Origin: Chthonomonadaceae bacterium
GTDB taxonomy: Bacteria; Armatimonadota; Chthonomonadetes; Chthonomonadales; Chthonomonadaceae
Length of the DNA: 31,151 nt
Direction of reading: 5' to 3'
Assembly: GCA_014377395.1 (NCBI GenBank)
Contig: JACMPS010000391.1
Coordinates: 1 to 31,151 of the forward strand
Numbering within the stretch: position 1 is the first letter of the stretch; each line of letters opens with the position of its first letter. The position numbers and the translations under genes are program-made. Positions 1 to 31,151 of this stretch are shown here, piece by piece. The notes beneath the pieces were generated by a model. It did no database searches and was not told the DNA's origin. It was given only the letters and a program-made list of their open reading frames with translations.

Positions 1-471
1 ATTGGGTTCTTGATTTCAACGCCAATCCCCCGGCGAAACGGGTGGCTGATCGAGCAAATCGTGCGGGGCAAAAACGCTCCGAATGGAACGACAGAATTGT
101 TGGTGCAGGGGGCAATGCAAACGTTGGCGGCGGAGGGATACGAAACAGTGACACTGGGGCTGGCTCCGCTTTCGCGTCGTGCCGCCCTCCAAGTGACCCC
201 GACACAACTCTGGCTTCGGCTTTTGTTTCGTTGGATGCGGGCACACGGCAAACGCTTTTACAATTTCGAGGGACTGGATACATTCAAGGCGAAGTTCAAG
301 CCCGATGTATGGGAACCGATCTACGCGCTCTCCAACGAGGAGCAGTTTTCGCCCCACACGCTTTACGCACTGGCGGCGGCATTCAGTGACGGCACTCCGG
401 TGGGCGCGGTTTCACGCGCTCTGGTTTCTGCACTACGGCAGGAAATCAAGTGGACGCGCAAAAAAAAGTGA
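1..471 (+). CDS. DUF2156 / aminoacyl-phosphatidylglycerol synthase C-terminal (MprF-C-like) domain protein, 5'-partial
   Basis: Frame is open from base 1. Motifs 'GYETVTLGLAPLS' and 'RFYNFEGLDTFKAKFKPDVWEPIY' resemble the MprF/DUF2156 C-terminus. Confidence 0.75.
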   Translation: MGFLISTPIPRRNGWLIEQIVRGKNAPNGTTELLVQGAMQTLAAEGYETVTLGLAPLSRRAALQVTPTQLWLRLLFRWMRAHGKRFYNFEGLDTFKAKFKPDVWEPIYALSNEEQFSPHTLYALAAAFSDGTPVGAVSRALVSALRQEIKWTRKKK

Positions 472-537
472 GGGAGTAAGCGAAGTATTATGCGCTTTAC
501 CCCTCACATCCGGTGAATATTTCTGCATTTTTCTCTG

Positions 538-1626
538 TTACGGCGTCAGGCGCACCCGCAACAGAACATATCCTTTTCGGTCGGGTTGAACGACAACGAC
601 GTTCGGGCGACCGGCTGAATTGGTTCTCCCCATCATCTGCTGGGGAATGGCGGTTCCGATTTCATCATTCGAGGTCATCGAGTAGGGCGGGGTTCGTAGT
701 CCTGTTTTCCCCTCCGCTTTCGTGAGACGTCCTACTGAGTTCAAGGCGTTCAGAAACTCCTCAACTTTTTCTGCGGGAACCCGTACCGCGACTTCACGTT
801 CGGTCTTTGCCGGATTGCCTGTCACTCTTTCAAGACGCCCTGTTTGTGGAACTCCGGAGATTTTGCCGTCTACCTTTGCAACAGTTGCTCGAAAGGAGTT
901 CAGAAAACCTTCTCCAGTCATTCCCCCCTCTGCACTCGCCAGTTTCAGCACGGGGGTCTCGACGGTAGGTTTGCCCTGCGCGACGAGGGTTGCATGACGA
1001 TGACGCTCTTCTCGCTTTAGTCTTTCGTTCTCCAATCGCTCACGCTTTGCATCGTCCGCCACCATATTCGAGGCTGCGGCACTGTATGGATCGTCTGCGC
1101 GTGGAGTGAAAGAAGGGATTTCCTCTCTGATTGCGCTTAGACCAATCGTTGCTTTTGGCTGTTTGGAGGACACGGAGGGAGAAGGACGAACTTGAGCCAT
1201 CTGAGACACCGGGTTGGAAGCGGGCAAAGCCGCCGTTCCCGTGTGGCGACGATAAGCATAGACGCTCCCGGTCATCAGCACGGAGATAATCGCCAGTGCC
1301 GCAACGCCGAGAGCGTAGCGTGGCGAGGCGGTATTTGTCTTGAAAAGATGACGCCCCGAAGCCGGTTCAAGGGCGTTCAACGGAGTGACTTCCGGCAGAC
1401 TTGCCAGAATTTTTGCTCGCAATTCCGGGCGTGGTGTTGCCCGCTCCAACTCCTTCATCTCGCTCCCCAATCGGCGTAACCACGCCCTCTCTTCTCGACA
1501 CGACGCACAACGAAGGAGGTGCAAACGCACCCGCCCCGCTCTCCAAATCGAAAGCTCACCGTCGAGGCTTGCTTTTAATTCATTCGTTATTTTGTGTTCC
1601 GATTTTTCGTGTGCGTCAGTTGTCAT
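538..1626 (-). CDS. Zinc-finger anti-sigma factor (zf-HC2, one TM, extracytoplasmic C-terminus with a DUF4349-like segment)
   Basis: Hx3Cx2C motif 'HLLRCASC', hydrophobic TM 'ALGVAALAIISVLMTGSVY', and 'VRVPAEKVEEFLNAL'. ATGA overlap with the sigma gene stop. Confidence 0.8.
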   Translation of the reverse strand: MTTDAHEKSEHKITNELKASLDGELSIWRAGRVRLHLLRCASCREERAWLRRLGSEMKELERATPRPELRAKILASLPEVTPLNALEPASGRHLFKTNTASPRYALGVAALAIISVLMTGSVYAYRRHTGTAALPASNPVSQMAQVRPSPSVSSKQPKATIGLSAIREEIPSFTPRADDPYSAAASNMVADDAKRERLENERLKREERHRHATLVAQGKPTVETPVLKLASAEGGMTGEGFLNSFRATVAKVDGKISGVPQTGRLERVTGNPAKTEREVAVRVPAEKVEEFLNALNSVGRLTKAEGKTGLRTPPYSMTSNDEIGTAIPQQMMGRTNSAGRPNVVVVQPDRKGYVLLRVRLTP

Positions 1627-2183
1627 ACGCCTCTTCCTTCGTAAACATAGCCGCCCAGCAAATCCCGCAACCGCTTAAAAGCGTTCGATAAGCGAGATTT
1701 TACGGTTCCCACCGGTAAATTAAGGGTTGCGGCAACTTCCTGATACGTCAAACCCTGCAATTCATGGAGTACGATCACGTCTCTATGTGCAGGAGACAGC
1801 CGATTGATCGCGGCTTCCACTCGCTCGGCGAGTTCTCGCTTATCGGCGGAAGCGGCAGGGTCATCGCGCCAATCCTGTGTGGCAAGACTGATTTCCTCGT
1901 CGAGAGGCAACGTTTCCAGTTTGCGCTTTCGGCGATAATCAAGACAGTGGTTCATGGCAACCCTGTAAATCCAGGTTCCTAGTGCGGAGTTGCCTTGAAA
2001 CCCGCCAATCGAGCGATAGACGGCGAGAAAAATTTCTTGCGTGATGTCTTCGGCGTCGGGGACATTGCCCGTAAATCGCAAGCCGAGACGGTAGACACGC
2101 GCTTCATAGGCGTCGAGAAGTTCCTCGAAAGCCTTGCGGTCTCCCTGTCCTATTCGTGCGATCAGCCGTTTCTCGTCGCGCAT
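1623..2183 (-). CDS. ECF (sigma-70 group 4) RNA polymerase sigma factor
   Basis: Region 2 'DAEDITQEIFLAVYRSIGGFQGNSALGTWIYRVAMNHCLD' and region 4 'LTYQEVAATLNLPVGTVKSRL'. Confidence 0.93.
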   Translation of the reverse strand: MRDEKRLIARIGQGDRKAFEELLDAYEARVYRLGLRFTGNVPDAEDITQEIFLAVYRSIGGFQGNSALGTWIYRVAMNHCLDYRRKRKLETLPLDEEISLATQDWRDDPAASADKRELAERVEAAINRLSPAHRDVIVLHELQGLTYQEVAATLNLPVGTVKSRLSNAFKRLRDLLGGYVYEGRGV

Positions 2184-2422
2184 CGTTGCCTGATTTCCGT
2201 TCTATGCAGAGGTGCGAATTCTCTAAGTCAGTTTCGTCTTTCACAACGAAGAGGACGAAACGAATAGGTTTTGCCCTTCGTACCGTGTGATAAAGTGTTA
2301 CACTCTGTTACGTGTGTGAGCAAAGACCGCGTTCCTGCTACTCTTTTTGTCGTGAAATAGGGCTTGAGGGTTCACACAACAAAAGGACACGTTACGTAAA
2401 CTCTCGCTCAGGAGAAACTCTC

Positions 2423-2932
2423 ATGAAAACCAGCTCTCGCCTTGCTCTCGGTGGTATTTTCGCCTTGTTCGCTTTGTTGTTTCTCGGTTATCGGCTAACT
2501 CGCACGGAGCCAGCAATTTTTACAATGGAAAAAGCGAGTGCCTTGCTCCAGAGAATGGAAACCGCCGTCGAAAAAAAGGACGCCGGAATGTTGCTTGGCG
2601 AGGTTTCGTCAAGTCCGGGCGTGAAACTGAATGGTTTAAAGGAAGAGCAGATTCGGTTTATGCTGGCGAAGGCATTTCGTAGTACGGGGAAGTTAAAGGC
2701 GACAACGGACAACGTTAAATTTTCGGGGGGAGACAGCGAGGCACAGGTCAATTTTCATGTTGTCGTCAAGGATTATGGGAACGATGCGACCAGCGAGCTT
2801 TACAACGCAAATCTGATGATGCGATTTCGGCGTGAGGAGGTTTCGCACTATCTGGGGCTAGTCAAATCGCAAGAGTGGCGCATTGTCGAGGTAAATTCAG
2901 ACGGGCCCAGCCTCGATAACTTCGCGGAGTAG
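2423..2932 (+). CDS. Hypothetical membrane-anchored/secreted protein, possibly NTF2-like fold
   Basis: AGGAG at 2410-2414 before ATG 2423. N-terminal hydrophobic segment. C-terminal 'EWRIVEV' strand pattern. Confidence 0.65.
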   Translation: MKTSSRLALGGIFALFALLFLGYRLTRTEPAIFTMEKASALLQRMETAVEKKDAGMLLGEVSSSPGVKLNGLKEEQIRFMLAKAFRSTGKLKATTDNVKFSGGDSEAQVNFHVVVKDYGNDATSELYNANLMMRFRREEVSHYLGLVKSQEWRIVEVNSDGPSLDNFAE

Positions 2933-3043
2933 TCCCGGCTTACAAGCGGCTAGGTCTCGTTTCCCTGATTCAAGCGGAAGAGTTAGCCCCTCGCTCTTTT
3001 TCCTCCCCTTCGCTAAGAGCCGTCAAAGTGCATCAATTTTGTT

Positions 3044-3082
3044 CCTCCCCCTTACGGAAGGGGGGAGGTTAGGAGGGGGTGA
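3044..3082. repeat. C-run/G-run palindrome (family C)
   Basis: cctccccctt-acgg-aaggggggagg hairpin followed by ttaggaggggg. Similar to the inverted repeat at 18902-18995. Confidence 0.5.
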
Positions 3083-3158
3083 AATCGCCCCTGTCTCTAA
3101 AATTATCTCCCCCTCACATTTTCACGAAGGGGAAGACTTTAAAATTTTTTACAGCCGG

Positions 3159-3392
3159 TTACTGCGCTTTGATGCCCAAAAACCAGTTTTCCAGATCTTC
3201 TTTTGAGGTGAAATCGAGTAGAGCTTCACCGAGATCGTTGAGCTGATCAGAAGTCAACGCCTCCAATCGCTTCTGCGTCTCGGATGAGAAAGCACCGATC
3301 CGACGTTGCATCTGTCGAAAAACGAGTTCCTCTTTTCCTCTCTGTAACCCTTCCTCAAGTCCCTTTTTCTCCCAATAGGTCAGTACTTCCAT
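3159..3392 (-). CDS. Predicted in-frame internal small protein (Rpn short isoform, 77 aa)
   Basis: AAGGAG (3404-3399), 6-nt spacer, then in-frame ATG at 3392 just before the DUF4351 region. Confidence 0.6.
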   Translation of the reverse strand: MEVLTYWEKKGLEEGLQRGKEELVFRQMQRRIGAFSSETQKRLEALTSDQLNDLGEALLDFTSKEDLENWFLGIKAQ

Positions 3393-4082
3393 TGCACTCT
3401 CCTTTTCCTGCGGAACCAACTTTTCCAGATCACGCTCAAACCGTTTCAACTCTTCTGCGGTGAGCGTCAGGTAACTTTCAACGAACCCACCAATGAGTTT
3501 TGTTTTTGCCGGATCAAGCCTCAAAGTTGCAAGTAACCGCAAACATTCGAGTTTGACTTTTGGTCTCTCCTCTGGCTTCATTTTCATTTTTGCCATCAGC
3601 GCACACGCCACCGGGTTTGGTGTGTTCACAAATTTTCGCCACGAAAGTTGATTGAGTTGGATCACCCGATATTGAAATTGTAACACACTTCGGTCAGGAA
3701 AGGCGACTTCGTATTGTTGTGGCTCACGACGAAGCGGTGTGTCAAACGAAAAAATGACGACTGGATAAATTGGTAGCCCGTACTTTTCGTGAAGGCGAGC
3801 AAAATAGTGAAACATCCGCCGGGGGAAATCGGATTGTGCCGATGCCTGATTCTCAACGTGAATGAGAAAGTAGGCGTCCTGTCCACGAAACTTTACTTTC
3901 ATCAGCAGGTCTACTTCGTGCTTGTCGCCGGAGGTAATATCCGTAAAGATTTCCTTGTCCAGTGGAACAATTTCAACCTCGCCGTCCAGATACTCCCTCA
4001 CTTGCGGCAAAAAGAGTTCGATGAACTCAATGAAAAAGGTAGAAATTAATTGCTTGAAAAGACGGTCGTGATTGGGGAACAT
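3159..4082 (-). CDS. Rpn-family recombination-promoting nuclease / putative transposase with C-terminal DUF4351
   Basis: 'HDRLFKQLISTFF', 'VDLLMKV', 'HVENQ', 'RMFHYFARL' PD-(D/E)XK-type core. C-terminus 'LEALTSDQLNDLGEALLDFTSKEDLENW'. Confidence 0.88.
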   Translation of the reverse strand: MFPNHDRLFKQLISTFFIEFIELFLPQVREYLDGEVEIVPLDKEIFTDITSGDKHEVDLLMKVKFRGQDAYFLIHVENQASAQSDFPRRMFHYFARLHEKYGLPIYPVVIFSFDTPLRREPQQYEVAFPDRSVLQFQYRVIQLNQLSWRKFVNTPNPVACALMAKMKMKPEERPKVKLECLRLLATLRLDPAKTKLIGGFVESYLTLTAEELKRFERDLEKLVPQEKESAMEVLTYWEKKGLEEGLQRGKEELVFRQMQRRIGAFSSETQKRLEALTSDQLNDLGEALLDFTSKEDLENWFLGIKAQ

Positions 4083-4186
4083 AAAAGAGAGTTTACCCCC
4101 ATAAGTGGCTGGATTCAGTAAACTCTCATTCCATCAAATGTTTTGGACTGCGTTGAAATTAACTTTTTCGCAGTCCAATCGCACCT

Positions 4187-5047
4187 TCAGCGTGAAGACG
4201 GGTTGCGCCACGAATGTTCCGGTTTCCAGCCTAGCACTTCCGCGCTGTGAGTGGTATCGAACAGGCTACGGTTCGGATTTTCTGCAAAGTAGTTACCTTT
4301 GTCGCCGATCCAGGGAATTTCACCCCAGAATTCTTCGACGAGTTCACGACACGGTGTTGAAACCGAAGTGTCCGAAGCCATCAATAAAAAGGCGTCCGCT
4401 TTAATTGTCTCGTTTTTCAGAGCCAACATCACGGCGTTGCACACATCGCGAATGTCAATGTAGCCCCAGAACTCAGTTTTGCCCCATTTGTCGTTTTCTT
4501 TTTTGTGATTGACCATGTCCTTATAATTTTCGGGAAGGGTCACATAGCCGGGACGAAACGAAATCGCCTGTATTCCGTGTTTTGCGGAAAACGAACTCCC
4601 CATGTCCTCCCCAACGTGTTTGGACAGTTGGTAAGGAGTCATCGGGTGACGCGGGTAATCGTCGCCAATGGGAAGGTGAACCGGAGAGCGATGCCCCCCG
4701 ACGGCTCCCAATGCGTTGACGCTTGAAAACAAAACGTATTTCCGGACGCCCGCCTCAAGTCCGGCTTGCAGGATATTCCAGGTTCCCATCACGTTCGTTC
4801 CGAAAACGCCCTCGTCATTGCCGCGCTGATCGTTTGCAATCGCTCCCATATGCACCACTGCGTCTACGCCGCTCATCAGGTTGCGGACAGTGGTGAGATC
4901 ACGTAAATCACCGGAAATATGTTCCCAATCCCACTCTTTTTTCTTTGCTGTTTTGTCGAAGGTACGGATTTCATAGCCCGCTTCAAGCAGGTATTTGGTT
5001 TGCCGTTGCCCGATGCGTCCTGCACTGCCCGTCAGTAAAATTCGCAA
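4187..5047 (-). CDS. NAD-dependent epimerase/dehydratase (extended SDR)
   Basis: 'ILLTGSAGRIG' Rossmann motif and 'YQLSK' YxxxK. Probable TTG start at 5047 behind AAAGGAG. The ORF-track extension to 5179 runs through a REP copy. Confidence 0.88.
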   Translation of the reverse strand: MRILLTGSAGRIGQRQTKYLLEAGYEIRTFDKTAKKKEWDWEHISGDLRDLTTVRNLMSGVDAVVHMGAIANDQRGNDEGVFGTNVMGTWNILQAGLEAGVRKYVLFSSVNALGAVGGHRSPVHLPIGDDYPRHPMTPYQLSKHVGEDMGSSFSAKHGIQAISFRPGYVTLPENYKDMVNHKKENDKWGKTEFWGYIDIRDVCNAVMLALKNETIKADAFLLMASDTSVSTPCRELVEEFWGEIPWIGDKGNYFAENPNRSLFDTTHSAEVLGWKPEHSWRNPSSR

Positions 5048-5125
5048 GGTTGTCACTCCTTTCTCTGATTGTTGATACCTGTTCATCTCTATAGAAGTGT
5101 GGAAGGGTAAAGTTGACACATTTGC

Positions 5126-5183
5126 CGCAGGAATGAATTCCGCGCTCGGAGGCGAGTACGCCCCGTGTCCTGCGGACACACCA
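5126..5183 (+). repeat. REP-like element, family A
   Basis: cgcaggaatgaattccgcgc ... ccccgtgtcctgcggacac, near-identical to 15553-15604. Confidence 0.8.
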
Positions 5184-5229
5184 ATAGCCGAATTTCGTTT
5201 TGGGCAAAAACTTTCTTAATACCTCCCAA

Positions 5230-6303
5230 CTATTGTACGGAGGGTTGTGCTCTGCGTTTCGGGCCGATCTCGCCGCTCTCCAGCATCGAAACCAGTGCCG
5301 AGTCTTCGGTTTTCAACGGAAGGTCAATGCGTCCTCGCCAACGACTCGACTCGTAGGCGGCGTAAATCACTTCGGTGTGTTGAATCGCGTAATCAATCGA
5401 GAGTAACGGCTTATAGCCGGGAGTGTCAAGGGCTTTGATTAGGTCGGCACAGGCAAGATCAATTGGGTCGCTCCCCTTGATATTTTCGATCATAGGAATG
5501 ACGCGCCAATCGGAATCCTGCTCGGTTCTCACCTTGAGCGCGTTTTCCGAAGGGAGTTCGATGATGCCTTTTGTTCCGGTAAGGCGCATCATCGTCGTTA
5601 GCTTCGAGTCATGTCCCGTCACCATGATCCCGCGAACGCCGTTTGTCCATTTCCAGTAAACAAGTCCCTGTTGCTCCATTGGTGCGCCGAAAATGACATC
5701 CGGTTCTCTGAGATCAATCTGCCCGATGACCCATTCTGCCGGAACGTCGCCATTAAAGAAGAAAAGCATATCGAGCCAGTGCGTCCCCCAATCGAACAGA
5801 TTGCCGCACTCACACTCCATTAAAGTCAGGTCGCCGAGTTCGCCGCTCAAGATGATTTGCCGCGCCTTCTGAAACGCTTCCAGATTTCGCCGCTGGTGAT
5901 TAAACGTGACAATCGTTCCGTTTGCATCCGCCGCCGCTTTCATCCGCTTTGCGTCGCCCCAGGTTGTTGCCATTGGCTTTTCACAGTGAATGGCTTTGAC
6001 GCCCGCCTCACACGCCGCGACAGTCATATCGGCATGAAGGTGAGGCCAGGTGGCGATACTCAGGATTTCGGGCTTGATCTCAGCTAACATTTCTTCGTAA
6101 TTCGTGAAAATTGGTGCGTCTACGTTATACTTGTCCAGGAACAGGCGAGCATTGTCTTCGCGGACATCGGCGACGGCGACGAGTTCCGTCCTTCCCGTTT
6201 TTGCAAACCCGTGCTGGTGCGTATGAGACATTCCAAACCCGGTGGCTCCGTCGGATTTCCACGGGCGTCCCGTGCCGATGATGGCGTAGCGATAAACAGA
6301 CAT
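5230..6303 (-). CDS. Gfo/Idh/MocA family oxidoreductase
   Basis: 'YAIIGTG', 'HCEKPMA', 'NHQRR', 'DWGTHWLD'. Start is ATG 6303 or TTG 6315 behind AGAGGAG. Confidence 0.9.
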   Translation of the reverse strand: MSVYRYAIIGTGRPWKSDGATGFGMSHTHQHGFAKTGRTELVAVADVREDNARLFLDKYNVDAPIFTNYEEMLAEIKPEILSIATWPHLHADMTVAACEAGVKAIHCEKPMATTWGDAKRMKAAADANGTIVTFNHQRRNLEAFQKARQIILSGELGDLTLMECECGNLFDWGTHWLDMLFFFNGDVPAEWVIGQIDLREPDVIFGAPMEQQGLVYWKWTNGVRGIMVTGHDSKLTTMMRLTGTKGIIELPSENALKVRTEQDSDWRVIPMIENIKGSDPIDLACADLIKALDTPGYKPLLSIDYAIQHTEVIYAAYESSRWRGRIDLPLKTEDSALVSMLESGEIGPKRRAQPSVQ

Positions 6304-6332
6304 AAAGCACAACACTCCTCTAAAACGCGATT

Positions 6333-6365
6333 TTGCCCTACCGATCTCGAAAATCGGTAGGGCAA
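6333..6365. terminator. Perfect 13-bp hairpin, possible terminator or REP-like palindrome
   Basis: ttgccctaccgat-ctcgaaa-atcggtagggcaa. No clear U-tract. Confidence 0.4.
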
Positions 6366-6423
6366 TGATACCCGATTTAAGGGCATCGGAAGCCCTCTCT
6401 TTCGCTCAGTTTAAGAGTTTATT

Positions 6424-6859
6424 TCACGTCTCACCTTGTTCAAGATTTAGATCGGAGTAATCATGCAGGATTTTCAAGGCGTTTTCTTCCGACATAAAAG
6501 AGGCTCCTTCGTACTCCTCCCAGACATGAAATATCCCGGGGTCTTCCTCATTAACAAGAACAGGATCAAGGGTCGAATCGAGTGCGATGCTCAGACTCCA
6601 ATGATCCCAACGCGCCCCAGTCCTCTTGTTGAAGAAGTTGTTGGATTTCTGCCGCCGTCTTCAAGGCAGATGCTACTTCCTCGAAAACAAAGCCGTAGCC
6701 GTCGCCGCCATCATAAAATTTCGTTCCTGAATGGGATTGGGCGCACCTATGAATAATGGCGCCATGACGATCAAAAACATCCTGCCTGCCACCGAGACGG
6801 TTAGAATTTTCAATATCTGTTTTAAGGAATGTCACGGTTCCTGTAGGTAGACTGGACAT
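6424..6859 (-). pseudogene. Frameshifted, degenerate stand-alone class III nucleotidyl cyclase-like gene
   Basis: 'MSSLPTGTVTFLKTDIENS...GGDGY' matches the cyclase N-half. Frame stops at 6566. The +1 frame continues 'SLSIALDS...GASFMSEENALKIL' to TGA at 6424. Confidence 0.6.
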
Positions 6860-7063
6860 CTGAATCCTCACAACGACCCTCACAGGGAGTCATGCAAAAA
6901 GAGTCACGCAAAAGCGGAAGGGAGCGCGATAACAAAAGTAAACGTAAATCTTTGAATGGCAATCTATGAATGACGACTGAAAAGCACAAAGAGAACAGTA
7001 AATTTACGGGAATATATTACCCTAAGTTTCATCTGTGACAAATTATCTTATCAATGTCCGCTC

Positions 7064-7092
7064 TTGCTTTTTAGAGCGTGCTACGGTATCAT
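7064..7092 (+). promoter_or_regulatory. Putative sigma70 promoter of rpsF-ssb-rpsR
   Basis: TTGCTT (7064-7069), 17 nt, TATCAT (7087-7092). Confidence 0.55.
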
Positions 7093-7239
7093 AGCGTGAT
7101 AAAATAGGCACTGTTACGAAATTCTCAGGCTCGAAACTTCTCTGGAGAAGCAAGACCGAAAGAAATTTGGACAAAAGATTCGCCCCTTTTCGTCGTGCTT
7201 CTTCCCGCTCCGGTCGCGCCGGAGCCGAACCACGTTTTC

Positions 7240-7329
7240 TTTCATAACTTCCCTAACTTTCCCTCAAGGAGAGCGGATCGAATGAAAAGTGAGAGCGTGA
7301 TTTTAGACCGAGGGGAGGTGAATAAAAAG
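7240..7329 (+). promoter_or_regulatory. Possible S6:S18-binding rpsF leader
   Basis: cttccct (7248-7254) is complementary to aggggag (7311-7317) covering the SD. CCC tracts are present. 'tagacc..ggaggtg' sits just before the start. Confidence 0.35.
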
Positions 7330-7632
7330 ATGCGCCACTACGAAACAATGTATATTGTGGACGCCGACACGCCCGACGAAAATGTCGAAGCGATTATTGA
7401 GAAATATAAGAAGGTCGTGACGGACGGCGGCGGTGAAGTTTCCGAAGCAGGACGCTGGGAAAAGGGTCGCCGCAAGTTAGCCTACGCAATCAGCAAAAAG
7501 CGTGAGGGATTTTATGTCCTGATGCAGTTTACGTCGGGAAACGAAGTTCCTAAAGAACTGGACCGAATTTTCCGCATTGGTGATGATACCCTTCGCCACC
7601 TAATCTTGCGTCAGAACGACGATGAGGAGTAG
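7330..7632 (+). CDS. rpsF: 30S ribosomal protein S6
   Basis: 'MRHYETMYIV...GRRKLAYAISKKREGFYVL...LRHLILR'. GGAGGTG SD. Confidence 0.97.
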   Translation: MRHYETMYIVDADTPDENVEAIIEKYKKVVTDGGGEVSEAGRWEKGRRKLAYAISKKREGFYVLMQFTSGNEVPKELDRIFRIGDDTLRHLILRQNDDEE

Positions 7633-7806
7633 TCTGAAGTTCACGGGAAATTATTTTGTAAATTCTTTTCCGCATTTCACGACTTTTTAAGAGTTAATTT
7701 AGGGACGGCGTAAAGTACGCCGTTACTCGTTACAAAACAAGTTTAAGGACCGTCGGAAGTTTTTGCGTTTCGCAAAAGTTTTCGTCAGGATAAGGAGAAT
7801 TCGGAA

Positions 7807-8319
7807 ATGGCAATCAATCGCGTGATTCTGGTCGGCAATCTCGCTCGTGACCCGGAAGTGAAATACACCCCCGCTGGCTTGCAAATTGCAAGTAGTTCAA
7901 TCGCCGTCAATCGCATTACCAAAAACGAGAGTGGCGACTATGAGGTGGACTTTTTCAACATTACGGCGTTTTCGCGCACTGCCGATTACATGAGCAAGTA
8001 CGTGACCAAGGGAAGCAAAATCGCCATTGAGGGACGTTTACAAACTCGTTCTTGGGTAGATCAGGCTTCAGGACAAAAGCGCACTTCGTTTGAGATCATC
8101 GTGGACAACATCCAGAGTCTTTCTTCGCGTCAGGACGATGCAGGAAGCCGCACTGGAGACGATGCCAACCGCGAAGAGTATGCTCCGTCACAACCCTCCG
8201 CTCCGGCGGCTCGTGCTTCCGCTCCGTCTTCTCCAAACCCTACTCGCACATCTCGCTCCGCTCCCCCGCCCCCCTCGGCGGATGAGTCGGATGATGCCGA
8301 TCCTTTTGCGGATGAATGA
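7807..8319 (+). CDS. ssb: Single-stranded DNA-binding protein
   Basis: 'INRVILVGNLARDPEVKYT', 'IEGRLQTRSW', acidic tip 'DDADPFADE'. Confidence 0.97.
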   Translation: MAINRVILVGNLARDPEVKYTPAGLQIASSSIAVNRITKNESGDYEVDFFNITAFSRTADYMSKYVTKGSKIAIEGRLQTRSWVDQASGQKRTSFEIIVDNIQSLSSRQDDAGSRTGDDANREEYAPSQPSAPAARASAPSSPNPTRTSRSAPPPPSADESDDADPFADE

Positions 8320-8369
8320 GTAGCGCGTACCCCGCGTCTGTCCTCTGAGATAGGAATTGGGGTAAACGA

Positions 8370-8711
8370 ATGACCATGTCAGGTGGCCCGTCCCGGAGAC
8401 CCGGTGGCGGTGGGAGTGGCGGCGACAGAGACCGGGGTGGGCGCGATGGCGAACGCTCCGGGCCCGGGGGCCGTCCCAACAATAAGTTCCGTCGTCCTCG
8501 TCGCAAAGTCTGCATCTTCTGTGTGGACAAAGTGACGGCGGTGGATTACAAGCAGATGACTTCGAGCAAGTTTCGCCATAAACTGGTGAGCGAGCGCGGT
8601 AAGATCGTTCCCCGTCGTACTACGGGAACTTGCGCCAAACATCAGCGAATGGTGCAGGAAGCAATCAAGCGAGCGCGACACCTTGCCCTTCTGCCCTTTG
8701 TGGCGGATTAG
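8370..8711 (+). CDS. rpsR: 30S ribosomal protein S18 (zinc-binding type) with Gly/Arg-rich N-terminal extension
   Basis: 'RRKVCIFC...VDYK...[20 protein letters not shown]...[12 protein letters not shown]'. Confidence 0.96.
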
Positions 8712-8735
8712 GCATTGGAGTTGCTCTAAAATACG

Positions 8736-8778
8736 AAAACCATTGTCTCCTTTTTTGGAGACAATGGTTTTTCTGTTT
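8736..8778 (+). terminator. Intrinsic terminator after rpsR
   Basis: 15-bp stem aaaaccattgtctcc / ggagacaatggtttt, followed by tctgttt. Confidence 0.8.
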
Positions 8779-8785
8779 CAATCTC

Positions 8786-8870
8786 AGTCCACGTAGGTGG
8801 ACTTCGCGCCTTGGATGTCGGAGGTTTAGACCGCAGGTAAAAGACTCCGGGGAATTTATTCCCCGGCTAC
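8786..8870. repeat. REP-like composite, family B
   Basis: agtccacgtaggtggact hairpin plus reverse-oriented ccggggaatttattccccgg-ctac. Confidence 0.8.
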
Positions 8871-8997
8871 TGAGGCGTCTCAATCACAACAGGCGACGCC
8901 CCTACAGTGGACTGAGTGCAGGAATTCTTCCCTTGTTTGTTGAAAAACAATCGTGAAACGCCTCTACTTTCCGCCCCGTAGTCATACCGAACACGCC

Positions 8998-11796
8998 ATG
9001 CTAAACAAAATTCGCCTTGCAACGCTTTCGATACAGGAAAAATACCGAACCGCCACCCGACAACAGAGGCGGCTGTGGCTTGTAACGGCGATCTTTGCGG
9101 CGATGATCCTCTATCGTACCCCCGCACTCAACAAAATGGGGCTTGTGGTTTGGGTAATGGCGAATGGAATTTTTGCTCTTGTGGCAACAATTTGGGGTGC
9201 GTTTCATCCCCGGTGCGTAATCAAGGGCTGGCAAACAGCCACCAAATGGGCTATCGTGGGGGCTTTCGCAACCACGCTGGGCTTGCTTTCCGCCTTCGAT
9301 ACGCTGGTTTCGCAGAACGCGCCCATTCCTTACAGCCTGTTTTTAGTCGGGGTGCTGGTTTTGTTTCCGTTTCTGTGCGGGCTGTTCGCGCTTATCTCCC
9401 TGAGTGGTGCCGCTCTGGGAGCCTATGCGTATCGCCGCCGCCCGGAACTGATCGAAGAAGCCACGCGGTACGGGGTTTCCGTTCATTGGCTTTTGATTGC
9501 AATCACTCTGCCGTTGCTTTTTTTAGTGCATGGTTGGCTTAAACGGCACTTCGGAGAGGCGGTGTCAAGTCGATTTTTCAGCCCTAATTCTCTCACGCCG
9601 CTTTCGTTTCTGGCGGGGGGATTTGCGGTTTTTTCGCTGTTGCTGATCGCCCTCGTTCTCAAGGTGCAAAACGTTCCCTATCCCCTCAGCAAACGGCTTA
9701 GTCGTCGGTGGTCGCGCACCCTTGTCCGCAAGATTACGTTTCGTGGGAAGACGTATTCGGTCAGCCTTCGCGGGGGTTTGCTCGGTGGAATCGCGGCTTT
9801 GTTCATCCTCTCTGCGAGTATGGCGCACCTGCTCGAACCCCTGCAAACAGGCGTACTAACTTCCATGATGAAACTGGCGGACACTTTGCCCCTGAACCGA
9901 AAGACCGGGGCACTCGACGCAAGTTCGCCGAATCCCCCTGCGCCCAACCAACTGCGTTTTGTTGGCGGCGGTAAGGTTCGAAGTACACTTGACGCGAGTT
10001 CGCCGAATTCTCCGGCACCGCTCGTCATTCTGGAAATGGATCGGAGTTTGCGCCGCGAATCTCTGTATCGTCGCGACGAATGTGAGATACAGGGGCGCAT
10101 TATTCGAGAACTGGTCAAGTACGGGGCAAAGCGGATCGTGCTTCCCTTGCCCACGCTTGATATCAAAAACCTGCGTGCAAACGAAAATCGCTTTGAGGCA
10201 ATTCAGTACAAAGAAGCCACCCAACGAGCGAACACCGCACAAAAAGTGGATGCACTCTGCGCCACAATCCGCAAAGCAGGCAATGTGATTGTGGCAATCG
10301 TTCCCAACCGAACACAGCAGGGAACCTCCAAAAGCCTTCATAAATTGACGGCAAACGAGCAAAAGATCGCAGAGGCGGCAAAATCGGTCGTCTCGCTCAC
10401 GCAGGAAACGTTTGGAGCCACCCGCTTGCCCTGCCTGCAAATTGGGCGTAGAGAAGCACTGAATGCCGCCCCCCGTCTTTTTGCGGCACTGACCGATAGT
10501 CCCGATGAGGAACAATCCCTCCCTCTTGAAGACCGTGCCATAATCGCAGGAGCTTCATTCCCGATTGCGGTACAGGGGCGGGTGATCGTGGACTTCGGGG
10601 CAATGGATCTGGAGAAAGACATTCTCCACTTGAGTTACAGTGATATTCAGCACGGCGAAGACCTTTTGCGTCAGGTAGGGGATAAAAAGGAGGGCAAAAA
10701 GGGTGCGGAGTGGGAAACCACCGGGCTTGCGTGTCGGGGAAAGATTGTGTTTCTTGATGCGTTGGTGCGTGATTCACAGGAAACGTTCATGGGCAGAATC
10801 TCCAGTATCGAGGTGATTGCTCACACGACGGAAGCCCTCTACTCGAAGCGCGTCATTGAGCGTTTTTCTCCGGTTCTACTGTTCTTTCTGACGTTGGTAC
10901 TGTGCGTGGTGGGCGGACATTTCACCTACCGCAACAATCCATTCGATGCGGCATGGCGGCTGGCGGCTCCCCTTCTCCCGATTGTCGCCTCCAGTTTTAT
11001 CACGCTTTTGGTGAAAGAGGTGTGGTTCGATCCGGTTCCGCTAATTCTCGGTCTGCTTTTGACTTATGTGTTTGTGGTGCAATCGGGCTACAGTGTAGAG
11101 CGGGATGAGCGGGAACGTAATCGCGCCCTGCTGAAGCGGTTTGTGTCTCCACAGGTGATCGAGAAGTATCTGGACGAGCCGGAGTTGTTGGGACTTGGTG
11201 GGGTGAAGCAACAGGTTTGCGTGATTTTTGTGGATGTGCGGAACTTCACGGGCTTTGCCGAGTCGCGTGATCCGCAGGAAGTCATTTCCGCAATCAACGA
11301 ATATATGGGCGGTCTCACCGTTGCGCTTCGCGCCGGAAACGGGATTCTGGACAAGTATACCGGAGACGGGCTAATGGCGTTTTTCCCGATCAACAGTGAG
11401 GGTCTCACGGCAACCATTCCTCACGCCCTCGGAACCGCAATTGAAATGCAACGCGAAGCCCTCCGTATTTCGGTACGCCGTGCGCGGGAGGGCAAGGCAA
11501 TTTTGCATTTGGGAATCGGGGTGCATTATGGAGAGGCAGTTACGGGGCTAGTCGGAAGTGATGAGCAGTTGAGTTATACGGCAATGGGGCTGACGGTGGT
11601 GGTGAGTGCGCGACTGCAAAGTCTGGCGGGAGGAGGGGAAGTCGTGATGAGCGAAAGTGTCCATGCGGCGGCGGGCGATGCTATTCCCGGCGATGCCACC
11701 ATTCAACTCGGCGAACCGATCAAGGTAAAAGGGGTGACGGAACTGATTGCGCCTTATCGTTTGAGTTTCAATCCGGTGGAACCCTCTGTCGGTTAG
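8998..11796 (+). CDS. Membrane-bound class III adenylate/guanylate cyclase with CHASE2-like sensor domain
   Basis: 'VIFVDVRNFT', 'LDKYTGDGLMAFF', 'GIGVHYGEAVTG', 'ARLQSLAGGGEVVMSE'. CHASE2-like 'SYSDI...GKIVFL...EVIAH' followed by 3 TMs. Start is ATG 8998 or GTG 8953. Confidence 0.88.
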   Translation: MLNKIRLATLSIQEKYRTATRQQRRLWLVTAIFAAMILYRTPALNKMGLVVWVMANGIFALVATIWGAFHPRCVIKGWQTATKWAIVGAFATTLGLLSAFDTLVSQNAPIPYSLFLVGVLVLFPFLCGLFALISLSGAALGAYAYRRRPELIEEATRYGVSVHWLLIAITLPLLFLVHGWLKRHFGEAVSSRFFSPNSLTPLSFLAGGFAVFSLLLIALVLKVQNVPYPLSKRLSRRWSRTLVRKITFRGKTYSVSLRGGLLGGIAALFILSASMAHLLEPLQTGVLTSMMKLADTLPLNRKTGALDASSPNPPAPNQLRFVGGGKVRSTLDASSPNSPAPLVILEMDRSLRRESLYRRDECEIQGRIIRELVKYGAKRIVLPLPTLDIKNLRANENRFEAIQYKEATQRANTAQKVDALCATIRKAGNVIVAIVPNRTQQGTSKSLHKLTANEQKIAEAAKSVVSLTQETFGATRLPCLQIGRREALNAAPRLFAALTDSPDEEQSLPLEDRAIIAGASFPIAVQGRVIVDFGAMDLEKDILHLSYSDIQHGEDLLRQVGDKKEGKKGAEWETTGLACRGKIVFLDALVRDSQETFMGRISSIEVIAHTTEALYSKRVIERFSPVLLFFLTLVLCVVGGHFTYRNNPFDAAWRLAAPLLPIVASSFITLLVKEVWFDPVPLILGLLLTYVFVVQSGYSVERDERERNRALLKRFVSPQVIEKYLDEPELLGLGGVKQQVCVIFVDVRNFTGFAESRDPQEVISAINEYMGGLTVALRAGNGILDKYTGDGLMAFFPINSEGLTATIPHALGTAIEMQREALRISVRRAREGKAILHLGIGVHYGEAVTGLVGSDEQLSYTAMGLTVVVSARLQSLAGGGEVVMSESVHAAAGDAIPGDATIQLGEPIKVKGVTELIAPYRLSFNPVEPSVG

Positions 11797-11847
11797 GGGG
11801 AAACTGGGGAATAAATTTGTGGGCGATAAGGGCGCGAAATGAGTTTA

Positions 11848-11970
11848 CCGGGGAATAAATTCCCCGGCTACACACGAGCGAAGTCCACCTCCGTGGACTG
11901 AGAGGGAAGTTTGCATTGAGTCCACGAAGGTGGACTCCGCGTCTTGAGAGCCGGAGGTTTTAACCTCCGG
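11848..11970. repeat. Inverted REP doublet, family B (REPIN-like)
   Basis: Reverse unit at 11848-11899, 19-nt spacer, forward unit at 11919-11970 with variant second hairpin ccggaggttttaacctccgg. Confidence 0.8.
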
Positions 11971-12023
11971 ACAACCTCCAATCCGGGACGCCAGACAACA
12001 AATTCTCCAACGAAAGAGACCCT

Positions 12024-12596
12024 ATGACTCACATTCCCCCGACAGAAGAGAAGGTTTTTATGACCTCGGCAAAGTGGCGGCAAGAGCGTCCTCATATTCT
12101 GGTTGTCGCCTGTTCCGATGGGCGGTATCAGGAAGCCCTCGACGAGTTTCTACTCAATCATCTGGGCATTGAAGATTATGATCGTCTTTATGCGCCTGGT
12201 GGACCCGGTGCGCTTGTTTCTTCGGCGATCTCCCACTTTCGAGGCGTCCAATTTCAGGATGAAGCAAAATTCTTGCTTGACGCGCATGGGTTGGAGCGCG
12301 TTATTCTGATTGTACATGGGCCCGTTGAGGGAAGCAGACCTTCCGAAGCCCGTTGTGCCGACTACCTGCGGAAGATGCCGGGGAACAGCGTCGGCGAGAT
12401 GCGGCTTCGTCAGGCGGAAGACCTGAGCCGGGTCGCCACACTAATGAAAAGCCATAAGCCTACCGTCAGCCTACAGATTTTCGCGGCGGAGGTGCGTGAG
12501 GACAGACGGGTTCAGTTTGTGCCCGTGCCTGTTCTCTCGGATTATACGTTTCCGTTGTGGGGAAGTGCCGACTTTTTCTCCGGTTTGGATCGCTAG
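12024..12596 (+). CDS. Beta-carbonic-anhydrase-like protein
   Basis: CxDxR motif 'ACSDGRY', 'PGG', then 'VILIVH-x12-CADY'. Start is 12024 or 12060. Confidence 0.6.
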   Translation: MTHIPPTEEKVFMTSAKWRQERPHILVVACSDGRYQEALDEFLLNHLGIEDYDRLYAPGGPGALVSSAISHFRGVQFQDEAKFLLDAHGLERVILIVHGPVEGSRPSEARCADYLRKMPGNSVGEMRLRQAEDLSRVATLMKSHKPTVSLQIFAAEVREDRRVQFVPVPVLSDYTFPLWGSADFFSGLDR

Positions 12597-12628
12597 CGCC
12601 TACTCTTGTGACATTTTTTGCTCAGGGC

Positions 12629-12657
12629 TTGACAAATTGCGATTACGGGAGTAAACT
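12629..12657 (+). promoter_or_regulatory. Sigma70 promoter for the DUF2294-kdp locus
   Basis: TTGACA (12629-12634), 17 nt, TAAACT (12652-12657). Confidence 0.75.
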
Positions 12658-12743
12658 GTCCCTGCAATCAAACAGTGTGGCGACGGTCACAATCTGGAAG
12701 ATGAGCGTAAGGGTCAGCCCGAAACTGTCCAGTGCGCGACTAG

Positions 12744-12810
12744 TCCAGCGTTCACAGAGAGTTCCGCGAGGCGGAAGTGTTTCTGTTGAGACGCTGGATT
12801 TTTTCTTTTC
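12744..12810 (+). terminator. Terminator-like hairpin in leader 1
   Basis: tccagcgt / acgctgga outer stem with inner acagaga/tttctgt and ttccgc/gcggaa stems, followed by ttttttctttt directly before ATG 12814. Confidence 0.65.
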
Positions 12811-12813
12811 ATT

Positions 12814-13242
12814 ATGGAAACAAAGTCCGCAACTCGAATTACGAAAGGCACGATGGAAGCGGAAATTGCCGCCGCCACCGTTCGCACACAGCGCGAACAG
12901 ATCGGACGCGGAGCCACCGATGTACGTGCTTATATCGTCGGGGAAATGGCAATTGTGCGCTGTACCGGCATTCTTACCCCCGCCGAGGCGCACCTTATCG
13001 CTACAGAAGAGGGTTGCAAACTCGTGCAACAATCGCGCACGGAACTGCGCCGTATCATTTGTACCGAAATGGAAACGATGATTGCAGGAATTGTCGGATG
13101 TCGCGTGTTGCGCTCTTATGGAGACGTGAACGCAGAAGCCGGAGAGCTCGTCGAGGTTTACATTTTAGAAACCGATCTTGAAAAGCGGTTGCTCAGGCAG
13201 GACTTAAACCGTCTTAACGGTCTGATGCCTAACATCAAATAA
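12814..13242 (+). CDS. DUF2294 (MpsC-like) domain protein
   Basis: 'TKGTMEAEIA...IGRGATDVRAYIV...GILTPAE...EEG...SRTEL...GCRVLRSYGDV...GELVEVYIL' fits the family pattern. Confidence 0.85.
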   Translation: METKSATRITKGTMEAEIAAATVRTQREQIGRGATDVRAYIVGEMAIVRCTGILTPAEAHLIATEEGCKLVQQSRTELRRIICTEMETMIAGIVGCRVLRSYGDVNAEAGELVEVYILETDLEKRLLRQDLNRLNGLMPNIK

Positions 13243-13303
13243 AAAACTTGGTTGCCGAACACGAGGCATGACCTCCCAAACTGGGAGGCATGAAGCGCAA
13301 TGG

Positions 13304-13377
13304 AGACCGAAAATGCACGGAAAAGTGACTCTACCTTGAGTGACCGAACCCGTCATTTTCGGTCTTTTTTTGTTTTT
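13304..13377 (+). terminator. Intrinsic terminator in leader 2, upstream of the kdp micropeptides
   Basis: 12-bp stem agaccgaaaatg (13304-13315) / cattttcggtct (13354-13365), then tttttttgttttt. Confidence 0.75.
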
Positions 13378-13390
13378 GGAGAAGACAGAA

Positions 13391-13492
13391 ATGGATGCAC
13401 TGATTGGAATTGCTCTTTACATTATTTTACTTGTATTCTATTTCATTCCGGGATACTTCGTTAAGCGTTCCCACAAATCCACAAAGAGGTAA
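13391..13492 (+). CDS. Small membrane peptide (33 aa), MDALIGIALYIILLVFYFIPGYFVKRSHKSTKR
   Basis: GGAG SD at 13378-13381, one hydrophobic helix and a basic tail. Not in the ORF track because it is too short. Confidence 0.55.
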   Translation: MDALIGIALYIILLVFYFIPGYFVKRSHKSTKR

Positions 13493-13495
13493 CTT

Positions 13496-13579
13496 ATGAT
13501 CGACGTACTTTATGTGATCGTCGCCGTTCTCTCGTTTGCCGTTTGCGCCGCCTATGTGCGCGGTTGCGACAAACTTTAA
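13496..13579 (+). CDS. Kdp-associated small membrane peptide (27 aa), MIDVLYVIVAVLSFAVCAAYVRGCDKL
   Basis: AGAGG SD. TM helix ending 'YVRGCDKL', a type of peptide I recognise from upstream of kdpF in other kdp operons. Confidence 0.7.
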   Translation: MIDVLYVIVAVLSFAVCAAYVRGCDKL

Positions 13580-13597
13580 CCCTACAGGAGAACCCCC

Positions 13598-13684
13598 ATG
13601 TTCGAGATGATTCTTGCTATCGCTGTCGCCGTCGGGTTGCTCGTCTACCTGCTCTACGCGATGCTCAAACCGGAGAAGTTCTAA
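13598..13684 (+). CDS. kdpF: K+-transporting ATPase subunit F
   Basis: MFEMILAIAVAVGLLVYLLYAMLKPEKF has the classic 'YL.YA...PEKF' ending. AGGAG SD. Confidence 0.92.
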   Translation: MFEMILAIAVAVGLLVYLLYAMLKPEKF

Positions 13685-13687
13685 CCC

Positions 13688-15541
13688 ATGACAACCAACG
13701 GGCTACTACAAATCGCGCTCTTCTTTATCGTGCTGGTCTTGCTAACAAAGCCGATGGGCGCGTATATGAAAAAAGTTTTCGAGGGAGAAAAGCACACGCT
13801 CTCCTCTCCTCTTGGCTGGCTAGAGCGGATCATCTACCGCGTCTGCGGCATAGATCCCGCTCAGGAGATGCGCTGGACAACCTACGCCTTTGCCCTTCTC
13901 GCATTCAGCGTGGTAGGGATGGTCTTTTCGTATGTCGCGTTACGCGCGCAAAGCCTGTTGCCCTTCAATCCGCAGGGCTTTGGCACAAAGGAAATGGCTC
14001 CCGATCTTGCCTTCAACACCGCCGCTTCCTTTACGACAAATACGAACTGGCAGTCCTATGTCCCGGAAACCACGATGTCGTATTTCTCGCAAATGGTGGC
14101 GTTGGCAATCCATAACTGGATGAGTGCCGCTTCAGGAGCCGCTGTCGCCATTGCCGTTGTGCGTGGCTTCTCACGGCGCGAAGTCAACTCACTCGGCAAC
14201 TTCTGGGCGGACGTTGTGCGCGTCACACTTTATGTTCTCGCGCCGATTTGCCTTGTTTACACACTGTTTCTCGTGGCTTCAGGCGTACCACAGAACTTCT
14301 CGCCCTACGTGAAGGCAACCACGCTGGAGGGAGTGGCACAAACCATTGCAATGGGGCCCGTCGCTTCACAAGAGGCGATCAAAAATCTCGGAACGAACGG
14401 CGGCGGTTTCTTCAATGCAAACGCCGCGCATCCCTTCGAGAACCCGACTCCGCTTGTCAACTTCATTCAGATGTTGTCCATCTTTTTGATCCCGGCGGGC
14501 TTGACCTATACGTTCGGGAAAATGGTAGGTAATGCAAAACAAGGATGGGCAATCTTTGCGGCAATGTCAATCATGTTCTTCGCAGGGGTCGGGGTAGCAT
14601 ACAAATACGAGGCGGCAGGAACTCCTGGACTCGTCAAAGCCGGGGTACAAACCGCCGCCACCGAAACTCAGTCGGGCGGCAACATGGAGGGCAAAGAAAC
14701 CCGTTTCGGGATAGCCAACTCCGCGCTGTTCGCCACCGTCACGACAGATGCTTCTTGCGGAGCCGTCAATGCGATGCACGACTCGTTCACGCCTTTGGGT
14801 GGCCTCGTTCCGCTAATCAATATCATGGCGGGCGAAGTGATCTTTGGAGGTGTGGGGGCGGGACTTTACGGAATTTTGATGTTCGCCGTGATCGCCGTCT
14901 TTATCGCCGGACTTATGGTGGGGAGAACGCCGGAATATCTCGGTAAGAAAATCGAGCAATTCGAGGTGAAAATGGCGATCCTCGCTGTCCTTGTCCTTGA
15001 TGCTTCCATCTTAGGATTCACGATGTTAGGCACTAACCTGAGTTTACCACCCGGTGCCACTTCGCAGACTTTCACAGAGGCACAGGCGGCGGACGAGGCG
15101 AAACTGCCTCCCCTCGCAAAATGGAACCATGTCAACAGCTCTTCACCGAGCAACTACTATGGTGCCACCTATAATAATGTCAACAATAGCGGTGCACACG
15201 GCTTCAGCGAAATTCTCTACGCTTACACGTCGGCGACGGGAAACAACGGCTCCGCCTTCGCCGGAATCACGGCGAACACACCCTACTATAATGTGACCTT
15301 AGGGCTTGCAATGATCATCGGGCGATTCCTGATGATCGTGCCACTGCTCGCAATGGCAGGGAAGCTCGCACAGAAAAAGTTCGTTCCCGCCTCATCGGGA
15401 ACCTTCCCGACGGACAGCGGAACCTTTGTTGTTCTTCTGATCGGAACCGTGATTCTCGTGGGTGCGCTGACCTATTTCCCGGCACTCGCTCTGGGACCCA
15501 TCGTGGAACACTTCCAGATGAACGCGGGGAAGGTGTTTTAA
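13688..15541 (+). CDS. kdpA: K+-transporting ATPase subunit A
   Basis: 'SFTTNTNWQSY', 'LGTNGGGFFNAN', 'SCGAVNAMHDS', 'GNNGSAFAG'. Confidence 0.98.
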   Translation: MTTNGLLQIALFFIVLVLLTKPMGAYMKKVFEGEKHTLSSPLGWLERIIYRVCGIDPAQEMRWTTYAFALLAFSVVGMVFSYVALRAQSLLPFNPQGFGTKEMAPDLAFNTAASFTTNTNWQSYVPETTMSYFSQMVALAIHNWMSAASGAAVAIAVVRGFSRREVNSLGNFWADVVRVTLYVLAPICLVYTLFLVASGVPQNFSPYVKATTLEGVAQTIAMGPVASQEAIKNLGTNGGGFFNANAAHPFENPTPLVNFIQMLSIFLIPAGLTYTFGKMVGNAKQGWAIFAAMSIMFFAGVGVAYKYEAAGTPGLVKAGVQTAATETQSGGNMEGKETRFGIANSALFATVTTDASCGAVNAMHDSFTPLGGLVPLINIMAGEVIFGGVGAGLYGILMFAVIAVFIAGLMVGRTPEYLGKKIEQFEVKMAILAVLVLDASILGFTMLGTNLSLPPGATSQTFTEAQAADEAKLPPLAKWNHVNSSSPSNYYGATYNNVNNSGAHGFSEILYAYTSATGNNGSAFAGITANTPYYNVTLGLAMIIGRFLMIVPLLAMAGKLAQKKFVPASSGTFPTDSGTFVVLLIGTVILVGALTYFPALALGPIVEHFQMNAGKVF

Positions 15542-15552
15542 CCTATACGTTA

Positions 15553-15731
15553 CGCAGGAATGAATTCCGCGCTGGGAGGCTAAAGCCCCGTGTCCTTCGG
15601 ACACCAAAAACGCAGAGAAATGGACAGACGCAGAGCAAAATCCAGACGATAATTCCTGCCGGAAGACGCTATGAAGAGAATAAACAGGCAGTTGTGTCCG
15701 AAGGACACGGGGCGCGGAATTCATTCCTGCG
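15553..15731. repeat. Inverted REP doublet, family A (REPIN-like)
   Basis: Forward copy at 15553-15604 and reverse copy at 15694-15731, flanking an 89-nt spacer. Confidence 0.85.
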
Positions 15732-16064
15732 GTCACTGAAAATGCGGTAATGGCTTCGACAACGGCGGTTGCGGCAGCAATGGCAACAAACTTCCAGGGC
15801 AAATCAGGATAGTCAGGTGCGCTCTGCGGCGGTGAAGTTCCCTCGCAAAACGTTATCAAACACGGCGAAAACTACCTTCCTTCGCACTTGCGGGGCGTCA
15901 CTCTTCACAAAAGGGACATCCCCCCGCACAAAAGAGAACCCTTTCAGGGAGGAAATGTATCCTTCTCTCCGGTGGAAGTCACCAAACTTCCTGTGCGGGG
16001 AACAATCGCGCACCGAAACGATACCGAATCTTCGCGTATCTTCTTATAAATCACAGGCAAAGAG

Positions 16065-18173
16065 ATGTCATTAACACTCAATCAACCCACACAAACGAGC
16101 GATAACAACGCTCCACAGTCACCGAAAAAACAATCAAAGCCGCTTCTCGATCCGGCGATTGTCAAACGCGCCATCAAGGAGTCGTTTATCAAACTCGACC
16201 CGCGAGTCGTGGCAAAAAACCCGGTTATGTTCGTCGTTCTTGTCGGCTCGGTGATGACGACTTACTACTTTATCAAGGCACTGATCGGGCATGAGGGCAA
16301 CGCGCTCTTTGTCGGGCAGGTCTCAATCTGGCTCTGGTTCACCGTTATTTTCGCCAATTTCGCAGAAGCAATGGCGGAAGGACGCGGCAAGGCGCAAGCC
16401 GACTCGCTCCGCAAGGCGAAAACGCAAACCGTCGCCCGGAAACTCGTCAACGGGAAAGAGCAACAGGTTCCCGCGCCTGACTTACGCAAAGGCGACCTCG
16501 TGGTTTGCGAAGTCGGCGACGTAATCCCAAGCGACGGCGAAATCATCGAAGGAATCGCCAGCGTGGACGAATCGGCGATTACCGGGGAGTCAGCACCCGT
16601 CATTCGTGAGAGCGGCGGAGACCGAAGTTCTGTCACAGGCGGCACGAAAGTTCTCTCGGATCGAATCGTGATCCAGATTGCGACCAATCCCGGCGAAAGT
16701 TTTATTGATCGCATGATCGCACTCGTCGAGGGCGCACAACGCCAGAAGACGCCCAACGAAATCGCGCTTTCGATCTTGCTTTCCGGGCTGACGCTTATCT
16801 TTCTGCTTGCCGTTGTGACGCTCTATCCATATGCAGTTTATTCCGTTCGCGCCGCCGGATCGGGCGCACCGCCGAGCATTACGGCATTGATCGCACTTAT
16901 GGTGTGCCTCATTCCTACGACGATTGGCGGACTGCTTTCGGCGATTGGCATTGCGGGCATGGACAGGGTCATGCAACACAATGTTCTCGCCATGTCGGGC
17001 AAAGCGGTAGAGGCGGCGGGTGATGTCAATACCCTTCTCCTCGACAAAACAGGAACGATCACGCTTGGCAACCGACAAGCGACGGAATTTCGCCCGCTTC
17101 CCGGCGTCAATATCGAAGAACTCGCCAATGCCGCGCAACTGTCTTCCCTCTCCGACGAGACCCCGGAAGGGCGTAGCATTGTCATTCTCGCGAAAGAGAA
17201 ATATGGTTTGCGAGGGCGCGAACTCACCGAAGCCGATGCGGAGTTCGTGCCGTTCACTGCACAAACTCGTATGAGCGGCGTCAATGTGGACGGGGTGCAG
17301 GTGCGAAAAGGCGCGGGTGACAATGTAAAACGGTGGGTGGAAGAGCAGGGCGGGCGTATCCCTGCCGAACTCGACCCGATTGTGGAGAGCATTGCAAAAG
17401 TCGGGGGAACTCCGCTTGTCGTCGCGCTCAACAATCAGGTACTCGGCGTCATCTATCTCAAAGACGTCGTAAAAGGCGGGATGCGAGAGCGTTTCGACCA
17501 ACTGCGGGCAATGGGAATCAAGACCGTAATGATTACCGGAGACAACCCTCTCACGGCAAAATCCATTGCGGAAGAGGCGGGCGTAGACGATTTTCTGGCA
17601 CAGGCGACGCCGGAAAACAAAATGGATTTGATTAAAAAGGAGCAGGCGGGCGGGAAACTTGTCGCGATGACCGGAGACGGGACAAATGACGCCCCGGCAC
17701 TCGCGCAAGCGGATGTGGGCGTGGCAATGAACACGGGAACCCAAGCCGCAAAAGAAGCAGGGAACATGATTGACCTCGACTCCAACCCTACCAAGTTGAT
17801 CGAAGTCGTCGAAATTGGCAAGCAACTCCTGATGACTCGCGGAGCGTTGACTACGTTCAGCATCGCTAACGACGTTGCCAAATACTTTGCGATTATCCCT
17901 GCTATGTTCGTCGTCACCTACCCGGAGTTGAACAAACTCAACCTTATGGGCTTGACGAACTCGAACTCAGCGATCCTTGCGGCGGTCATTTTCAATGCCC
18001 TTGTGATCATTGCCTTGATCCCGCTGGCACTGAGAGGGGTCGCGTATCGCCCGATGAATGCCGGGGCGATCCTGCGCCGCAACCTGCTCATCTACGGACT
18101 GGGTGGCGTGCTGATCCCGTTTCCCGCGATCTGGCTCTTAGATAGAATTCTGGTGACGTTGCATCTGGCGTAA
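16065..18173 (+). CDS. kdpB: K+-transporting P-type ATPase subunit B
   Basis: 'TGES', '[11 protein letters not shown]', 'DKTGT', '[18 protein letters not shown]'. Confidence 0.99.
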
Positions 18174-18263
18174 GAGTATTGAGTGTCAAATATTAAGTGT
18201 TGAGAATGAACGAGTGAGTGTTGCAATGAGCGAAGTGGCTTAACACTTGACACTCAACACTTA
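18174..18263. repeat. Inverted heptamer array (YRAGTGT-like) between kdpB and kdpC
   Basis: Left arm gagtattgagtgtcaaatattaagtgttgag. Right arm ttaacacttgacactcaacacttaa. Confidence 0.65.
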
Positions 18264-18284
18264 ATCCTTTGAGGAGATTTTAGA

Positions 18285-18902
18285 ATGTTAAGAGAATTGA
18301 AACCTGCGATTTTGTTAGTTCTGGTGTTTGTTGTCCTCACGGGGATTGCGTTTCCGCTCGTGATGACAGGCGTGTCGAAAGCCATCTTTCCGTCACAAGC
18401 AAACGGTAGTCTGATCGAAAAAGACGGCAAGGTGATCGGCTCTTCGCTGATCGGACAGAATTTCGCCGACCCGAAGTATTTTCACCCGCGCCCCTCCAGT
18501 GCGGGAAGCGGCTATGATGCGGCAAACTCAAGCGGAACGAATTTAGGACCGACTTCCGGTAAACTCATTGACGGAATTCATAAGAAAACTGCCGACGGAA
18601 AAGACGACCCCGGCAACTTCGACGGTCTTGTTGATCTTGCCGCCGCGTATCGTAAGGAAAACGGCTTAGCCGAAAACACGCCCGTTCCCGCCGATGCCGT
18701 CACGCGCTCAGGCTCCGGTCTCGACCCGGAAATCTCTCCTGCCAACGCAGAATTGCAGGTGGCGCGTGTGGCAAAAGCACGAAGCCTAAGCGTAGACGCC
18801 GTGAAGAAACTCGTCACTGAGAACACGGCGGGACGTACCCTGGGCGTTCTCGGCGAACCCCGCGTGAACGTGCTGAAACTTAATCTGGCTCTGGACAAGT
18901 AA
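18285..18902 (+). CDS. kdpC: K+-transporting ATPase subunit C
   Basis: 'FPSQANGSL', 'YFHPRPS', 'DAVTRSGSGLDPEIS', 'EPRVNVLKLNLALD'. Confidence 0.98.
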   Translation: MLRELKPAILLVLVFVVLTGIAFPLVMTGVSKAIFPSQANGSLIEKDGKVIGSSLIGQNFADPKYFHPRPSSAGSGYDAANSSGTNLGPTSGKLIDGIHKKTADGKDDPGNFDGLVDLAAAYRKENGLAENTPVPADAVTRSGSGLDPEISPANAELQVARVAKARSLSVDAVKKLVTENTAGRTLGVLGEPRVNVLKLNLALDK

Positions 18903-18995
18903 CCTAACCCCCCCCCGCCCCCTTCCCTGTGAGCGTAGCGAACGTATAAGGGCGGAAACCGAAGGTTTGATGGATGGAGGGGCGGGGGGTTAGGT
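18902..18995. repeat. C-run/G-run inverted repeat (family C) between kdpC and kdpD
   Basis: acctaa-c9-g-cccc ... ggggc-g6-ttaggt. Confidence 0.65.
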
Positions 18996-19010
18996 CAAAA
19001 GGGAGTTCCC

Positions 19011-20150
19011 ATGCCTGAAACAAATAAGCCGACGCCGGAAGAGTTGCTGGCGCGGGTCAACAAAGCCGAACGACGTGAGAACCGGGGAAGACTGAAAGTC
19101 TTTCTCGGTTTTGCGGCGGGTGTCGGTAAAACTTTCGAGATGCTGAATGAAGCGAGCCGCCGCAAACAACGCGGGCAGGATGTGGTGATTGGTTGGGTGG
19201 TGACGCACGGACGTAAAGGCACGGAGTCGCAACTCGGTGATCTGGAAGTCGTGCCACGCAAACAGGTGGAGTATCGCGGTACGGTTTTCGAGGAAATGGA
19301 CACCGAGGCGATCTTAGCGAGAAAGCCGATGTGGGTGATCGTAGACGAACTCGCGCACACGAATGTGCCGGGTTCCATTCGCGGAAAGCGGTGGCAGGAC
19401 ATCGAACTCTTGCTCGATGCAAAAATCAACGTTCTGACTACGATGAACGTTCAACACCTTGAAAGCCTCAACGATACGATTGCCGATATTACTGGGGTAC
19501 GTGTGCGAGAAACTGTCCCGGATCACATTCTTACCGAAGCCGAAGAGGTGAAAATGGTGGACATCACTGCCCGTGCCCTCATTCATCGCCTTGAGCGAGG
19601 CGACATTTACGCCGCCGACAAAGTGCCTTCCGCCCTTGAAAACTGGTTTCGGGAAGGCAACCTGAACGCTTTGCGCGAGATCGCCCTGCGGGAAATCGCA
19701 CAGGAGGTAGACAGTGACGTTTCGGAGTATCGCAAAGACAAACACATCACGGAAAATTGGGCGACGCACGACAGAATTCTCGTTTGTATCTCGCCGTCTC
19801 GCTCATCGCTTCGATTGCTGAGACGCGGCTGGCGAATTTCACAGCGACTGAAGGGCGAAATCGTGGCACTCTATGTGCAGGACAAACCCTGCACGGAAGC
19901 GCACAAAGCAATCCTGGAAAAAGATTTCGCAATGGCGTCGCAACTGCATATTCCGCTTGTCAAAGTCGAGGGGAACGTGGCGGATGAAATTATTCGGTAT
20001 GCACGAGAAAACCGCATCACGGAAATCGTCATCGGTCACTCAAAGCGCAGTTCTTTGCAGGAGTTTGTACGAGGCTCGATCATTAACGCTCTGACGAAAA
20101 ATTTGCGTGATGTGGATATTTTGCTCGTTGCGGGTGAAGAAGAGAATTGA
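19011..20150 (+). CDS. kdpD: KdpD N-terminal sensor + Usp domain only (no TM, no histidine kinase)
   Basis: 'GRLKVFLGFAAGVGKTFEML', 'VDELAHTN', 'NVQHLESLN', 'FREGNLNALRE', then a Usp domain and stop at 379 aa. Confidence 0.92.
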   Translation: MPETNKPTPEELLARVNKAERRENRGRLKVFLGFAAGVGKTFEMLNEASRRKQRGQDVVIGWVVTHGRKGTESQLGDLEVVPRKQVEYRGTVFEEMDTEAILARKPMWVIVDELAHTNVPGSIRGKRWQDIELLLDAKINVLTTMNVQHLESLNDTIADITGVRVRETVPDHILTEAEEVKMVDITARALIHRLERGDIYAADKVPSALENWFREGNLNALREIALREIAQEVDSDVSEYRKDKHITENWATHDRILVCISPSRSSLRLLRRGWRISQRLKGEIVALYVQDKPCTEAHKAILEKDFAMASQLHIPLVKVEGNVADEIIRYARENRITEIVIGHSKRSSLQEFVRGSIINALTKNLRDVDILLVAGEEEN

Positions 20151-20232
20151 TGTGTGTAAAATTTGATAGGATTGAATAAGATCGAAGTCGGAAAGAGAAA
20201 TTGCTCTCTTGTCCCTCGCAGAAAGCCCCGAC

Positions 20233-20910
20233 ATGAAATTGCGCTTTGTGGCTCCCCTCAGTTTTGTTTTGCTCTTTTCCCTGTCTTCGTGTCTCTCGGC
20301 GCAGGAAGTGGACTCGCAACTCTGGACACAATATCTCATCACCGGTAAATGGAAAAACGGCTTGCGAATTCTAGCCGAAGTACAACCGCGTTTCGGAAAG
20401 AATTATGGACGCACGTCCCGGTTTTTGTTGCGGGGTGCCGTCGGTTATCAAGTCAGCCCGGAGTTTTCGGTGTGGGTGGGTCACGCCTGGACACCGACGT
20501 TTACGCCTGAGTTCAATTCCGAGGACAGGTGGTATCAACTTTTGCTATGGGAAAGCCATTTTCCCGGCTTCGATCTCATCAACCGGTTGCGACTTGAGGA
20601 GCGTTCAATTTCAGGAGCGGGAGGTACGTCCTTTCGAGGCACCTACCGCCTTAGAGTTGAGAAGCCACTCGACAAAAAGAAGCGTCTATCGGGCATTCTC
20701 TACGATGAATTCTTGTGGAACCTGAACTCGACGCCACGCGGAGCCGTCATGGGCTTTGATCAAAACCGAACCTTTTTCGGACTTGGCTACAAACTTACGG
20801 GTCACACCAAAATGGAGGCAGGCTACCTTGTAAATTTCACCGATGTACCCAGCCCTCGACGAGACCAACGCGCCGACATTCTGTTCTTGTCCCTCAATTA
20901 TAACCTGTGA
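20233..20910 (+). CDS. DUF2490-like outer-membrane beta-barrel protein
   Basis: Signal peptide, 'E.QPRF', 'RLRLEER', 'YDEFLWNLN', 'FDQNRTFFGLGY', and C-terminal 'LSLNYNL'. Confidence 0.75.
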   Translation: MKLRFVAPLSFVLLFSLSSCLSAQEVDSQLWTQYLITGKWKNGLRILAEVQPRFGKNYGRTSRFLLRGAVGYQVSPEFSVWVGHAWTPTFTPEFNSEDRWYQLLLWESHFPGFDLINRLRLEERSISGAGGTSFRGTYRLRVEKPLDKKKRLSGILYDEFLWNLNSTPRGAVMGFDQNRTFFGLGYKLTGHTKMEAGYLVNFTDVPSPRRDQRADILFLSLNYNL

Positions 20911-20973
20911 AGTGGATGTTGAGGTGAACGGCTTTTTTCCTTCCTTAGAGCGAGGCGAATATTTACCTCTTGC

Positions 20974-21038
20974 CGCAGGAATAAATTCCGCGCCAGGAGG
21001 CGTACCGCCCCTGAATTGGCTAAAACTCGGACACACCA
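20974..21038 (+). repeat. REP-like element, family A (interrupted copy)
   Basis: cgcaggaataaattccgcgc ... gcccc ... cggacacacca. Confidence 0.65.
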
Positions 21039-21087
21039 CTCTTCAGGTTCCGCCTTGTACAAGAAATCATCGTCGTATTTTGCATTG

Positions 21088-21139
21088 AGTCCACGGAGGT
21101 GGACTTTGCGCTTTTGTAGCCGGGGAATGAATTCCCCGG
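21088..21139 (+). repeat. REP-like element, family B (full unit)
   Basis: agtccacggaggtggactttgcg-ctttt-gtagccggggaatgaattccccgg. Confidence 0.85.
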
Positions 21140-21246
21140 ACTCACGTATGAAAAACGAATTCCAACCCCTCCGCATCTCTCCTCTTCCGCAAAGAGAAAA
21201 AATTGCTATGCCTACTCTTTCCTTCGCAGCACTTAACACTTTCCTT

Positions 21247-23082
21247 TCACTTCGCTTCCAGATCAATGCGGTCCCCAGCGACAAGATGAAGCGGCGTGTC
21301 GAACGTCACGCGGATTTTGTTGTCGGGTAGAGGCGTGACATGGACGCCGAGTGCGGATTGACGGAGACGGGCGTAAATGGTTGAGGGAGCATTGCCGACA
21401 CGAGGCGGCGACGGCAATACGAGCGAAGAAAGGGTAAGGTCGGGGGCGGCGGACGGGCGTTTCGACTTTTTCCCTTCCTCGAACTGAACGGCAAAGGTGC
21501 GATCAAGGCGGAACGAAAGCGAGTAGCCACGCGCACGAGGAACAAAGTCGCCGTAAGCCCAGAACCCCGGTGCGAAAATGGGAGCGCGAAGACTACGCCA
21601 AGTTCCAGGAAGGCGGGGGGTCAGCGTAATTTCGTTTTGCTGGTGTTGAAACCCCCACAAAGCAGGCAAAATTTGCAGGACGGAGAGGCGCGACAGAGTT
21701 TTATCTTCGGTACTGCGGCTTGTCTCGTTTCGTTCGAGCAGAGAAAGGGCAAGATCGGGCTTGTCGTTTTCAAGCAAGGAAAGCGGTTCGCTGAGGTCGT
21801 TTCTCCTTAGATTCTGTCCCTCTAACTGCGTCGAAAGTAAAGTCGGGAAAAGCGCATCAAGGGAGAGCAAAGCGGGTCTACTTTGGGCGGGTGTTGCTAT
21901 CTGTTCGCCGTTCATCAGAACCAGGTAAGGTGTCTCTGTTCCCCGAATAACACTCGTGTTGAGCGGCGTCAGGCTGTTGATCAGTGCTTCCTCCAACCAC
22001 AGGGGAAGGTTGGAGTTGGAGATTCGGCTTTGCCATTCCTCGGTAAGCGCAGTCAGGGAAAGCCGCTGATTCAGGAGTTCACGCGCCGAGAGAAGGGCAC
22101 TCGGAAAGATTTCGGCGGGAGTGGGTACAAAGGCTTCGCTGATGTCTTTTCTTGCAGGGCGAGACAGATTCCAGGCGACGGAAAAAGGAATCTCGATCCG
22201 TTCACGCGGTTTTAGGTTCAAGCGCACCGCGAAAACCGAGGACCGAGCCTCAGGAGTGATGCGTATCGTCTTTGCGTTGCCCTGTCCCTCCACCGAAACT
22301 CTGCCCTCTTTTGCAAACTCGCTCCACCATTGGGGCGATTTGTTGGCGGTATTCGTGGCGGTTTGCGTGAACAGTGCGTCGCCGCGTGGCGGTTGCACCT
22401 GCACCACCAGTTCACTCTTTCCTGTTCCCACAAACCGCCCCCCGAAGTTTCCCTCGGCGGCAGGAACGGAAACAAAAACGACTCCCCCCTCTCCCCGTGA
22501 TCTCCCCAGTAAATTCTCCACCGACAGGGCAGCACTGACTTCAATCGGTTCGTTGGTTTCGTTTTTCAGTTGGAAGGTTATCAAGAAACCGGGAAAAGAC
22601 GAGTTTCGCACATCATACGGAATCAACGGTGAAAACGCCGAAAGGGTGACGGAAACGGGACGCGCCGGATCAGGATATGAGAGCAAAGCAAAAGGGAAAC
22701 GTGCCTTAAAAGTAGGCGCACTCACTGAAAGCGGTAGGTCGAATACCCCTGTCGAAGCGAGAACTTCGGCGGTCGTGCGGAGAGCAGTGCGCGTCCAGAG
22801 TGCCGCAAAAAACCCCGACATTTCCTCTAAAGGCGCACGCTCTGCGCCGGAAATCGCAACGACTCGAAAGCGTCCGTCCGCCTCAATCTGCACACTTCCC
22901 GCCCCAATGCCACCGAGCGGAACCCCCACAGTTTGTGCGTCAGAAGTTAAAGGTAGTCCACATAGCAAAATGGAACAGCACAAATAGAAAGACGAAATTT
23001 GGTGACTATTTCTCCCTGCGCACCTCTTCGATTTTGTTCTGTCTTTGAATAGTTCGTTAATGGATTGAAACTTTGTGTTCAT
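21247..23082 (-). CDS. GH116 (GBA2-like) N-terminal-domain protein with a shortened catalytic region
   Basis: 'GVPLGGIGAGSV', 'FPFA', 'AFSPLIPYDVRNSSFPG', 'LPLWLEEALIN'. ATG 23082 overlaps the GNAT stop (ATGA). Confidence 0.7.
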   Translation of the reverse strand: MNTKFQSINELFKDRTKSKRCAGRNSHQISSFYLCCSILLCGLPLTSDAQTVGVPLGGIGAGSVQIEADGRFRVVAISGAERAPLEEMSGFFAALWTRTALRTTAEVLASTGVFDLPLSVSAPTFKARFPFALLSYPDPARPVSVTLSAFSPLIPYDVRNSSFPGFLITFQLKNETNEPIEVSAALSVENLLGRSRGEGGVVFVSVPAAEGNFGGRFVGTGKSELVVQVQPPRGDALFTQTATNTANKSPQWWSEFAKEGRVSVEGQGNAKTIRITPEARSSVFAVRLNLKPRERIEIPFSVAWNLSRPARKDISEAFVPTPAEIFPSALLSARELLNQRLSLTALTEEWQSRISNSNLPLWLEEALINSLTPLNTSVIRGTETPYLVLMNGEQIATPAQSRPALLSLDALFPTLLSTQLEGQNLRRNDLSEPLSLLENDKPDLALSLLERNETSRSTEDKTLSRLSVLQILPALWGFQHQQNEITLTPRLPGTWRSLRAPIFAPGFWAYGDFVPRARGYSLSFRLDRTFAVQFEEGKKSKRPSAAPDLTLSSLVLPSPPRVGNAPSTIYARLRQSALGVHVTPLPDNKIRVTFDTPLHLVAGDRIDLEAK

Positions 23083-23957
23083 GGGGTGTGCCTTCGGGGA
23101 GGATTGACGACTCGGAAAAACATTACTGACCACTCGTCGCGTTTTACAAAGCCGAGTTTGCTGTAGACGCGCCCCGCTATCGGGTTTTCGTAGTAGAGGC
23201 AGGGCATTTTGCCGTCACGTTGCAGGTCATAACAAAGGGCGGAGGTCACGGCTTCCGCGTAGCCTCTTCCACGCATGACGGGCATTGTGTAGACGCCACC
23301 GATGACACCCGCCTCAGTGCCTTCTACGTTGGTGAGAGCGCACGAGACGATTTGCGTCATTCCTGAACGGACATCGTAGCGTTCGGCGATAAACACGCGG
23401 TCATTGGTGAGTTTTGCGTGAATGTTGGTGCGGTTTCGGTACATTTCCCCGGCGTTCGTGTAGAGTAGAGCAAGGGCGTCAAGGTCTTTCAGAGAGGCAC
23501 GACGAGCGCGATTCAAGAGTTCCAAACTCGTGGAAACCGGGTCTTCGAGTTGCAAAAAGTGGCTTGCGTCCTGCTGGCTGGGAGCATAGCGGCATAGCTG
23601 TTCCCCTATGGCTCCCACAAGGGGCGCAAAGCCTCTCATTCCTGCAAGACCTCGCTCGTTATCTACGGTGAGTGCGAAAAGCGCGGCACTGCGCCCGTCC
23701 TCATCCACCGCGACAATTGTGTTCCCAAAGCGCGTCATAATCCCACAAAGCGTTTTGCCGTCCTCAGCAAAGGTTCCCCAATTCTGTACTTTTTCGCTGT
23801 CGAATCCATAGGTTTCTTCATTCATCCGCACCGTAATGTATCGCACGGGATTACTTAGGTACAGAAGGTCAAACGCTTCTCTGTCTCGTCCATCCAGGGG
23901 ACGAACGGAAACGGGGCGAAGGCGATTAACGGAAATTGTCTGAGTGGAAGAGAGCAT
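23079..23957 (-). CDS. GNAT-family N-acetyltransferase
   Basis: 'GGVYTMPVMRGRGYA' acetyl-CoA motif and 'YSKLGF'. TAATG overlap with the upstream gene. Confidence 0.85.
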   Translation of the reverse strand: MLSSTQTISVNRLRPVSVRPLDGRDREAFDLLYLSNPVRYITVRMNEETYGFDSEKVQNWGTFAEDGKTLCGIMTRFGNTIVAVDEDGRSAALFALTVDNERGLAGMRGFAPLVGAIGEQLCRYAPSQQDASHFLQLEDPVSTSLELLNRARRASLKDLDALALLYTNAGEMYRNRTNIHAKLTNDRVFIAERYDVRSGMTQIVSCALTNVEGTEAGVIGGVYTMPVMRGRGYAEAVTSALCYDLQRDGKMPCLYYENPIAGRVYSKLGFVKRDEWSVMFFRVVNPPRRHTP

Positions 23958-25762
23958 TAGTTCTCTTTACGAAGATAAACATAAATTTTCGGCACGACAT
24001 ACAGCAGGTCTTCGGGAATAAGTTTCGCAGAACCGAAAAGGGCGCTACCGTAGTTCATCGTAATCCGGTACTCTTCCGTTCCAAAAGGGACAATCTTGTA
24101 ACTCCCCGACTTTTCAAGGGTGTCCATAAAGCGCGTCGGCTCCGGCAATCGAAGACGCCCTACCTCATGCATCGTCTCAAAATTGGAAATAATGACCGCA
24201 TCAGGAAGGGGGTTCAGCACGTCGAGGCTCCACTCGGTGGCGGGAAGACGGAATTGGTACTCGGTACTCTGCGCCATTTTTGCGCGTTGTAGGGCGGAAG
24301 CGGCACCGAGCAAAGGGGAAAGCGGCGGAGAATAAAACCAGGGAGTTTTTGCGAAGGCAATGGATTTCCCTTTCAGGTTTTTCTCGATATAGTTTGCGGC
24401 AAGGTCTCGCGGATCACGGTTCTGCATTGCATCAACAAAAATCATTGTGTCGCTCAGAGTTGCCACACCGAGACCGACGATCAAAATTCGTCTTATGTTC
24501 TCATCGGAAGAAGTCTCTGTTTTCGCCTTGAGACCGGAAAGCAGACGCCCCACAAAAAGAAACAAAACCGGAAAAAGCGGAATCATATAGCGGGCAAACC
24601 GAACGGCGGAAAGCCCGGTCAGCGCGTAAGTCACGAGAAGGTAAACGAGTAGCACCCGGTCAGCGCGATTTCTGCGCTTGAGTGCCGCGCCAACTCCGAA
24701 AAGTGCCGCAATCAGGAGCGGCAACCCCAACCCAAATCTCAGGGAAATCCAGAGGTGATACCACCACCCGTTTCCCGTATTGGTGAACAGATCGCCATGC
24801 CCGGTACGTGAATGTTCGAGCAATTCGTAACGCAAGCCGGAGCCGGGAAAATTCGGTAATCCGTTCCAGAACGCATCCGGGTTCAGGAAAACGCCGGGAC
24901 AACCGAGCAAAAAAGCGACCACACACCCACCGAGAATCAGAAAAAACGGCTTTGCACCTTTCTTTTCTTCAATTTGTTTGTTTCGCCAAAGGTAGGCGGA
25001 GAGCGGAACCAACAGCACCGTAACCGCCGTGTATTTCGTTGCCGCCGCCAGTCCCGCCGCAATCCCCGCCAACAGATAAGGAGAGAGGAAGGAACTGGGG
25101 GACGCTGGCTGTTTTTGATCTTCTTCGGTAGAAGTGGACAGCGCAAGATTTCGGGGAAAAAGAATTTTCGCGGAGAAAAACAGGGTCAGGGTCACAAAGA
25201 AGGTGGCGGGAACATCTACGGTCAGAAAGTGCGCGTGGACAACGGCGAGAGGTGCAATCGCATAAAGCCCCGCTGCAATCAGCCCGGTTCGCTTGCCGTA
25301 AAACCGTGATCCCGCAAAATACAGCAGGGGAATTGTAGCGATACCGAGCAGAGCGGTAACGACGCGCCCGGTGAGAAACAGTGCCGCCATTTCAGGGGCG
25401 GCTTGCGACGAGAGGGGGTTGATCCCCTGCAACGTAGTGGGAATCAAGCCCCAACCGCGCCCCAAAATCTGAGCGAACGACACCAGATAAAAATAAAACG
25501 CTCCATAATTGTAAAACCCGATGTCGAACTGCCCCCGCAACAAGTCCGCCGCCCGTGCCGCACTCAGATTGATCAGTTCGTCCGGGTGATAAGTGGAGAG
25601 GGGATGCCGAGCATCGGGCAAACTCCAACCGATTCCGGCAAACCTCATCCACGCCCCTAACAAAATAAGTGCGCCGAGCAAGAGGAGAGCGGTTCGCTCT
25701 TGCCGGGAGAGGGAAGAGAGCGAAAACCGGGTGAGCGGAGTGGTAGCGCGGGAAGATTTCAC
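23957..25762 (-). CDS. GT-C fold glycosyltransferase (GT39/GT83, PMT/ArnT-like)
   Basis: Multi-TM protein with 'YHPDE', 'AHFLTVDVPATFF', 'AAATKYT' and 'RYMIPLFP'. Confidence 0.85.
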   Translation of the reverse strand: MKSSRATTPLTRFSLSSLSRQERTALLLLGALILLGAWMRFAGIGWSLPDARHPLSTYHPDELINLSAARAADLLRGQFDIGFYNYGAFYFYLVSFAQILGRGWGLIPTTLQGINPLSSQAAPEMAALFLTGRVVTALLGIATIPLLYFAGSRFYGKRTGLIAAGLYAIAPLAVVHAHFLTVDVPATFFVTLTLFFSAKILFPRNLALSTSTEEDQKQPASPSSFLSPYLLAGIAAGLAAATKYTAVTVLLVPLSAYLWRNKQIEEKKGAKPFFLILGGCVVAFLLGCPGVFLNPDAFWNGLPNFPGSGLRYELLEHSRTGHGDLFTNTGNGWWYHLWISLRFGLGLPLLIAALFGVGAALKRRNRADRVLLVYLLVTYALTGLSAVRFARYMIPLFPVLFLFVGRLLSGLKAKTETSSDENIRRILIVGLGVATLSDTMIFVDAMQNRDPRDLAANYIEKNLKGKSIAFAKTPWFYSPPLSPLLGAASALQRAKMAQSTEYQFRLPATEWSLDVLNPLPDAVIISNFETMHEVGRLRLPEPTRFMDTLEKSGSYKIVPFGTEEYRITMNYGSALFGSAKLIPEDLLYVVPKIYVYLRKEN

Positions 25763-25914
25763 GGAAGCGTCGTCAACTGAACATCGGGCTTGACAAAGCG
25801 AGAAGGCAGTCCCCAGGAGAGGTAGGCTATCCCCGCAATCAGCAGAACCAGAGTGATTCCGCGACTGTGGAAGGCGCGACGCTTTTGTTTTCGGAGGCGG
25901 TCAAGTGCGGTCAT
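25759..25914 (-). CDS. Small membrane protein (51 aa)
   Basis: MTALDRLRKQKRRAFHSRGITLVLLIAGIAYLSWG...: basic N-terminus plus TM. GTGA overlap with the GT gene. TATACT lies 6 nt upstream. Confidence 0.45.
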   Translation of the reverse strand: MTALDRLRKQKRRAFHSRGITLVLLIAGIAYLSWGLPSRFVKPDVQLTTLP

Positions 25915-26095
25915 AAGGAAAGTATAGCCGAAAAAAAGCAAAAAACCTACCCTCTTCCTGTGGAAGACAGGGCAAGCGCATCTAATTTTTGATGAGTTCT
26001 CCGCCGAGGGTACAGAACGAGGCGTTTCAGTTCCGAATTCGTCCCTCAAAGGTACAAGAAGAAACCGCATAGGTTAACCGTACGGACAAGGAGAC

Positions 26096-26132
26096 AAACA
26101 AAAAGTCTCCCATGTCGCACGACACGGGAGAC
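26096..26132 (-). terminator. Intrinsic terminator after the lipoprotein-like gene
   Basis: agtctccc / gggagact stem followed on the minus strand by tttttgttt. Confidence 0.6.
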
Positions 26133-26156
26133 TAAAAGTCAAACCGAAAGACTCTC

Positions 26157-26565
26157 TCAGGAGTAAACGGCTTCGAGGACAAGGGTGATGGGTTGTTGCT
26201 CCGAAGGAAACTCAATGATGACATGACTGTGGCTGTTTGGATCGTCCCAACGGTATTGAGGTTGCGGATACACTTGAGTGGGAGGATTTTGATTGGTTTC
26301 TGTCCCGCGAGAGTAGGGATACTTCTCTTTGTCCGGCACCTGCTTCCCTTTCATTCCCATCTTCGCCTCGGCTTCTGCCAGTGAGTTCGCTCCCTCGATA
26401 GACTGAACCTTGTTGAAGAAGGGACGGGTGTTCTCATTCCCATCAAAGGAAGGGACTTGCGGGAGCGGGCTTCACAGGGGGAACTTCGGAAACCGGATCA
26501 GCAGATCGACAGCCCGAACAGAGGAGCAGGAGTAGTCCTGTCTGGATAAAACGTCGTTGCGCCAT
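26157..26565 (-). pseudogene. Lipoprotein-like gene interrupted by a +1 frameshift
   Basis: MAQRRFIQTGLLLLLCSGC signal/lipobox, then stop after 40 codons (CTT TGA). The +1 frame continues for 95 codons to 26157. Confidence 0.55.
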
Positions 26566-26950
26566 TTTGTTCTTCTCTCCCCCTGGAGAACTTCCGCAGA
26601 ACCCTTCCACCATAACACAAAGCAGACGAACTTCTTAGAAAAATTACCCGATAGTCAGGGCTAGCGCAACTGATTTTTTGATCTTTGCATCTCATTATGC
26701 AGTTTGATAACCGAAAAATCTTTGACAACAGAAGGAAGCCGCCATCTGTTTGAGGAGCCTTTTTGAGGACAGAAAGCGAATTTGTCTCCGTTGAGACTTA
26801 TTAACTTATGTTACCCACCGTCTCTTTTCCGAGAGTTTTCAAACCCCGGTGAAGTGGCAGTGCGTAATGTCAGTTATTACTAATCATTAGACGGAATTTA
26901 GATGCGCTACCCTCTTCTTTTGGAAGAGGGTAGGTTTTCAGAAACGGAGA

Positions 26951-28672
26951 CTATTTTTTGCTCTCGATCAGAAGATGCCCGGTACTCGGATCATAGGAGA
27001 CGTTGACATTCATTGCCTCTTGGATAAAGGAGACGGGAACCATCGTGCGCCCTTTTTCAAGGTAGGGAGCGGTTTCCATGCGAACCGTTTTCGCGTTGAC
27101 TTTTGCCTGTCGGTGTCCGATACGAATCTGGATTTCGGTGCCTTTGGAGACGGCACGAACCGTTTTCGTTTTGGCGTAGAAAGCGATTTCGCCGCCACTC
27201 GCCTCAAAGATATGACGCAGAGGAGCGAGAGGAACGCCGTTTTCCACATGAGGAGTCACGTCGAAATTTACTTCCTTGAGGTCGTAAAGAACGGAAAATC
27301 CGCCTTTGAGCGAACTCATGGCACGAAGGCTCATTCGGGCGCGAAGTTTCGGAGACGGAGACATTTTACGAGCGTTCGGGTTCAGGGCAATTCCCGTGAC
27401 GGTTTTGTCCATCGTTGCGGAGTTTGTTTCGCCGTTCAGGGAGAAAGCAGGTAGGGTTGCGACATTCCCGTTTCGCTTGAGATGAATCGGCAACCGAGCC
27501 ACGCCGTCCCGTGAGGTGAATGAAGACTCGAATACCTCTGAGTTTGAGAGTGCCGCAAGCGTGCCGGAGGCAGAAAGGGCGAGGGGCGTTCTACCCGACA
27601 TTTCGGTAGGAAGCGGGGTTCCGTCGGGACGTGCAATCGTCGAAAATCGGTTCTCAAAAGTGAGAGGCGCAGGTTTCGCACCACGCACGAGTGACGTCGT
27701 TGACTCCAGCGTTGCTTCTGCGGGAATTGTGAGAAGTGCGTTATTGGTTTCAGAGGCGTGGGGAGTACGAGGAAGAGAAGGTTCGCGACTATCGGGTCGA
27801 GCGGAGATCGAAGGAGAAGATGAACGGGTCTCGAAATTGCCTGCGCCGAAGATGCGGCTACTGAGAAGGCGGGTCGCCTCCTCCATCGGCAAAAGGGACA
27901 GGGAAGGGAGGGACGCTTCGGCGACGGAAGGAGGCAACGTTTCCTTGAGCGGATTGGTGTCACGCTTGATCTTAGTGAAACCGCCGGAGTTGTTGACATT
28001 GATCTTCATCGAAAGGGAGCGCACTTTAGTGAGAGACTCGCCGTCATTGATCTCCACACCAATCGTGTGCACTCCGTTTGACAATCGGGTGGTGTCTAGA
28101 TTGTAAACAAAGGGCGCATAGTTCATAAACGCGATGAATTCGTTATCAATAAGGTAGGTGACGTAGGGACTGTTGATCGAGGTTTCGACTTCCAGTTGAA
28201 TCGGGACAATGCCCTGCACCATCTGATTCGGGTTTAAGCCGGTGAAGCGAGTTCCGCTCCCGCCGATTGTCTCTTCGGGGGTCGGAAGACCTACGGTGAC
28301 GGAGGTCGTGGTGGTCGCCGTAGAACCATCCACATCGGTGGCTTTGACGAGAACCTCATGAGTGCCATCGGTCAAGCCATCCAGTGCAAAGGTGATCACC
28401 CCGCGCTTTTCGCGTGTTTTCACTGCCTGTTTCTTGATTAGAAAGCCATCGAGATGCAACTCAACCGAGCGCAGATTGCCGCCCTTGAATGTGACATCGA
28501 GCGAAACGGAGCCGTCTTTGGAGACGGTCGCGGCGTTCGTGGAAGAAACGGCAATTTGCAAACCGTTGATGATCGCGGGCAAAGGAGCGGCGTAAGTGGT
28601 TTCGGTAATTCCGAATCCGCCGACAAACCCGACTCCTGCGGCAAGAGCAATGACGCAAGCCATCCTACTCAT
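26951..28672 (-). CDS. Secreted protein with Ig-like domains and C-terminal copper-amine-oxidase N-terminal (stalk) domain
   Basis: Signal peptide, beta-rich 'GTHEVLVKATD' and 'NGVHTIGVE', Pro/Ser linker, then 'NGVPLAPLRHIFEASGG...GRTMVPVSFIQEAMNVNVSYD'. Confidence 0.8.
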   Translation of the reverse strand: MSRMACVIALAAGVGFVGGFGITETTYAAPLPAIINGLQIAVSSTNAATVSKDGSVSLDVTFKGGNLRSVELHLDGFLIKKQAVKTREKRGVITFALDGLTDGTHEVLVKATDVDGSTATTTTSVTVGLPTPEETIGGSGTRFTGLNPNQMVQGIVPIQLEVETSINSPYVTYLIDNEFIAFMNYAPFVYNLDTTRLSNGVHTIGVEINDGESLTKVRSLSMKINVNNSGGFTKIKRDTNPLKETLPPSVAEASLPSLSLLPMEEATRLLSSRIFGAGNFETRSSSPSISARPDSREPSLPRTPHASETNNALLTIPAEATLESTTSLVRGAKPAPLTFENRFSTIARPDGTPLPTEMSGRTPLALSASGTLAALSNSEVFESSFTSRDGVARLPIHLKRNGNVATLPAFSLNGETNSATMDKTVTGIALNPNARKMSPSPKLRARMSLRAMSSLKGGFSVLYDLKEVNFDVTPHVENGVPLAPLRHIFEASGGEIAFYAKTKTVRAVSKGTEIQIRIGHRQAKVNAKTVRMETAPYLEKGRTMVPVSFIQEAMNVNVSYDPSTGHLLIESKK

Positions 28673-28803
28673 AGATTATCCCCCTTATGGATAGTTGAAA
28701 TTCAGGTGATGCAGAACACATTTTTGAGAAGATCGAACGGAAGAGAAAGAAAAAGCGGGACGGCGCCGCAGGACGCGCAACGTCTCTCCACATAAGCCAT
28801 GCG

Positions 28804-28832
28804 ACTCTAACACATTCGGTCACACTTGTCAA
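28804..28832 (-). promoter_or_regulatory. Sigma70 promoter (with extended -10) for the 28672 gene
   Basis: Minus strand TTGACA (28832-28827), 17 nt ending in TGt, then TAGAGT (28809-28804). Confidence 0.6.
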
Positions 28833-29134
28833 GCCATTTCGCGCAAGAAGAGAGCAATTCCTGCAAAAAAAATCGCTCTTACGGAAAATAGTCGAAAATA
28901 ATTCCTCCGTCTCTCTAGATGACGGGGGAAAAGGGCGGAATCGTTCTTCTCTTTGTCAAGAGAACAAAAATTGTGAGAGAGGTGAGTGTCTGCACCGCAA
29001 ATACAGGGAGACATTATTTGCACTGATTTGTGTTCTCGCCCTCAGAAACCATAACTTCCCCAATAAAACTTAAGGGAAAGGAGCGGAGGAGGAGAAAACG
29101 GAGATCCCAGAAGAGTATTGTTCCTCGGCAAAGG

Positions 29135-29788
29135 TTACAAGCGGAGCGTCAAAGCCTTCAGTGAAGGACGCAGGTACTCCATGCGACGCATCTCAATGAC
29201 TTTTTCCACACGGCTCAAACGATCCGCCGCTTCCGAGGGAAGCCCTAAGCCCAGAAAACATTCTGCCTCCAGCAAAAGCCTTCGCCCCAATCCATCTGCA
29301 CTGTAAACCATCAAACGAACCTCCGGTTCAAGAGCGGTGAGTGCCGCCTCATATCGCTTGAGCGTCATCAGAACGCTTGCTTTTTCGCGCAAGCGATACT
29401 GTTCCGCACCGAGTTTATTCGTGTCTCCTGCAATCCGGCAAGCCTCCTCACTCAAACGCAACGCCTCCGACCCTATCCCTGCCTTTGCAAGACAAACGCT
29501 ATATTCCCCCAGCATCCAACTTCGATATTCCAGGTCTGAAGTCTCGCTGATCCCCTTTTGCAGAATTCGGGCAGAGCGCAACGGGTCACGTTCGCTTAAA
29601 AGTGAAGCCGAAAAAAGCGTAATCATTCCCCCCACGTCCTCCTCTCTCGGAACGGAAATCGCGTTTTTCGGGTGTAAAAGCAGCTCGTTCGCTTCCACAA
29701 AGCGTTTGGTCTCCACAAACCCACGAAACTGATAAGCGTGGGCAAAACGCAACAACCCCTTACCTCTTTCCGATTTTGCCAAAACCAC
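29135..29788 (-). CDS. TPR-like helical repeat protein, possibly 5'-truncated
   Basis: Alternating amphipathic helices ('LGEYSVCLAKAG...EALRL', 'EKASVLMTLKRYEAAL', 'LEAECFLGLG...EAA'). Confidence 0.5.
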   Translation of the reverse strand: MVLAKSERGKGLLRFAHAYQFRGFVETKRFVEANELLLHPKNAISVPREEDVGGMITLFSASLLSERDPLRSARILQKGISETSDLEYRSWMLGEYSVCLAKAGIGSEALRLSEEACRIAGDTNKLGAEQYRLREKASVLMTLKRYEAALTALEPEVRLMVYSADGLGRRLLLEAECFLGLGLPSEAADRLSRVEKVIEMRRMEYLRPSLKALTLRL

Positions 29789-30023
29789 GCTCTACCTCGA
29801 CCTCAGCATCAATGGCGGGGCGTCGCTCACCCCCCGTCAGCCGTTCGCGTCCGTCGCCTTCGCCCTGAAAGCCGATGCGGTCAAGGATGGGGCGATCACT
29901 TCCGCAAGCGTCGCCGATGGGAGCATCACCAACAGCAAAATCGCTCCCGGAAGTCTCACCGCTGATCGGTTTGCAAGTGGCGTCCTCAATGGAACCGCGT
30001 GGCTTCTCGGCGGCAACGGCGGT

Positions 30024-31043
30024 GTGACGGGCAGCTTTCTCGACACGTTTCTCGGCACGACGGACAACCGGCCGCTTGTCTTTAAGACCAATAATGTGGA
30101 ACGCTTTCGGCTTCTCTCGAATGGCAACACCGGCATCGGAACCACCAATCCGCAGTCCCCCCTGCACGTCGCGGGCGCGGCAGGCATCATAATTGGAACC
30201 AGTGCTCTAGACGGCGGCTATACTGCCCTCAAATTCTCGCTCAGTCAGGCAAGCGGTGGCTACGCGTTAATCCAAGCCATCAAATCGGCGGGTGGTGCTT
30301 ACGGAGACTTGAATCTCAATCCTGTTGGCGGCAGTGTCGGCATCGGAACCATCAATCCGGCAGCGAAACTAGAGGTCAATAATGGTGGAGGAACCGGGGC
30401 AAGCCTTAAGCTCGAACACAGAGGTTCAAACTTTATCGTGCGCCCTTATGAGGCGGGAAGCGATACAACCGTCCTCGAGAACACAGCCGGGTACCTCTTC
30501 ATTAACTCCAACGTAGGAGTTCGAGAAAGAGCAGCAACCAATGTTGCCTTGAAGGTTGCCGGTGGGCAGGCGTGGTCAATTTATGCCGAGGGCAATATCT
30601 TTGCCAGCACCGGCTATTCCGACAACGGCTACTATCTTACCTCCGATGCCCGCTTCAAGCGGAACATCGAAACCGTTCCCGATGCCCTGTCCCACCTTTT
30701 GGCTTTGCGCGGCGTAACGTATGAGATGAACCGTGCCGCCTTTCCTGACCGAAACTTCACGGAGGGCAAGCATCTTGGGTTTATTGCACAGGAAATGGAG
30801 AAGGTACTGCCTCAACTGGTCAAGACCGGAAAGGATGGGTTCAAAGCGGTCAACTATGAGGGCGTGATCCCCGTTACCGTCGAAGCGATTAAAACCCTCA
30901 ACGCCCGAACCCTCTTGCAGCAGAATCAGATGGAGGCATTGAGCAAGGAGAACGCTACCATCAAAGCGGACAATGCCGAGATGAAAGCCGAACTCGATGC
31001 GCTGAAATCTGCGGTCCGCCAACTTCAGCAGAACCGCAAGTAA
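30024..31043 (+). CDS. Tail-fibre-like protein with C-terminal peptidase S74 (intramolecular chaperone) domain, 5'-truncated
   Basis: 'GNTGIGTTNP' and 'GSVGIGTINP' repeats, 'TSDARFKRNI' autocleavage motif, 'GFIAQE', 'VNYEG', and a coiled-coil end. The frame is open and protein-like back to about 29757 without a start codon. Confidence 0.8.
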   Translation: MTGSFLDTFLGTTDNRPLVFKTNNVERFRLLSNGNTGIGTTNPQSPLHVAGAAGIIIGTSALDGGYTALKFSLSQASGGYALIQAIKSAGGAYGDLNLNPVGGSVGIGTINPAAKLEVNNGGGTGASLKLEHRGSNFIVRPYEAGSDTTVLENTAGYLFINSNVGVRERAATNVALKVAGGQAWSIYAEGNIFASTGYSDNGYYLTSDARFKRNIETVPDALSHLLALRGVTYEMNRAAFPDRNFTEGKHLGFIAQEMEKVLPQLVKTGKDGFKAVNYEGVIPVTVEAIKTLNARTLLQQNQMEALSKENATIKADNAEMKAELDALKSAVRQLQQNRK

Positions 31044-31151
31044 GCGTTGCGGTGAAAGAAAAATCGCGCTCTGTCCCTTTAGGACAGAGGGGGATTTTGG
31101 GCTTCTTGTACTCAGTGGGAATCCCCTTTTGCCCTTTCAAAGGATTAAACG

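Follow-up and report, generated by a model that had tools for sequence, protein, structure and literature searches.

Two terminator-competing RNA hairpins flank a DUF2294 gene upstream of kdp: a candidate protein-dependent antitermination system in Armatimonadota

Introduction

The bgl operon of Escherichia coli is ordered t1-bglG-t2-bglFB, and its RAT hairpin overlaps the terminator. In systems of this BglG/SacY/LicT type, the overlapping terminator faces competition from an imperfect hairpin whose internal loops are conserved, two such sites flank the regulator gene and provide positive autoregulation, and further copies act in trans elsewhere. In Bacillus subtilis, PyrR and HutP are small soluble ligand-sensing proteins encoded by the first gene of the operon that they control; PyrR promotes termination, and HutP is a hexamer that binds UAG repeats. 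The pyr operon has RNA sites on both sides of its regulator gene, while in hut a terminator follows the regulator gene.

Cation transport genes can also lie downstream of riboswitches, as illustrated by the small, terminator-overlapping ON switches for Na+ (DUF1646 motif) and Li+ (nhaA-I). In Bacillota, the c-di-AMP (ydaO/kimA) riboswitch controls kdpFABC, kimA and ktrAB (PMC6488665; PMC11018627). Proteins that consist of KdpD and Usp domains only, such as the short KdpD of Deinococcus geothermalis, are c-di-AMP-stimulated serine kinases that inactivate KdpB; the study reporting this left unanswered how organisms with a short KdpD transcribe kdp (PMC11018627).

Here, we describe a kdp locus of a Chthonomonadaceae bacterium in which a DUF2294/MpsC gene sits between two terminator-overlapping hairpins; the window analyzed is a 31,151-nt stretch of contig JACMPS010000391.1. 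The locus shares the above-listed architecture of the BglG/SacY/LicT systems, including copies in trans, but its DUF2294 protein comprises PF10057 only, with neither a CAT nor a PRD domain and no PTS link, and its RNA, at ∼58 nt, is twice as long as RAT and different in sequence. Similarly, DUF2294 resembles PyrR and HutP as a small soluble protein, with predicted ligand sensing, encoded by the first gene of the operon, with RNA sites on both sides of that gene as in pyr and a terminator after it as in hut. However, the hairpin RNA lacks UAG repeats, and the HutP and PyrR folds, like the CAT and ANTAR folds, were absent from structure searches with DUF2294. With ydaO, the locus has in common an RNA terminator switch before kdp and kimA in hosts that lack KdpE and whose KdpD is short or absent; in contrast to ydaO, the architecture is predicted to be ON rather than OFF, the RNA is a simple hairpin rather than pseudo-twofold, and RF00379 does not match it. 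The DUF1646 and nhaA-I switches are likewise small ON designs ahead of cation transporters, and a DUF gene gave the former its name, but here there is no Rfam match, and DUF2294 is a small soluble protein located between two RNA copies, not a membrane transporter. As to Deinococcus geothermalis, the short KdpD has the same domains and Walker motifs, and both organisms have a diadenylate cyclase and no KdpE.

Results

All features described below lie on the + strand. The region opens with a sigma-70-type promoter (TTGACA-17-TAAACT, positions 12629-12657) that matches the consensus at 10 of 12 positions. While promoter-like sites in this region are no more frequent than in shuffled sequence, relatives carry a TTGACA/TGGTAnAnT promoter at the equivalent position ahead of the first hairpin, m1. 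Downstream follow hairpin m1 with terminator 1, the DUF2294/MpsC gene (12814-13242; 142 aa; PF10057, E 9e-31), hairpin m2 with terminator 2, three small ORFs, kdpABC, and a gene for a short KdpD. Small ORF 1 (13391-13492; 33 aa, one hydrophobic helix) is present in this genome only, relatives having different small ORFs at its position. Small ORF 2 (13496-13579) encodes a 27-aa membrane peptide for which tblastn found matches in more than 20 relatives, just 5′ of kdpF/kdpA. The third is kdpF (13598-13684; PF09604, E 2.7e-11), followed by kdpA (13688-15541; PF03814, E 5.5e-235), kdpB for the P-type ATPase subunit with its E1-E2_ATPase and Hydrolase domains (16065-18173), kdpC (18285-18902; PF02669, E 6e-72), and the short kdpD (19011-20150; 379 aa). 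Every element listed in the original prediction for this DNA was recovered at or near its expected position.

In leader 1, hairpin m1 (12691-12748; 40.1 bits with our model R1) is a putative antiterminator whose helix P1 pairs CTGG (12694-12697) with CCAG (12745-12748). Its 3′ arm overlaps the 5′ arm of intrinsic terminator 1 (12742-12804; stem 12742-12800, T-run 12799-12804), which ends 9 nt ahead of the DUF2294 ATG at 12814. The terminator alone has a fold energy of -31.7 kcal/mol versus -20.4 kcal/mol for the hairpin alone, and the terminator is also what forms when the complete leader is folded to its energy minimum. Contigs from ice metatranscriptome libraries, covering 12698-12887 and 12738-12921, span this terminator. 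The corresponding putative antiterminator of leader 2, hairpin m2 (13245-13310; P1 formed by TTGG 13248-13251 and CCGA 13307-13310), begins 3 nt past the DUF2294 stop codon. It is a diverged copy, scoring 23.5 bits with R1 in a search of its own genome, and can be aligned with m2 from relatives. Its 3′ arm overlaps the 5′ arm of intrinsic terminator 2 (13302-13371; stem 13302-13367, T-run 13365-13371, T-runs extending over 13365-13377), after which 13 nt remain to the first small ORF (start, 13391), with fold energies of -32.3 kcal/mol for the terminator versus -26.9 kcal/mol for the hairpin. Thus, both leaders contain an expression platform that competes with the hairpin, and since the 3′ arm of the hairpin doubles as the 5′ arm of a stabler terminator, binding to the hairpin should switch transcription on.

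Comparative data did not reproduce the pairings originally drawn within each leader and instead gave a different, simpler, rod-like hairpin. A short gaccgaa hairpin, previously considered as the alternative structure of leader 2, was rejected because it is not conserved; relatives have the long terminator instead. In contrast, the proposed absence of a promoter past terminator 2 was borne out, as a scan of the + strand from 12816 to 13688 revealed no promoter-like site. With no promoter between the leaders and so little space between the DUF2294 stop codon and m2, kdp transcription must pass both of them. This supports the earlier view that kdp expression requires read-through of both terminators, the leaders being serial, conserved terminator/antiterminator elements.

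Hairpins m1 and m2 belong to one RNA family, of which we found 84 copies in Armatimonadota. Standard pairs occur in 91.6% (91-92%) of the cells tested, and 12 (11-12) of the 15 pairs show compensatory changes. The covariation score is 0.539 versus 0.204 in shuffles, none of 500 of which reached 0.539, and it was at most 0.109 in a control in which pairing partners were slid. Both leaders are far beyond chance and constitute a single phylum-wide conserved RNA family; looking for a covarying RNA beside DUF2294 genes, as the original prediction had suggested, uncovered one across the phylum, with strong covariation. The rod-like hairpin consists of P1 (CYGG/CCRG), a UUG/AGG noncanonical block, a variable internal loop, and an upper helix that contains a tandem A.G/G.R mismatch and is capped by a variable tip. 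The m1 type is always found ahead of DUF2294, and copies of the m2 type lie upstream of kdp, a KimA homologue (E 1.8e-100 to 6S3K), a CPA1 antiporter or a sensor kinase. The order m1, DUF2294, m2, effector genes holds at ∼26 of 30 loci in the order to which the host belongs and is also seen in other families of the phylum, DUF2294 adjoining kdp on the 5′ side in most relatives.

None of the Rfam 15 families, including RF00379, matched the window at the gathering score, and relaxed thresholds gave chance-level rows only (E up to 10 for the leaders, E up to 1 for the loci of six relatives). The family is new to Rfam 15 and has a clear structure, and its layout is that expected of an ON switch. 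Scanning 185,579 species genomes with a degenerate m2 pattern returned 92 stretches, among which the real matches were five Chthonomonadales loci only. A 42-bit match in Mesorhizobium lacks a terminator, falls within a 744-aa ORF and was dismissed as chance. R1 did not match the leaders of the other DUF2294 subfamily in Armatimonadota, near PEPCK and GAPDH.

In a sample of the phylum, DUF2294 is encoded by 18 of 19 RNA-positive versus 18 of 132 RNA-negative genomes, a co-occurrence that is partly trivial because RNA and gene are usually adjacent. The sole RNA-positive genome without DUF2294, G007, has a decayed orphan hairpin copy, and in G046 the gene is disrupted and the other RNA copies are gone; no intact RNA copy was found in a genome without DUF2294 among the RNA-positive genomes examined. 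Hairpins distant from DUF2294 were seen only in genomes that encode it elsewhere (e.g., G045, G008, G030, G015 and G037). Not all DUF2294 cassettes adjoin kdp: some occur ahead of kinases and KimA, and that of G045 is unlinked from it. In addition, 10 of the 11 genomes with a full-length KdpD lack both the RNA and DUF2294, meaning that, within the phylum, a full-length KdpD hardly ever occurs together with the RNA/DUF2294 pair. The DUF2294 copy of G037 is missing three near-invariant residues, yet its m2-kdp leader is retained. In family f29, kdp is immediately preceded by a very diverged DUF2294-like gene, and neither hairpin nor terminator is present, which hints at a Kdp-linked role of DUF2294 that is independent of the hairpin RNA.

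DUF2294-linked attenuators are also seen in other phyla and beside other DUF2294 subfamilies. In a Planctomycetota MAG, R1 matches four leaders beside DUF2294 paralogues, with the same register and terminator overlap, ahead of unrelated stress genes; these matches are weak, being significant only in a search of the 16.6-kb locus and not recovered in the whole-genome R1 search because of its prefilter. In L083, another DUF2294 subfamily is found beside a different terminator-containing leader ahead of PEPCK. In B. subtilis, short RNAs flank the DUF2294 gene yrhF on both sides (PMC2965217, ncr2185; PMC3574147, Table 2).

The DUF2294 protein matches its Pfam family, the sole domain present, at 106.6 bits (cut-off 23). 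The Pfam name MpsC comes from a Na+-translocating system. An AF2 model (pLDDT 90.5) has the fold common to B. subtilis YbcI and YrhF, with a TM of 0.82/0.93 for YbcI. Foldseek against the PDB and a wide VIA-align search revealed no convincing structural relative (best Z, 6.4), the rows being generic two-layer alpha/beta folds and weak V4R/Bet3-like ones, and a profile search against PDB sequences gave chance rows only. The protein is not basic, and no recognizable RNA-binding fold was found in the structure searches; a literature search found no paper on DUF2294 function. Nevertheless, gene order, co-occurrence and the parallels in other phyla make it plausible that DUF2294 is an RNA-binding antiterminator.

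According to Pfam, the short KdpD comprises the KdpD N-terminal domain and Usp, with no membrane, GAF or histidine-kinase part. It keeps Walker A (GFAAGVGKT) and Walker B (VIVDELAH), and a diadenylate cyclase is encoded in the same genome. A contribution of this soluble KdpD to RNA binding, as once envisaged, is unsupported; given the Walker motifs and the KdpB-inactivating activity published for KdpD/Usp-only proteins (PMC11018627), it seems better explained as such a c-di-AMP-controlled serine kinase of KdpB. The window is indeed devoid of kdpE, the ORF after kdpD (233 aa) encoding a DUF2490 protein, and an OmpR-type regulator (Trans_reg_C) has no match on this contig. Extending the search for a KdpE or cognate kinase to the rest of the genome, which is 87% complete, revealed at least six OmpR-type regulators on other contigs but no DUF4118, the KdpD kinase half; DUF4118 was likewise missing from the 99%-complete relatives G001 and G004. 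RNA/DUF2294 control appears to stand in for the usual KdpD/KdpE.

Discussion

We propose that the kdp operon is under protein-dependent transcription attenuation. Transcription would begin at the 12629 promoter, and each nascent leader would fold either as the rod-like hairpin or as the longer, stabler terminator that reuses the 3′ arm of the hairpin, with the terminator prevailing by default. Low K+ status might be sensed by DUF2294, directly or via a metabolite such as c-di-AMP, whereupon its binding would stabilize the hairpin and permit read-through by RNA polymerase. As m1 lies ahead of the DUF2294 gene, DUF2294 is proposed to amplify its own synthesis; m2 would then open kdpFABC or, elsewhere, kimA, a Na+/H+ antiporter or a sensor kinase. 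At a later stage, the pump would be shut off by the short KdpD in its role as a c-di-AMP-dependent serine kinase. Our best reading, held with moderate confidence, is that DUF2294 senses a signal, binds RNA as an antiterminator and regulates its own gene, in an arrangement like that of bglG or pyrR. What the data show is the RNA family with its structure and terminator overlap, the gene order, the regulon and the missing KdpD kinase half; that DUF2294 is the factor that binds the RNA, which signal it senses and that the switch is ON in vivo are what we infer. Whether DUF2294/MpsC proteins are, more broadly, widespread ligand-sensing RNA-binding antiterminators whose paralogues read terminator-competing hairpins, one Armatimonadota branch having become a master switch for K+ uptake (Kdp, KimA, Na+/H+ antiport) that replaces KdpD/KdpE, is to us an evenly balanced question.

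The RNA itself invites a different explanation, which we regard as possible but doubtful: the hairpin may be a riboswitch aptamer for a small ligand or ion, with DUF2294 merely the commonest regulated gene and perhaps a protein that binds a ligand or assists Kdp. An ionic or osmotic stress signal, such as Na+, would fit the ON logic. The regulon of KdpFABC, the KimA homologue and the CPA1 Na+/H+ antiporter, joined by stress genes in Planctomycetota, is coherent enough for a single ion or stress riboswitch, and the strong conservation and covariation of the RNA and its overlapping expression platform suit this view as well. Moreover, conserved blocks of tandem U.G and G.A, as in this RNA, typically serve as cation sites, earlier orphan motifs with DUF-gene names proved to be ion riboswitches, and f29 ties a DUF2294-like gene to kdp without the hairpin. 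However, all RNA-positive genomes with intact copies encode DUF2294, and the exclusive pairing of m1 with this gene, located between two copies, is a pattern typical of autoregulated RNA-binding proteins. K+ or c-di-AMP as the direct ligand would have the wrong sign for uptake genes. Nor would one ligand suffice, because other DUF2294 subfamilies adjoin different leaders before unrelated genes (PEPCK at L083; yrhF/yrhG in B. subtilis).

The fold of DUF2294, weakly similar to small-molecule-binding V4R/Bet3 domains rather than to RNA binders, and the f29 kdp operons, which retain the DUF2294-like gene without the RNA, would suit a scenario in which an unlinked factor, such as a general RNA-binding protein or an elongation factor, reads the hairpins and DUF2294 acts only at the protein level on Kdp/KdpD. 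We consider this unlikely: DUF2294 cassettes also precede kinases and KimA, the G045 cassette is unlinked from kdp, and DUF2294 accompanies attenuators in phyla with no Kdp involvement. Still less probable, to the point of being hard to credit, is that a KdpD/KdpE-type system encoded elsewhere drives kdp from an unrecognized promoter, reducing the leaders to mere insulating terminators. The 87% completeness of the genome and its OmpR-type regulators on other contigs leave some room for such a system, but DUF4118 is missing from the searches of this genome and of both 99%-complete relatives, no promoter-like site lies past terminator 2, and 10 of 11 long-KdpD genomes are without the RNA. Simple insulators, moreover, would not keep a covarying antiterminator hairpin throughout the phylum.

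If DUF2294 is the antiterminator, as we favor, the Armatimonadota protein would be a protein-based counterpart to the c-di-AMP riboswitch, and the upstream leaders are a candidate answer to how kdp is transcribed where KdpD is a short serine kinase and KdpE is missing. It would also provide a candidate function for a DUF found in many phyla, including B. subtilis YbcI and YrhF as well as MpsC. Because the published short transcripts flank yrhF, B. subtilis is well suited for a quick genetic test of the antiterminator idea.

Two conserved hairpins lie between the promoter and the kdp genes

Pfam places the DUF2294 (MpsC) gene at 12814-13242 of the window, ahead of kdpF (13598-13684), kdpA (13688-15541), kdpB (16065-18173) and kdpC (18285-18902), all on the forward strand. 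A promoter scan of that strand up to kdpA returned the site TTGACA-17-TAAACT at 12629 and nothing else notable, in agreement with the original prediction of a single promoter and none after terminator 2. Because the last base of the DUF2294 stop codon is 13242 and hairpin 2 begins at 13245, kdp can be transcribed only via the DUF2294 gene and both terminators, and the proposed requirement for read-through of both stands as well.

No Rfam 15 family matches leader 1 or leader 2. With the DUF2294 protein as query against 60 relatives, we found that most have its gene immediately 5′ of kdpF or kdpA in the same orientation, flanked by two related motifs, m1 before the gene and m2 after it. The m1 consensus reads CTGGTTGAC, then GCAAGGGG, a loop, CCCGGTGC and then GTAGGCCAG; that of m2 reads CCGGTTGCC, then GAAGGG, a loop, CCAGTCG and then GGAGGCCGG. 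A long GC-rich stem and a T-run come next in both cases, and the stem takes the 3′ arm of the motif as its own 5′ arm.

A rod-like structure was tested on an alignment of 46 copies (A1). Its parts are the basal helix P1, two U.G pairs with one G.A, a 2-bp step (A-U in m1, C-G in m2), an internal loop (4x4), a further step of 3 bp, a tandem A.G/G.R mismatch and an upper helix whose tip varies. In A1, 91% of cells are paired and compensatory changes occur at 11 of the 15 pairs; covariation scores 0.539, versus 0.217 for shuffles and at most 0.138 with slid partners, the four P1 pairs being biased because the pattern used to pick copies rewarded P1 pairing and the remaining eleven being unbiased. 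A second set of 84 copies from 54 loci (A3), collected with the covariance model R1 built from A1 and aligned by fitting to it, a bias towards the structure, gave 91.6% paired cells, compensatory changes in 12 of 15 pairs and again a score of 0.539, versus 0.204 for shuffles (0 of 500 reached it) and at most 0.109 for slid controls. The search for a conserved, covarying RNA motif beside DUF2294 genes thus came out positive and, judged by these alignments, leaders 1 and 2 are one conserved RNA family.

The hairpin alone folds at -20.4 kcal/mol in leader 1 and -26.9 kcal/mol in leader 2, the overlapping terminators at -31.7 and -32.3 kcal/mol, respectively. Since the terminator is also the lowest-energy fold of either whole leader, the default state would be stop, and these thermodynamics predict that stabilizing the conserved hairpin leads to read-through. 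The relatives behave in the same way, with median energies of -25.7 for the hairpin and -32.4 for the terminator, several of the latter being under-measured owing to the T-run rule.

Distribution and regulon of the RNA family

R1 matches were obtained in 35 of 61 relatives and in 19 of the 151 genomes of a phylum-wide sample. In most loci, m2 is followed by kdp; elsewhere the gene behind it encodes a KimA homologue (E 1.8e-100 to PDB 6S3K), a CPA1 Na+/H+ antiporter, a DUF1003 protein, a 4HB_MCP protein or a HAMP-PAS-HisKA kinase. Only three settings were seen for m1: before DUF2294, before an m2 copy (genome G045) and as an orphan. The window's own genome (G000) carries such an orphan as its third copy, an m1-type hairpin plus terminator at C304:9371-9487 (L034:1501-1617; 31.8 bits), with no downstream gene on its strand and a convergent next ORF. 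This copy may act as a decoy small RNA, or it may be a relic.

Several loci depart from the common arrangement. In one genus (L042, G045:C160, and L029, G045:C171), the kdp operon has tandem m1 and m2 with no DUF2294 gene between them, and the m1-DUF2294-m2 cassette precedes a HAMP-PAS-HisKA sensor kinase instead. Locus L048 (G022:C4:560600-563200) contains a duplicated m1 with terminator ∼950 bp 5′ of the regular m1, and between the two copies a 74-aa/146-aa gene pair which, by size and order, looks like an inserted toxin-antitoxin module. At G015:C2:4044474-4051670, the m2-preceded gene for a 4HB_MCP-domain protein is followed ∼7 kb on by a 705-aa DUF4118 ORF; as this ORF lies on the same strand, the RNA may control a KdpD-like kinase there as well.

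PF10057, the DUF2294 family, is present in 18 of the 19 RNA-positive versus 18 of the 132 RNA-negative genomes of the phylum sample, a co-occurrence that is in large part automatic, given that RNA and gene are adjacent. The apparent exceptions are explained. The orphan m1 of G007 is orthologous to that of a sister genus member, has a P1 mismatch and has lost the downstream DUF2294-kdp region (nor was a KdpD found in G007); in G046, m1 is followed by a disrupted DUF2294 gene and the other copies are lost; in G011 and G014, contig ends truncate the sequence; and G039 is 64% complete. Where copies lie distant from DUF2294 (G045, G008, G030, G015 and G037), each genome has DUF2294 elsewhere. In terms of gene content, this pattern fits a trans-acting protein.

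Related arrangements and evidence of expression

A Planctomycetota MAG encodes six DUF2294 paralogues, and R1, run with filters off on 16.6 kb of it, picked out four leaders beside paralogues at 17-22 bits (E 6e-4 to 0.015 in 16.6 kb, which is not significant at whole-genome scale). All four align over their full length and in the same register, the 3′ arm running into a terminator; one lies ahead of genes for a His-rich and a CsbD-like protein. At L187 (Planctomycetota MAG G199:C23), a small ORF that is CsrA-like by eye comes after a DUF2294 paralogue, which itself has an R1-like leader in front. Within the Armatimonadota, a member of another DUF2294 subfamily (L083) lies before a PEP carboxykinase gene that has a promoter and a leader with a terminator; R1 gave no match to this leader. 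At L088 (G162:C1), a very diverged DUF2294-like gene of family f29, without the GRGP motif, is located directly 5′ of the small ORF, kdpF and kdpA, and neither a hairpin nor a terminator is present. In B. subtilis, published maps place a 159-nt RNA between yrhG and yrhF (PMC2965217) and an Hfq-associated one of 139 nt between yrhF and yrhE (PMC3574147); short transcripts thus flank the DUF2294 gene yrhF on both sides, as in the layout of the window.

Contigs from three ice metatranscriptome libraries cover 12698-12887, 12738-12921, 12907-13098 and 12998-13267, two of the four bridging terminator 1; being assembled, they are evidence of presence but not of where transcripts end, and carried-over DNA is a possible source. 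The same libraries had nothing over the gene upstream.

Candidate readers of the hairpins

As originally described, the 379-aa KdpD (19011-20150, forward strand) lacks the membrane and kinase parts, consisting of KdpD and Usp domains only. The next gene (20209-20910, same strand) encodes DUF2490, not KdpE. The kinase half of KdpD did not turn up elsewhere in the genome either: searches for its membrane domain, DUF4118, had no hit in G000 (a 4.26-Mb MAG with 585 contigs and 87% completeness) or in the 99%-complete relatives G001 and G004. A long KdpD (open frame of at least 650 aa) occurs in 11 genomes of the phylum sample, ten of which are without both the RNA and DUF2294; in the eleventh, G114, the RNA serves kimA, not kdp. 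In every genome with the RNA before kdp and a KdpD match, that KdpD is short. A hidden KdpE-type system driving kdp is, in our estimate, very improbable. Silberberg et al. (PMC11018627) showed the KdpD N-terminal domain to be a serine kinase that inactivates KdpB, with c-di-AMP switching on KdpD/Usp-only proteins; the transcription of kdp in short-KdpD species was a question their paper did not settle. Given this precedent, the Walker A and B motifs kept in the window's KdpD and the diadenylate cyclase encoded by G000, KdpD needs no RNA-binding role, and the proposal of the soluble protein as an RNA-binding partner is not supported.

For the hairpins themselves, we lean towards DUF2294 as the reader. 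This reading is favored by a regulator gene sandwiched between two target sites, by the use of m1 as the DUF2294 leader (otherwise before m2 in G045, or orphan), by the finding of no intact switch without DUF2294 among the searched genomes, and by the recurrence of the protein family beside terminator leaders of unrelated genes in three phyla. That the hairpin is a direct riboswitch is possible, if on balance doubtful: the regulon of cation and stress genes is coherent, the conserved blocks resemble metal-binding sites, and in f29 the link between the DUF2294-like gene and kdp exists without the RNA. As direct RNA ligands, K+ or c-di-AMP would have the wrong sign for uptake genes; the sign would be right for Na+ or some other stress signal. 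We think it improbable that an unlinked factor reads the hairpins while DUF2294 acts at the protein level.

The AlphaFold model of DUF2294 (pLDDT 90.5, pTM 0.82) predicts two helix-plus-beta-hairpin units and a C-terminal helix, a fold that would neither support nor exclude RNA binding. Foldseek and VIA-align yielded no convincing solved relative (best E 0.037, best Z 6.4) and no known attenuation protein; V4R/Bet3-type ligand-binding domains recur at Z ∼5. Only B. subtilis YbcI (34% identity, TM 0.82/0.93) and YrhF share the fold among reviewed proteins. Residues conserved family-wide fall into three motifs, (F/L)xRExxGRGP, TPxE and RxELR.

Additional features of the kdp locus

Two small ORFs of 33 and 27 aa lie between terminator 2 and kdpF. 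The second (13496-13579) encodes a membrane peptide that matches no family in Pfam or NCBIfam, ends in a Y-x-R-x-C-(D/E)-K-(L/M)-like tail and is conserved immediately 5′ of kdpF in >20 relatives. Immediately 5′ of the locus on the same strand, 8953-12596 encodes two proteins, a class III nucleotidyl cyclase of 947 aa and one of 190 aa whose match to Pro_CA_2 (carbonic-anhydrase-like) is weak; this neighbor is not conserved in relatives. At the other end, the DUF2490 gene starts 58 bp 3′ of kdpD and may belong to the operon. Finally, the 520-bp gap between kdpA and kdpB contains a long inverted repeat (15551-15735) with GGAATGAATTCC and GTGTCCTTCGGACAC arms in mirror order, which looks like a REP/REPIN-type insertion within the operon.

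Follow-up and report, generated by a model that had tools for sequence, protein, structure and literature searches.

The locus

The stretch of DNA analysed here (the window, 31,151 nucleotides) comes from a MAG of the phylum Armatimonadota, and every feature given below with window coordinates lies on its + strand. Consensus scanning together with Pfam and NCBIfam assignments places, in order, a class III cyclase gene, a carbonic-anhydrase-like gene, a promoter-like site at 12629, Leader 1, mpsC, Leader 2 and the kdp genes. The promoter-like site is of the sigma-70 type, TTGACA-17-TAAACT (12629-12657), and is the likely start of a transcript covering Leader 1, mpsC, Leader 2 and kdp; relatives carry strong extended -10 promoters at the equivalent site 5' of Leader 1. 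The mpsC gene (12814-13242; DUF2294, PF10057, Pfam E = 9e-31) encodes a protein of 142 aa that we consider a candidate trans-acting regulator. Beyond Leader 2 come three small membrane-peptide ORFs (13392-13685), of 33 aa, of 27 aa ending in YVRGCDKL and, last, the 28-aa KdpF, followed by kdpA, kdpB, kdpC and a kinase-less kdpD (13688-20150; Pfam, and NCBIfam NF038185, a KdpD-like non-kinase sensor), the genes that would be under leader control. In relatives the YVRGCDKL-type peptide is conserved, as is KdpF. In the sequence, the first of these ORFs begins only 15 nt beyond the Leader 2 U tract, a gap too short for a promoter, and therefore kdp transcription must pass through the Leader 2 terminator. 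As read from the sequence, the operon order is promoter, Leader 1, mpsC, Leader 2, kdp.

Architecture of Leader 2

Leader 2, an element of what we call the L2 type, occupies 13245-13376 and is recognised as a whole by covariance model R1 with 59.4 bits and E = 1.6e-12 (this and the other covariance-model E-values are rough, the models having been calibrated short); its parts can be followed in alignments A2 and A4 and in the predicted fold. It opens with a head, UUGGUUGCC (13249-13257), the 5' strand of the antiterminator helix P1, whose partner at 13302-13310 is indicated by covariation in A4. J1, CGAGG (13262-13266; consensus CGAAGG in A4), supplies the GA that pairs with the UC of J2 to form P1b, and the A4 alignment and pair counts give a conserved A.G/G.R loop after P1b. 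The P2 hairpin, CAUGACCUCCCA/UGGGAGGCAUG (13267-13292, from the fold), varies in sequence and length among relatives and has two-sided changes at 7/7 pairs in the A4 counts. J2, AAGCGCAAU (13293-13301; consensus nGUCGCAGg in A2 and A4), leads into the shared strand GGAGACCGAAAAUG (13302-13315), which serves P1 as its 3' strand and the terminator as its 5' arm. The fold continues with P3, a variable upper terminator hairpin (13316-13352), and with the terminator 3' arm CAUUUUCGGUCU and a U7-G-U5 tract (13353-13377). The 13302-13366 stem followed directly by U7 has the form of an intrinsic (Rho-independent) terminator, and the 153-nt intergenic region folds at -60.2 kcal/mol (z = -6.5 vs shuffles).

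Across relatives, the L2 consensus runs CCGGUUGCC, N4-5, CGAAGG, a variable hairpin, nGUCGCAGg, GGAGGCCGGAAG, a second variable hairpin, CUUCCGGCCUCC and a U run. The window copy, with UUGGUUGCC, CGAGG, AAGCGCAAU and GGAGACCGAAAAUG, is a divergent member of this type.

The original prediction had read the region as a switch built from duplicated arms. The repeats lie exactly where it placed them, gaggcatga at 13263-13271 and 13285-13293 and gaccgaa at 13305-13311 and 13342-13348, and the terminator 3' arm ttcggtc (13358-13364) can indeed pair with either gaccgaa copy. The two pairings that it proposed for cctc(cca) fared differently: cctccca at 13272-13278 is complementary to tgggagg at 13282-13288, but the upstream gagg/cctc mini-hairpin has no comparative support. 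As the basis of a switch between duplicated gaggcatga arms, with a long and a short terminator, the repeats have to be abandoned, for they do not exceed chance and lack conservation. When the 141-nt region was simulated with a first-order Markov model, 10% of runs contained a direct repeat of at least 9 nt and 68% one of at least 7 nt. The gaggcatga 9-mer recurs because the conserved junction GAGG abuts a P2 stem with a chance palindromic CAUG, and the second gaccgaa copy is present in 1 of 45 homologous leaders, namely the window alone.

This second GACCGAA, which is held within P3, gives the window copy a peculiarity of its own. With P1 formed, it can still make a 7-bp hairpin with the 3' arm (13342-13364) before the U run, a short hairpin that could stop transcription while P1 is clamped, and read-through may therefore be less efficient here than in relatives.

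Conservation of the element

A BLAST-type DNA search with the leader found no match in 40 relatives, because the element is too divergent at the DNA level. Homologues were first reached via the kdpA loci of 60 relatives, whose upstream regions were read, and the motif was present 5' of kdp in about 25 of 29 relative loci. Model R1, which represents the OFF state (P1b, P2 and the terminator), has matches in 20 of the 151 Armatimonadota genomes sampled, spread over 8 families and with two to three copies in some genomes; of the 78 metagenome contigs from a pattern scan, 14 carry full-length R1 matches, 16 in all. When one genome per species was scanned for the exact pattern over 185,579 species, a kind of scan that favours consensus-like copies, 26 loci were returned, of which 13 are true and all of these in the Armatimonadota; the other 13, in Binatia, Streptomyces and others, were rejected as coding-sequence coincidences. 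In family f2 the leader lies about 20 nt 3' of its own sigma-70 promoter.

No family of Rfam 15 matched anywhere in the window at the gathering threshold, the Na+ (DUF1646), Li+ (nhaA-I), RAT-like and ANTAR-target families included, and relaxing the threshold to E <= 10 over 13150-13700 gave just two chance-level matches, MALAT1 and sR17. The literature that we searched, including a 224-motif survey, a 50-genome survey and a 2025 review of RNA-binding antiterminators, holds no description of the leader. The broader claim of the original prediction, an attenuator of riboswitch-like or protein-binding nature and of no known class, 5' of kdp and linked to DUF2294, is thus borne out: the element is conserved, absent from Rfam and able to adopt mutually exclusive folds supported by covariation. 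Of the checks that it had proposed, the two computational ones point the same way, the Rfam search agreeing with an unassigned class and the search for homologues of the core motif having found them, upstream of kdp and DUF2294-linked, through the kdpA loci and the covariance model. On this comparative evidence Leader 2 is a genuine conserved regulatory RNA, and apparently an undescribed one.

Two exclusive folds

The central observation is that the head GGUUGCC pairs with the terminator 5' arm GGAGRCC. In the window this joins U13249-C13257 to G13302-A13310, the first nine bases of the arm, and constitutes P1. The helix was counted on A4 (45 sequences), and the test is not circular because the A4 model treats the head as unpaired and holds no P1. 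Over the whole 5' hairpin (P1, P1b and P2), 83% of cells in A4 are standard pairs, vs 29-46% with the partner slid; P1 alone is 81% paired. Within P1, G-C is exchanged for A-U at two positions, U.G for C-G or U-A at a third and C-G for U-A at a fourth, and all 45 sequences have G.A or A.G at the centre of the helix, with G13255 facing A13304 in the window, a mismatch flanked by U.G or U-A pairs. Since the 5' arm also pairs with the 3' arm of the terminator, these changes have to be compensated three ways, and such three-way compensation is seen in four leaders (L006, L008, L024 and L081). Inside P1, the GA of J1 and the UC of J2 form the short helix P1b, which extends further with covariation. 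Invariance is confined to the P1 core (G.A/U.G) and the A.G/G.R loop; the remainder is helix or variable. The original prediction had placed a possible effector site at the segment entering the terminator 5' arm, which comes close to these data, but it missed the actual signal, the pairing of 13249-13257 with 13302-13310.

Energetics distinguish the nascent from the complete RNA. When the nascent 5' domain is folded, the lowest-energy structure contains P1 in 42 of 45 sequences. For the full leader, the terminator conformer is favoured in all 45, by 14.6 kcal/mol on average, and it is the minimum-energy fold in 43 of them. The full-length terminator being far more stable, the default should be termination, and an effector would therefore have to stabilise the 5' hairpin for read-through, which makes the element an ON switch. 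Inspection of A4 and A6 for an alternative head partner that would give OFF logic revealed no conserved complement.

Two other structural ideas were considered and set aside: a K+-dependent G-quadruplex, for which the extra GG tracts outside the 5' arm are not conserved in the alignment, and a kink-turn at the G.A sites, for which, by reasoning only, the strand pattern is unfit.

We suggest the following mechanism. As the RNA emerges, the head (13249-13257) and GGAGACCGA (13302-13310) would close the irregular hairpin P1/P1b/P2. If this hairpin is left unheld, the terminator 3' arm (13353-13366) would oust the head, and RNA polymerase would stop at the U tract, 15 nt 5' of the first ORF. An effector that clamps the 5' hairpin would instead let polymerase read through into kdpFABC, turning K+ uptake on. 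All support for the switch is comparative and thermodynamic. The antiterminator/terminator architecture, its covariation and energetics and the K+-uptake regulon described below are seen directly in these data, and it is the identity of the effector that we infer.

Leader 1, a sister subtype

Leader 1 (12691-12809), a divergent copy of what we call the L1 type, is included in alignment A6, and its fold shows a terminator. Its head CUGGAAGAU lies at 12694-12702 and its 5' arm (arm5) CUAGUCCAG at 12740-12748; the terminator hairpin spans about 12742-12799 and has a U run after it. Elements of this type, which share their architecture with L2, are found 5' of mpsC in many relatives, and their consensus runs CUGGUUGAC, N4, GCAAGGGG, a hairpin, GGUGC-nUUU, GUAGGCCAGCAUCC, a hairpin, GGAUGCUGGCC and a U run. 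P1 and P1b of the L1 type are 85% paired, vs at most 55% when slid, with compensatory changes and with the invariant G.A kept; Leader 1 of the window itself has a compensatory change from U.G to A-U.

Model R1 detects the L1 type weakly (E = 1e-5 to 7e-3). A dedicated model, R2, scores Leader 1 at 70.5 bits, Leader 1 being one of its training sequences, and finds the L1 type in 12 of 151 genomes with 14 matches, most of them immediately 5' of mpsC. An exception is G022, in which a duplicated promoter and leader precede an inserted vapBC-like pair. Families f2, f3, f6 and f13 have L2 and no L1. The full order of L1, mpsC, L2 and kdp is also present in G004, a 3.4-Mb genome in a single contig. 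By the same mechanism as that proposed for Leader 2, Leader 1 would gate mpsC, so that kdp expression would depend on two read-throughs.

There are also two orphan L1-like copies that are not followed by mpsC, one in the window's own genome (contig C304 of G000) and one in G007. We counted these against MpsC as the effector.

A regulon of K+ uptake

The genes downstream of the leader are mostly kdpF-kdpA, at about 19 of 22 phylum loci and 9 of 16 metagenome matches. The main exception is an APC-family permease whose sole PDB match is the K+ transporter KimA (6S3K, E = 1e-99 to 1e-103); such KimA-like permeases follow the leader at L061 (the same locus as L114), L069 and L110, and the last of these contigs has the order leader, kimA, mpsC, leader, kdp. 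That two unrelated high-affinity K+ importers lie behind one RNA class establishes a function in K+ uptake. At rare loci the leader is followed instead by a GlnX-family membrane sensor (L047), a GreA-like gene (L154) or ORFs without assignment; two post-leader ORFs, at L081 (405 aa) and L095 (439 aa), are mutually unrelated and have no Pfam or NCBIfam match.

In Firmicutes, kdp and kimA are controlled by a c-di-AMP riboswitch (PMC6488665). A diadenylate cyclase (DAC domain) is encoded in 5 of 5 family genomes examined here, and the ydaO-class riboswitch RF00379 was found in 0 of these 5, with the B. subtilis control detected; in the window RF00379 has no match at the gathering threshold, and none at E <= 10 over 13150-13700.

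The leader in Planctomycetota

PF10057 is present in 24 of 301 sampled Planctomycetota genomes. In a small set of 12 fetched loci, aligned by eye and with a simple script, an unannotated leader lies beside mpsC in 7 or 8, mostly just 3' of mpsC and after sigma-70-like promoter hexamers. This leader shares the GGGG-hairpin arrangement, has a terminator and keeps P1 in the same register, GGCAGAU/AUAGGCC, with the pairs G-C, G-C, C-G, A.G, G.A, A-U and U-A. Folding gives the same two states, head with arm5 in the nascent domain and terminator in the full RNA. Model R2 makes weak full-length matches to four of these leaders (E about 1e-3), and Rfam gave no match at E <= 0.1 in 10 Planctomycetota loci.

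The genes 3' of mpsC here are different: PEP carboxykinase (PEPCK, two loci), argininosuccinate synthase (ArgG), a NuoL/MpsA-like subunit, DUF4914 and a second mpsC, and the leader was located in all of those loci except the NuoL/MpsA-like one. Since mpsC lies upstream of the leader, with promoter hexamers between them, it appears to be outside leader control. A conserved neighbour that is outside leader control, combined with a regulon that changes from phylum to phylum, is the pattern expected of a regulator and its binding site, and it is hard to reconcile with one small ligand.

MpsC as candidate effector, and the alternatives

We propose that the effector is MpsC, which would act on the leader as an RNA-binding antiterminator, in the manner of LicT/BglG on RAT or of HutP, and would be active when K+ is scarce. 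We give this reading a probability of about 0.5. All 20 RNA-positive genomes have mpsC, vs 34 of 151 genomes overall, and the per-family counts are identical; mpsC is directly 5' of the leader in about 19 of 22 phylum-sample loci and 9 of 16 metagenome matches, whether the target is kdp or kimA. A regulator gene near its leader is a mark of protein-dependent antitermination, and the candidate mpsC shows both co-occurrence and adjacency, the latter in Planctomycetota as well. In two genomes (G025 and G115) mpsC is not leader-adjacent, yet it is present elsewhere in the genome, and G084 has one mpsC and two leader-controlled operons. The mpsC gene is itself preceded by a related leader, of the L1 type. 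Genomes within one phylum are not independent samples, and for this reason the co-occurrence of RNA and mpsC could partly reflect operon inheritance.

The RNA and the protein family contribute further arguments. The leader forms an extended hairpin in which few unpaired bases are conserved, and this resembles a typical protein-binding site more than a pocket for a ligand. At 50% identity the DUF2294 domain falls into 627 sequence clusters, and B. subtilis YbcI and the MpsC of S. aureus belong to it. REC-MpsC fusions (one cluster with 69 members) and WYL-MpsC fusions exist, which implies that the MpsC domain can be an output module, as ANTAR is. When a REC-MpsC protein was used as a query in Planctomycetota, the matches were swamped by receiver domains. 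The AlphaFold model of MpsC (pLDDT 95.7) has the order alpha-beta-beta-alpha-alpha-beta-beta-alpha. It has no sequence match in the PDB and no Foldseek match there at E <= 0.001, its best VIA match (Z 7.1) is at background, and the CAT, ANTAR, HutP and PyrR folds are absent from its structural matches (Foldseek against the PDB, VIA run wide). Bet3/V4R-like and S6-like folds were considered for MpsC and dropped as background similarity only, and a search of the ESM Atlas by features returned nothing. The lack of a match to a known antiterminator fold and the slightly acidic pI (about 6) count against MpsC as the effector, and so do several divergent copies of PF10057 in families f8 and f19 that have no detectable leader, as well as the leaderless kdp operon of G171 described below.

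The most serious competitor to MpsC is a true riboswitch, in which a small ligand or ion at the G.A/U.G core and A.G loop stabilises P1 and turns K+ uptake on, with Na+ or a low-K+ metabolite as the signal and mpsC merely regulated. The architecture matches ON riboswitches in that the terminator takes its 5' arm from the 3' strand of P1, and the three-way pairing constraint explains much of the sequence conservation in P1 with no need for a protein. The kdp/kimA regulon is that of the c-di-AMP riboswitch in Firmicutes, in a family whose genomes encode the DAC domain and lack the ydaO class; the ON logic, however, is wrong for a K+ or c-di-AMP ligand. Na+ would fit it, and the Na+ (DUF1646 motif) and Li+ (nhaA-I) riboswitches, which sense monovalent cations and act as validated ON switches of ion-transport and related genes, are precedents for simple hairpin-type RNAs that can sense ions (PMC9337991, PMC9646797). 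Few conserved unpaired nucleotides are available for a pocket, which is compatible with an ion site but atypical of metabolite aptamers. The subtypes are also split by target, L1 before mpsC and L2 before transporters. Planctomycetota speak against a riboswitch in two ways: mpsC stays adjacent there even though it is apparently outside leader control, and PEPCK, ArgG, MpsA-like proteins and DUF4914 share no obvious ligand with K+ pumps. Taken together, we regard a riboswitch as unlikely, although it is the alternative to which we give most weight.

Improbable to a further degree is that some other trans-acting factor clamps the hairpin while MpsC has a different K+-related role. The N-terminal sensor of the kinase-less KdpD, which is present in all kdp loci examined, would be the natural suspect, but it occurs equally in genomes with and without the RNA and so does not track the leader, and the kimA and Planctomycetota targets have a leader and a nearby mpsC with no kdpD. 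A singleton fusion of MpsC to a KdpD N-terminal domain hints at interplay between the two, but its only source is one contig of 2.1 kb, and it could be artefactual. G171, in which a weak MpsC-like gene lies directly 5' of kdp together with KdpE-box-like repeats and no leader, would also suit such a role for MpsC. Hardly any weight attaches to the view that the hairpin is an unregulated terminator ending the mpsC transcript, with kdp served by its own promoter, or that the duplicated arms are the switch after all. A strong hairpin and U tract do come straight after the mpsC stop codon, and the repeats do exist. However, the 15 nt between U tract and first ORF are too few, the pairing of head with arm5 is conserved with compensatory changes, and in family f2 and before kimA the element acts as a primary 5' leader with a promoter of its own; the repeats, for their part, are at chance level and unique to the window.

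Returning to MpsC, a wider reading can be offered tentatively, with a chance slightly short of even. DUF2294/MpsC would be a new family of RNA-binding antiterminators, the fourth beside CAT/PRD, ANTAR and HutP, either stand-alone or receiver-fused, with the G.A-core hairpin of head and arm5 as its cognate RNA. The pair would form a portable module present in at least two phyla. In the Armatimonadota it would replace KdpD-KdpE signalling for the K+ pump and control KimA as well, and in Planctomycetota it would control carbon/CO2-related genes such as those for PEPCK and MpsA.

Significance and comparison with known systems

How Kdp can be controlled with a kinase-less KdpD and no KdpE would receive a concrete answer from two serial attenuators, and one that applies to a whole phylum. 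The leader adds a conserved, structured and clearly covarying RNA class that is contained neither in Rfam 15 nor in the literature searched on riboswitch candidates and antiterminators, and the proposal is a first functional hypothesis for DUF2294/MpsC; if it is true, a new family joins the few RNA-binding antiterminators. Should the protein hypothesis fail, the leader would be an orphan riboswitch whose regulon points to a K+-status signal, and the literature searched describes no riboswitch for such a signal. Because no Rfam family fits, and because no similarity of MpsC to CAT, ANTAR, HutP or PyrR was seen, we consider the system a new class within a known kind of mechanism.

Among ion-sensing RNAs, the Na+ and Li+ riboswitch classes have, to our knowledge, no obligatory neighbouring protein gene, and they differ from the leader in their conserved core, no Rfam match to them being found here. 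The c-di-AMP riboswitch (ydaO/kimA, RF00379) resembles the leader in its kdp/kimA regulon, in transcription attenuation and in its occurrence in bacteria that make c-di-AMP (PMC6488665). This resemblance is functional only, for the pseudo-twofold seven-helix architecture is absent here, and the ligand turns expression off there whereas the effector would turn it on here.

In gene layout, the nearest parallels are hutP-terminator-hutH and leader-pyrR-attenuator-pyrP-attenuator-pyrB, where, as here, a regulator gene comes first and a conditional terminator precedes the structural genes; PyrR is closer still in having a further related attenuator before the regulator gene. The target of HutP is single-stranded RNA with NAG repeats, and PyrR acts by stabilising an anti-antiterminator and thus follows OFF logic. 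In contrast, the conserved element of the leader is a double-stranded irregular helix with ON logic, and MpsC has no fold match to either protein. The ANTAR response regulators (REC-ANTAR: EutV, AmiR and NasT) are similar in the fusion of REC to a candidate RNA-binding domain, in the coexistence of stand-alone and fused forms and in regulons that differ by lineage. However, ANTAR binds dual hexaloop hairpins, and the MpsC domain, whose RNA binding is putative, is an alpha-beta-beta duplication and not the helical ANTAR fold.

The RAT/CAT systems (BglG, LicT, SacY and GlcT) remain for comparison. In sequence the leader does not resemble RAT, the locus encodes no CAT/PRD protein, the predicted fold of DUF2294 is unrelated, and the targets are ion transporters rather than sugar PTS genes. 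In its working parts the likeness is nevertheless plain: RAT is an imperfect hairpin with conserved internal loops that overlaps the 5' part of a terminator, and the protein bound to it prevents termination (PMC12591593); the hairpin of Leader 2 overlaps the 5' part of its terminator in the same way, and in both systems the gene of the known or proposed regulator often adjoins the target leader.

Results and Discussion

Leader 1 (window 12691-12809) lies ahead of mpsC, the DUF2294 gene whose product is a candidate RNA-binding antiterminator. It carries the head CUGGAAGAU, which is the 5' strand of the antiterminator helix P1, the arm5 segment CUAGUCCAG, comprising the P1 3' strand and the terminator 5' arm, and a terminator plus U6. 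Leader 1 is a divergent member of a sister subtype within the same RNA class as Leader 2. Therefore, two serial attenuators precede kdp. At relatives' loci L011, L013 and L017, the extended -10 of the operon promoter upstream of Leader 1, TGGTAGACT, is similar to the leader head TGGTTGAC, which sits about 20 nt 3' of it. This likeness may be a coincidence or the trace of a duplication.

A second L1-type element was seen in the window's own genome, scoring 72.5 bits with R2, the covariance model for this type (L177:1501-1615, corresponding to G000 contig C304:9371-9485). It is intergenic, flanked by two minus-strand genes and without a plus-strand gene downstream, and may be an orphan copy, the remnant of such an element, or else a small RNA that acts independently. 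Genome G022 (contig C4; L180:1501-2371 and L183) has a near-exact duplication of the promoter plus L1 leader. There, an inserted AF2212-like/PIN pair (vapBC-like) is now driven by the first promoter and leader copy, immediately 5' of the promoter-L1-mpsC-L2-kdp array.

Unannotated leaders also flank mpsC at Planctomycetota loci (L197, L198, L200, L201, L205, L206 and L207), with which a locus from Armatimonadota family f19 was grouped (L088:4525-4614). These leaders have sigma-70-like promoter hexamers on their 5' side, share the head/arm5 register of the window's class, and possess a terminator. The genes 3' of mpsC at the Planctomycetota leader loci are PEPCK, argininosuccinate synthase, DUF4914 and a second mpsC. 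At L202, where a NuoL/MpsA-like gene is 3' of mpsC, a leader was sought and none was located.

Just 5' of the operon, the window at 8953-12596 encodes a class III adenylate/guanylate cyclase of 947 aa and, with a weak match to Pro_CA_2, a carbonic-anhydrase-like protein. Because of these neighbors, and because CO2-related genes adjoin mpsC in Planctomycetota, there is a hint that MpsC signaling may be linked to inorganic carbon as well as to K+. MpsC is also found in fusions (P0091, P0111, P0087, P0146 and P0037) with REC-MpsC, WYL-MpsC, tandem MpsC and MpsC-KdpD(N-terminal) architectures; the last is a singleton from a 2.1-kb contig and may be an artefact.

A conserved peptide of roughly 27 aa, with (A)YVRGCDKL at its C-terminus, is encoded between the leader and kdpF in the window (13497-13580) and in nearly all relatives (kdp loci L003-L031). 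An extra, non-conserved small membrane ORF often lies on its 5' side. Repeats have been inserted in the kdp operons of relatives, between kdpF and kdpA or 5' of kdpF: tandem CAACTAT-type repeats (L005), GAGATCAC repeats (L011), a REP-like palindrome (L012) and, in L015, a stretch of about 60 nt that is present in duplicate.

Directly 5' of kdpF-kdpA at L091 (G171:C1, about 363453-363767 and downstream) lies a weak MpsC-like gene, and the leader is absent. Repeats of TTCTTTAT occur here and at L028, where a gene for an OmpR-type regulator is found further 5'. The repeat sequences suggest KdpE-type promoter control, which, if true, would represent an alternative regulatory solution inside Armatimonadota.
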